Virus record (IMG/VR): IMGVR_UViG_3300032257_000040
Span: 1-40,234 of that record
Length of the DNA: 40,234 bases
From: a virus
Lineage: Duplodnaviria > Caudoviricetes
Reading direction: 5' to 3' (one strand)
Below the pieces are notes generated by a model. That model was not told the origin of the DNA. It searched no databases and saw only the letters and a list, made by a program, of their open reading frames with translations. The position numbers were made by a program, and so were the translations under genes. Positions 1 through 40,234 of the stretch are shown piece after piece (the stretch's first letter is position 1; every line of letters starts with the position of its first letter).

Positions 1-336
1 GCCTCAACCGAATTCGATATACCTATATCGAGAATTCGTAACGCAATCAAAAAAGGATGGCTGAAATCCGAGATCGTTAAGGGGCGGCATGAATTTAACA
101 GGCTCGAATTCCTTCAATCGCTAGAGGCTTTTGTTGTTCCGGTTCAAAAAGGCAAGCTAACAATCGATATTTCCGTTTACCGAAATCTAAAGTTTTCAAG
201 CCGGGATGATATCAGGCTTTCAACAGGGGAAGCTGTCAGCGAATACATGGAGCTATACAAAAGAGGGAAATTGACCAGAACCCGCATCACCCCCCCCTGC
301 CCTGACATACAGTCAACCCAACCTATTCTAATATGA
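1..336 (+). CDS. 5'-truncated putative winged-HTH DNA-binding protein
   Basis: Frame 1 is open from base 1 to TGA 334-336 (ASTEFDIPISRIRNAIKKGWLKSEIVKGRHEF...), an HTH_17/MerR-like pattern. The stop overlaps the next ATG (ATGA). Not in the ORF track because it lacks a start. Confidence 0.55.
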   Translation, partial: ASTEFDIPISRIRNAIKKGWLKSEIVKGRHEFNRLEFLQSLEAFVVPVQKGKLTIDISVYRNLKFSSRDDIRLSTGEAVSEYMELYKRGKLTRTRITPPCPDIQSTQPILI

Positions 337-578
337 CAGTCACCGAGCAAGAACAAGAGCAATGGGAGGACATTCTTCTCGAAGTCGAAACAACCAAGGG
401 ACTCTCCATAGAGATCAACCAGGATTCTTTCACGCTCTCGTTCTTCCTCGACGAAAAAAATCAAACCGTAAAAAAGGAATACACGAATTTAGAATTTGCT
501 GCAATCGCGATCAGATCTTTTCAGGATGGTGAGCGAGCGGCGACAAGACCAAAGCATATCAACCGATTTCAATACTAA
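333..578 (+). CDS. hypothetical phage protein
   Basis: 81 aa ORF, tightly coupled to its neighbours. Confidence 0.65.
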   Translation: MTVTEQEQEQWEDILLEVETTKGLSIEINQDSFTLSFFLDEKNQTVKKEYTNLEFAAIAIRSFQDGERAATRPKHINRFQY

Positions 579-580
579 CG

Positions 581-832
581 ATGACAACAACCAACCAAAA
601 CCTAAAATATTACGAGGGCAGACCAGTCCTGAATAAATCGGATATACCGGAAAGGTATCGACCACTGACAAATTTCTACAGGGACTCAGAGCGCGATTGG
701 CTAAACTCTGTAATTAGAGACATGCGCGGGATTGATTACATCCTCGTACAGACTGTTTACGGAATTGAAGTATGGAGATCCGGTATGAAGTCCGTCGATG
801 AACTCAAAAGGGAAAGGTTCGGAAATGAGTGA
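581..832 (+). CDS. hypothetical phage protein
   Basis: 83 aa ORF in tightly packed + strand run. Confidence 0.7.
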   Translation: MTTTNQNLKYYEGRPVLNKSDIPERYRPLTNFYRDSERDWLNSVIRDMRGIDYILVQTVYGIEVWRSGMKSVDELKRERFGNE

Positions 833-1025
833 TATTATCGAATCAAATCTCTGGTTCACTCCCACGGAAGACATCGAGCCTGGGTACTATTGGTGTAGAA
901 CCGGAAATGGATCAGAGTTTCCTGTAAAAGTCGAGAAGGGGTTTATAGCTATGATTGGAACAAGGGGACAGGTTCGCGTAAAGGATTTCGCTCACTGGCA
1001 ATTCAAGAAAATCGAAAAACCATGA
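825..1025 (+). CDS. hypothetical phage protein (PGYYW motif)
   Basis: ORF track 798-1025; the ATG at 825 overlapping the upstream stop is the more likely start. Confidence 0.65.
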   Translation: MSDIIESNLWFTPTEDIEPGYYWCRTGNGSEFPVKVEKGFIAMIGTRGQVRVKDFAHWQFKKIEKP

Positions 1026-1231
1026 ATAACCAACCAGAACTATTCGAAGTCGAAACCGTTCTTTCACCGAGAGCTAAGTGGATCAAGGAACATAGAATTA
1101 AGACTCTTGAGATCGACGGAAGATGGAGAGCGACTACACCGGGAAATGTATCATACGGCGAAACCGAAGAGGACGCCATAGCCGATCTAATGCAAAAAAC
1201 AGGAATTCCACCGATGAAAAGAGAATGGTAA
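1022..1231 (+). CDS. hypothetical phage protein (HicB-like 'YGETEEDAI' motif)
   Basis: 69 aa, ATGA overlap with upstream gene. Confidence 0.6.
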   Translation: MNNQPELFEVETVLSPRAKWIKEHRIKTLEIDGRWRATTPGNVSYGETEEDAIADLMQKTGIPPMKREW

Positions 1232-1234
1232 GAA

Positions 1235-1244
1235 TCCCGTTTAC
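1235..1244 (+). promoter_or_regulatory. partial copy of TCCCGTTTAC motif (candidate late promoter element)
   Basis: Same 10-mer at 5797, 10033 and 26742; lies 15 nt before ATG 1260. Confidence 0.45.
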
Positions 1245-1259
1245 AAGAGATATTGATTC

Positions 1260-1679
1260 ATGACTACCAGCATAAATATGAAAACACATTTAGAAGATGG
1301 TTTTTTGCACGCAAAAAGCGATATGGACAAATGGTTCTTATCAAATTTAGATAAATTCTTAGCAACAGGCAGTCAGTTAATCAAGAAAAGTTGTCGAGAT
1401 TTCGATTTTGTTCTTCCTGTTGATTTAATACCAGATGGATACAGGGAGATTATTTTCGGTGATTCCGGGGAAGAATACACCGACTCATTTTTCAATCTAA
1501 AGGTTGGCGTGTTCGATTTCATTATCTCGAATAATGAAGATTACGCGAAATGGGAGTACGCAACCAAGAAAATGATTGATTACAAAGGAGATATGCCGAT
1601 TAAAGATAAGGAAATTAGGGTTGCGCTTTTCGAGAGGTGGAAAAGCGATTTCGAGTTAATGGCTTCTAGCGCGTTTTAA
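1260..1679 (+). CDS. hypothetical protein
   Basis: 139 aa, AT-rich ORF. Confidence 0.65.
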   Translation: MTTSINMKTHLEDGFLHAKSDMDKWFLSNLDKFLATGSQLIKKSCRDFDFVLPVDLIPDGYREIIFGDSGEEYTDSFFNLKVGVFDFIISNNEDYAKWEYATKKMIDYKGDMPIKDKEIRVALFERWKSDFELMASSAF

Positions 1680-1681
1680 TC

Positions 1682-1891
1682 ATGACTACCGAAGCAAAAG
1701 AGCAAACCCAGGCGGCTCTACTGATCCTCAAGCTGAGAAGCGCGATCACTGATAAAACCTACGCAGTTGAGATGATGAGCGCTGAGCAAAGTTCCGGAAT
1801 GAAAAAGTATTACGGTAAGATCTATGAAGCCGAGTGTGAAAAAGTCGCGCAATTAACAAGCGACCTCGAAAGGAAAATCAATGAAGAATAA
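1682..1891 (+). CDS. hypothetical protein
   Basis: 69 aa, coupled to terS. Confidence 0.65.
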   Translation: MTTEAKEQTQAALLILKLRSAITDKTYAVEMMSAEQSSGMKKYYGKIYEAECEKVAQLTSDLERKINEE

Positions 1892-2363
1892 ACTAAATCC
1901 CAAGCAAGAAAAGTTCGCCCAGCTATTCGCGACGAAAGGTAACGCTACGGAGTGTTATGTTGAGGCGGGTTACGCGAAGAAAGGCGCAAGGCAAGCGGCG
2001 AGTAAGCTATTGACAAATGCTGACGTTTTGGCGCGAGTGGCTGAACTCCGAGAAAAAGTTGCAGATAAAGAGATCATAACCAGAGAGGAATTAGTTCAAT
2101 TTTTGGCTGATGTCGTTAGGACTCCGGTAACTGTTGCGGCTATGAGCGCTTATCCAGATGAGGAAACAGGAACACCAGCTAACCCTCTTATCGAATCGGT
2201 AACACCAAACCAATTTGGATTGGCCTTCAAAATGCCAAGTAAGATGGACGCAGTGAAAACGCTGATTCATATTCATGGATGGAATGAGCCGGAGAAAGTA
2301 GAGCATGGCATTGACTCGGAAATGATCGGTTTTTTCAAGGAATTGACCGGCTCTAATAAATGA
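1881..2363 (+). CDS. terS: terminase small subunit
   Basis: LNPKQEKFAQLF..GNATECYVEAGY...AASKLLTN (Terminase_2 HTH pattern), directly before terL. Confidence 0.92.
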   Translation: MKNKLNPKQEKFAQLFATKGNATECYVEAGYAKKGARQAASKLLTNADVLARVAELREKVADKEIITREELVQFLADVVRTPVTVAAMSAYPDEETGTPANPLIESVTPNQFGLAFKMPSKMDAVKTLIHIHGWNEPEKVEHGIDSEMIGFFKELTGSNK

Positions 2364-3958
2364 GTCTCCCGCCCGACATATCCAGAGTTAAAGAGTTGGT
2401 CAAGGATAAGACTTGGCGACTCAACAACATGTATTTGATTATCGATGAGGACGGTAATCAGATCCCCTTTCGGATGCGGGAAGAGCAGAAGAATTTTCTC
2501 AAGAAACGACGGAAAAGAAACTTTATTCCAAAGGCTCGGAAATTGGGACTCTCCACAATTATCATTCTCGATAATCTCGATGAGGCTTGCTATCGGAAAG
2601 ATACAAGAGTTGGAATTATTGACCTGACACGCGACGACGCGTACGACAAGCTCGACATTGCGCGTAAAGCCTGGGAGCGTGGAATCTATCATCCTGATCC
2701 AGCCATAGCTGCACTCTGGAAATGGCTACACGAATCAAATCCCCTTGTTGCTGATAACTCGGGTAAAATGGAGTGGGCGAACGGTTCGAACATGTCAGCC
2801 GGAACATCATACACCGGGAAGACTCCGCAACGTCTTCATATTTCAGAGTACGGCCCGATCTCGGCAATCAGTCACGCGAAAGCAACGGCGATCAAGCGGG
2901 GTTCGATCAACTCTGTTCCTCCTGGTGGTATCTGCGACATAGAGACAACAATGGAAGGGGGGCAATTCGGCCCGTGTTATCATTTCTTTTCGCTGTCCAT
3001 GAACAACATCGGAAAGACCGGCCTCACGGACTCCGATTGGTACATGCAGTTTTTCTCATGGCTGAATCATCCTTCCTATCTGATACCAAACGGAAAGCCA
3101 GTAAATCAGGACACGATTGATTATTTCAACGGGATCAAATCGGAACACGGTGTTGAAGTTCCCCTTCCCCGGCAAGCATGGTACGAACGAAAGAAGATAG
3201 AGCAGGGCGAGGACATCTATCAGCAGTTTCCAACGGTGGTAGAGGAATGCGACCGGATGATCGTTCCCGGCCAGATCTATCCCGAGCTAAAGACAGTCAG
3301 GAAAAAAGGCAGGGTTTCGGACTTCTCACCGGAAAAGGGTTTGCCGTGGTTCACGTCGTGGGATTTGGGAAGCTCCGACAATACAGCGGCGTGGTTGATA
3401 CAGCCAGCCGGGAAACAACATTGCTTTTATGCTTGGGCGCAAGGTGAGGGAGAAGGGGCGCAAGGTGTAGCTGAATTGATCCGGGAGTGGGAAAGAGAAT
3501 TCGGAATTACGATTCAGCGGCACTTACTCCCACACGATGCCGAGATACATGATAAAGGATCGGGAAAAACTTACACTGAACAAATCATCGAGGCCGGGAT
3601 ACCTTCAAGTACTATCGTTGTAGTTCCTCGAATCCCCGACGTATGGGTTGGCATCGGTGAAGTTCGATCAATGTTAGAAAATGCGTGGTTCCACCAAGAC
3701 TGCGACCAGAAGACAACCACTGACGATGGAGTCGATCTGCCTTCTGGTGTTCAACTACTCGAAGGGTATAGAAAAAAACTTGATCGATCTACGGGAATTG
3801 TTACCAGTAAACCAGTGCATGATGAGTCGAGCCATATTGCCGACGCGATCAGAACCTACGCAGAGGCTTTATCACGGGACTTAGTTCAGGCTAACGTCCC
3901 AACCAATAAGAGAAACCGCGTCACAGTTAGGCGCGGACATAGTAGAAGAAGAAAATAA
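2360..3958 (+). CDS. terL: terminase large subunit
   Basis: KARKLGLST Walker A variant, LHISE Walker B, WDLG and HIADAIR RNase H-like nuclease motifs. Confidence 0.95.
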   Translation: MSLPPDISRVKELVKDKTWRLNNMYLIIDEDGNQIPFRMREEQKNFLKKRRKRNFIPKARKLGLSTIIILDNLDEACYRKDTRVGIIDLTRDDAYDKLDIARKAWERGIYHPDPAIAALWKWLHESNPLVADNSGKMEWANGSNMSAGTSYTGKTPQRLHISEYGPISAISHAKATAIKRGSINSVPPGGICDIETTMEGGQFGPCYHFFSLSMNNIGKTGLTDSDWYMQFFSWLNHPSYLIPNGKPVNQDTIDYFNGIKSEHGVEVPLPRQAWYERKKIEQGEDIYQQFPTVVEECDRMIVPGQIYPELKTVRKKGRVSDFSPEKGLPWFTSWDLGSSDNTAAWLIQPAGKQHCFYAWAQGEGEGAQGVAELIREWEREFGITIQRHLLPHDAEIHDKGSGKTYTEQIIEAGIPSSTIVVVPRIPDVWVGIGEVRSMLENAWFHQDCDQKTTTDDGVDLPSGVQLLEGYRKKLDRSTGIVTSKPVHDESSHIADAIRTYAEALSRDLVQANVPTNKRNRVTVRRGHSRRRK

Positions 3959-3973
3959 CCAAATACCAAGCAA

Positions 3974-4201
3974 ATGAAAGAAGAAGAAATAGAGTTAAGT
4001 TGCCAAGAGTTTGAAAAAGGCATCAAGGAGGGTAAGACCATGCAGATTAAAGAATTAGTTCCGCCAGAAAAGCCAGCCCTACGCGATCAATTCGCGATGG
4101 CGGCGCTTACGGGGATTTTATCCAGAGGGATGATTGAAAAAGGGCTAGAGGGGTCCTGCTATCAAATCGCTGACGCAATGATGGAGGCGCGGAAATCATG
4201 A
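3974..4201 (+). CDS. conserved phage protein (LRDxFAMAAL..YxIADAMM family)
   Basis: Recognisable widespread phage motif LRDQFAMAALTGIL...YQIADAMMEAR. Confidence 0.8.
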   Translation: MKEEEIELSCQEFEKGIKEGKTMQIKELVPPEKPALRDQFAMAALTGILSRGMIEKGLEGSCYQIADAMMEARKS

Positions 4202-4512
4202 AACTATTTGAGAAGGATAGCGAGGATTGCGGAGAAGCAATCAAAGGGAAATTCAGGGAAGCAATCAAAGAAGTTGAAGAGTACATGAAGTCTTTCAGCT
4301 CTTATGACCTGAGCGTATGGCTGAGGAAAGAAGGCGTGGAAATAAGAGAGGCAAACTACAGCGAGTCTGAAATCCTCATGACTTATTCAGAGCTGGCTGA
4401 GGATCTGATTGATATTTGTCCTGAGCGAATCCCTGGAGTGATAGAAGGGCTGAAGGAGTTAGTCTCAAGACTGGAGGAATATGAGAACGCGGCTGAAATC
4501 AAGGATCGATGA
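4198..4512 (+). CDS. hypothetical protein
   Basis: 104 aa acidic ORF, ATGA overlaps on both sides. Confidence 0.7.
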   Translation: MKLFEKDSEDCGEAIKGKFREAIKEVEEYMKSFSSYDLSVWLRKEGVEIREANYSESEILMTYSELAEDLIDICPERIPGVIEGLKELVSRLEEYENAAEIKDR

Positions 4513-5243
4513 AGGACGAAAATCTATTTATCAGCGTGATAGCAGGGGCGCTTATCATCGTCGCGGCATCGTTCGTACCTTCCGCGATATCCCTTTACGA
4601 TTACTGCTTGTCTCTCGGGCATTCTCGAATAGTTGGTATCTGTTTTCCTCTCATTGTTGATCTTGTCGTACTGGTCGGGCATCTCGGGGCAATCTGGCTA
4701 ATCAGCCAGGGCAGAAAACCGACTCGGGCCGTCTTGCTGATCTGGGGAGGCTGTTTAATATCGGTGGCCGGGAATATCCTTCACGCTCCGATTGATCAGG
4801 TTGACGGAATCGCGATCCCATTTTCGGGAATCTCCATGAATCCATCTCAAGTTATCGCGGCTGTTCTCCCTCTCGGGCTGGTCACGGTTTCCAGTTTCCT
4901 ATTTTTCTTGTGGGAAACAAAGATGGAAATAGCGCAAGATTCCGGTCAGGAAATGACGGCAGAAGAGCGGCAAGAAAGAGATAATGAAGCGCATTTAAAC
5001 CAGATGATTTCAGCCGGAATTACGACAGATAAAGCGACAGGAAAGAAGCTGATTCATGCGCCATCGAACAGGGCAACAAGGAAGAAAGCAAAGCGACAAA
5101 GCGAAGCGACAAAGCGACGGAACAAAGTACGTCAAGTTGAGTCAGAAAATCCTGAATTAACGCAACCGGAAAAGGCGAAAAAAGTTGGCTGTTCGGTCAA
5201 GACTTATCAAAGAGACTTGCAATATTTATCCATACAGGGGTGA
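4509..5243 (+). CDS. DUF2637/SpdA-like membrane protein with C-terminal HTH
   Basis: About 4 hydrophobic segments with PLIVD and SVAGNILHA motifs; C-terminal LTQPEKAKKVGCSVKTYQRDL helix-turn-helix. Confidence 0.75.
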   Translation: MKDENLFISVIAGALIIVAASFVPSAISLYDYCLSLGHSRIVGICFPLIVDLVVLVGHLGAIWLISQGRKPTRAVLLIWGGCLISVAGNILHAPIDQVDGIAIPFSGISMNPSQVIAAVLPLGLVTVSSFLFFLWETKMEIAQDSGQEMTAEERQERDNEAHLNQMISAGITTDKATGKKLIHAPSNRATRKKAKRQSEATKRRNKVRQVESENPELTQPEKAKKVGCSVKTYQRDLQYLSIQG

Positions 5244-5624
5244 ACAAAACCACAAATTCTATAAAGCGACAAGCCACTAAAAAATGACACGACAAGAAAG
5301 CGACAAATCAAGGCGACAAATAACGTTGGAAAATCCTCTCTTGCTCCCTTTCCGTCTGGTCTTGAGCGTTTTCACGATGACCGCTCTTGTCGTCGCTTTT
5401 GTCGTAGGTGTTGTCCTAGCTTGTTTGGTTGAAATGTCGCAATTCGTAATAGAAAAATGTCGTAATCAAAAGCGACATTGAAGGCGACAAATGGAAAAAA
5501 GTTTTACGACAATGATTAGGACATTCAAAGCGACAATAAAAACGACAAGATGACACCATTAGGACAAGCCGTCAGAGTCTACGAAACCGAAGATTGTAAC
5601 ACGACATTTTTGCAAGACTTGTCG
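5023..5624. repeat. array of CGACA/TGTCG pentamers (often AAGCGACAA), ~11-13 bp spacing
   Basis: 19 copies counted by eye in ~600 bp, in both orientations. Confidence 0.85.
5284..5481 (+). CDS. possible small membrane protein overlapping the repeat array
   Basis: 65 aa with one hydrophobic stretch; may be a by-product of the repeats. Confidence 0.35.
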   Translation: MTRQESDKSRRQITLENPLLLPFRLVLSVFTMTALVVAFVVGVVLACLVEMSQFVIEKCRNQKRH

Positions 5625-5966
5625 TTCTATCTGGAGTGCGGTTACGTCATTTCCCGGCCTGACCTTTTTCTAATGTTTCGCCCCGTCCATTCATCGGCAC
5701 CGGATCGCGACATTTACGGCCATGTCATCTTCGGTCAATCCGACTGTTGGCACATCGCGCTAATGGCTGGAGATCTGAAAAAGATTCGTGAGTGCTTCCC
5801 GTTTACGCTTTACTTTGTGTCGTTTGAAAAACGAAACCAACTAAAATTGTACCGTTTTTCACAATTGGAATCAATCATAAATCGACATGAAGAAACTCAA
5901 CGACCAACAAAACCCGGAGAATCAAGGGGTGAATTTTCTCACCGGGGAATCGGCGCTACTGGCTAA
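5550..5966 (+). CDS. hypothetical phage protein
   Basis: 138 aa ORF upstream of the head module. Confidence 0.7.
   Translation: MTPLGQAVRVYETEDCNTTFLQDLSFYLECGYVISRPDLFLMFRPVHSSAPDRDIYGHVIFGQSDCWHIALMAGDLKKIRECFPFTLYFVSFEKRNQLKLYRFSQLESIINRHEETQRPTKPGESRGEFSHRGIGATG
5797..5816 (+). promoter_or_regulatory. candidate late promoter motif TCCCGTTTACGCTTTACTTT
   Basis: Near-identical 20-mers at 10033 and 26742; precedes the portal operon. Confidence 0.6.
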
Positions 5967-6300
5967 AGGTGGCGGCAGTGGTTCGGACTCGGCGCAAAAA
6001 CGACTTCGACAACAGCGGCGAAAAATCCAACAGGCTCGCAACGTTTCCCGGCAAGAACGAATCAGCTCGCGTAATCAATTGCAGAGAACAAACAAGCAGT
6101 TGAGAGCATCGGCAAGCCAGAACCGGGGATTGCTTGAAAATCTAATCGGCAACGATATCCCGGAAACGGAATTCATCGACGACACCGAAGAACTTTCTCC
6201 AACCAATCTTTTCGGCCTGGCTCAAACTCGAAAAGCTCGGTTCGGACTCGGCAACTCTGGCAAGGCTCGCCGTGTTACAGGTCGCCGTCAACTCGGATAA
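5887..6300 (+). CDS. hypothetical virion-associated protein
   Basis: Basic low-complexity protein ending in ..QLG immediately before the portal, a typical position in podophages. Confidence 0.65.
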   Translation: MKKLNDQQNPENQGVNFLTGESALLAKGGGSGSDSAQKRLRQQRRKIQQARNVSRQERISSRNQLQRTNKQLRASASQNRGLLENLIGNDIPETEFIDDTEELSPTNLFGLAQTRKARFGLGNSGKARRVTGRRQLG

Positions 6301-6309
6301 TTCTGAATT

Positions 6310-7977
6310 ATGACGATGCCTAAACATTCCCAGGCTGGAAGTAAAAAAGCCGATAGACTTCTAAAGCTGCACGTTCAGGCAGAGTCGTACAAAACTCAGC
6401 TTTCGAGCGAGTGGAACGAAATCGCTTGCTATGTTCGACCGTCGAAATCGATCTTCAACGAAGGAACAAACGCGGTAAAGCTAAACAGCACAGATGACCT
6501 GTTTGATACTTCGGCAATTCAAGCGCTACAAACTTACTCGTCTGGGTGCATGGAGTGGATGACGCCAAGTAACAAAGACTGGTTCGCTCTTTCTCCACCG
6601 GATGAACTTAAGGATAACGACACGGTGAAATCTTGGTACTCGGAATGTACCGACGTTCTCAAGAAGGCATTACTTGATTCCAATTTTTACGAGGTGGCTC
6701 TAAATTGTTATCTAGACGATGGATCTTTTGGGACATCGGGCTTCATGCTCGACGGTGACGAGTTCGGGAACCTGGAGTTCGAGAAATTCAAAGTCAATTC
6801 ATTCTCTATTACCGAAAATGTAAAGGGTGAGGTTGATACGGTATTCCGAGAGCTAAACCTTACAGCTCGACAAGCGGCGCAAAAATTCGGGGAAGAGAAT
6901 CTTCATGGTGACATTCTCGAAAGACTCAGAAATGATGATGATACTAAATTTTGCTTTGTTCATATCATCATGCCACGGTCTGATTCTGATCGAATCATGG
7001 GACGGATGGACGGTGAAAACATGCCTTGGGCCTCGATCTACATCGACAAAAAGCACCGGGATATAGTTTTGGAATCGGGAACGTGGGAAAATCCCGCCAT
7101 TGTCCATCGTCACGACACCCGGACAAATTCGCCGTTCGGCTATTCCCCGGGAATGCAAGCTTTACCAGATATCAGACAGATAAACAACGTCCAGGAATGT
7201 CTGGATACTCTTGTCGAGGTAGCGGTAACTCCACCCGTGTTGGTCCATAACGATCATGAGGGCGAGGTTGATTTAATGGCAGGTGGCGTCACTTACTACA
7301 AGGACGATAAAAACAAACCGCAATTCTGGCAGAGTGGCGGCAACTATCCCATTGGCGAAGATCGGGTACAGTCTCGCCGGGATGCAATCGACGCGGCTTT
7401 TTTCGTGAGACTCTTTCAATCGTTGAGCGGCCGGCGCGAAGGCAAACAGATGACAGCTTATGAAGTTGGGGTAATTCAGGAAGAGCAATTAACGCTTTTC
7501 TCTCCTACCTTCATGAAGAAATCGAAAGAAATCAATATCCCGACTCTGAAACGTGCTTTCGGAATCCTTCTCCGGGCCGGCCGGCTGCCAGAGATCCCAC
7601 AAGGACTTGTTCAAATGGGGCGCGATGGTGTTCCTTTTCTCCCAGATCCAAAAATCGTTTTCACTTCTCGTATGGCGTTGGCAATGGAAGCGCTCCAAAC
7701 CGGGGCATTTACTCGGACCGTGGGAATCCTCGGGCAGATCATCGAACTAAAGCCGGAAGTATTCGACCATTTCGACTTCGATTCTATCTCTCGGGCAATC
7801 GGGAGGAATAACGGAATGCCAGAAGCCTGGCTGAAACCACAGCGAGACGTTGATTTGATGCGACAGCAAAGGGCGCAACAGGAACAGGATATGATTGATC
7901 GCGAGAACGCAACCCAGGAAGCTGGCGCGGCGGCTCAACTCGCAAGTTCTGGATTGATCGGGCAACGTGCAGCATGA
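6310..7977 (+). CDS. portal (head-to-tail connector, T7 gp8/BPP-1-like)
   Basis: 555 aa; DTSA, WF, SFGT, FGYSPG..ALPDIRQIN and MTAYEV motifs. Confidence 0.95.
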   Translation: MTMPKHSQAGSKKADRLLKLHVQAESYKTQLSSEWNEIACYVRPSKSIFNEGTNAVKLNSTDDLFDTSAIQALQTYSSGCMEWMTPSNKDWFALSPPDELKDNDTVKSWYSECTDVLKKALLDSNFYEVALNCYLDDGSFGTSGFMLDGDEFGNLEFEKFKVNSFSITENVKGEVDTVFRELNLTARQAAQKFGEENLHGDILERLRNDDDTKFCFVHIIMPRSDSDRIMGRMDGENMPWASIYIDKKHRDIVLESGTWENPAIVHRHDTRTNSPFGYSPGMQALPDIRQINNVQECLDTLVEVAVTPPVLVHNDHEGEVDLMAGGVTYYKDDKNKPQFWQSGGNYPIGEDRVQSRRDAIDAAFFVRLFQSLSGRREGKQMTAYEVGVIQEEQLTLFSPTFMKKSKEINIPTLKRAFGILLRAGRLPEIPQGLVQMGRDGVPFLPDPKIVFTSRMALAMEALQTGAFTRTVGILGQIIELKPEVFDHFDFDSISRAIGRNNGMPEAWLKPQRDVDLMRQQRAQQEQDMIDRENATQEAGAAAQLASSGLIGQRAA

Positions 7978-8237
7978 GAAACATAGGCGAAAAACTATTC
8001 GGGCCGCGTGATGGCGAGCCTGTCGAGGTTCACGACAAGCGAACCAAAGAACTCTCTAAGCTGATCAAGAATACTTTTGACACGGTGGAAGGACGGAAGC
8101 TCATGAAAGAACTCGTAAAGGCATCTCCACCACTTGAACCGCGTTTCGGTAAAGATCGATCCCCGGAAGAGGCGGCATTTCTCGACGGTGAAAAACATTT
8201 TCTCGGACTCCTGTTGATTCATTCAGGACTTCGATAA
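7974..8237 (+). CDS. Bbp19-like protein
   Basis: FDTVEGRKLMKEL...AAFLDGEK pattern, directly after the portal. Confidence 0.75.
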   Translation: MRNIGEKLFGPRDGEPVEVHDKRTKELSKLIKNTFDTVEGRKLMKELVKASPPLEPRFGKDRSPEEAAFLDGEKHFLGLLLIHSGLR

Positions 8238-8259
8238 AAACCAACAACCAACAACCAAA

Positions 8260-8481
8260 ATGGCAGCAAAAAAAGCAGCAAGCAAAAAAACGGCGAGTGA
8301 AGCGAAAGCGGCACCGAAAAAAGCAGCAAGCAAACCCAACGTTTCGGAACAGTATTTCGAAATGCTGAAAGGCGCGGACCCGCTCAAGGGTGACAAAGAT
8401 CCGGCAATCGTTGAATGGTGCCGGGAAAACATGTCAGCCGATGAATTCGAAGCGAAGTACAAGGATCGTGGAATTTCCTAA
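8260..8481 (+). CDS. small protein with histone-like Ala/Lys N-terminus
   Basis: MAAKKAASKKTASEAKAAPKKAASK; A/C-rich leader. Confidence 0.75.
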   Translation: MAAKKAASKKTASEAKAAPKKAASKPNVSEQYFEMLKGADPLKGDKDPAIVEWCRENMSADEFEAKYKDRGIS

Positions 8482-8503
8482 CCTACCAACCAAGTAAAAA
8501 GTT

Positions 8504-9379
8504 ATGCGAATTATCAAGCATTTTTTGATGAATGAAGAACCGGGAGAAATCCCGGCTGGTGGTGGTGGCGAACCTACACCACCCGAAGCGACCCCTTCAA
8601 TCCTCGGAGATGGTCTATCATTTAACGAAGGTTGGACCGATCAACTAACCGGAGATCATGAACAGTTTCGCGACATGGCCGGGCAGTTTAAAGATATTCC
8701 CGGCCTGTTGAAATCATACCACGATACACGGGCGAAACTCTCGCAACGTGTTCAGGCGCCGGGCGAAGACGCAACACCCGAAGAACGGGCGGCATGGAAG
8801 GCTAATCTCGGGGTTCCTGATTCCGTCGATGGCTACGAGATCCAGATACCGGAAAAACTGCCCGAAGGTGTCGAGCTATCAGATGGCGATTTCGATTCAT
8901 TTAAGAAATTCGCTTTCGATAATGATTTGTCAGTGAATCAGGTCAACAAACTGATCGAGTATCAAATCGGCGTTGAGGGCGACATGATGAGCCAGATCAA
9001 CCAGGAAATGAAAGCTCAACAGGAGGCAACCGAGAAGCAATTACAGCAAGAATGGGGATCTGAGTGGACAAAGAAAAAGGAACTCGCGGAAAGAGCGGCG
9101 GAAACTTTCGGACTTGGCGCAGATCACGAGTTGATGAGTAATCCCGACGTTCTCAGGATGCTTTCCCAGATCGCTCCCGCTATCGGTGAAGACAAACTGG
9201 TTTCAAAAGATGACGTCGCTGGAATCAAATCACCGGGCGACATGGCGTACGACATTTCCAGGAATTCCGATAATCCTTATTATGAGGCTTACCACGATCC
9301 TGGTCACCCTGGATTTCAGGAAGCGCAAAAGCGTTACGATGATCTGATGAGAGAACAGGTTGCCAGAGAACAGCGGTAA
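8504..9379 (+). CDS. capsid scaffolding protein
   Basis: Acidic; LGVPDSVDGY, LQQEWG, IGED and C-terminal Y..PGHPG motifs; located between portal and capsid. Confidence 0.88.
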   Translation: MRIIKHFLMNEEPGEIPAGGGGEPTPPEATPSILGDGLSFNEGWTDQLTGDHEQFRDMAGQFKDIPGLLKSYHDTRAKLSQRVQAPGEDATPEERAAWKANLGVPDSVDGYEIQIPEKLPEGVELSDGDFDSFKKFAFDNDLSVNQVNKLIEYQIGVEGDMMSQINQEMKAQQEATEKQLQQEWGSEWTKKKELAERAAETFGLGADHELMSNPDVLRMLSQIAPAIGEDKLVSKDDVAGIKSPGDMAYDISRNSDNPYYEAYHDPGHPGFQEAQKRYDDLMREQVAREQR

Positions 9380-9383
9380 CACG

Positions 9384-9965
9384 ATGAACGAGACAGCAGA
9401 CAATCAAGTAACGCTAACGGAATTAAGGGGTGATATCAAGTCACTCTCTGAAAGCGTTGCTATATTCTTCGCGGGGCAGAAAGAGCATAATCGAGATACT
9501 GACATTTCGATTAAGGCTCTCAACGCTCGCGTGTTGTCTCGCGGTAAATTCTCCTATCAGCTATTCTTTGGAATCCTCGGCGCGGTGGTTATGTGTTTGA
9601 CTCCGGCAAGCGCAATTATCGGAATGTACGTTAATGGCAAATCAGCGCAACACGTCAAGGAAGAGGAAAAAATCTCAGATAGGATCGATGAACTAAAGGA
9701 GCGTTTGATTGAGATAAACGAGATCCAAAACAATCTACTTACTGCAAGAGGTGAATGGATGACTGATACCGGAGAAAGGCAAGCGGAAATCAGAAATCAG
9801 GTTGACCGGAACACTCTCGACCTATCGCGGACTATCGGAAATCGGTGGTCTTCCGAAATGGAAAAACTGAGGAACGAAAGGAATCTGGAAGTCTTCAACC
9901 GTCATTCAAACGATATAGAGGTTCTAAAATCAGAGCTTCGATCTATTCGGAAAATAGGCGGCTAA
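9384..9965 (+). CDS. single-TM coiled-coil membrane protein
   Basis: ORF track 9360-9965, ATG 9384 more likely; TM segment LFFGILGAVVMCLTPASAIIGMYV flanked by coiled coils. Confidence 0.7.
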   Translation: MNETADNQVTLTELRGDIKSLSESVAIFFAGQKEHNRDTDISIKALNARVLSRGKFSYQLFFGILGAVVMCLTPASAIIGMYVNGKSAQHVKEEEKISDRIDELKERLIEINEIQNNLLTARGEWMTDTGERQAEIRNQVDRNTLDLSRTIGNRWSSEMEKLRNERNLEVFNRHSNDIEVLKSELRSIRKIGG

Positions 9966-9983
9966 ACAATTCGACTCATGCGG

Positions 9984-10025
9984 AAAGCCTCGCTTGGCCT
10001 AGTGCCGGGCGGGGCTTTTTGTTTT
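9984..10025 (+). terminator. intrinsic terminator
   Basis: AAAGCCTCGCTTGGC-CTAGT-GCCGGGCGGGGCTTT stem followed by T-rich tail. Confidence 0.85.
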
Positions 10026-10032
10026 GCTCCGA

Positions 10033-10052
10033 TCCCGTTTACACTTTACTTT
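10033..10052 (+). promoter_or_regulatory. candidate late promoter motif TCCCGTTTACACTTTACTTT
   Basis: Lies right after the terminator and before the capsid gene; repeated at 5797 and 26742. Confidence 0.65.
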
Positions 10053-10070
10053 ATAAACAGCTTTTCAAAA

Positions 10071-10137
10071 GGCCCTTTCTTTAGGACTACCCAATGGAGC
10101 GGCACACATATCGAGTGGCCCGTTCATCGGATTACCA
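10071..10137 (+). promoter_or_regulatory. twin internal-loop hairpins in capsid 5' leader
   Basis: GG-C-CCT(TTCTTT)AGG-ACTA-CC at 10071-10091 and GG-C-CCG(TTCAT)CGG-ATTA-CC at 10117-10136. Confidence 0.55.
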
Positions 10138-10183
10138 AACGAGTGGAAGTAACGATTCTAACTCAATTAACTAAAGAAAAATT

Positions 10184-11104
10184 ATGGCACTTAATCAGGC
10201 GCTTGCTGTACCCGAGCATTATCGGCGCAAATTTGAAGACACATGGGGGCATGTTGTCCAGCAGGACCGTAAGAAACTCGCAAACCGAGTTACTATGCGG
10301 AATTTCACAGGTAAGGAAAAAGTCTTTACTGATTTGGATGAATTGACCGTCGTTCCTCGTGGGCGCCGTCAACAGTCCAGCCCAGTTGAGGCCGAAGGTC
10401 TTAAGCGGAAGATGACTAAGGAAGAATTCAAGGTGCAGGTCATTTTTGACCAGTCCGACGATGAATTCCTTGCGGAGATGGGACAACCCAACTCTGAGGT
10501 TATCGAAGCTATGCGAATGGCATGGTGGAAGTCTAACGATACCGCTATTGGTACTTCATTCGATGCAACCGTTTACGGTGGCGTTGATCCTTACGTTACC
10601 GCGATCGATCTTCCTTCTACTCAGAAGGTGGCAGTGAACTACGTTGATTCTGGATCTCCAGCAAACAGCGGGTTGACTCCTGAGAAAATCATCAAGGCAG
10701 TAAACATCCTTGAGGAAAACGAAATCGATCCGATGGAAGAGGAAGTCTGTATTGCACTTAATCCAAAGTGCAAGCTGGATCTCCTTGCCTATACTCGTGA
10801 CGCAAGTAACGATATTTGGGCCGCGATGATTTCCGCATGGTTGGAAGGGCGAGACAATAAATTGTTTGGCCTTACTCCCGTGATGTCAAACCGTCTCTAT
10901 AACGACGTTTCGACCGATATCGATACCGTGGCAGTTTATTCTAAGCCTCGCGGTATCTACTTCGCTGAAGACGATTTGGAGATCAAAATGGACATCCTCC
11001 CAACGGAAGATCACGCTTTGCAAATCAGCGGGTATGGTCGCCGGGCGGTGATGCGGAAATACGAAAAAGGCGTTGTTACTATCGCTTGTGATCGCACTCC
11101 TTAA
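10184..11104 (+). CDS. major capsid protein (BPP-1/T7-like podophage)
   Basis: 306 aa; QQ..KL, GLTPEKII..., FG...VMSNRL and GRRAVMRKYEKGVVTIAC motifs; follows scaffold. Confidence 0.92.
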   Translation: MALNQALAVPEHYRRKFEDTWGHVVQQDRKKLANRVTMRNFTGKEKVFTDLDELTVVPRGRRQQSSPVEAEGLKRKMTKEEFKVQVIFDQSDDEFLAEMGQPNSEVIEAMRMAWWKSNDTAIGTSFDATVYGGVDPYVTAIDLPSTQKVAVNYVDSGSPANSGLTPEKIIKAVNILEENEIDPMEEEVCIALNPKCKLDLLAYTRDASNDIWAAMISAWLEGRDNKLFGLTPVMSNRLYNDVSTDIDTVAVYSKPRGIYFAEDDLEIKMDILPTEDHALQISGYGRRAVMRKYEKGVVTIACDRTP

Positions 11105-11137
11105 TCAATCAACCTAAATAGAAAGTAAAAATATATT

Positions 11138-11596
11138 ATGGCAGATTTAACTACAACATTTCGCGCTTCTGAACTGGCTCGCTCGTATTCTCTTCATGAG
11201 AATCCTAGCTACAACGGACGGAAGAAAGCGGTAAAATATGCGGAGGATAGCTACACTTTTGCGGCTACTCCATCAGCAAATGATAATGTCGTTATCGGAA
11301 CTCTCGGCGCTCCCGGGAAACTGATTCCAGAACTTACCAAAATCGCTTCGGTGACTGGTGCAATTTCTGGTGTTGGAAAATTCGAGAAAGTTTCCGAAGA
11401 TGGAACTGTGACCGCCTTAACGGGTGATTGTACCTTCAACGACAACGTTGTTTCTCCAGCTCGGATCTCCGGGAATACCTTGGTTTCCTTTTTGGCAACC
11501 GATGTAATCCAGTTCACGATCACCACCGTGACTGCAATCGTTTCTACCGATGTTATCGGTATTGAGATTGCATGGGCTTCCGACGAAACTCTCTAA
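11138..11596 (+). CDS. probable capsid decoration/cement protein
   Basis: 152 aa, beta-rich, co-transcribed with MCP and followed by a terminator. Confidence 0.7.
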   Translation: MADLTTTFRASELARSYSLHENPSYNGRKKAVKYAEDSYTFAATPSANDNVVIGTLGAPGKLIPELTKIASVTGAISGVGKFEKVSEDGTVTALTGDCTFNDNVVSPARISGNTLVSFLATDVIQFTITTVTAIVSTDVIGIEIAWASDETL

Positions 11597-11618
11597 ACAT
11601 TGCTTGGTAGCATAACTC

Positions 11619-11666
11619 GTTTCCCTGGCTGTTTGGTGGTCAGGCAGTCAGGGAAACACTTTTTTT
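11619..11666 (+). terminator. intrinsic terminator after capsid genes
   Basis: GTTTCCCTGGCTGTTTG-GTGGT-CAGGCAGTCAGGGAAAC followed by T7. Confidence 0.9.
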
Positions 11667-11670
11667 AGAC

Positions 11671-14661
11671 ATGGACGAACTAGACATTGCAAATCTGGCA
11701 TTAAGCCAACTCGGGGAGGCTTCCCGGATGGTGACTTATAACGAGAATACACCGAATGCAATTGCGGTTCGTCTCCATTACGAAAGAACTCGCGATTCTC
11801 TCTTGCGCTCTCACCCGTGGAACTTCGCAGGGGAGAGAGCTGACCTAACGGCCGATGCAACGGCGCCAACTTTCGGGTATGCATACCGCTACCCAATTCC
11901 AGCCGATTCTTTGCTGGTCAAAACAGTCAACGGGACCGAAGCGGGACTGGCTGACACCTACTTTACGATTGAAGGCGATTGGATTCTCACCGATTCGGCA
12001 AGCTGCAAGATTACCTATGTCAAACAGGTGACAGATGAGGACGATTTTGATCCTCTATTTGTCGAAGTTTTCACATTCATGCTCGCGGCGGCGATTGCGC
12101 TCGATGTAACGCACGATTCAGCTAAACGCCAAGCAATGCTGGCAAGCGCGGCGGGAATGCTCGACGAAGCGCAATGGACAGACGCGAGCGAAACAAAGGT
12201 AAAAGTACGATCCCCAATATCGGGAAGGCATAGCCGACGGAACGGTTTTTTTTTAAATAACTATTATTGCGACGACACTATGAGCGCTGAACAAGGAGAC
12301 CCCGGAGAAAACGGATACAGTCCAACTTATGCACTGGTAACAAATGGCGACGAAGTTGTCATGGAGCTTACCGGGTGGGCGCAAGCCGGGGGAGGGGAGC
12401 CGGATACCGGATACATTGGAGCGGCAGGAATTACCGGGACTATCGGAGACGCCCAGAATTTACGTGGTCTTGATGGTGCACCGGGAACGGGGCTATCACC
12501 ACAAGGCGCATGGAGCGGCGCGACAGCATACGCAGAAGACGACGCGGTTACGCACAACGGAGAACTTTACTATACTGATTCGGCTTCTATTGCTGACACG
12601 CCTGGCGTTGCGGCTAACTGGATCAAGATCGTTGAAAAGGGCGCGACAGGCTCGCAAGGGCCACAAGGTAACACGGGCGCGACAGGGGCAACCGGGGCAG
12701 CCGGAACGAACGGCACGAATGGAACGAACGGCACAAATGGAACAGACGGGGATGACGCGTACGTTTATATTGCTTATGCGAGCGATGCGAGCGGTACGGA
12801 TTTTACAACAACGTTTGATTCCGCTCTCGATTATATCGCGGTAAAGAATACCACCACGGCGATAGGCTCGCCATCATCCGGGGATTTCTCGGGACTCTGG
12901 AAAAATTACAAAGGCGCAACCGGGGCGAACGGCTCGACAGGTGCGACAGGGGCAGCGGGAAGCACTGGCGCAACAGGCGCGGCGGGATCGGACGGGGAAA
13001 GCGGCGGGATTGAATGGACGTTCGATAATCCGACCACTTCAAGCGATCCAGGATCTGGCGTTTTTAAAATGAATGACGGGTCTATGGCTTCGGTCACTTC
13101 CTTTTATATCGATGATCTAGACACGGGCGCGGCAGATCTTAGCGCGTGGCTTTCGACTTGGGACGATTCTGATTCGACCGTAAAAGGTCAGCTTGTCGTA
13201 AAGGAATCAGGAACGGCGGCAGTGGGTGTCTTCAATGTAACTGCGGTAACTGATAATACGGGTTGGTTTACGATCACGGTTTCATATATCGCGGGATCTG
13301 GTGGCGTCACAGAATTTACAGACGGAACGAATTGCTTGTTTAACTTTTACCGGACAGGCGACAAGGGCGCGGCCGGGGCTGGTGGTGGCGACGTTGCGGG
13401 ACCGGGCGCGGCAGTAGTTGATAATAGAATTGTAACTTGGGACGGCATTGGCGGCGCGACGATTCAGGATGGTGGCTCGACTATCGCAAACGTTCTTGAT
13501 CGTGCTAATCATACCGGAACACAAGCGCTTTCGACAATCTCGGATGCGGGAACAGCGGCAGCAAGCGCAACTGGGGATTTTGCAACGGCGGCGCAAGGGA
13601 TTCTAGCCGATTCATCGGTTCAGCCTGGCGATGCACTATCAAGTTTAGACACGACCGTAACAGGAACGCAACTCAACAGCATTAAATCAGATGTTGACGC
13701 ACTTGGGACGGCGGCAAATTCAGCAACGGGAGATTTCGCAACGGCGGCACAGGGAACGCTTGCTGATTCAGCAGTTCAGCCGGGGGATGCTCTAAGCTCT
13801 CTTGATACTACGGTAACAGGGGCGGAACTCAACACCATAGCAACCGATGTTGCGACGAATAACGCCAAGACATCGAACGCGACTCACACCGGAGACGTCA
13901 CCGGATCGGGAACGCTCACGATTGCGAGTAATGCAGTTACAACGGCGAAGATTCTCGATTCAAACGTAACGCTTGCGAAAATTGCGGACGTATCTGCAAC
14001 AAGCCGAATCATCGGAAGGAAAACAGCATCGTCTGGAGTGCAGGAAGAATGTACACTTTCGGAAATTCTTGATTTCATCGGATCGGCAACAAGTGGCGAT
14101 ATTCTTTATCGTGGCGCTTCCTCTTGGTCGAGGCTCGCGAAAGGTTCTGATGACGACGTTTTAACACTGGCGAGCGGGATTCCTTCGTGGAGTGCGCCAA
14201 GCGGGGGCGGGGGAAAAATCGCGCAGATGTTGACTCTGTCTGATTCAGCAGTTGATACTATCACAACAGTATTCCCTTACGATGATACGATACCGCAAAA
14301 CACGGAGGGGGATGAGGTTTTTTCTCAGGCAATCACACCGACTAATGCGAGTAGTACGCTTATCCTGGAATTTCTCGGGAATGTTGTTGGAAATGGAGCT
14401 ATGCGAGTCGGGGGCGCATTTTTTGTTGACTCTACAGCTAACGCAATAGGGACTAATGGCCTTTGGATAGAAAATTCTTCTCGGCCAGGTTTATTGAACT
14501 GCCGTCTAATTATTAGCGCCGGATCGACTTCTGCAAGAACTTATAAATTTCGTTGTGGCCCATCGACGGGAACTCTCTACAGAAATTCGATGACAACCAC
14601 AACACACAAGTACGGTGATACGATGCAATCAACATTCACGATTACTGAAATCACTCCATAA
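11671..14661 (+). CDS. tail adaptor (tubular protein A) fused to collagen-like tail fibre
   Basis: aa 1-190: IANLALSQLG..RSHPWNFA..YAYRYPIPAD..FDPLF adaptor motifs; then G-X-Y repeats, a CBM5/12-like WSGATAY..VTHNGELY module, DRANHTGTQ fibre motifs and a beta-rich tip. Confidence 0.88.
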   Translation: MDELDIANLALSQLGEASRMVTYNENTPNAIAVRLHYERTRDSLLRSHPWNFAGERADLTADATAPTFGYAYRYPIPADSLLVKTVNGTEAGLADTYFTIEGDWILTDSASCKITYVKQVTDEDDFDPLFVEVFTFMLAAAIALDVTHDSAKRQAMLASAAGMLDEAQWTDASETKVKVRSPISGRHSRRNGFFLNNYYCDDTMSAEQGDPGENGYSPTYALVTNGDEVVMELTGWAQAGGGEPDTGYIGAAGITGTIGDAQNLRGLDGAPGTGLSPQGAWSGATAYAEDDAVTHNGELYYTDSASIADTPGVAANWIKIVEKGATGSQGPQGNTGATGATGAAGTNGTNGTNGTNGTDGDDAYVYIAYASDASGTDFTTTFDSALDYIAVKNTTTAIGSPSSGDFSGLWKNYKGATGANGSTGATGAAGSTGATGAAGSDGESGGIEWTFDNPTTSSDPGSGVFKMNDGSMASVTSFYIDDLDTGAADLSAWLSTWDDSDSTVKGQLVVKESGTAAVGVFNVTAVTDNTGWFTITVSYIAGSGGVTEFTDGTNCLFNFYRTGDKGAAGAGGGDVAGPGAAVVDNRIVTWDGIGGATIQDGGSTIANVLDRANHTGTQALSTISDAGTAAASATGDFATAAQGILADSSVQPGDALSSLDTTVTGTQLNSIKSDVDALGTAANSATGDFATAAQGTLADSAVQPGDALSSLDTTVTGAELNTIATDVATNNAKTSNATHTGDVTGSGTLTIASNAVTTAKILDSNVTLAKIADVSATSRIIGRKTASSGVQEECTLSEILDFIGSATSGDILYRGASSWSRLAKGSDDDVLTLASGIPSWSAPSGGGGKIAQMLTLSDSAVDTITTVFPYDDTIPQNTEGDEVFSQAITPTNASSTLILEFLGNVVGNGAMRVGGAFFVDSTANAIGTNGLWIENSSRPGLLNCRLIISAGSTSARTYKFRCGPSTGTLYRNSMTTTTHKYGDTMQSTFTITEITP
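12246..12260 (+). other. T9 tract / T TTT TTA slippery site at adaptor-fibre junction
   Basis: GGT TTT TTT TTA AAT AAC; both shifted frames hit TAA immediately. Confidence 0.5.
13549..13851 (+). repeat. tandem 156-bp (52-aa) duplication inside the tail fibre
   Basis: GTAA.SATGDFATAAQG.LADS.VQPGDALSSLDTTVTG..LN occurs twice, starting at 13549 and 13705. Confidence 0.9.
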
Positions 14662-16932
14662 ATGCGAGCAATCAAAACAGCGTTCAACGGTGGCGAGTTT
14701 TCGCCTTTGATGGTGTCGCGAGTCGATGCGGAAAAACACCCGTTTTCTGCGCGGATCATGGAAAACTTTATCCCGAAAGTTTACGGGGGTGCATTTCGCA
14801 GGCCGGGAACTATCTATCTTGATGAGGTTGGAGACGATACGGACGAAGTTAGGCTGATCGCTTTCAACGTTTCCGCAACTGCTCGGTACGTGTTGGAGTT
14901 GGGGGATTTGTATTGCCGGATCTGGAACAGTGACGGAACGCTTTTAACTGACTCAAGCGGAACGGTTTCACTCACTACACCATACCGGGGAGAGGATATT
15001 TTCGACGTTCAATTTGTGGTATTGAATAACGTGGGGTTTTTCACTCACCCTCTCTACACTCAACAGCGGATAACCCGGGCTTATGATGATTCAGAATCGA
15101 AATTTCTTTTTACCTGGGACGCGATGCCGATTGACACGCCATGTTTCCGGGATACGAATCAGACAGTAATCACCGCGACACCGGCAGCAGTCACCGGGAC
15201 AACAACGATCGCGTTTTCCTCTGACATTTTCGACGAACACGAAACGCTTGCTGATTACATCGGGGCGAAAATCGAAATCACACACAGGCGAGAGGAATCT
15301 CATATTACACTGGATCTCGACGCTACAGGAACGAGCAGTTCGATTAATGTTGTCGGTACTTTTTCTGTGATCACTTACGGCACTTGGGACGGTGAACTGT
15401 TGATTCAGCAACAGGACGAAACCGGGGCATGGATCGATATTCGATCTTTCACAAGCGTGGAAGATCGGAATGTTTCGCTTGATAGTTTCGTTGATGAGAA
15501 CCGGGCATTAAGGCTCGACTATACTGCGACAACAGCCGGGACCGGGGCGCCTCGGGCAGTACTTGAAGTTGACGACTCGCGAGAATCGGGAATCGCGACT
15601 ATCACGGGGATTACCTACCCAGCCGGAGTTGCAACAGCGGCGGTAACGATAGATTCCGATCTGGTATCAACCGACGCAACTACGCTTTGGAGTCTGGAAG
15701 CATGGGGCGAGTATTGCGGTTATCCTCGTTGTATCGCTTTTCACGAATCGAGATTATGGTTTGGAGGGACGAATTTAGAGCCGAACACATTTTGGGCCTC
15801 GAAGCAAAACGGGTTCTTTGATTATGAAAGGGGTGTTTTCGATGCGGATTCACTTTCGTTTACACTGGCGGCGCAGGAAGGAAGCTCAATCAATTCTATG
15901 CTCAGCCATGAGGCGCTTATATTTTTTACAGAGTCGGAAGAGTGGACAGCGACAACAAGCGACAAAACAGCCATTTCCCCAACTAATATTTTTGTTCGCC
16001 GGCAATCTCGGTATGGTTCAGATTTTCAACAATCGATCATTGCTAGTAATTCGATTCTCTTTGTTCAGCGGGGATCGAGGAAATTGAGGGACTTCATTTA
16101 CTCGGCCCGGGAAAGCGGGGGGCAGTCCGAAGATCTTTCGGTTCTGTCTGAACATCTCGTTCGATCGGGAATCAAGCAGATAGCGCTTCAACAGCAGCCT
16201 GATCCTGTTCTATGGGTGGTCACGGATGACGGTGATTTAGTATCTGTCACCTATGAGGCAAACCAAAACGTTACGGGATGGACGAAACACCCGACGACCG
16301 GAACCGTGGAAAGCGTGGCGGTAATTTACGGGACTTCCCCGAACGACGATGAGGTTTGGATTGTTGCGAATCGCAATAGTAGCAGATATGTCGAGCGGAT
16401 CAATCCACAAGCGACGATTGCGCTGGAGGATGAAGACACGGAGAAAATGGTCTATACAGATTCTTCTGTAATTTACGATGGAGCGGCCACAACAACAATT
16501 ACCGGTCTAGATCATCTCGAAGGGTTAGAGGTCGATATTGTCGCAGATGGGAGCCAGGTCACAGCTAAAACCGTTTCGTCCGGCTCGATCACTCTTGATG
16601 CGGCGGCAAGTTTCGTGGTAGTCGGGCTTTCGTATACCTCGACGCTGCAACCGTCTATCATCGCAACGTCTCTTGAGGATGGCACTTCATTAGGTCGGCG
16701 CGTGGTATGCAAACAGGTCCATCTCCAGCTTTGGAAGTCTCGCGGGATCGAGCTAGCCGATAGTTCAACGAGCACGTTTTACGATATCGGCGCAACGACA
16801 CTTACAACCGGAGAAATCGACGTAAATAACGGCGGTTCACACCGGGATAATATCGACGTAACAGTCAGACAGACGGCACCGTATCCAGCGGCAATTTTAG
16901 CAATGATTCTTGAATTCGACATATTGGGATAA
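14662..16932 (+). CDS. tail nozzle (tubular protein B, T7 gp12-like)
   Basis: FNGGEFSP..RVD, RRPGT, YPRCIAFHESRLWFGG and GLDHLEG motifs. Confidence 0.93.
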   Translation: MRAIKTAFNGGEFSPLMVSRVDAEKHPFSARIMENFIPKVYGGAFRRPGTIYLDEVGDDTDEVRLIAFNVSATARYVLELGDLYCRIWNSDGTLLTDSSGTVSLTTPYRGEDIFDVQFVVLNNVGFFTHPLYTQQRITRAYDDSESKFLFTWDAMPIDTPCFRDTNQTVITATPAAVTGTTTIAFSSDIFDEHETLADYIGAKIEITHRREESHITLDLDATGTSSSINVVGTFSVITYGTWDGELLIQQQDETGAWIDIRSFTSVEDRNVSLDSFVDENRALRLDYTATTAGTGAPRAVLEVDDSRESGIATITGITYPAGVATAAVTIDSDLVSTDATTLWSLEAWGEYCGYPRCIAFHESRLWFGGTNLEPNTFWASKQNGFFDYERGVFDADSLSFTLAAQEGSSINSMLSHEALIFFTESEEWTATTSDKTAISPTNIFVRRQSRYGSDFQQSIIASNSILFVQRGSRKLRDFIYSARESGGQSEDLSVLSEHLVRSGIKQIALQQQPDPVLWVVTDDGDLVSVTYEANQNVTGWTKHPTTGTVESVAVIYGTSPNDDEVWIVANRNSSRYVERINPQATIALEDEDTEKMVYTDSSVIYDGAATTTITGLDHLEGLEVDIVADGSQVTAKTVSSGSITLDAAASFVVVGLSYTSTLQPSIIATSLEDGTSLGRRVVCKQVHLQLWKSRGIELADSSTSTFYDIGATTLTTGEIDVNNGGSHRDNIDVTVRQTAPYPAAILAMILEFDILG

Positions 16933-17681
16933 TGTTTTTTTTACCGGCACTACTTGGGGCGGCTGGAAAAGCCGTGGGAATATTCGGGCAACTTGGCGCG
17001 GCGGATCAGCGCGAAGAAATTGCTGCGATGAATTTTCAGATCGAATCGCAGAACGCAACGGTTCAACGCCAGCAAACAAATCAATCTCTATCGTTTAAAG
17101 CGCTCGGCAACAGTCTCCAGCATCGAACGACGCAACTAAACGCGCAACTCGCACTCGGAGACGCGGATATGATGGACCGCAACGCGAACCGTATGCGAGA
17201 GTTTGCAGAGTTGAAGACCAAAGAGGGGAGGGAAGCAGTCAGGCGCAGGAGACGGCAATTTGAGGCGTTTCAAAGCACACAGCAATCCGTCATTGGTTCC
17301 AGTGGTGTTGATATGTCTGGTAGCGCTCTTGATGTGCTGGTTGATACAGCCGGACAGATGGCAATCGCCATCGAAGACATGCACGATTCGATAGCTTTTG
17401 AACGGGCCGAAACTCTGGATAAAGCGACAATGACACAATTTCAGGCCGGGCAACAAAGAATCGGGGCGCAAGCAGAGCAGCAATTCGGGCGAGTCGCTAA
17501 CAAATTGAACCGGGGCGCAATCCGATTAGGAAGGATTTCGGCGGATCTCCAATACAACAGCGCTATGATGAGCGCCGAAATGAATCTTTTGAATCAACAA
17601 TCAGCGGCAGCGGGTCAGCGAACTTCTGCTTTCGGGAGCGCTTTATCTGGCGCGGGTTCGTTTATCCAATCAGTTTTGTAA
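16932..17681 (+). CDS. internal virion (ejection) protein, T7 gp14-like
   Basis: Ala/Gln-rich; SGVDMSGSALDV motif; follows the nozzle. Confidence 0.8.
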   Translation: MFFLPALLGAAGKAVGIFGQLGAADQREEIAAMNFQIESQNATVQRQQTNQSLSFKALGNSLQHRTTQLNAQLALGDADMMDRNANRMREFAELKTKEGREAVRRRRRQFEAFQSTQQSVIGSSGVDMSGSALDVLVDTAGQMAIAIEDMHDSIAFERAETLDKATMTQFQAGQQRIGAQAEQQFGRVANKLNRGAIRLGRISADLQYNSAMMSAEMNLLNQQSAAAGQRTSAFGSALSGAGSFIQSVL

Positions 17682-17682
17682 C

Positions 17683-19488
17683 ATGGCAGCAATTCCAACA
17701 TTTAACGCAGAAGCGCCGGCAGCACGAAGAGCGCCAGTAATGGAGCAATCGAGCGGCGTAAGGATCAACCCGAATCAAGCTCTACAGTCAATCAATGGGA
17801 TCGCTCAAATGATCGCCGGGATGCCTACCCAGATGCCGACGATAAACCCGGAACAGGGTCAGGCGGAATTCCAGGGGATGCAGAATCTCGGTCAGGGAAT
17901 GGAAATCCTGGGCGGCATTTTCGGGAAGATCAAGGAAGAGCGGCAAAAGGCGCAAGGGATCATTGACGAAGGTGACGCGCAATTAGCGTCTGATGAGACT
18001 TGGTCAAAGTTTAAGGCATGGACAATCGAGCATCCTGACCCGCAACTATGGGAAAGCGAGTGGGCGAATCTGGCGGCTGAATCTAAGAATAAATTCATGG
18101 AGGGGCGCGAGTTCTCCAGCGAATCGAAAGAGAATATTGAGCGCAGAATGGCGGCTTTCAATCAGCGAAAGTCGATGAATGTTTTGGTCGATGCAACGAA
18201 GGCGACTACGGCGAAGGCGCGTGACGCTGGATTTATGGATATCCACCGATCCATTCAATCAGAATCTCCCGAAGGTTTAGAGGCAGGGGTAAATCGGATG
18301 CATGAAAACAATCTGGTTGGAGATCTAAAAGCGGCGGAAATACTAGAAGGGGGTCTAAACGAAATAACTACTCGGAAGAATCAGCGTTTAAGCGGAGAGG
18401 TAAAAGACCTTGTTAATCAGGGCGATTTTGACGGCGCAAGGGAAAGAATCGGAATGATGATCCTTCCCGAAGCTGAGAAACGTAATCAGCTTTTCGAGCT
18501 AAAGAACGGCGAGGAATACAGCGCTAGAAAAGCGATGGCTCGTGAGTTAATGTCTGACGATCCCGAGAGGTATTTAAAACATCGGGCCGAGTTTGGACTA
18601 AAACCAAGCGATGACCGGGATTTTGCCAGAGACGCAAGAAGTATTATAAACGAAGAGCAAACAGCAACGCTTGAATCAATGGTGGATGCGGAGTTGTCTG
18701 GCGCGGAGGGAATCGAGAACACAGAATCTTTTGAATCCCTCTCACCTACTCGGCAGAAGAAATTTAAAGATTTCAGAATCGACGGGGCATTGAATCGCAC
18801 GAAAGATTTCCTAGATTCTCGAAATTCAATCCTGACCTATGACGCGGCAAACGATAGCGAGGGAACCGTTGCCAGTGATATTCGCGAAAACATCATTTTG
18901 CAACACGACGGAGCGCGACAAAAAGAACTGCTCGATTTATTCGACCAGCGGACCGACCCGAACGCGGAACCGCAAACACTCACGCAAAGAACTATCACAG
19001 ATATGTTTCAAGCCTGGGGTGAGAAGCATAAAAACGGAGAGCTAGGAAACTACAGGCTCACCGGGAAGCAGATCAAAGAATACGAGAATGAAGACGGCAC
19101 GAAATTCTTTGGTACTCCGGATCCAGAAGGAACGATCAAACCTAAAGCTGGATTTCTCCAGCTACAGGAAACCGTTCGCGAGATCAAACTAAGTGAATCT
19201 GAACGGTTGGCATGGGAAGAGGCTGGAGACAAGGGAAGGGATGATTTTTACGTTGATCTGATCGCGGAAGAAGAATCACGATTGAAGGATTTAAAAGGAC
19301 AGCTTGAACTTGAAAAGCTAATTAAAGACGGCGCGATCAAAACACCCGAAGAAGCACAGCAAGCATTTCGCAGGATCATGTCAGGATCTATCAATAAAAA
19401 CCTTGATCGGCGCAGAAATGAAGCGATACAAAAGAAATCACCTGCTGTTAAATCTGTCGAAGAATTTTTAAATGGAACTGGACGTTAA
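17683..19488 (+). CDS. internal virion (ejection) protein, gp15-like position
   Basis: 601 aa helical protein starting MAAIPT; synteny. Confidence 0.7.
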   Translation: MAAIPTFNAEAPAARRAPVMEQSSGVRINPNQALQSINGIAQMIAGMPTQMPTINPEQGQAEFQGMQNLGQGMEILGGIFGKIKEERQKAQGIIDEGDAQLASDETWSKFKAWTIEHPDPQLWESEWANLAAESKNKFMEGREFSSESKENIERRMAAFNQRKSMNVLVDATKATTAKARDAGFMDIHRSIQSESPEGLEAGVNRMHENNLVGDLKAAEILEGGLNEITTRKNQRLSGEVKDLVNQGDFDGARERIGMMILPEAEKRNQLFELKNGEEYSARKAMARELMSDDPERYLKHRAEFGLKPSDDRDFARDARSIINEEQTATLESMVDAELSGAEGIENTESFESLSPTRQKKFKDFRIDGALNRTKDFLDSRNSILTYDAANDSEGTVASDIRENIILQHDGARQKELLDLFDQRTDPNAEPQTLTQRTITDMFQAWGEKHKNGELGNYRLTGKQIKEYENEDGTKFFGTPDPEGTIKPKAGFLQLQETVREIKLSESERLAWEEAGDKGRDDFYVDLIAEEESRLKDLKGQLELEKLIKDGAIKTPEEAQQAFRRIMSGSINKNLDRRRNEAIQKKSPAVKSVEEFLNGTGR

Positions 19489-22400
19489 TTCGCAATCGGA
19501 GGAAGAGACTATTCAAGCTCTCCCTGTTACTAATCCCGAAACTCCAGAACCAGCCGGGCTTGATGCCTTAGAGGGTGCCAATGTTAAGATAGTGGCAGGC
19601 GGAACACAGGAACCGTTGCCACGGATCACCGAAGAGCAGGCTTTTCAGGCTTTGGAATTCGCGAAGAATCCAGACCAACTCGACGAACAGCAAACAGCGA
19701 GACTTCGAAGCGTACTAACCGACTACACGAATCAGCAAAAGGAAGCTGGAGAAACTCTATTCCCCCAATACGAGGCGCAACGAGTAGAGGAAGCGAAGCA
19801 GGTCAAGAAGATTTTCACAGATCCCAAACACGGTTTCGACGATGCGGGGTTTGATGAATTCAACCAGCAATACGTCAACGATGAAGAAGGCAAGGCGGCC
19901 TATCTGAACTCGCAGTTTCTCGGCTCGATCACTGATAAAGATCCGGCAGACATTCGCAGGGCGCAGGGAGTAGAGCGCGATTTGTATTCTGCTGAAACCT
20001 GGGGGAAGACGTTCGAGACAGAGAAAGAATTTTTTGAACGTGCAAAGGCTGACGTTGAGATCGAGGAACAGATAGGCGAATGGACTCAATCGGCATCTCT
20101 CCGGGGCATGAATCTCATGGAGGCTATGAGCGCGATGCCGGAACACTTGCGCGAAAGTGAAGCGTTCCAGGATCGTAAAGGCGATTGGGGCGAATTAATG
20201 GACGAGACGCACCGAAACACGACGGCGCGAATCGACCCATATAGAACACAGATTGACGAGGTTTCCGAGACTCTGAACAGAAAAACCGGAGTGGCGGAAG
20301 GCGAGGCACCGGAATCATTTACAGATTTGGCAGAATTGCTCCTGGGAGTGCCTGACAGCGATTTGAATCTTGTTATCGCGTCAATCATCGATACGGCGAA
20401 AGGCGACGACAACGAAGCGTTTGAGCCTGAACAGCGGGAAACTGGACTGGCCGAAGATCTAGCAAAAGACGCTATGAAATTGGCTTTGCCGCGAGGGAAA
20501 GAAAAAACAACGGCACAGAAACTCGCTGAGAACTTCGGGCGTGGGGCGCGAGATCTGGGAATGGATTCACTGGCTTTCTCTGAGCGGGATTTACTGCAAC
20601 AAATGAGGGCTGAAATTTACGGGGGATTGAAACCCGTGGAAGGGCAGGCCGGGCAAGAATTTATTTCTGAATTGCGCGGAGAAATTTTAGATTCTGGTGC
20701 GGTGATCGGTTCCGGGTTCGCTTCCAGCTTTGGTAAAGAATTCGACGGTTCGCAGCTTGACGATGCACAACGGGAAGCACTAGCCGAAATTGATAAGCGC
20801 GTAAAAATCCTAAACATCAACAAGCGATTACGAGAAATTTCCGACCAAGAGATTGATCCAGCAAAGGGTGAGTACTTGATGACCAACGGAGTTTATTCTG
20901 CGACTCGATCACTCCCGTATATGGCGGCATCGATAACAGGGGCGCCGGGTTTCATGATTACGTCTCTGGCACTGGCAGAGGATTCCTATCAGACGCTCAA
21001 ACGGAATAATCCTGAGATGACTGACAAACAGGCTTTCGAGGTCGCGTCTATCTCGGGACCGATTCAGGGATCGCTTGAAAGAATCTCAGGAAAGCTTCTC
21101 ACCGGGAAGCTTCCTTTCGTCGAGACGTATTTAAACAAAGCGATTGCAACGACGGGCGGCGCGGTGGCACGTGCGACAACTCGCGTCGGGGCAGCAACAG
21201 GGATTGAGATCTCGCAGGAAACCGGGCAAGATTTCACTCCTAACATTATTCAAGGAACTATATCGGCAATGTCTCAGGATATGCCGAATGTTGCATGGTC
21301 CGACCGATACGGCGACGCAATCGACCAGTTTCCAGAATTGTTTTTCGCGACTCTTCCGATTGCTGTTATCGCCGGGGGCGCGGGAACGTATCGCGACGTG
21401 AAAGGGGCGCGGGAATTGCTGGCTGATTATGACTCTCTCCGCTTCCTCGGAATGTCCGAAGCTGACGCCAGTAAGACGCGAGAATTCGCAATGGCCGGGA
21501 AGATGGATGAGGCGCAATCTTTACTTAGAGAATCGATCACGAAGGAAGGTAAAGCGACCCAAGACATAAACAAAACGCGGCGAGAAATTCAGCTAAAGGC
21601 TTTCGACGAAAAACAGATTCGGGAAAATCTCATGGCCGACGCGGAAGAAATCGGATTGCTTCCTGGGATTCGTCGCACATCGGAAGGCTATACTTTGCAT
21701 TATGAGGGTGGATCCGTTAGCGATCCGATGACCTATGAGGAAGCGAGTAAATCGCGATTCCGTTTCGCGAAAGATAACAACATTTCGCTTCACGCATCGA
21801 CTCGGGCAGTAATGCAGCAAGTCGAAAGCCAGATGGAAGAGGGGAGAGAGATCAAGTTTGTTTTCAATCCTTTCAACAAGTCAGTTAGAGAGGCAGAGCA
21901 AGCAGGGGAAGTCTCTACCGAGGCAGCGGGAAATCGTGTTGATATCGCGGAACAGCAAAACAGGCCGGAACCTTCCCCGGAATTTGATAATCGAGGGCGC
22001 GAATTACCGGATCAATCGGACGAATTCAGCGGAAACACTCTGTTTCCAAATACCGGGGAAGATGTGCCAGCGGGCAACACGAACAAGCCCGGCGATTTCA
22101 TCGGGCAACTCGAAGGCGTTGACGGAATCGAGACAGTAACCAGCGGCGATAAGTTTGCAGGAACTCAGGAATTTTTCGGAGTCAACAAAACGGCTGATCC
22201 CAAACTTTGGCCGAAAGTCAAAGCGGCAATCGATAAGGGGGATCTTGAAGGCGCTAAGAAATTAGCCTGGGATGGGCTTAAATCCAAAGCGGCAAGCGAT
22301 GGATTCCGGGGAACGAACACGACAACCGATGAAATCCTAGTAGGGTTGCACCACCACCGGGGAAGTACGGGCGGCTCAGTGGTTTTGAGAGAGTTTACAG

Positions 22401-25400
22401 GGCTGGACAGTTCTGCGACGGTGCCAGAATTGATTAAGGCTTTCGAGGCAAAAGTTTCAAAAGGGAATTTTGCGGCGGATTGGGTGAAGGCTCGCGAGAC
22501 TCAAGAGAACGAATTCCACGGAGCAAGGCCGAAATTCAGGAAAGGGCTTTCGAATCGATGGGGCAAGGAGGCCGAATTTTTGGCCGGGGATGGCGTCAAC
22601 GTTGACCCTGAACTTGTGAGCGAATACAACCGGGGCGTTACCAGCTCCAACATGGCGGCAGCATCGCAGGAAGACAGGCTAGCAAGCCAGATCATTCTCG
22701 GGAGCAACGCGACAGAATATCAAGACGGGATCGCAAAGACCACGATTCGACTTTACCAAAACGCTTCGCCTTTGACAATCGTTGAAGAAAAGGTGGAGGC
22801 TGATATCGACGGCATGATTCGGACAGGGCGCCGGGATTGGATCGTTTCAGCATTGCGGGAATTTGAAGCGGTTTCGGGAACGAGTCTTTTTCTGAATGGC
22901 AAGGCTGACACTGAACTTACGAATACCGATATCAAGGAGGCTTGGTCAGATTTAGCAACGTCCTATTTTGTTGATCGGACCCGCGAGGGAGATTCTAAAA
23001 TATCGAAAAAGTTAGGCGGGTTTTACGAGGTGGCTGATCAGATTATGTCTACTAAATTGGCAGGCGCTTTTACAGCATACGGTGAGTTTTTCCGCTCGGT
23101 ATGGAAACGGGCAGCGACAATCAACAAACTACGGCGCGAAGGAACACTTGACGCGGATCTTGAAAAGGAACTCGCTCGCCAAGTCGGATTCGGGGAACAG
23201 CAAGAGTACAATCAAGGAGTGATCGCAAAGGCGGAGGAATTTATTCAGGAATCCGATTTTAAAGATGTTGAATTCACTCCTACGGATGACGCGCCATTTT
23301 CGACGATTCGCCGGGATGGTGCCTCCCTTAATGAGTTAAGCGAGATTAGGGATAATTTAGCTCAAGAATTCGATCAACCGGATTTGCAGCTCAAGGTAAA
23401 CGAATCCGGAGAAGTAGAAGTCTCACAAGTGGAAGACCAGGCGAAGGCGGAAGAGATTCAAGAAGCAGCGCAATCGTCTATAAATGAATCACCAGTGAAT
23501 TCCTCCGCTCGAAGCGAATCGGGGCGAGTGGTAGAGCAACCGGGCGAAACTTCATTCTCAACGATTGCCAACCCTGAACAGGTAATCGCAGAAATGTTTT
23601 CACCGTTTCAACGTGCGCCGGAAATGCGAATCAAGATGGCAGCAGAAATGCAAAAGCGTTCGGCTGATATCGGCGCAAAATTCGCGGCGGCAATCGCTCG
23701 GAACCGGACGAAGAAAGACGTTGAGACTGAGCGCAAGGACAGGCAAGCGGATCTACTGTCTGACAAGATGGAAAGCCTGACGGATATCGAGGCGCAATTG
23801 ATCGATGATATCGACAGTCTTTCCCCGCTTTTAACTTCGATCAAATCTCAGGGCGGAATCATTCCGAAAAGCAAGGCCGGGAAGAATTCTCTTCCCGAGT
23901 ATGACGGATCGGAAGGCGCACCGCGGAACGTGTTCAATTCAGCCGAAGGACTGGCACCGGATCAGGTCGCACAAGCAAACGGTTACGACGATGTAAATCA
24001 ATTCTGGCAAGCGGTAATCAGGGAGAGCGAATCAGCCAAACGATACGCGGAACAGAAAAAGGAAGTTGACCAGAAAATAAAGGATTTCAAAGCGGAGGCC
24101 AAAGCGGAATCGGAAGCCTGGGCGAAGGAAGCGAACCGGGCCGGGAATGATCGCCAAGTTTTAGTGGCTGCTCTTCAAACGCTCGACGCGATCACCGGGG
24201 CGTTGCCGTTCGAATTACGCGGCAGAGTCAACAAGGGATTCGTGCACCTGGCGCAACTCAAGACGGGCGATGCGATGCTTGACGAGATCGACAAGCGAGT
24301 TAAACAGCTTGATAAGCATATTGAGCGCTACCTAAAAAAGGAGGCTGACGAAGCGATAAAGAAACTTTTCAAACGGATCAAGAAATCGAGGCAGTCAAAA
24401 GCCGGGAAAGTTTCGAAGGGTAAAAACTCACCGGAACTATACGAACTTTTCGACACGCTAAAAGATGCGATGGCATTGTCAGGCATCGAGGGGCAAACAC
24501 GGGCCGATTCTATTCAGGCGCTTTTAGATGACGGCGAGATCGCTGACGATATGGTCGCAGTTAAACAATTGGAAGTTTCCTTACTTCCTCTTTTCTCTGG
24601 TTGGAAAGAAACCGGATCGGCAGAAAGAACGGCAGCGCTTGAAGAGTCAACGCGGATATGGAAGAGCGGGTACGCAGATTGGAAAATCCAGCAAGCAGAA
24701 ATCCGGGAGCGGCGCGAAAACTCACAGGCTGCACTTGTGGCTGGAACCAATAAGAAAGGAACCGGACCAGAAAAAGATCTGGCGCAGATCTTCGATACTA
24801 CATTGCGCGGAAAGGCGAAGGCGGCAGCGCTTAATCTGATCAATTTCGACCAGCTGATAACGAAGACTTTCGGAGACAACGAGACTTCTCGATGGTTCGC
24901 GAACCGGGAACGGGGCGCGGCGAATCAGAAACAGGACGCGGTACAGGAATTTGTTGAAGGGGTTGAAGATCTGTTCACCCGTTTAGGTGGCGGGAATCGG
25001 CTCAAGGGTGAGAAGATCCAGTTCCGTCTTAGCTCGAAAAAATCCATCCTAGCAATTGATTCCCTCGGTGGTGCTAGACAGCTGACCCAAATGGAGGGAC
25101 TGACGGCAATCTTGATGTGGCGACAGGAAGACGGCAAGCGGCACATGAGGGGCAAGAAAGACGAAAACGGAAAGCTGATTTCCAAATGGGGGTATGACCA
25201 GAATTTTATAGATCAAGTTTCTGACCAGTTAGAACCCGAGGCGTGGCAGGTTCTCGACTATCTCACAGAGCAATACGAAGCGGAATATGAAGGGTTGAAC
25301 CCAGTATTCAAACGGTTGAACGGCGTCAACCTTCCAAAGACTTTGTTTTATTCCCCGCTCACAATGCGGCCGCTTCAAGCGAAGGACGATCAAACCGTTG

Positions 25401-26725
25401 ACCCGACAACCGGAACAACGACCGGGAATACTTTCGTACCTGGATCGCTTCGAAGCCGGGGAACAGCGATAGCTGAACCAGAATTCAGAGACGCAATCGC
25501 CACCTATATTTCCCACAAGAAACAAATCGAACACTGGAAAGCGTACGCAGAATTCGGCAGGGAAGCGCAAGCTGTTCTTGGGAATCGTGATGTAGGTAAC
25601 GCGGCGGAGGCGTCTCAAGGTGTCGAGGCTACGACACTTATCAGAAAGTGGCTCGACGCATTCGCGCAAGGTGGAGTTAGAGACGCGCAAGCAGGGACAG
25701 CTTACCAGAACTTTTTCCGTAGAATGATCGGGAACGCTCAATCTATGGCTCTTGTCGGTCGGGCTGGCACTCTGGCGATACAAGCAACGCAACTTGGAGC
25801 GGCAGCGGCGAAGATGCCAACCGGGGCGTATATCAACCGACTCGGCAAACTGGCGGCTGGTCAGCTTAGTTATGGTGAGGCTCTAAATTCCGAATACATC
25901 CAGCGGAGAATGAAAGAACAACCTATCTTGATCCAGCAAGCTATGGAGGGATTGAAAGCCGGATCCCCTACCCTGGTCAAATATGCGGCGCGGCACCTAG
26001 GTTCACTGATCGGCGGAACCGATGCACTCGCCACGGCGGGAACCTATGCCATAGTTTACGACTATCAGAAATCGCAAGCGCTCAAGAACGGCGCGACAGA
26101 ACAGGAAGCGGCAGAGATCGCCACGACAGAGACGGAAAGAATTCTCGATCAGGTCGCGCAACCAACCAGGATGGGATCGAGATCATTCGCGGAAGTCTCG
26201 ACCACGAACCCGCTCGGGAAACTTGCTTGGGCTTTCGGCTCTGAATCAAGGAAGAATCTGGCGCTTATGCTTTCGGCTGAGGGTGGCGTTGAGTTGGGCC
26301 GGGCAGCGCTCTACGTCGTATTGATCAACGGTCTGATGGCGAGCGTAATCAGAACAGCCTGGAGAGATGCGCGGGACGATGACGAAGAAAACGACGAAAA
26401 ACTTTGGAACGTCGAAAGGATGGCGTTGGCGACTTTTACAGATTGGATGTTTGGTTTTCCCGTGATCGGTGAGGAAGTGCAACGCGGGATTTATTCGGCT
26501 TTCGGAGTCTATCAACCCGATGGCGGTTTGGTCGACGGGATCAGTAGATCACCTCAAGCAATCGAGAATCTATTCATCGATAAAGATAGCGAAGATATTT
26601 TAAGGGACGTTGAAACACTTCTCGCCGGGGGTGGCTTATTCTCTCAAAACGCGAGCGCTCTAACAAGCGGGATGCATATTTTGAGAGATGTCACCGGGCT
26701 ATTGAAAAACTTCTTTGGTCAGTGA
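19472..26725 (+). CDS. giant internal virion (DNA ejection) protein with embedded lysozyme-like domain
   Basis: 2417 aa helical protein in gp16 position; segment FIGQLEG..D...TQEFFGVN...KFRKGLSNRW resembles GH108/PG_binding_3. Confidence 0.8.
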   Translation: MELDVNSQSEEETIQALPVTNPETPEPAGLDALEGANVKIVAGGTQEPLPRITEEQAFQALEFAKNPDQLDEQQTARLRSVLTDYTNQQKEAGETLFPQYEAQRVEEAKQVKKIFTDPKHGFDDAGFDEFNQQYVNDEEGKAAYLNSQFLGSITDKDPADIRRAQGVERDLYSAETWGKTFETEKEFFERAKADVEIEEQIGEWTQSASLRGMNLMEAMSAMPEHLRESEAFQDRKGDWGELMDETHRNTTARIDPYRTQIDEVSETLNRKTGVAEGEAPESFTDLAELLLGVPDSDLNLVIASIIDTAKGDDNEAFEPEQRETGLAEDLAKDAMKLALPRGKEKTTAQKLAENFGRGARDLGMDSLAFSERDLLQQMRAEIYGGLKPVEGQAGQEFISELRGEILDSGAVIGSGFASSFGKEFDGSQLDDAQREALAEIDKRVKILNINKRLREISDQEIDPAKGEYLMTNGVYSATRSLPYMAASITGAPGFMITSLALAEDSYQTLKRNNPEMTDKQAFEVASISGPIQGSLERISGKLLTGKLPFVETYLNKAIATTGGAVARATTRVGAATGIEISQETGQDFTPNIIQGTISAMSQDMPNVAWSDRYGDAIDQFPELFFATLPIAVIAGGAGTYRDVKGARELLADYDSLRFLGMSEADASKTREFAMAGKMDEAQSLLRESITKEGKATQDINKTRREIQLKAFDEKQIRENLMADAEEIGLLPGIRRTSEGYTLHYEGGSVSDPMTYEEASKSRFRFAKDNNISLHASTRAVMQQVESQMEEGREIKFVFNPFNKSVREAEQAGEVSTEAAGNRVDIAEQQNRPEPSPEFDNRGRELPDQSDEFSGNTLFPNTGEDVPAGNTNKPGDFIGQLEGVDGIETVTSGDKFAGTQEFFGVNKTADPKLWPKVKAAIDKGDLEGAKKLAWDGLKSKAASDGFRGTNTTTDEILVGLHHHRGSTGGSVVLREFTGLDSSATVPELIKAFEAKVSKGNFAADWVKARETQENEFHGARPKFRKGLSNRWGKEAEFLAGDGVNVDPELVSEYNRGVTSSNMAAASQEDRLASQIILGSNATEYQDGIAKTTIRLYQNASPLTIVEEKVEADIDGMIRTGRRDWIVSALREFEAVSGTSLFLNGKADTELTNTDIKEAWSDLATSYFVDRTREGDSKISKKLGGFYEVADQIMSTKLAGAFTAYGEFFRSVWKRAATINKLRREGTLDADLEKELARQVGFGEQQEYNQGVIAKAEEFIQESDFKDVEFTPTDDAPFSTIRRDGASLNELSEIRDNLAQEFDQPDLQLKVNESGEVEVSQVEDQAKAEEIQEAAQSSINESPVNSSARSESGRVVEQPGETSFSTIANPEQVIAEMFSPFQRAPEMRIKMAAEMQKRSADIGAKFAAAIARNRTKKDVETERKDRQADLLSDKMESLTDIEAQLIDDIDSLSPLLTSIKSQGGIIPKSKAGKNSLPEYDGSEGAPRNVFNSAEGLAPDQVAQANGYDDVNQFWQAVIRESESAKRYAEQKKEVDQKIKDFKAEAKAESEAWAKEANRAGNDRQVLVAALQTLDAITGALPFELRGRVNKGFVHLAQLKTGDAMLDEIDKRVKQLDKHIERYLKKEADEAIKKLFKRIKKSRQSKAGKVSKGKNSPELYELFDTLKDAMALSGIEGQTRADSIQALLDDGEIADDMVAVKQLEVSLLPLFSGWKETGSAERTAALEESTRIWKSGYADWKIQQAEIRERRENSQAALVAGTNKKGTGPEKDLAQIFDTTLRGKAKAAALNLINFDQLITKTFGDNETSRWFANRERGAANQKQDAVQEFVEGVEDLFTRLGGGNRLKGEKIQFRLSSKKSILAIDSLGGARQLTQMEGLTAILMWRQEDGKRHMRGKKDENGKLISKWGYDQNFIDQVSDQLEPEAWQVLDYLTEQYEAEYEGLNPVFKRLNGVNLPKTLFYSPLTMRPLQAKDDQTVDPTTGTTTGNTFVPGSLRSRGTAIAEPEFRDAIATYISHKKQIEHWKAYAEFGREAQAVLGNRDVGNAAEASQGVEATTLIRKWLDAFAQGGVRDAQAGTAYQNFFRRMIGNAQSMALVGRAGTLAIQATQLGAAAAKMPTGAYINRLGKLAAGQLSYGEALNSEYIQRRMKEQPILIQQAMEGLKAGSPTLVKYAARHLGSLIGGTDALATAGTYAIVYDYQKSQALKNGATEQEAAEIATTETERILDQVAQPTRMGSRSFAEVSTTNPLGKLAWAFGSESRKNLALMLSAEGGVELGRAALYVVLINGLMASVIRTAWRDARDDDEENDEKLWNVERMALATFTDWMFGFPVIGEEVQRGIYSAFGVYQPDGGLVDGISRSPQAIENLFIDKDSEDILRDVETLLAGGGLFSQNASALTSGMHILRDVTGLLKNFFGQ

Positions 26726-26741
26726 TACCGCCTTTCCCTTG

Positions 26742-26761
26742 TCCCGTTTACGTTTTATTTT
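26742..26761 (+). promoter_or_regulatory. candidate late promoter motif TCCCGTTTACGTTTTATTTT
   Basis: Third long copy, intergenic, immediately before the holin. Confidence 0.6.
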
Positions 26762-26766
26762 AGGGA

Positions 26767-27012
26767 ATGAAGAAAAACCCATTTCTAAAAGGGAAGCTCA
26801 CAAAGATTTCGGCGGCTTTGCTGGTTCTTGTTCAGTCTCCAAATCTGTTTTCTGACATCTCCAGCACGGCGCAAGTATTCGCGGAGAATGCGGATAAACC
26901 CGTTGCTTATATTTCGATTGTTGCGGCAGCCGGAATCCTTTGGGGTGGTATTCGTCGAGCGCTCAACTACGCAACGCCAAAATTGGTGATTGCTCAACCC
27001 GACGAAAAATAA
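26767..27012 (+). CDS. putative holin
   Basis: 81 aa, two hydrophobic segments, upstream of the endolysin. Confidence 0.65.
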   Translation: MKKNPFLKGKLTKISAALLVLVQSPNLFSDISSTAQVFAENADKPVAYISIVAAAGILWGGIRRALNYATPKLVIAQPDEK

Positions 27013-27048
27013 ATTTCTGTGTTAGTGGTTTCATGCAGTGAATAGGAG

Positions 27049-27084
27049 GGGCGGCTGACTGTGATGGATCAGTCGCCCTTTTTT
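27049..27084 (+). terminator. intrinsic terminator between holin and endolysin
   Basis: GGGCGGCTGA-10 nt loop-TCAGTCGCCC-TTTTTT. Confidence 0.8.
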
Positions 27085-27088
27085 CATT

Positions 27089-27835
27089 ATGAATAAGGAT
27101 CTTTTATACACTCTCCGGTGGAACATTCAAAACCCGGACGAAACGACGAAAGCGGAGAACCTGAAAATTCTCTCGGCTCTTCTCGGTGAGACTCCCCGGG
27201 AAACTGAATACTCGATAGCGAACCCGGCAATCAAAACCGATCCTGTTTCCATCTCCCCTGCCCTATCCGGTCCACGGGCCAAAGTCGCGCTTGTGATCGG
27301 GCACAATCCGAAAAACAAGGGCGCGGATATCAAGGCCGGGATCAACCAGTTTGAGTACGATTTCAACGGTGAGATTGCGTCAATCATGCTAGCGAAGGCG
27401 TGGGAAGGGTTGGAGATGCAAAGATTTTACAGGAAATATTTAGGGAGTTACAGCCGGGAGATATCCGAAGTTTACGGCAGGGTGAACGCATGGAATCCAG
27501 ATTTGATTTTGGAGATGCATTTCAACTCGTATCCTGGCGGCGATTATTCCTTTATGCTGTATCACCACCGGAGCGCGAGAAGCAAGAAGCTCGCCGGGAT
27601 CTTCAACGAGACTTTTTGCGAAAACACAGGATTCAAATCGAATCAAGAGAACGCGGCGATCACTCCAGGCGGGAGAGGATATCAATCACTCGCAAAATCG
27701 AAAGCGCCATGCATTCTGACCGAACCATTTTTCGAGAATTGCCCGGAGCATCAAGAATTGATTTCCGAAATCGGTCACGAGGGCGTGGCTGATATTTATT
27801 TGCACTCTCTCAACGAGACTCTTCGAGAATTATGA
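27089..27835 (+). CDS. endolysin, N-acetylmuramoyl-L-alanine amidase (Amidase_3)
   Basis: Zn ligands VIGH, E, EMHFNS and catalytic ILTEPFF. Confidence 0.92.
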   Translation: MNKDLLYTLRWNIQNPDETTKAENLKILSALLGETPRETEYSIANPAIKTDPVSISPALSGPRAKVALVIGHNPKNKGADIKAGINQFEYDFNGEIASIMLAKAWEGLEMQRFYRKYLGSYSREISEVYGRVNAWNPDLILEMHFNSYPGGDYSFMLYHHRSARSKKLAGIFNETFCENTGFKSNQENAAITPGGRGYQSLAKSKAPCILTEPFFENCPEHQELISEIGHEGVADIYLHSLNETLREL

Positions 27836-28095
27836 CCGACCGAAAAAAATCAATACCCAGGAAGGAAACCAAAACCGATCTGGAAAAGCTCACAGCAACC
27901 TTTGATTCCGTCGGGATCGATTACGCGATCCGAGAATCTGAATCAGGTGACTCGTTTTTGTTCATGGGAGAATGCTTTTATTTTCGGCATACTGACGGCA
28001 CTTTCGACACTTACGAGGATTCATGTCTCGAGGCGCTTTGCGGTCGAAACGATTATTTCGAGTTTGACGAGGCCGGGAAACTGGTGGGATATTGA
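27832..28095 (+). CDS. hypothetical phage protein
   Basis: 87 aa, ATGA overlap with the lysin. Confidence 0.7.
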   Translation: MTDRKKSIPRKETKTDLEKLTATFDSVGIDYAIRESESGDSFLFMGECFYFRHTDGTFDTYEDSCLEALCGRNDYFEFDEAGKLVGY

Positions 28096-28236
28096 AAGGA
28101 TTCTCGGGTTTCTTTGCATGTCGGTTCGAACGTGTAAATAAAATCGTTGTATCTTATCGCATTCATTCCGGGATTGTATCCGATCTGATACCCGGATCGA
28201 TCCCCTACCCTTTTATTTAAGGTTTCCGAAGCGGTG

Positions 28237-28470
28237 TACCAGATAAGTACCAGATTAAAACACTGTATAAAGACCCATTAGGGCTTATTAAGCCTGTATA
28301 GCTATAATTACCTATAAAAACCCTTAAAAATAAGGCGACCCGTACGGGACTCGAACCCGTACGGGTAATTTTTGGGGAAATCGCCGGAAAGCCTTATAGA
28401 TAAAGGGATTGCGGGTTTTTTCAGGGTTGATTATCAAGCGGGATAATGACACTCTACCAGATAAGTACCA
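28237..28470. mobile_element. attP: attP: tRNA (probably Glu) 3' fragment core with arm-type repeats
   Basis: Minus strand 28334-28360 reads ACGGGTTCGAGTCCCGTACGGGTCGCC (T-arm plus acceptor 3' strand). An 11-bp inverted repeat surrounds the 7-nt T-loop. TACCAGATAAGTACCA occurs at 28237-28252 and 28455-28470. Confidence 0.88.
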
Positions 28471-28513
28471 TTTATTTCTTGCTTTTTTGGAAATATGAGT
28501 TTATGAAAGCGGA

Positions 28514-29647
28514 ATGAAACCAAAACTAAAAACGATCTGTATCGCGCTATCGCTTCTCTGTGGTGTCGCTCACTCTGCAACATATCCAGCCTGGGGTGCA
28601 GATTCCAATTATCTGGATAAGGTGAAAAGCTTCGACCGATCCGCGAAGAGGCTCGATCTTTCCAAGAGAATGGTTTCTCGGACTGCACAAGTCGGTGGTG
28701 TATTTGTCGGGGAAGTTGACAAGAAGGAATGGAGATTACTCACAAAGAAACTGGTGCGGATCAAATCTGCTCATCCAATGACGCCTATCGTGTTTGATGT
28801 TTCGGCAAAAAATAATCGAGATAAAAAAGTACTGAACTGGAAAAAATCATACATTCGAAGGAATCAAGATCGATTCGTTTACGCTGTAAATCCGAAATCC
28901 AGCCGAGCATTGAAAACGCAGTATTCCAAAATCGTTAAAGCCAACGGGCAAGACATCACTGTCTCCACTTTCAATTACCGAGCTGATCGACGGTTAGATT
29001 TGTATCACCCGAAAAAATTCAACGGGAAAACTTTCGTGTATTTCCATGCCGGGGGATGGTCGGGCGGATCTTTCAGGCAGTCGATTTTCAGGAACATCGT
29101 AGCGCACTTCGCTAGGAACGGGTACCAGTCCGTAATCGTAGAATACGCAGTCTCGAAAAGGCAGATCGACGCAACTCCTTTTGATTCTTTGGCCGATGCA
29201 AAAAGCGCGGTAAGGTGGGTAAAATCTAGACTCAATACGGACCGCTTGATTATTTGCGGATCATCGGCCGGGGGGCATCTCTCGCTTGCCATGCTTTACA
29301 GCAACCCAGAAAAATACAATCACCCGGAAGATGATTTATCGATTGATACGATTCCTGATGAAATCTGGGCGTACTTTCCTGTTCTGGATAACGGGCCGAA
29401 TGGGTACGGCTCTGATCGAGTCGGGGAAGAGTACCCTGATTTTTCGCCGCTCCACTGGTTGCGGGATTCAGGTGATCCCAGAATCACGAACGCAAGCACT
29501 CGGGTTATTCTCCATGCGTCTCCGAATGATGAAGTTGCGTCAATCCATCCAGTCAGGGAATTTAACGCAATCAACGGAAACTCTCGGCTTGTTGAGTATC
29601 CCGGAAGAACCCATCTTCAATGTCCTAGCCCTATCTTTTATCGGTGA
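28514..29647 (+). CDS. secreted alpha/beta-hydrolase (esterase, HSL/BD-FAE-like)
   Basis: Signal peptide; HAGGWSGGS oxyanion loop, GSSAGG nucleophile elbow, late D (NDEV) and H (GRTH). Confidence 0.88.
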   Translation: MKPKLKTICIALSLLCGVAHSATYPAWGADSNYLDKVKSFDRSAKRLDLSKRMVSRTAQVGGVFVGEVDKKEWRLLTKKLVRIKSAHPMTPIVFDVSAKNNRDKKVLNWKKSYIRRNQDRFVYAVNPKSSRALKTQYSKIVKANGQDITVSTFNYRADRRLDLYHPKKFNGKTFVYFHAGGWSGGSFRQSIFRNIVAHFARNGYQSVIVEYAVSKRQIDATPFDSLADAKSAVRWVKSRLNTDRLIICGSSAGGHLSLAMLYSNPEKYNHPEDDLSIDTIPDEIWAYFPVLDNGPNGYGSDRVGEEYPDFSPLHWLRDSGDPRITNASTRVILHASPNDEVASIHPVREFNAINGNSRLVEYPGRTHLQCPSPIFYR

Positions 29648-29721
29648 GATTCGCGCTGCAACTTTTCCCGTGATCCTGGAATTCATGCAAGATATTTAAA
29701 TCAAAACGCCAAAGCATAGCC

Positions 29722-29970
29722 ATGAGCGACGATAGGAAAAGAGAATATTCAAAATGCGGGTTTAAACTCGATGACTATGTAGCTCATTCGTCTGTTACTG
29801 AAAAAACCATTGGTGGAAGTGACGAGATCGTGGGGTTCACTCATGGAGGACACTTGATATTGCAGGGTTATGGTGACTCTACAATTAAAACCGTAATCCC
29901 TCAGTCGGTACGGAAGGTGGACTTCCCGCCAAAACCGCTACCGGAGATCAGATACGGAAAAACTTTCTAG
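29722..29970 (+). CDS. hypothetical protein (possible degenerate oldest cassette)
   Basis: 82 aa; stop abuts the first attC-like site. Confidence 0.65.
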   Translation: MSDDRKREYSKCGFKLDDYVAHSSVTEKTIGGSDEIVGFTHGGHLILQGYGDSTIKTVIPQSVRKVDFPPKPLPEIRYGKTF

Positions 29971-30086
29971 CACAACGCTTGAGTCCTGGTAGCGGGGCGG
30001 AAACAATTGATAATATGGAAAACGAACAAATTACGAACGACACGGAACACACAGTTGAACCGCTTACCAGCGACGACTTGGCAGGA
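29970..30086 (-). mobile_element. attC-like site 1 (outer GTT box damaged)
   Basis: GCACAAC-GCTTGA-GTCCTGGTAGCGG ... CCGC(T)TACCAG(C)GAC-GACTT-GGCAGG. Confidence 0.75.
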
Positions 30087-30089
30087 TGA
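30015..30089 (+). CDS. 24-aa leader peptide starting in attC1 loop
   Basis: MENEQITNDTEHTVEPLTSDDLAG; TGA overlaps ATG 30086. Confidence 0.5.
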   Translation: MENEQITNDTEHTVEPLTSDDLAG

Positions 30090-30415
30090 GCGATTCAATC
30101 GAATATTGTAAAGACTGCCCAGCCAATGTCGGATGTCACTTGGCTAGGAAATGCTTGGAGCTGGAAACTGAAGATGTCGCCCTTGATGTGCCGCGTCTTG
30201 TCCGGGAGGAGATAGCCAAGTTGCAAACGGGAACACTGGTAATCGTTGGTTGGCATGGATCGGAGAGGCACAAGCACGGATATACTGTCAGGAACGATTT
30301 GGGAGTGCAGGATCTGTATCATCGAGGTGATTGTGTGAGCGTGAAAAACCTATTGGATGGAACCCACGATGTATTTCTGGCTAACGACCAAGTTCTGACG
30401 CAGCCAAAACCTTGA
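30086..30415 (+). CDS. cassette gene, hypothetical
   Basis: 109 aa; reads into attC2 (LANDQVLTQPKP). Confidence 0.7.
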   Translation: MSDSIEYCKDCPANVGCHLARKCLELETEDVALDVPRLVREEIAKLQTGTLVIVGWHGSERHKHGYTVRNDLGVQDLYHRGDCVSVKNLLDGTHDVFLANDQVLTQPKP

Positions 30416-30506
30416 AACTTTATGAAAACTGAAACCGCCGAAATAGTAGAAGTGTCACCGGAGCCAATGGGCGTGGCGGCTGTCGCTCAGCAACGCCTTG
30501 TTCGTC
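30379..30506 (-). mobile_element. attC-like site 2
   Basis: GGCTAAC-GACCAA-GTTCTGA-CG-CAGCC ... GGCTG(T)CG(C)TCAG(C)AAC-GCCTT-GTTCGTC. Confidence 0.85.
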
Positions 30507-30760
30507 TTGGTGTTTGGCTGAGAAACCTCCGAGCATGGAAGACCGCACGGGCAAACCGTGACCTACAGCGAGCGATGCAGAAAGACCCCGACTTCGCGCA
30601 TGTGTGGCAATGCAATATCGCCATGCCAATCCTCGACGGAGCGAATGGGAAACTGACACCCGAAGAGGCGAACGAGATCGCAGACCGACTCATGGCGCAC
30701 CTCTTCAATGTGAAGACGAACGATAGAGGACAGGCACGGAGCGAAGCGGAGTTGTCCTGA
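30422..30760 (+). CDS. cassette gene, conserved phage protein (AMQKDPDFA..WQCNIAM motif)
   Basis: 112 aa; ATG inside the attC2 loop, stop inside attC3. Confidence 0.8.
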   Translation: MKTETAEIVEVSPEPMGVAAVAQQRLVRLGVWLRNLRAWKTARANRDLQRAMQKDPDFAHVWQCNIAMPILDGANGKLTPEEANEIADRLMAHLFNVKTNDRGQARSEAELS

Positions 30761-30775
30761 TCCGTCTTGTTATCC
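30715..30775 (-). mobile_element. attC-like site 3 (short, 61 bp)
   Basis: GACGAAC-GATAGA-GGACAGG-CA-C ..GCGAAGC.. G(T)TG(T)CCTG(A)TCC-GTCTT-GTTATCC. Confidence 0.85.
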
Positions 30776-30786
30776 AATTTGAATTT

Positions 30787-30963
30787 ATGAAAAAGAAGAC
30801 CAGACAAATTATTCACCACCTCATTTATTGGTATCTAAGAAAGTCCGGTGGGGCATTTCACACGAAACCGTATGGACCTAAAGGAAGGTATATCGTCTTG
30901 ATGAATGAGGATCAATATAGTCGATTCGAGGCGACCAGAACTCGACCAAGCATTTTAGGATAA
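30787..30963 (+). CDS. cassette gene, 58-aa basic hypothetical protein
   Basis: MKKKTRQIIHHLIYWYLRKSGGAFH...; fills the cassette; TAA is part of the GGATAAC box; below the ORF-track length cutoff. Confidence 0.75.
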   Translation: MKKKTRQIIHHLIYWYLRKSGGAFHTKPYGPKGRYIVLMNEDQYSRFEATRTRPSILG

Positions 30964-31030
30964 CGAAAAAAGTGATGACAGATAAAATGACCAGCGGGAA
31001 TGAATCTTGCTCATCCACGACTTGTTCTGC
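30958..31030 (-). mobile_element. attC-like site 4
   Basis: GGATAAC-GAAAAAA-GTGATGA-CA-GA ... TC(T)TG(C)TCAT(C)CAC-GACTT-GTTCTGC. Confidence 0.82.
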
Positions 31031-31232
31031 TTGGGAGATGCAGGAACCGGGATGGTGGACCCTCGATAAAGTTGGGGGAGTTGTAAAGGAACACAATAAT
31101 CGGTGGGGGGCATATCGTTGGAACAAGGACCAAGAAAGCCCAGTTCGGAATTTCCCAACACTGTCCAAAGCAAAAGAATTTTTAGAGCAGAACGCCAAAG
31201 GTGACTCAGGAGCACCGAACGAAAAGATATGA
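30972..31232 (+). CDS. cassette gene, Trp-rich hypothetical protein
   Basis: 86 aa; start within attC4, stop within attC5 loop overlapping the next ATG. Confidence 0.72.
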   Translation: MMTDKMTSGNESCSSTTCSAWEMQEPGWWTLDKVGGVVKEHNNRWGAYRWNKDQESPVRNFPTLSKAKEFLEQNAKGDSGAPNEKI

Positions 31233-31285
31233 ATACAGAAAAAAACTCTCCAGAGGTGGTCCTTGAGTCCACCGTCTTGTTATGC
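31187..31285 (-). mobile_element. attC-like site 5
   Basis: GCAGAAC-GCCAAA-GGTGACT-CA-GGA-G-CACC ... GGTG-G-TCC(T)TG-AGTC(C)ACC-GTCTT-GTTATGC. Confidence 0.88.
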
Positions 31286-31507
31286 GAATGCGAAGGACCG
31301 GGGCATATCTGCAAGCATTGCGACGACCGTCTGGAGAAATCCGGTTATTACGAGGATATAAAGGCCGAGGATGAAGAGAGATTATCAACGCGCCTACAAG
31401 AATTGGCATGGACGGATGGTCCATTAACCAATGATCAAAAAATTGAACTGATTGAGATTCGATCACTGTTAGAAGATATACATCATCCAGAATTATCTAA
31501 AGCATAA
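31229..31507 (+). CDS. cassette gene, small Cys-containing (CEC..CKHC) protein
   Basis: 92 aa; ATG in attC5 loop; TAA within the GCATAAC box. Confidence 0.75.
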   Translation: MNTEKNSPEVVLESTVLLCECEGPGHICKHCDDRLEKSGYYEDIKAEDEERLSTRLQELAWTDGPLTNDQKIELIEIRSLLEDIHHPELSKA

Positions 31508-31620
31508 CGACAATAGCACAGGCAGGACGGGCGAAACGATATGAAGCAGGAAAACCAATCAGATAGGATACAGTCGGAAACTCAAGAGGGTACGTCCTTG
31601 CCTGCTGCGTCTTGTTATGT
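31502..31620 (-). mobile_element. attC-like site 6
   Basis: GCATAAC-GACAATA-GCACAGG-CA-GGACG ... CGTCC(T)TG-CCTG(C)TGC-GTCTT-GTTATGT. Confidence 0.88.
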
Positions 31621-31627
31621 CTTATGA
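31541..31627 (+). CDS. 28-aa leader peptide starting in attC6 loop, coupled to MTase
   Basis: MKQENQSDRIQSETQEGTSLPAASCYVL; TGA 31625-31627 overlaps ATG 31624. Confidence 0.5.
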   Translation: MKQENQSDRIQSETQEGTSLPAASCYVL

Positions 31628-32385
31628 GGTATTCGGGCGGCAAAGCAAGGCAAGCGTCAAGCATTGCCAAGATTCTGAATGGATACTCCAAAAAGAATCA
31701 ACCCTACCTTGAACCGTTCTGCGGAATGTTCTCGGTTGGGTCTCTTGTCGCAAATCAAGTTAGGCATGGATCGGACATTGATTCGGATGTGGTCGCACTG
31801 TTGGAGGAAGTGAGAGACGGTTGGGAACCACCTGACGAGGTAACGGAAAATGACTACAATATGTGGAAAGATGATCCATCGCTGATAGAACCACGAATGA
31901 GGGCATTTGTAGGATTCGGGTGCTCCTTTGGGGGGAATAAGTGGGGTAAATATGCGAAAGATAACGCAGGAGACAGGAATTATGCTCTGAATGCGAAGAG
32001 ATCGTTGATTAAGCATTCCAAAAACCTAAAAGGAGCATCGTTTCGCGTATGCTCGTATGACGACTGGAATCCGTCTGGAATGTTGATCTACTGTGATCCG
32101 CCATACACAAACACAACTTCTGATTCGGTCCCCGGATTGTATCACTTCAACCCATTCGACTTTTGGGATTTGTGCCGCTACTGGGCAAAATCAAATATCG
32201 TTTTTGCATCGGAACGAATGTTCCCGACTCAGCACACTGAAATTGTTTCGGAGTGGGACAGACAGAAGGCGAGTAGCGAATCAAAAAAAGGAATGCTGGA
32301 AAGACTCGTCAGAGTTCATCCACGAAAAATAACCAGAAAACCATCTCAGATCGAAGTTGAACAACTTCTTTTATTCGAGACATAA
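31624..32385 (+). CDS. DNA adenine methyltransferase (Dam/D12 class), carried as a cassette
   Basis: MRYSGGK, YLEPFCG (SAM binding), IYCDPPY (catalytic); TAA within the ACATAAC box. Confidence 0.9.
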   Translation: MRYSGGKARQASSIAKILNGYSKKNQPYLEPFCGMFSVGSLVANQVRHGSDIDSDVVALLEEVRDGWEPPDEVTENDYNMWKDDPSLIEPRMRAFVGFGCSFGGNKWGKYAKDNAGDRNYALNAKRSLIKHSKNLKGASFRVCSYDDWNPSGMLIYCDPPYTNTTSDSVPGLYHFNPFDFWDLCRYWAKSNIVFASERMFPTQHTEIVSEWDRQKASSESKKGMLERLVRVHPRKITRKPSQIEVEQLLLFET

Positions 32386-32491
32386 CAGTGTTAATATGTC
32401 AGACGAATCCGCATAACTCATTGATGCGCAACTGGCAATATTTTCCATAACAAAAGTGATACTGTCAGACGGTTTGAAAAAACCACATAAC
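32380..32491 (-). mobile_element. attI-like terminal site of the cassette array
   Basis: ACATAAC box with no hairpin partner; imperfect direct repeat CATAACAGTGTTAATATGTCAGACG (32381) / CATAACAAAAGTGATACTGTCAGACG (32446); CATAAC also at 32412 and 32486. Confidence 0.6.
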
Positions 32492-32501
32492 GCTTTATAT
32501 T
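32474..32501 (+). promoter_or_regulatory. candidate sigma70 promoter for integrase
   Basis: TTGAAA-16 nt-TATATT, 5 nt before ATG 32507 (leaderless). Confidence 0.4.
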
Positions 32502-32506
32502 CAAGA

Positions 32507-33664
32507 ATGAAACAGGGTATAGGCTCGCGGAAGAAAACAAGCGTTACGGTAGCAAAGTGGAAGCACCCGACGTTTAAATATCGCGTTTCGTGGATTCAGG
32601 GGGGGAATGCGCGCGATAAAGGATTTCACAGGAAAAAAGACGCGGAAGCCTGGGCGGAAGAAAAAGAGGCTGAATTACTCGCTTTTGGTCCGTTATCTGA
32701 TTTAACGCATGATGAGCGCTCTACAGTGATCGACACCCGAGCGGATCTTTCACGGGCAGATATGACGCTTAGAAACGCGGTCAATATTGCGCTGGATCGT
32801 CACGCGAAAGAATCGGTTTCAGACGTGCCTGTTTCTGACTTGATCCAGATCGTTCTCAGGGATCGCGAAAAGGCCGGGAGATCGGAACGGTACTTGCAGG
32901 ATATTCAATCGAGATCAAAACCGTTTGAATCTGCTTTCGGTTCGCGGCTGGTTTCCTCCATCGAGCGATCCGAGATTGAAACCTGGCTCGACTCGCTCGG
33001 AGTCGCACCCAGAACCAGAAACAATTATCTCAATACTGTTCGATTGCTTTTCAATGACGCGGTTTCCCGGAAACTCTGCGATGAAAACCCGGCAACAGAA
33101 ATTACGGAATCGAAAATCATTCAGAAAGAGGCAGGGATTTTTACACCGGAGCAAATGACGGAATTTATCAAAGTTGTGGATTCGTCCCTACTTCCTGCTG
33201 TTCTTCTGTCTGGATTCGCTGGAATCAGGCGCGAGGAAGTTTCAAAGCTACGATGGAATGCCGTAAACATGGCACAGAAAACAATCTACATTTCCGCCGA
33301 AATCGCCAAACTTGGAAAGATCCGGTATGTTCCCATTGAAGACAATCTTTTAGAGTGGCTGACGCCCTACGCTGATCTTACCGGCCCGATTTGGCCTCCA
33401 GACGGAGACGGCAAGCTGTCACGGGCTAGGGCGGCTTTGAAGAAGAAAGGACACGACACCCCAGAGAATGCCTTGAGGCACTCATACGGCTCGTATCACC
33501 TCGCAGAATGGAACGACATAAACCAGACTGCACAAAATATGGGGAACTCTCCTAAGATGATTCTGGAAAGCTATCGAAAAGCCGTACCGAAATCCGTGGC
33601 AAGTGCTTACTGGTCGATTTCACCAGATCCGGGGAACGTTGTAAGATTCGAGAAAGTGTCCTAA
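32507..33664 (+). CDS. int: tyrosine integrase with N-terminal arm-binding domain
   Basis: GIRREE (R), AKLGK (K), NALRHSY, MGNS, ESY; N-terminal KYRVSW...F..KKDAEAW. ORF track starts at GTG 32456; ATG 32507 is more likely. Confidence 0.93.
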   Translation: MKQGIGSRKKTSVTVAKWKHPTFKYRVSWIQGGNARDKGFHRKKDAEAWAEEKEAELLAFGPLSDLTHDERSTVIDTRADLSRADMTLRNAVNIALDRHAKESVSDVPVSDLIQIVLRDREKAGRSERYLQDIQSRSKPFESAFGSRLVSSIERSEIETWLDSLGVAPRTRNNYLNTVRLLFNDAVSRKLCDENPATEITESKIIQKEAGIFTPEQMTEFIKVVDSSLLPAVLLSGFAGIRREEVSKLRWNAVNMAQKTIYISAEIAKLGKIRYVPIEDNLLEWLTPYADLTGPIWPPDGDGKLSRARAALKKKGHDTPENALRHSYGSYHLAEWNDINQTAQNMGNSPKMILESYRKAVPKSVASAYWSISPDPGNVVRFEKVS

Positions 33665-33691
33665 CACTGCCGACCGACAGCGCGAACTGAT

Positions 33692-33841
33692 TCAATGCGG
33701 TTCTTGCGGTTCTTCCGGTTCTTCCGGTTCTATAAGGCAAAGAATCGCATCTAGTAAAGATTCAATCTCGGGGTGGTCCTTCGCGGCCTGATCTATTTCG
33801 GCTGGAAGGTTTCGCGTTTCGGGAGGGTCAAGCGATTCCAT
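33692..33841 (-). CDS. 49-aa ORF coupled to repressor, resembling its C-terminal helices
   Basis: MESLDPPETRNLPAEIDQAAKDHPEIESLLDAILCLIEPEEPEEPQEPH; the 9-bp tandem repeat at 33697-33731 encodes the EPE tail. Confidence 0.5.
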   Translation of the reverse strand: MESLDPPETRNLPAEIDQAAKDHPEIESLLDAILCLIEPEEPEEPQEPH

Positions 33842-34259
33842 CTAAATAGTCCATCACGGATTCAGCGACTCGTAAAGGATCTTTTTCGATTTCACAGATT
33901 TTTATTATCTGTTCGCCTATTTGTTCCAATTCTGAGCTAATATACTTCCTAGATTCCGTTAGGGCTACAATCTCCCTGAACACCGAATCCAATCCGGGAT
34001 TACTATCCAGGGCAGAAGCAACGCGCAAGGCAAGCGGGGATAAATTCTCTTCAAGGTAGATCACCGGAGTTAATTCGATGTCCAAAAAATCCTCGATCTT
34101 TTTCACCGTTTCGTCGGGCAATTGCTTTACCTGACCGGAAAAAAGTTTCGTCATCCAAGGTTTTGATTTCCCTATCGCTCGTGACATCGAGGCGCGGGTT
34201 TCCCCTTTTAGCGTCAATGCTTTAGCGATTGATTCCAAGAGCGGTTCGGTAACGTCCAT
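33828..34259 (-). CDS. phage repressor (XRE-type HTH)
   Basis: RASMSRAIGKSKPWMTKLFSGQVKQL HTH; only major minus-strand gene, divergent from the early operon. Confidence 0.85.
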   Translation of the reverse strand: MDVTEPLLESIAKALTLKGETRASMSRAIGKSKPWMTKLFSGQVKQLPDETVKKIEDFLDIELTPVIYLEENLSPLALRVASALDSNPGLDSVFREIVALTESRKYISSELEQIGEQIIKICEIEKDPLRVAESVMDYLDGIA

Positions 34260-34393
34260 TTATAGAACCGTTATGGAAAATGAAGAAAATACAAATAAAT
34301 TATTTGCACTATTTGTTTTTATGGTTTCTATTACGTAAATACCAGTAACCGAAACGGTTACTTTTTTATTTAAACCTGAATAATACTAACTAT
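34260..34393. promoter_or_regulatory. divergent lysis/lysogeny control region
   Basis: AT-rich intergenic; perfect palindrome AGTAACCG-AAA-CGGTTACT at 34344-34362 followed by T-run (operator or attenuator). Confidence 0.65.
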
Positions 34394-34612
34394 ATGAAAA
34401 CTATTAAAAATCAAAGTAAAAAAACAAACCGGGAGACAACCTGTATTCAAATCGATTCGGTGACTCACTCGCGAATGAAGAAACTTAAAGAAGAAACTGG
34501 AGTCCCGATGGGCCAATTGGTTTCTTCCTTTCTCGAATATGGAGCCGGGAAAGTCGAAAGCGGAGAATTGAAAATCAAGCGGTCTGCAATCGCTCTAACT
34601 GACGCGGCTTAA
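34394..34612 (+). CDS. ribbon-helix-helix regulator in Cro position
   Basis: TTCIQIDSVTHSRMKKLKEETGVPMGQLVSSFLE. Confidence 0.75.
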   Translation: MKTIKNQSKKTNRETTCIQIDSVTHSRMKKLKEETGVPMGQLVSSFLEYGAGKVESGELKIKRSAIALTDAA

Positions 34613-34664
34613 TGCGAACGCTCTTCTTTGTTCTCATCCTTTTAATTCTCACCCTACTAACTAA

Positions 34665-34883
34665 ATGAACGGAATTCTACTATACGACCGGGAAGCACTG
34701 GCGAAAGCAATTCACGTATCCCTGTCCATGATCGACAATCTGGTAAAAGCCGAAAAGATCCCCGTGATCAAATGCGGGAAACGAAATCTTTTTAACGGTC
34801 TTCGCGTAGTCGAGGCGCTTGAATCTGGTGTTGCTGATCCTAAGAACGGCGGCGCAACGAAGGGAATGAAATATGCAGCGTAA
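34665..34883 (+). CDS. excisionase-like HTH_17 protein
   Basis: YDREALAKAIHVSLSMIDNLVKAEKIPVIKCGKRNLF. Confidence 0.8.
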   Translation: MNGILLYDREALAKAIHVSLSMIDNLVKAEKIPVIKCGKRNLFNGLRVVEALESGVADPKNGGATKGMKYAA

Positions 34884-35112
34884 ACCGATGACGCTCAATC
34901 GTCTCTCGTGGGAGCGGCAAGCACACAAGGACCGAATCAAAATCATTCTGGCTAATCAGACTCCGCAACTTCTCGGAGAGCTAAAGGCGCGAATGGATCG
35001 GGTAAAGAATCTTTCTGAGGTTATTTCAATGCGGTTGGAATCAAAGCGGAAGTATCGCGGCTCACTCATTGGCGTTAATCACAGTCTGGAGGCGACTCTT
35101 CTAACTTGGTAA
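34873..35112 (+). CDS. hypothetical protein
   Basis: 79 aa, packed in the early operon. Confidence 0.6.
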   Translation: MQRKPMTLNRLSWERQAHKDRIKIILANQTPQLLGELKARMDRVKNLSEVISMRLESKRKYRGSLIGVNHSLEATLLTW

Positions 35113-35113
35113 C

Positions 35114-35356
35114 ATGAGCGCTATACCTTTCTTAGATCGCCAAAACAGAGCGCGTAAAATCATCAAGAATCCGCAACGGTATTGCGTCTGTAATGATTGC
35201 GGCTCGATCATCAGTAAATCTAAAATCTCGCAGATCTGCCCTATCTGCAGTTCTTACAATCCAATCCGCGACGAAGAGACGGTAATTAAAACCGCTCAGA
35301 AACTCGCACAACGACAACGGCGTTTGGACTTCGATTGGCTCGAAGATCTCGCTTAA
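35114..35356 (+). CDS. zinc-ribbon protein
   Basis: CNDC...CPIC. Confidence 0.75.
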   Translation: MSAIPFLDRQNRARKIIKNPQRYCVCNDCGSIISKSKISQICPICSSYNPIRDEETVIKTAQKLAQRQRRLDFDWLEDLA

Positions 35357-35391
35357 AAATCTCTCTCAACTAACAAAACAACAAAACCATT

Positions 35392-36156
35392 ATGTCTACT
35401 ACTAAAGCAAATACAGAAATCGTCGAAACTAAATCGACACCAAAACCGAAGGACTTAAAAAGCCTTATCAATAGCGGCGCAGTCAAAAACCAAATCGCTC
35501 GCGCTCTACCTAAACACATGACGCCAGATCGTTTTCTGCGTGTCGTCACAACTACCTTGCTACGCACCCCGAAACTCGCGGACTGTTCGCAAGAATCAGT
35601 TATTAAAGCAATGCTTGATTGTTCCTCGCTCGGGTTGGAACCGGACGGGCGACGATGCCACCTAATCCCCTACGGGAAAGAATGCCAACTCATCGTTGAC
35701 TACAAAGGATTGATCGAGCTGGCGAAGCGATCCGGGGAAGTCTCCACGTGGAAAGCCGAGACGGTCAAAACTAACGATCTGTTCGCATGGCGCAACGGTG
35801 AGATTGATCACGAGATCGATTTTCGCACTGATCGCGGAGATTTGGAATGTGTTTATTCAGTGGTTAAAACTAAAGACGGCGAACTCGATTACGAGATCAT
35901 GACGCTTTCCGAAGTCGAATCGATCCGATCAAGAAGCAAAGCAGGGAAAGCCGGGCCTTGGGTGACTGACTTCGAAGAGATGGCAAAGAAAACCGTGATT
36001 CGTCGCCATAGTAAGCGCCTCACTCTTTCGCCTGAATTCCATAACGCAACCGAGATTGACGCTGATCAATTGGAGATTCGCGACGTAACACCCAAAGCAA
36101 CGCGGAAGGAAATCGCTCCCACCGAAAACCCTTTTGAGTTGGAGGGTGCAGAATGA
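35392..36156 (+). CDS. recT: RecT single-strand annealing protein
   Basis: ALPKHMTPDRFLR, LGLEPD, YKGLIELAKRSG, GPWVTDFEEMAKKTVIRR. Confidence 0.96.
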   Translation: MSTTKANTEIVETKSTPKPKDLKSLINSGAVKNQIARALPKHMTPDRFLRVVTTTLLRTPKLADCSQESVIKAMLDCSSLGLEPDGRRCHLIPYGKECQLIVDYKGLIELAKRSGEVSTWKAETVKTNDLFAWRNGEIDHEIDFRTDRGDLECVYSVVKTKDGELDYEIMTLSEVESIRSRSKAGKAGPWVTDFEEMAKKTVIRRHSKRLTLSPEFHNATEIDADQLEIRDVTPKATRKEIAPTENPFELEGAE

Positions 36157-36794
36157 GTTTTACAGACTGCGAAATCATCGATTGCGAACAGCGCTCCCCG
36201 GAATGGTTCGAGGCTCGAAAAGGAATTCTGACAGCTTCGGAATTCGGCCCATGGCTTTTGAAGAGTGACAAGACAAGCGGCAAGGCTCGCGAGACTGCGA
36301 TTTGTAAACTCGTGGCTCGAACTGCTGACGCCTGGGAACCTTCATTTTTCGAAAACGAAGCAATGAAGCGCGGGACCGAGTTGGAACCGGAGGCATTGAA
36401 GGCATTTCAGGAAGGAACCGGGAAGAAAGTCAAGGAGGTAGGTTTTTGCAGATCTGTTTACGGGCTTTTCGGATGCTCCCCGGACGGTCTTCTAATTCGG
36501 TCCAATACAGGCTACGAAAACAAAGCGCCGATTCCCTCGACACATATCAAATATCGTCGGGCCGGAACTCTGCCCGATGAATACAAATGGCAGGTTCTCG
36601 GCTCGATGGCAGTCACCGGGGCGAAGGCGTGGTGGTTTCAATCCTACAATCCCGGCCTGGCACCTTTGCGAATCCTGATCGAGCGCAACGATGAAGTGGA
36701 AGCACTGAAAGCTGCTCTAATCGAATTTTCCAGCCAACTAAAGGAAGCCTTGAGAGAGGAAGCCGAAGCGTGGCGGAAAGAATACCAGAAATAA
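36153..36794 (+). CDS. YqaJ/lambda-type exonuclease
   Basis: QRSPEWFEARKGILTAS, GCSPDGL, ENKAP, YKWQV. Confidence 0.94.
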   Translation: MSFTDCEIIDCEQRSPEWFEARKGILTASEFGPWLLKSDKTSGKARETAICKLVARTADAWEPSFFENEAMKRGTELEPEALKAFQEGTGKKVKEVGFCRSVYGLFGCSPDGLLIRSNTGYENKAPIPSTHIKYRRAGTLPDEYKWQVLGSMAVTGAKAWWFQSYNPGLAPLRILIERNDEVEALKAALIEFSSQLKEALREEAEAWRKEYQK

Positions 36795-36828
36795 GAAACA
36801 GAAACACAAACAGCAACACAACAACCAA

Positions 36829-37215
36829 ATGAAAAAAATAACCATATCACTATTAGCGCTCGCATGTTGCCTCGCAGCTTGCGAAGGACAGGAGGCAACC
36901 CACAGGCCGGAATTCAACGGCGATTATCTAACCTATGTATTCCGGGACGGTGAGACGTTTATCGGGGTCGTAGCGTCTCTCTATCGCCTCTCTCCAGAAG
37001 TAGCCAAAGAACAGGCGGAATACATCTGGGAGCGATGCCGGGCAGAAACACATAATTCAACGCTTATGGAAACCCGGCCTTGGCAGGTGATCGACTTCGC
37101 TCGACCACCATACGCGGAAAAAGGAAAAGTGATCGCTTTCCCGGCAAAAATTAACCTGTTCCAAAAACGCAACTATCAGCCTAAACCCGGAATCACTCCC
37201 GGAATGATGGCGTAA
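36829..37215 (+). CDS. putative lipoprotein
   Basis: MKK + hydrophobic core + LAAC lipobox. Confidence 0.7.
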   Translation: MKKITISLLALACCLAACEGQEATHRPEFNGDYLTYVFRDGETFIGVVASLYRLSPEVAKEQAEYIWERCRAETHNSTLMETRPWQVIDFARPPYAEKGKVIAFPAKINLFQKRNYQPKPGITPGMMA

Positions 37216-37218
37216 CAA

Positions 37219-37521
37219 ATGAGGCAATCACCACACCGAAAAAAGTTTCTTGATGTCATGTCTGACGGGCAACGGCGCAAGTCGGCTGACATCAAGAAGC
37301 TGATCGGAATGAAAGAAAAATCAAGCGTCACGATGTTTATCAATAACCTGGCAAGCCGACTACTGACAGACGGCGCAGATATCAAAATAAAATCAGCCTG
37401 GGTGAAAAGCAAACACGGGGCGCGCGGCGGGAAGGAATGGTGGATCGAAAAAAGGCCACAAAAGAGATACTTCGGACCCGTAACGATTCACGACATTTTC
37501 GATGACCAATACCAATTCTAA
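37219..37521 (+). CDS. hypothetical winged-helix-like protein
   Basis: 100 aa basic; MSDGQRRKSADIKKLIG. Confidence 0.65.
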   Translation: MRQSPHRKKFLDVMSDGQRRKSADIKKLIGMKEKSSVTMFINNLASRLLTDGADIKIKSAWVKSKHGARGGKEWWIEKRPQKRYFGPVTIHDIFDDQYQF

Positions 37522-37532
37522 AAAACAACAAT

Positions 37533-38000
37533 ATGACAACATTCAAGCAACCAATAGTAAGGCGCACTAACCAGCGCGAAACCAAAGTATTCACATCGGC
37601 AGAACTCCGCGAGGCGTCAATGACCCCTCGAGAGCAGGACTACCAGCGGGAACTCATATCAGCCGGGGAGCGGCACATTGCAAAATGGAGCGTGAAGGGT
37701 TTGGCGGAAACCGTCGAGCGAACAAGGGCGAACGTAGAAGAGCGCGAAAGGCGTTTGGATCTGGCGGAACAGATCGACGCATATCAAGCCATTGAATCCC
37801 TTAGAGATGAGATAGACGGGCTTGACGATGCTCTGCTACATCTTCATCAAGCGGAATGGTATCGAGGGCAATCCGATGACATCTACCAAAACGAATCCCG
37901 AAGCGAGGAACTAGCCGAAGACCTCGACACCCTGCAAGGACATTACGAAAGTTTTTACGCTTTCGATATCGTGGTCATCAATCCGAAAGGGGCGCGATAA
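37533..38000 (+). CDS. hypothetical coiled-coil protein
   Basis: 155 aa ORF with A/C-rich leader. Confidence 0.7.
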   Translation: MTTFKQPIVRRTNQRETKVFTSAELREASMTPREQDYQRELISAGERHIAKWSVKGLAETVERTRANVEERERRLDLAEQIDAYQAIESLRDEIDGLDDALLHLHQAEWYRGQSDDIYQNESRSEELAEDLDTLQGHYESFYAFDIVVINPKGAR

Positions 38001-38272
38001 TGACAGGCACCATCTCAGTACGCTCTCATCTACACAGAGACGAGCGAGTACAGGTTTTACTGATCCTGACTCAATTGGAGCAATTTACCGTCCTAGGAAC
38101 TCTCCTTTCACTCTGGAGTCACGGCGATTTTAACAGCCGGGAAGCTATCGACGTTTACGCGGGTTTCTCTGGGTTCGCTGATTCGATGGAACAGGCCGGG
38201 CTACTCGTCGAGAACTCTCACGGGTTGGCTTTTGTTTCAGGTAATCTCTATACATTTGGAGGGGCGGAATAA
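38000..38272 (+). CDS. protein resembling N-terminal domain of phage replication proteins
   Basis: VLGTLLSLWS..D...IDVYAGFSGFADSMEQAGLL pattern. Confidence 0.6.
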   Translation: MTGTISVRSHLHRDERVQVLLILTQLEQFTVLGTLLSLWSHGDFNSREAIDVYAGFSGFADSMEQAGLLVENSHGLAFVSGNLYTFGGAE

Positions 38273-39126
38273 TGAGCGAATCAAAACCAACTCAAACTAA
38301 AACTCTTTCAATCGTGAAATGGAAAGAGATTTTCGAAAGAGCAGAATCAAGGAAGTTGCAACGGTTGACATATTATTGCCCTCCGTCTGGTTGCGATTCG
38401 TCGGGCTACCTGGAACTGATGGTAGGGCACGAGGAAGACGGTGTAACAGCATTTGGCGTCTTCTGCGCGCTATGTCAATTCACCGCGACACTACCAGCGG
38501 ATCGCCGGGGGATGCTCGTAAAGACCAATGGAAAGCCTTATACAATCCGCTTTATTTCGTCACTCATCCGAATACCGGAGGAAATCGTAGATAAATCGAT
38601 AGCCATCCTAACAGAACCACAAATCAGTTGGTTGGAGTGGGTCGACAGCCCTGATGTAAAGGGAGGTACAGAAGAATCTCCCGGCGATCTCCCGGAAGAA
38701 TCCCAACAATCTCCCGCCGATCTCCCGCTGACAACCGGAAATCCCCCGGACAGAGGAGAGGAGATAAGAGGAGAGGAGAATAGAGGAGAGGGTACAACGG
38801 ATAATTTTGGTGTTTCCGGGGATGATTTGAAAAAGTCGAAAGAACTCGAAGCGATAATTTCCGGAATTCGATCACTCCAAAAAAATTGGAATAATCATTT
38901 TTCAGAGCCGGAGATGCGAGCGCTTGCAGACACTCACGAAAGTTTTCGCGGTTACGATTTTTCCCTAGTTCGCGATTGGTTCGAAAAATCACCGGACAAG
39001 CGGAAGCCAAAAAACCGCCTGAACTTCATTCAAAACGGCGTGTCCCACTCCAGCCTCACACGGGCCGAAGATTGGAAAAAAGAAATCAAGAAAAACAAAT
39101 CCCTGAAAACCGGGGATCAATTCTAA
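38272..39126 (+). CDS. replication initiator (lambda O-like organisation)
   Basis: N-terminal helical domain, repetitive linker with iterons and RGEEIRGEENRGE, followed by a DnaC-like gene. Confidence 0.8.
   Translation: MSESKPTQTKTLSIVKWKEIFERAESRKLQRLTYYCPPSGCDSSGYLELMVGHEEDGVTAFGVFCALCQFTATLPADRRGMLVKTNGKPYTIRFISSLIRIPEEIVDKSIAILTEPQISWLEWVDSPDVKGGTEESPGDLPEESQQSPADLPLTTGNPPDRGEEIRGEENRGEGTTDNFGVSGDDLKKSKELEAIISGIRSLQKNWNNHFSEPEMRALADTHESFRGYDFSLVRDWFEKSPDKRKPKNRLNFIQNGVSHSSLTRAEDWKKEIKKNKSLKTGDQF
38675..38791. repeat. candidate replication origin iterons
   Basis: ATCTCCCG x4 (two AATCTCCCGSCGATCTCCCG units at 38675 and 38708) plus ATCCCCCG, then AGAGGAG purine repeats. Confidence 0.65.
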
Positions 39127-39138
39127 CAAAACAATAAA

Positions 39139-39834
39139 ATGATAGCTGAAAATTCAATGACCAAAATTTGCACTTGCGGGAAACCGTTCGCGGCTGAACT
39201 CGCTCGGAGTCTCACGGGGAATTTAATTCCGACGCAAACACATTGCGACGATTGCTTGGCAGATCGTGACGGCGCAATCGAAAGATTTTCAAAACGGAAA
39301 ATCGAATCGAAAGTTTCCGCGCTCAAATCTTACGATGGGTTTCAGCTTTCAAAGCTTCCCGTGTCGAGTCAAGCGATAGCGGCGAAAGTTTTGAGTTGGG
39401 AACCGGGCGGGAAAGGAATCGTGATGGTTGGAAAATCTGGCACCGGGAAAACTTTCACGACCTACGCTCTTGCGAGACGGTTGGAATCCCAGGGCAACAC
39501 AATCGCATTGATCGAGGATCACAAAATCAACGCACTGGTCCGAACCAATGACGCCAAGCGCGAATCGATGCTTTCGAAAATTGATCAATCTCAAATCATC
39601 GTCTGGGATGACTTCGGATCGGCAAAGATGACCGACGCAACCGAATCCTTTTATTTCGATCTGCTCGAACGAATCAACAAGGCCGGGAAACCCGTAATCG
39701 GAAGCGCGAATTTTTCCGGGGAACAAATCAAAACGAGATGGGCCGAAACGAGCGGCGAAAACACTTTCCTGGAGGTTCGCGGCGAGCGGATAATTCGACG
39801 TTTCCGGGAATCCTGTTCTGTCGTCGCGGTCTGA
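39139..39834 (+). CDS. DnaC/IstB-like AAA+ helicase loader
   Basis: CTC..CDDC zinc site, GKSGTGKT Walker A, VWDDFG Walker B, RIIRRF. Confidence 0.9.
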   Translation: MIAENSMTKICTCGKPFAAELARSLTGNLIPTQTHCDDCLADRDGAIERFSKRKIESKVSALKSYDGFQLSKLPVSSQAIAAKVLSWEPGGKGIVMVGKSGTGKTFTTYALARRLESQGNTIALIEDHKINALVRTNDAKRESMLSKIDQSQIIVWDDFGSAKMTDATESFYFDLLERINKAGKPVIGSANFSGEQIKTRWAETSGENTFLEVRGERIIRRFRESCSVVAV

Positions 39835-40023
39835 CCTTATTTTTTTGATAACCACGAGAGCGCTAAAAACGACTAAAAACACCCCTTCCACTGTCATCAC
39901 ACCGAAAAAGGTTTCAAATGGATTCTAGGGGCTATAATGGAGCGATAAAGCCATACTAAGCACGATACCCAACCATAAAAATCACAATTCAAAACAATAA
40001 CCAATATTTCAACCAAAATCACA

Positions 40024-40234
40024 ATGCAAAACAATACCATATTCCAGCGATCACTAGGCGAGGCAAATACTCGTTCCGAATGCCGAAGAATCAAAAGCCT
40101 GAAAAACCACCCGAAAGGCACAAATGCACATCGAATTTATCGACTCACAAGAGCGGGTGAAAACATCGATGAGCTAAAGATGTCAGGAAAGGAAGCGTTT
40201 GAGCGAAACAAAGAACTAACGCAGAAATTCGCGG
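40024..40234 (+). CDS. 3'-truncated hypothetical protein
   Basis: ATG 40024 after an A/C-rich leader; open to the window end (MQNNTIFQRSLGEANTRSEC...). Confidence 0.55.
   Translation, partial: MQNNTIFQRSLGEANTRSECRRIKSLKNHPKGTNAHRIYRLTRAGENIDELKMSGKEAFERNKELTQKFA

Follow-up and report, generated by a model that had tools for sequence, protein, structure and literature searches.

A reversed array of six attC-type gene cassettes in a tailed phage, probably loaded in trans by a host integron integrase

Arrays of attC sites in phage genomes have already been published. Among 10,705 phage genomes, Qi et al. 2023 (PMC9892861) reported 17 CALINs, and IntI1 recombined five of six phage attC sites, so the earlier note on the DNA studied here, which took such an array not to be a standard phage feature, put the matter too strongly. 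Those CALINs and the present array have in common the one-gene cassettes, the lack of intI and an orphan DNA methyltransferase among the cargo, and the present array likewise consists of clustered attC sites with no neighbouring intI, which is the definition of a CALIN. The action of IntI in trans was proposed by Qi et al. and shown for other phage sites. In the accessible text of that paper, however, the cassettes have the typical layout, and no systematic inversion, loop-encoded starts or Verrucomicrobia are described, whereas in our array all genes are inverted and one end is attI-like. We found no published description of the inverted layout; the literature searched for inverted phage cassettes covered subscription papers and bioRxiv supplements thinly, which leaves their absence unproven.

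Compared with sedentary chromosomal integrons, as presented in the accessible parts of PMC2727003 and PMC4889954, the phage array has neither intI nor a demonstrated Pc. Moreover, its genes lie on the bottom strand, and the hairpin precedes the gene and often holds the start codon. The 'inverted integron-integrase' integrons (PMC4889954, accessible text) resemble the phage array in their unusual orientation, but there intI is flipped and the gene-attC relation is normal, whereas in the phage it is the genes whose orientation to attC is reversed. Finally, IntI also inserts cassettes at attG sites outside complete integrons (Loot et al. 2024, as cited in PMC12614218 and PMC11389934); unlike such insertions, the phage has six cassettes stacked at an attI-like end.

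The window, i.e. the whole stretch of 40,234 nucleotides analysed, contains six hairpins of 61-128 nt within 1.7 kb (Table 1). As described in the earlier note, each of the five intact sites consists of N4AAC, a spacer of 6-7 nt, a 7-nt box, the loop and a bulged T, followed by a right arm with an 8-nt box carrying one extra base, G(A/C/T)CTT and GTTN4. The damage noted in site 1 was also borne out, the right box being GGCAGGA and not GTT, with arms and spacer intact. An attC site is defined by terminal AAC and GTT boxes, L boxes forming inverted repeats, an unpaired spacer and a length of 57-142 nt; in its R''-L'' arm two or three bases, as a rule a G and a T, are extrahelical. The box features were intact in five of the six hairpins, and the extrahelical positions and the T are as in attC, with C (4/5) or A (1/5) as the first extrahelical base. 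This base is described as G, and the effect of G>C was mild in one assay (PMC2727003, accessible part). Most host-group sites share the C or A at this position. The + strand of the array reads R'-L'-L''-R'', which is the attC bottom strand; the assignment to the attC type made in the earlier note held, but the order R''-L''-L'-R' given there did not.

Table 1. Positions of the array features and the right-hand flank in the window.
Feature	Position	Strand	Remarks
attC-type hairpin 1	29970..30082	+	model 30.4 bits, E 2.5e-6
Cassette 1 (damaged)	29976..30384	+	hairpin 1 and 109-aa ORF 30086-30415
attC-type hairpin 2	30379..30506	+	model E 8.7e-7; gene ATG 30422 within loop
Cassette 2	30385..30720	+	112-aa ORF 30422-30760
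attC-type hairpin 3 (61 nt)	30715..30775	+	model E 1.4e-10
Cassette 3	30721..30963	+	58-aa ORF 30787-30963; phrog_25292, unknown function
attC-type hairpin 4	30958..31030	+	model E 9e-6; in-frame starts 30972-30987 within
Cassette 4	30964..31192	+	ORF of at most 86 aa (30972-31232)
attC-type hairpin 5	31187..31285	+	model E 4.5e-11
Cassette 5	31193..31507	+	92-aa ORF 31229-31507, start in hairpin loop
attC-type hairpin 6	31502..31620	+	model E 4.6e-10
Cassette 6	31508..32385	+	D12-class (Dam-like) adenine DNA methyltransferase, 31624-32385, 253 aa
attI-like end	32380..32405	+	last AAC box, no hairpin behind, then AGTGTTAATATGTCAGACG
Sequence in region of attI-like end	32380-32500		AGTGTTAAT
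Direct repeats	32397..32491	+	TGTCAGACG twice, three more CATAAC
Phage tyrosine integrase, 385 aa	32507..33664	+	PF00589; adjoins array

The array of attC-type sites is real. Of 38 chromosomal attC sites of Verrucomicrobiales genomes, 33 were used to train a covariance model, three with ATG in the loop and two near-duplicates being left out. This model recovered all six hairpins, at the starts previously given for them, with E-values from 5e-11 to 9e-6; no other match had an E-value under 0.3. The training sites were chosen with a strict scanner and first reached via hairpin 3, but the model is still more independent than the scanner. The latter, tuned after the sites were known, gave five matches in the window, all within the array and none on the minus strand, and two matches in 12 shuffled strands; a looser first scan gave 7 plus-strand and 8 minus-strand matches. 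The chromosomal attC sites covary, with 90.7% of cells paired vs 66.5% after shuffling and two-sided changes at 10 of 12 stem pairs. In addition, all five GTTN4/N4AAC pairs bounding the phage cassettes are exact reverse complements in the right order, as claimed before; the chance of this is about 4e-7 if box frequencies are taken from 38 sites of the family and 9e-13 if they are uniform. The array had no match in Rfam or among 50,697 GenBank phages. Folding as ssDNA, a check proposed in the earlier note, did not make the sites clearly stabler than shuffles (z -2.1 to +0.5 on the + strand, -1.6 to +1.0 on the - strand), and the predicted probability of the recombinogenic fold was 0.002-0.71, sites 2 and 4 being low (0.002 and 0.009) and the chromosomal median being 0.22. 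Free folding energies near those of shuffled sequences would suit chance inverted repeats or terminators. Nevertheless, that explanation has a practically negligible probability: it is contradicted by the model E-values, the shared cassette ends and the exact box footprints, and no terminator-like sites were found in the array. A possible seventh relic hairpin, seen by eye near 29700-29800, received no score from the model and was dropped.

Since the + strand corresponds to the attC bottom strand, the cassette genes are inverted. A canonical cassette is a promoterless top-strand gene followed by its attC; all five phage genes considered depart from this, lying on the bottom strand and starting within the hairpin in front of them or shortly behind it. 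By contrast, 28 of 32 chromosomal cassettes were canonical, none was inverted and four were unclear, four further sites without an exact footprint having been dropped from this count. One apparently inverted cassette with a loop start was found at an attI beside a true intI on a small contig (G323), but its direction is ambiguous by ORF length (108 vs 91 aa). The earlier interpretation as one-gene cassettes with attC sites and no IntI stands, and what it missed are the reversed polarity and the attI-like end.

Start codons or coupled leaders sit in the hairpin loops. The loop of hairpin 1 carries a 24-codon leader ORF (30015-30089), the stop of which shares bases with the gene ATG at 30086, and hairpin 6 has a 28-codon leader ORF (31541-31627) overlapping, by its stop, the methyltransferase ATG. 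The ORF of cassette 4 runs into hairpin 5, where its stop overlaps the ATG at 31229, and the stop codon of cassette 3 is the TAA inside GGATAAC. A relative of the cassette 5 protein, 84% identical, differs in the loop-encoded N-terminus but ends at the same residue. On one contig of run X3, a near copy of hairpin 5 has a different sequence joined after GTTA. The orphan methyltransferase scored above the PF02086 cut-off and matched phrog_56, and its relatives share the MRY/MQY start. The ORF of cassette 1 had no match in Pfam, PHROG or NCBIfam, and a single-protein scan of viral contigs revealed no relative of cassette 4 or of the methyltransferase.

Judged solely from the integrase and the sites, the host likely belongs to the Verrucomicrobiales. 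Of 401 genomes of this order, 168 have an IntI scoring above the cut-off. Two genomes, G105 (of the inverted-integrase kind) and G226, each carry a complete integron on the chromosome, in which a true intI adjoins the same sites and footprint as in the phage; another (G002) has attI-like motifs beside two intI genes, and for four of the first five genomes the scanner gave no array at intI. The integrons of G105, G226 and G128 share with the phage array the attC family, i.e. spacers, L boxes and extrahelical C and T, as well as the footprint and the type of attI core. Short attC sites of Verrucomicrobiales genomes showed 79-89% similarity to hairpin 3. The locus L274 (in G404) has two weak sites.

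By position and sequence likeness, the right end of the array resembles an attI at the proximal end of an integron. Among the 150 matches listed for the end motif AACAGTRTTAWT, ten lie within ~0.7 kb of one of the 150 intI genes listed, and all ten, paired by eye from the listings, point towards intI (0.016 expected). The motif was derived from the window and G105, appears to be no commoner genome-wide than its reversed control, and was present at two of eight array ends walked beside intI. The end-site alignment is circular for the 12-base motif, most rows having been selected by it. The attI of G226 also shares GTCAGAC beyond the motif and is the sole match of a longer end pattern in the 401 genomes, the pattern having been written from that match. 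The single viral match of an 18-base end-site pattern, inside a gene, was judged to be chance. The repeats between array and integrase may belong to attI as accessory repeats or serve as arm sites of the integrase, and repeats are common upstream of related integrases; the phage attP might also lie there (32386-32490), although a stretch at 28237-28470 is the better candidate. A Pc scan, itself near chance (11 vs 6.4 +/- 2.8), gave one 9/12 consensus match on the minus strand (32468-32440), which would be antisense to the cassette genes. It is conceivable that host IntI drives the array with the end being an incidental secondary site of the attG type or an integrase arm, and with growth at attC sites. 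This would agree with the unlike sequences at which other phage copies terminate, with IntI insertion at attG sites (as cited in PMC12614218) and with the repeats often found upstream of related integrases; we consider it quite improbable in view of the 12-base match to sites beside intI, in at most ten places, and the longer match to the G226 attI.

As the earlier note had stated, the phage, whose genome is rated 100% complete, contains no intI. By its sequence, the integrase next to the array is an ordinary prophage enzyme of the tRNA type and not an IntI: it scored 39 bits against TIGR02249 (cut-off 265), and the spacing from VP[LI] to LRHS is 48 residues compared with 101 in the IntI of G105, the IntI-specific segment being absent. 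A tRNA or tmRNA lay just upstream of 30 of 41 relatives, the check covering 41 of 80 relative loci. No array was found upstream of relatives at 80 viral and 80 genomic loci, these relatives being only 21-45% identical and having less than 1 kb upstream in 25 of the 80 viral loci. The one array in their neighbourhood (L238) has the canonical layout and comes after a truncated ORF resembling, by eye, the start of an IntI. A single-protein scan of viral contigs gave no relative of the phage integrase. The layout would invite the explanation that this enzyme recombines the cassettes itself, being placed like intI in a canonical integron, with the end site followed ~120 bp on by an integrase transcribed away from the array and with repeats in between. 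Such a role is very improbable given the missing IntI segment, the score far below the cut-off, the mostly tRNA- or tmRNA-linked relatives without upstream arrays, and the presence of cassette 2 in other places without a visible integrase of this kind.

Cassette 2 was found in four other contexts (L399, L001/L400, L401 and L002/L402) with unrelated flanks, e.g. near a terminase gene, and in all five contexts, including the phage, both of its ends lie at AAC, implying that the unit has moved and bearing out the cassette coordinates and AA|C cuts of the earlier note. Since the other copies end at unlike sequences, attI is not required; attG insertion may explain these lone copies. Of the 119 loci matched by a 16-base arm pattern, almost all were chance matches, and one had a hairpin by the scanner, which missed the known L002 copy. 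No close relatives of the phage were found, and contigs of runs X1-X3 (X1 perhaps being the source), which drop rare forms, contained no circles, skipped cassettes or joints at AAC. Genuine cassettes could also have been assembled elsewhere and imported as a whole block, for example by the RecE/RecT-like pair encoded in the phage, and now be frozen, the end site being a passenger. The damaged site 1, the lack of joints in contigs and the location in the cargo zone between the attP-like site and the integrase would fit such a history. We nevertheless find it unlikely, as all five footprints have stayed exact and the DNA identity of cassette 2 to its measured copies from other contexts is 89% (L001) and 83% (L002), which points to recent movement of single cassettes. 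Moreover, all genes are inverted, unlike in chromosomal arrays, so that the block does not represent a piece of a host integron.

Host IntI acting in trans is the likeliest driver of the array on sequence grounds, and we hold it probable that the array comprises six one-gene cassettes with host-type attC sites, an attI-like end and reversed genes, loaded by that enzyme. With a reversed array and no integron enzyme of its own, the phage would likely borrow the host enzyme to trade genes. Folding and cutting of the attC bottom strand are established (PMC2727003, accessible part); here IntI would fold the + (coding) strand and cut at AA|C in the left box, and excision would yield a circle whose two boxes pair. 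We propose that circles are inserted chiefly at the attI-like end, which would make the methyltransferase cassette the most recent arrival and the damaged cassette 1 the oldest. The inverted genes would be read by the phage's own rightward transcription without Pc, and the loop start codons and stop-start overlaps would make a cassette translatable wherever it is inserted. The methyltransferase would likely shield phage DNA against host restriction.

The case can be tested directly: matching intI, attI and attC of the host group have been identified, and there is a standard assay for attC x attI recombination. Homologous or illegitimate recombination is the usual explanation for phage mosaicism; in the present case, individual small genes pass from one phage-like genome to another, with breakpoints set precisely by an enzyme. 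We give somewhat better than even chances to a wider picture, in which Verrucomicrobia phages would have their own pool of backwards, self-translating cassettes and bare attI docks, with host IntI as a swap service shared by unrelated phages, i.e. a phage-adapted, parasitic branch of the integron with cassettes derived from phage genes. Because the hairpin supplies the gene start, the array bears on the open question of cassette origin. The integron system is best known for spreading resistance genes, and if IntI drives the array, integrons would serve a second set of users, whose cassettes are built the other way round.

All six attC-type hairpins described in the earlier note were recovered in place, the five intact ones by a strict scanner and the full set by a covariance model, and site 1 was the only damaged one, as had been stated. 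The strict scanner, which was tuned on the window sites themselves, matched the five intact sites alone, as against 2 matches in 12 shuffled strands. The covariance model was trained on 33 of the 38 chromosomal sites and is only partly independent, because these training sites were chosen with the same scanner; it recovered 6/6 window sites with E values of 4.5e-11 to 9e-6, the next-best match having an E value of 0.3. Moreover, the claimed pairing of the boxes that bound the genes (GTTN4 and N4AAC) proved exact in 5/5 cases, the chance of which is about 4e-7 from the family box frequencies. When the sites were folded as single-stranded DNA, a check that the note had proposed, the stability of the free DNA was no better than that of shuffles. 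The predicted probability of the recombinogenic fold was 0.002-0.71, within the span of the chromosomal sites (0.0001-0.88). Weighing the fold stability on one side and the matches and box pairs on the other, we consider a chance origin of the hairpins practically negligible.

Coordinates of the array and of other features observed in the window and in searched genomes and contigs
Feature	Location	Observation
Podovirus-type virion genes	window 6310-26725	head-tail adaptor, tail proteins, internal virion protein, 2417-aa protein without family
attP-like site	window 28237-28470	about 4 kb from the integrase
Core of attP-like site	window ~28325-28366, minus strand	doubles as a perfect 11-bp hairpin; presumably resembles a tRNA 3' end
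Direct repeats	window 28237 and 28455	exact, 16 bases, flanking the core
Alpha/beta hydrolase (BD-FAE, esterase-like)	window 28514-29647	apparent signal peptide; no bounding hairpins
Site 1	window 29970-30082	GTT lost
Sites 2-6 (starts)	window 30379, 30715, 30958, 31187, 31502	intact
Cassette 2	window 30385-30720	
Temperate module	window 32507-39834	integrase, RecE/RecT, DnaC-like loader; joined to virion genes
Chromosomal array	L238 6822-11633	seven sites, canonical; two cassettes duplicated
Verrucomicrobiales integrons	G105:C1 3331811-3333211; G226:C1 3255688-3256605; also G172, G126	intI divergent from cassettes or in line with them
Phage contig	L317 2977-3584	two sites of the array's attC family; gene co-directional with neighbours
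Lone inverted cassette in another phage	L320 3061-3594, minus strand	DNA methyltransferase (phrog_111) begins in hairpin loop
tRNA-like gene cluster	L399 ~2000-2700	after array (by eye); such clusters are a trait of large phages

Since the extra bases lie on the right arm of the hairpins, the + strand is the attC bottom strand (after Bouvier et al.), and the intact window cassettes are all inverted (5/5), with their genes on the strand opposite to that used in chromosomal arrays. The array was matched in 17 of the 401 Verrucomicrobiales genomes, mostly through hairpin 3, and the hairpin-3-like sites formed arrays with the same footprint, adjoining a true intI in genomes G105 and G226. Among the 32 chromosomal cassettes counted, which omit four sites without an exact footprint, 28 were canonical (gene on the attC top strand), none inverted and four ambiguous. 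One apparently inverted, loop-start cassette was located at attI, adjoining intI, in genome G323. Phages contain cassettes of both directions, that in L317 being canonical.

From the predicted start codons and leaders we infer that the hairpins supply the translation starts of the cassette genes. Genes 2, 4 and 5 have in-frame starts within the hairpin ahead of each, hairpins 1 and 6 hold leader ORFs of 24 and 28 codons, respectively, whose stop overlaps the next ATG, and the gene 4 stop sits on the gene 5 ATG. The loop start of gene 2 was in frame in every copy found, and a relative of gene 5 had the same end and a different loop-encoded N-terminus.

Copies of cassette 2 were detected at two viral and four metagenome loci, the latter in a search of 17 of 64 parts, and represented four distinct contexts. 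In each context the likeness ran from the left AAC to the right AAC, and the sequences on either side were unrelated. One copy had a terminase gene nearby (L001), and another belonged to a further array of inverted, loop-start cassettes (L399). In addition, hairpin 5 was joined to different sequence in one contig from sequencing run X3. No circles or cassette deletions were seen in the contigs searched from runs X1-X3, as would be expected of a frozen block of genuine cassettes in an array no longer active; set beside the four contexts of cassette 2, such a block appears rather unlikely.

The window is a complete virus record (40,234 bases, completeness rating 100%), and, in line with the earlier description of a phage without IntI, none was found in it. 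The phage integrase scored 39 bits against the IntI cut-off of 265, its IntI-specific region was about 50 residues short, and a tRNA or tmRNA stood ahead of the integrase gene in 30 of the 41 relatives checked. We found no array upstream of the integrase gene in 160 relatives, which comprised 80 of the 204 viral and 80 of the 82 genomic ones; these are distant, and 25 of the viral loci are cut close to the gene. Isolated single sites did occur near integrase relatives (L010/L011, L034 and L057), and the canonical array near another (L238) seems, by eye, to belong to a truncated IntI, whose gene looks to have been cut short by insertion of an element that encodes a relative of the phage's own integrase. 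Given the integrase's score, its short region and the lack of arrays upstream of these relatives, we regard recombination of the cassettes by the phage integrase itself as highly improbable. An IntI above the cut-off was present in 168/401 Verrucomicrobiales genomes; many IntI frames of this order carry a long N-terminal extension and measure 430-530 aa. Because the nearest relatives of the phage integrase (44-45%) lie in Verrucomicrobiales genomes, this is the likely host group.

The last array gene is followed by an AAC box with no hairpin behind it, and the next sequence is AGTGTTAATATGTCAGACG. The array of the G105 integron ends with AGTATTATT, and the motif common to both ends is AACAGTRTTAWT. 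In the 401 genomes, at least ten matches to AACAGTRTTAWT (including G105, which is not independent, and two from one genome) lay within about 0.7 kb of a listed intI, all directed towards it, with 0.016 expected when 150 of 296 matches were compared with 150 of 246 intI. A script found a hairpin and footprint upstream of 4/10, and the G226 site shares the continuation GTCAGACG with the phage. The motif occurred at only two of the eight array ends walked beside intI, and no genome-wide excess over the control was visible in the 401 genomes. Copies of cassette 2 elsewhere end at sequences unlike this type of end, which counts against an attI reading. Given the proximity and direction of the matches on the other side, an incidental end site seems quite improbable.

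Nearly all window genes are carried by the + strand, in the order terminase, head, tail, endolysin, array, integrase, repressor-like gene, RecT, RecE and replication genes. The esterase gene, likely a moron, lies just 5' of the array, and both are situated between the attP-like site and the integrase.

Qi et al. 2023 (PMC9892861) describe 17 CALINs among 10,705 phages, methyltransferase cargo in phage CALINs and IntI1 activity on 5/6 phage attC sites, and a second paper (PMC11389934) describes mobilisation of CALINs in trans. In the literature searched we found no paper on phage cassettes that are inverted, loop-start and accompanied by a bare attI. The phage array is a CALIN with attC-type sites, whereas its cassettes differ from canonical ones and the array is not a complete integron. 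We propose that a host IntI probably acts on the folded coding strand to excise and insert cassettes, and that the phage's candidate attI-like end would receive those it carries. The inversion would align the cassette genes with phage transcription, and the array, judged from its sequence, may work like an integron without an enzyme of its own.

Follow-up and report, generated by a model that had tools for sequence, protein, structure and literature searches.

Reversed gene cassettes in a phage array of attC-type sites, with candidate translation starts inside the sites

The choice of attC strand in integrons is taken to serve to land cassette genes so that they face the integron promoter, and how cassettes arise is, to our knowledge, an open question. 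The systems closest to the locus described here are the attC sites and cassettes of integrons (Bouvier et al. 2009, PMC2727003) and phage CALINs, which are attC clusters without IntI that often carry DNA methyltransferase genes (Qi et al. 2023, PMC9892861). IntI1 recombined five of six tested phage sites, preferring the bottom strand (PMC9892861), and attC clusters of phages open to recombination by IntI1 are already on record. For class 1 integrons, a short ORF in attC or attI has been proposed to block the mRNA hairpin and allow termination-reinitiation (Jacquier 2009, via PMC8876359, section 3.2). Synthetic attC sites have been built into proteins (Nivina et al. 2020, PMC7439510), and “reverse” integrons are reported from Spirochaetota (10.1101/2022.02.06.479319). 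A literature search on phage, reversed or translated attC sites and on cassette origin, with most subscription papers falling outside it, yielded no description of reversed cassettes with in-site starts.

The DNA analyzed here (the window) is a whole virus record of 40,234 bp from a temperate phage, encoding terminase, head-tail adaptor, major head, tail, endolysin, integrase, repressor, RecT/RecE, and DnaC-like genes. It contains five intact attC-type sites within 1.25 kb and no IntI anywhere in the record, and so has the composition of a phage CALIN (≥2 attC within 3 kb, no IntI), including a methyltransferase gene as in the arrays of PMC9892861. We consider it likely that these sites belong to a reversed-gene integron-type array, made of attC-then-gene units that would recombine on the coding strand at their left-hand AAC through an IntI of the host or a co-infecting phage, enter at an attI-like downstream end, and have their sites read by ribosomes. 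In canonical integrons the arrangement differs; here the gene follows attC on the bottom strand, with putative starts, and stops, within the site. The TJE1 array of PMC9892861 is likewise canonical, with three sites whose bottom-strand reading is on the strand that does not carry the genes, unlike the window, although two sites in record MW202573 of the same study read as reversed by our geometry scan. The accessible part of that paper contains no remark on reversed genes, in-site starts, or a phage IntI facing such an array. Spirochaetota integrons also show a change of orientation, but there it is intI that is turned relative to the array, whereas here it is the genes that face the other way with respect to attC, and intI, attI, and attC keep the classical arrangement.

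Geometry of the attC-type sites

Six sites were distinguished in the array:

29970..30086, + strand: site 1, a decayed attC that has lost its right-hand GTT, with L boxes paired at 7/7 positions; missed by the strict scan and, of all sites, the most distant from the attI-like end
30379..30506, + strand: site 2, an intact attC in bottom-strand reading, 91–95% conserved in six among the matches listed
30715..30775, + strand: site 3, an intact attC of 61 nt with no start codon inside
30958..31030, + strand: site 4, an intact attC of 73 nt, found by the geometry scan
31187..31285, + strand: site 5, an intact attC of 99 nt and the best-folding site (z −2.1 on the + strand)
31502..31620, + strand: site 6, an intact attC of 119 nt, found by the geometry scan

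On the + strand, five of these sites run in the order AAC, long spacer, and 7-nt L box, followed on the other arm by an 8-nt L box with one extra base, a 5-nt spacer, and GTT. The L boxes of sites 2–6 pair at 7/7 positions between AAC/GTT core boxes at both ends. Their spacers are unequal, as in attC (6, 6, 7, 6, and 7 nt on the left against 5 nt on the right), and an extrahelical base (C, A, C, C, and C) lies on the R''-L'' arm. Site 1 was counted as decayed because it lacks the right-hand GTT, and the two 7-nt long spacers among the five were counted against the explanation preferred here. A first-pass annotation of the window had stated that the longer spacer lies in the left arm and the extra base in the right arm of the coding strand, as the bottom strand of a canonical attC reads. 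A geometry scan of positions 29900-31700 bears this out, with five + strand sites compared with a mean of 0.01 (maximum 1) over 500 shuffles, and no site of the mirror (opposite) geometry by the same pattern. The scan missed the published P12002L attC sites, and a sixth match, at 36-148 outside the array, looks like chance.

Further detail links the sites to integrons, represented here by the sedentary integrons of Akkermansiaceae. The boxes, the extra L-box base, the G after the R' AAC, and the match between site and cassette end are the same as in integron attC sites and cassettes (PMC2727003), and the candidate attI end likewise reads ACT|GTT. The G, which Bouvier et al. (PMC2727003) noted after the R' box AAC, directly follows AAC in all six sites, and among 56 bacterial sites of the same family, 48 have C as the bottom-strand extra base. 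The published bottom strand of attC aadA7, as given in the primer table of PMC9892861, also reads with this geometry.

Whole-site DNA folding energies were mostly ordinary relative to shuffled sequences (z −2.1 to +0.5) and did not separate the strands. Moreover, a generic repeat search over the window did not recover the attC-type sites, the six having too little sequence in common to show up as repeats. The attC signal sits in box geometry, not in stability. Such weak folding scores, together with the decayed site 1, the lack of IntI in the genome, and the presence of RecT and RecE-like genes at 35392-36794, would suit an array that is a relic, or that is shuffled by the phage's RecET-type recombination at repeated arms, with attC features that are inherited and sites now serving as mere gene spacers. 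We judge this distinctly improbable, as the sequence shared by the six sites is too little for a repeat search to pick them up, the junctions described below fall at AAC, outside the common arms, and a perfect 7-nt end match is kept in 5/5 intact cassettes.

Cassette units, junctions and polarity

Each cassette carries one gene, for which the following coordinates and putative starts were assigned:

30086..30415, + strand: cassette 1 gene (cassette 29976-30384), 109 aa, reading the next AAC as Asn, with its stop in the site 2 loop, 6 nt before ATG 30422
30422..30760, + strand: cassette 2 gene (cassette 30385-30720), 112 aa, putative start in the site 2 loop, stop within site 3
30787..30963, + strand: cassette 3 gene (cassette 30721-30963), 58 aa, PHROG 25292, putative start 11 nt past site 3, stop TAA in the terminal R box
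30975..31232, + strand: cassette 4 gene (cassette 30964-31192), putative start at either 30975, in the L box, or 30987, in the loop; the gene closes with an ATGA that overlaps ATG 31229 within site 5
31229..31507, + strand: cassette 5 gene (cassette 31193-31507), 92 aa, putative start in the site 5 loop, no in-frame ATG past the site
31624..32385, + strand: cassette 6 gene (cassette 31508-32385), a D12-class adenine DNA methyltransferase (PF02086)

Pfam returned no family for the genes of cassettes 1–5, and gene 30086 had no relatives (of six candidates, one was the gene itself). Single-protein locus searches with the methyltransferase and with the phage integrase found nothing in viral contigs.

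The ends of the cassettes are marked by their boxes. In cassettes 2–6, the right box of the cassette's own site is the exact reverse complement (7/7) of the 7-mer that ends the cassette, which for cassette 6 is supplied by the methyltransferase end (32380-32386); cassette 1 lacks this match. Across cassette-bearing loci, 242 of the 316 adjacent pairs likewise had matching site and cassette-end boxes, a count made in loci that had been picked for at least one matching pair. Cassette 2 occurs in nine other loci and six contexts at 83–92% identity, and in an alignment of seven copies the similarity spans from the left AAC to the next AAC, with the right-hand box moving with the gene. The seven copies differ outside both AAC triplets, placing the crossover in the R' box, where the invariant triplet hides the exact bond. 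A contig from another study breaks at 30383; contigs of the source run, which cannot show absence, displayed no recombination joints. Because the junctions lie at the left AAC and the right box moves with the gene, each mobile unit consists of a site and the gene downstream of it, with crossover in the left box (a bottom-strand arrangement).

In a canonical cassette the top strand carries the gene, and the attC follows it, whereas here the genes lie on the bottom-reading strand, downstream of the site. This polarity is opposite to that of bacterial arrays. Based on a composition score (12 short cassettes set aside), 182 of 209 viral or metagenome cassettes had a bottom-strand gene and 8 a top-strand gene (19 without call), compared with 7 and 42, respectively, of 55 bacterial cassettes (6 without call). 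Counted per locus as top/bottom/neither, bacterial loci gave 18/1/2 and viral or metagenome loci 1/82/7. A cruder open-frame test pointed in the same direction with more noise (bottom/top/neither: viral 62/19/51, bacterial 3/48/4); the composition score was used in its place as the open-run test is noisy in GC-rich loci. Cassettes were obtained from 21 of 47 bacterial loci (55 cassettes) and from 91 of 406 viral plus metagenome loci (221 cassettes), and locus L151, apparently the window's own record, was excluded from all counts. As the loci were gathered with patterns built on the window's sites and one gene family, and include near-duplicates and lineages that are not independent, the survey indicates that the reversed design is common, not how common it is. 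The first-pass description of every gene as reversed and preceded by its own attC is hence borne out by the cassette 2 junctions and the bacterial control. Arrays of this kind would keep integron chemistry and flip the genes, giving phages a cassette pool that is open to their own transcription but would stay silent inside a bacterial array.

Candidate starts, and stops, within the sites

The same annotation had proposed that cassette genes start translation inside the attC loop. ATG 30422, GTG 30972/ATG 30975/ATG 30987, and ATG 31229 do lie inside sites in frame with their genes, and, as described, the peptides QQRLVR, STTCSA, and STVLLC each read through the right-hand GTT in a frame of their own. 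The location holds for ATGs 30422 and 31229, which are in the loop; two of the three site 4 candidates are in the stem (L box). Based on comparison with relatives, three of the six genes (30422, 30975/30987, and 31229) likely start inside their own site, and three sites hold the stop codon of the preceding gene. Gene 30787 starts after site 3, a point that the annotation had omitted. The methyltransferase also starts after its site, at 31624, given that the Y-x-G-G-K motif lies at the same distance from Met1 in 111 of 119 homologs.

The alternative that the ATGs are a by-product of how A-rich the loops are, with real starts downstream of the sites, holds for genes 30787 and 31624, and probably for 30086. 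As a general account it is very unlikely. It would agree with the database gene call for cassette 4 (P0142), which begins at internal Met 31038, with the weak score of ATG 31541, and with the lack of conservation in the leader peptides. However, it would leave genes 30422 and 31229 short of conserved sequence or without any ATG. For gene 30422, the next in-frame ATG past the site is residue 52, beyond the conserved stretch, and plain homologs start a few residues ahead of the conserved WLRN. Relatives of the cassette 4 gene retain a Trp upstream of Met 31038, and gene callers evidently miss the N termini of such genes, as P0142 illustrates.

The survey also argues against the by-product account and for the use of in-site ATGs. 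Among 101 viral cassettes with a clear frame, an in-site ATG was open into the gene in 56, compared with 32 of 202 for the other frames (P = 3e-12), and 34 of the 56 had no other ATG within 60 nt. The remaining 45 had no in-frame ATG in the site. The right GTT was crossed in all three frames (18, 21, and 17 cassettes). In bacterial cassettes, 37 of 41 genes began no more than 30 nt past the preceding site, and in-site ATGs showed no excess (7/41 versus 11/82 in other frames).

Start contexts were scored with a matrix from 41 other window genes and ranked against 549 non-start ATGs. They were strong for ATGs 30422 (100th percentile), 30975 (99.6), 31229 (94.5), and 30987 (90.7). Sites are predicted to form mRNA stems of −10 to −35 kcal/mol, with predicted exposures of 0.58–0.87 for the loop ATGs of sites 2, 5, and 6 versus 0.43 for ATG 31624. 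Two short ORFs begin in loops as well:

30015..30089, + strand: loop ORF of 24 aa, ending in ATGA on ATG 30086; start context at the 99.8th percentile
31541..31627, + strand: loop ORF of 28 aa that closes with ATGA over ATG 31624 and whose own ATG overlaps the stop reached in the Asn frame of site 6; its start context is weak (an ordinary 57.9th percentile)

Both had been proposed as loop-initiated leaders. The ATGA overlaps are present, but the form is uncommon among relatives (4/36 after-site starters), which, with the poor score of ATG 31541, leaves the proposal weakly supported. These ORFs of sites 1 and 6 would fit the attC-ORF scheme of class 1 integrons (PMC8876359). In class 1 integrons, as described in the accessible text of that source, the top strand is transcribed and the peptide is separate, whereas here it is the bottom strand, and the site usually encodes an N terminus plus the neighbor's C terminus. 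Amino acids of the in-site leader were not conserved among copies (variable columns by codon position 4/5/7, versus 15/10/46 in the gene body), and we found no fixed reading frame per right-arm type (14 of 45 similar pairs agreed; null 14.5). Hence, the leader behaves as a tolerated spacer.

How genes end points to a rule. Of the 101 viral cassette genes, 59 entered the next site in the frame that reads AAC as Asn, 16 ended with TAA in the box, 26 stopped before it, and none used other frames. These counts suggest that genes entering the next site either read AAC as Asn or end TAA at the box. The first Asn-frame stop fell within −15 to +4 of a loop ATG in 36 of 54 sites, compared with 16 of 108 in the other frames (P = 6e-11), and overlapped or abutted that ATG in 24 of the 36. 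In the window, the offsets from the loop ATG are −9, −4, +1, and +1 for sites 2, 4, 5, and 6, with sites 1 and 3 (−35 and −29) falling outside. On the bacterial top strand, the mirror situation gave a good-context loop ATG in 5 of 45 sites, none of them coupled. Such placement of stops, which also weighs against the by-product account, points to plug-in translational coupling. In the preferred reading, each site would act as a joint, handing a ribosome that completes the upstream cassette, whichever that is, over to the following gene's start. An incoming gene would stop beside the start of the next, the site being read by ribosomes, and read-through may hold the mRNA hairpin open, as has precedent in class 1 integrons.

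The claim that attC is a portable initiation module accordingly needs rewording. Because each site and the gene behind it travel together as a single cassette, shuffling does not transfer the start between genes; what reaches a neighbor is a stop codon. If the coupling is real, any cassette could plug in behind any other and be translated, and the stop/start joint would be a natural counterpart of coding attC sites that have so far only been designed. The synthetic sites of Nivina et al. (PMC7439510) likewise unite a working attC and a reading frame, but they are designed and, in the accessible text, carry no start/stop coupling.

Comparison of relatives also bears on how such cassettes may arise. 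The body of gene 30422 occurs behind the site 2 leader, behind at least four other unrelated attC leaders whose end boxes differ, and also as a plain gene that has a Met and a stop of its own; the cassette 4 gene shows the same spread of forms. Captured forms lack the native start and stop and use site-borne ones instead. We infer the direction from plain gene to cassette, in which ordinary phage genes would have become cassettes by giving up their own ends to the attC scaffold. One gene would thus be seen before and after several separate captures, which, if true, makes cassette origin testable.

Candidate docking site, integrases and probable host

Three features flank the cassettes:

32380..32400, − strand: terminal R box together with the attI-like site, which reads AACACT|GTT on this strand
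32456..33664, + strand: phage-type tyrosine integrase, at the place held by IntI in relatives; not IntI
28335..28366, − strand: likely attP core, corresponding to the 3' end of Verrucomicrobiales tRNA-Glu; a likely target of the phage integrase, separate from the cassette system

AACACT|GTT sits at the predicted attI point (the 5' end of the array top strand), as in bacterial ends, and matches the host-family attI over 6 nt ahead of GTT at this one predicted position. The motif is short, and since chance alone would give the 8-mer ACACTGTT about once per window, only its position carries weight. Of 15 bacterial array ends, 10 read ACT|GTT, in several cases behind the same bases as here, and so do 11 of 61 viral ends; of the 50 viral ends without it, 20 may be missed attC arms. 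Promoter-like matches for Pc numbered 12, compared with 8.4 ± 3.0 in shuffles, and Pc would run antisense to the cassette genes. Under the preferred reading, the folded coding strand would be recombined at its left-hand AAC by an integron integrase, and new cassettes would enter at the attI-like downstream end and be added last in the transcript, making the decayed site 1 the oldest.

The scarcity of ACT|GTT at viral ends would instead favor real cassettes with no fixed docking site, inserted by a host IntI at secondary GWT (attG-type) positions or beside an existing attC, with reversed ones surviving as the only ones that the phage transcribes. Insertion at attG requires only GWT (10.1101/2022.09.11.507474, accessible part), and cassette 2 precedes non-attC sequence in two loci (L154 and L153). 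We nonetheless regard this possibility as unlikely, given the 6-nt match of the terminus to the host-family attI and the presence of IntI directly behind such termini in relatives.

In viral loci with an IntI-like gene, a reversed array lay upstream on the same strand in 11 of 11 cases, and in 10 of these the array terminus was found 42–218 nt before the IntI match, with ACT|GTT in 7. The IntI cut-off was passed by 7 of 10 related records tested, 9 of which had been chosen for an IntI-like gene. The position of these arrays directly upstream of IntI indicates that complete reversed integrons exist in phages. IntI scored above the cut-off in 88 of 201 Akkermansiaceae genomes, and the same site family sits beside true IntI in Akkermansiaceae chromosomes. 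Most likely, the phage of the window borrows its IntI, which the host or a co-infecting phage may supply. Taken more broadly, we lean toward a phage-side integron branch, at somewhat better than even probability, in which many phages would have their own IntI and attI and others would borrow IntI, with mirror-image cassettes, attC as an Asn-frame stop/start joint, and repeated independent cassette birth.

The tyrosine integrase just behind the array scored 39 bits as IntI, against a TIGR02249 cut-off of 265, and is without the IntI insertion. That it occupies the IntI position of relatives could suggest that this enzyme is itself the cassette recombinase, the least probable of the explanations weighed. 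Besides missing the insertion, it aligns with integrases of Akkermansiaceae prophages, 4 of 12 of which lie beside a tRNA gene, and the phage has its own tRNA-Glu attP.

A 25-nt stretch near 28335-28359 of the attP core was matched in 63 of 251 Verrucomicrobiales genomes with ≤1 mismatch (reversed control, 0), and the loci checked were tRNA-Glu in 8 of 8 cases. The cassette array is placed between this likely attP and the phage integrase gene. A blastn search with the array gave no match among cultured phages. The integrase has its nearest cultured-phage relatives in Akkermansia phages, and related genes occur in 16 of 201 Akkermansiaceae genomes. Together with the tRNA-Glu match, these relatives suggest that the host is probably a member of the Verrucomicrobiales.

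IntI genes behind reversed arrays in phages

IntI proteins scoring above the TIGR02249 cut-off (265 bits) are encoded downstream of a reversed array, that is, one in which each attC site precedes its own gene, in the phage records L007 (G203), L013 (G204) and L102 (G205). The same arrangement, with an IntI above this cut-off 3' of the reversed array, was found in L460, L457, L343 and L329 (G403–G406). In most of these seven phage records, ACT|GTT, the attI-like terminus, lies between the array and IntI, and completeness was rated at 94–100% for G203, G403 and G404.

Sites at 2069–2132 and 3670–3738 of phage MW202573 also have the bottom-strand reading on the coding strand, and proteins adjoining them end C-terminally in PNV. 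This phage appears as a CALIN (an attC cluster without IntI) in the list of Qi et al. (PMC9892861).

Loop reading frames in bacterial arrays

A/C-rich short ORFs occur in some bacterial attC loops (L264, L270 and L286), on the top (transcribed) strand; they resemble the phage leaders, which occupy the opposite strand. A good start context for a loop ORF was present in 5 of 45 bacterial attC sites examined, and none of these five ORFs (0/5) was coupled to the next gene. Among other bacterial loci, one array (L207:5–577) holds two near-identical 315-nt cassettes without a clear top-strand gene, and in an Akkermansiaceae integron (L148:2175–3325) cassette genes and intI share one direction.

Cassette parts in other sequences

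The body of the cassette-2 gene (30422..30760) recurs at 83% identity in another phage (L159:1154–2600) without an attC, where the gene still ends in GAAC. Its neighbors there are small genes, and between them a GGAG(G/A)ACAAC repeat occurs five times, overlapping gene stops and starts; these repeat-spaced genes appear to be a second modular system. Separately, a single 151-nt contig from a different study (run X2, record 5) matches 31213–31282 of the window, comprising a site-5-like loop and right arm; the arm joins a different gene body at the GTT box, and the leader carries two mutually compensating 1-nt indels.

Array end and other features of the window

Three of the nine GTTATG copies on the entire minus strand of the window fall within 76 nt (32380–32455); they may be relics of former junctions, or else belong to an attI as additional integrase boxes. 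The same stretch contains an imperfect hairpin (approximately 32393–32441), which could be a decayed seventh attC. Between the likely attP and the array lies an alpha/beta-hydrolase (esterase-like) gene (28514–29647), a candidate lysogenic-conversion gene whose product has a likely signal peptide. Short direct repeats with 13-nt spacing occur at 5091–5132 and 5298–5326, near the end of the gene at 4509–5243.
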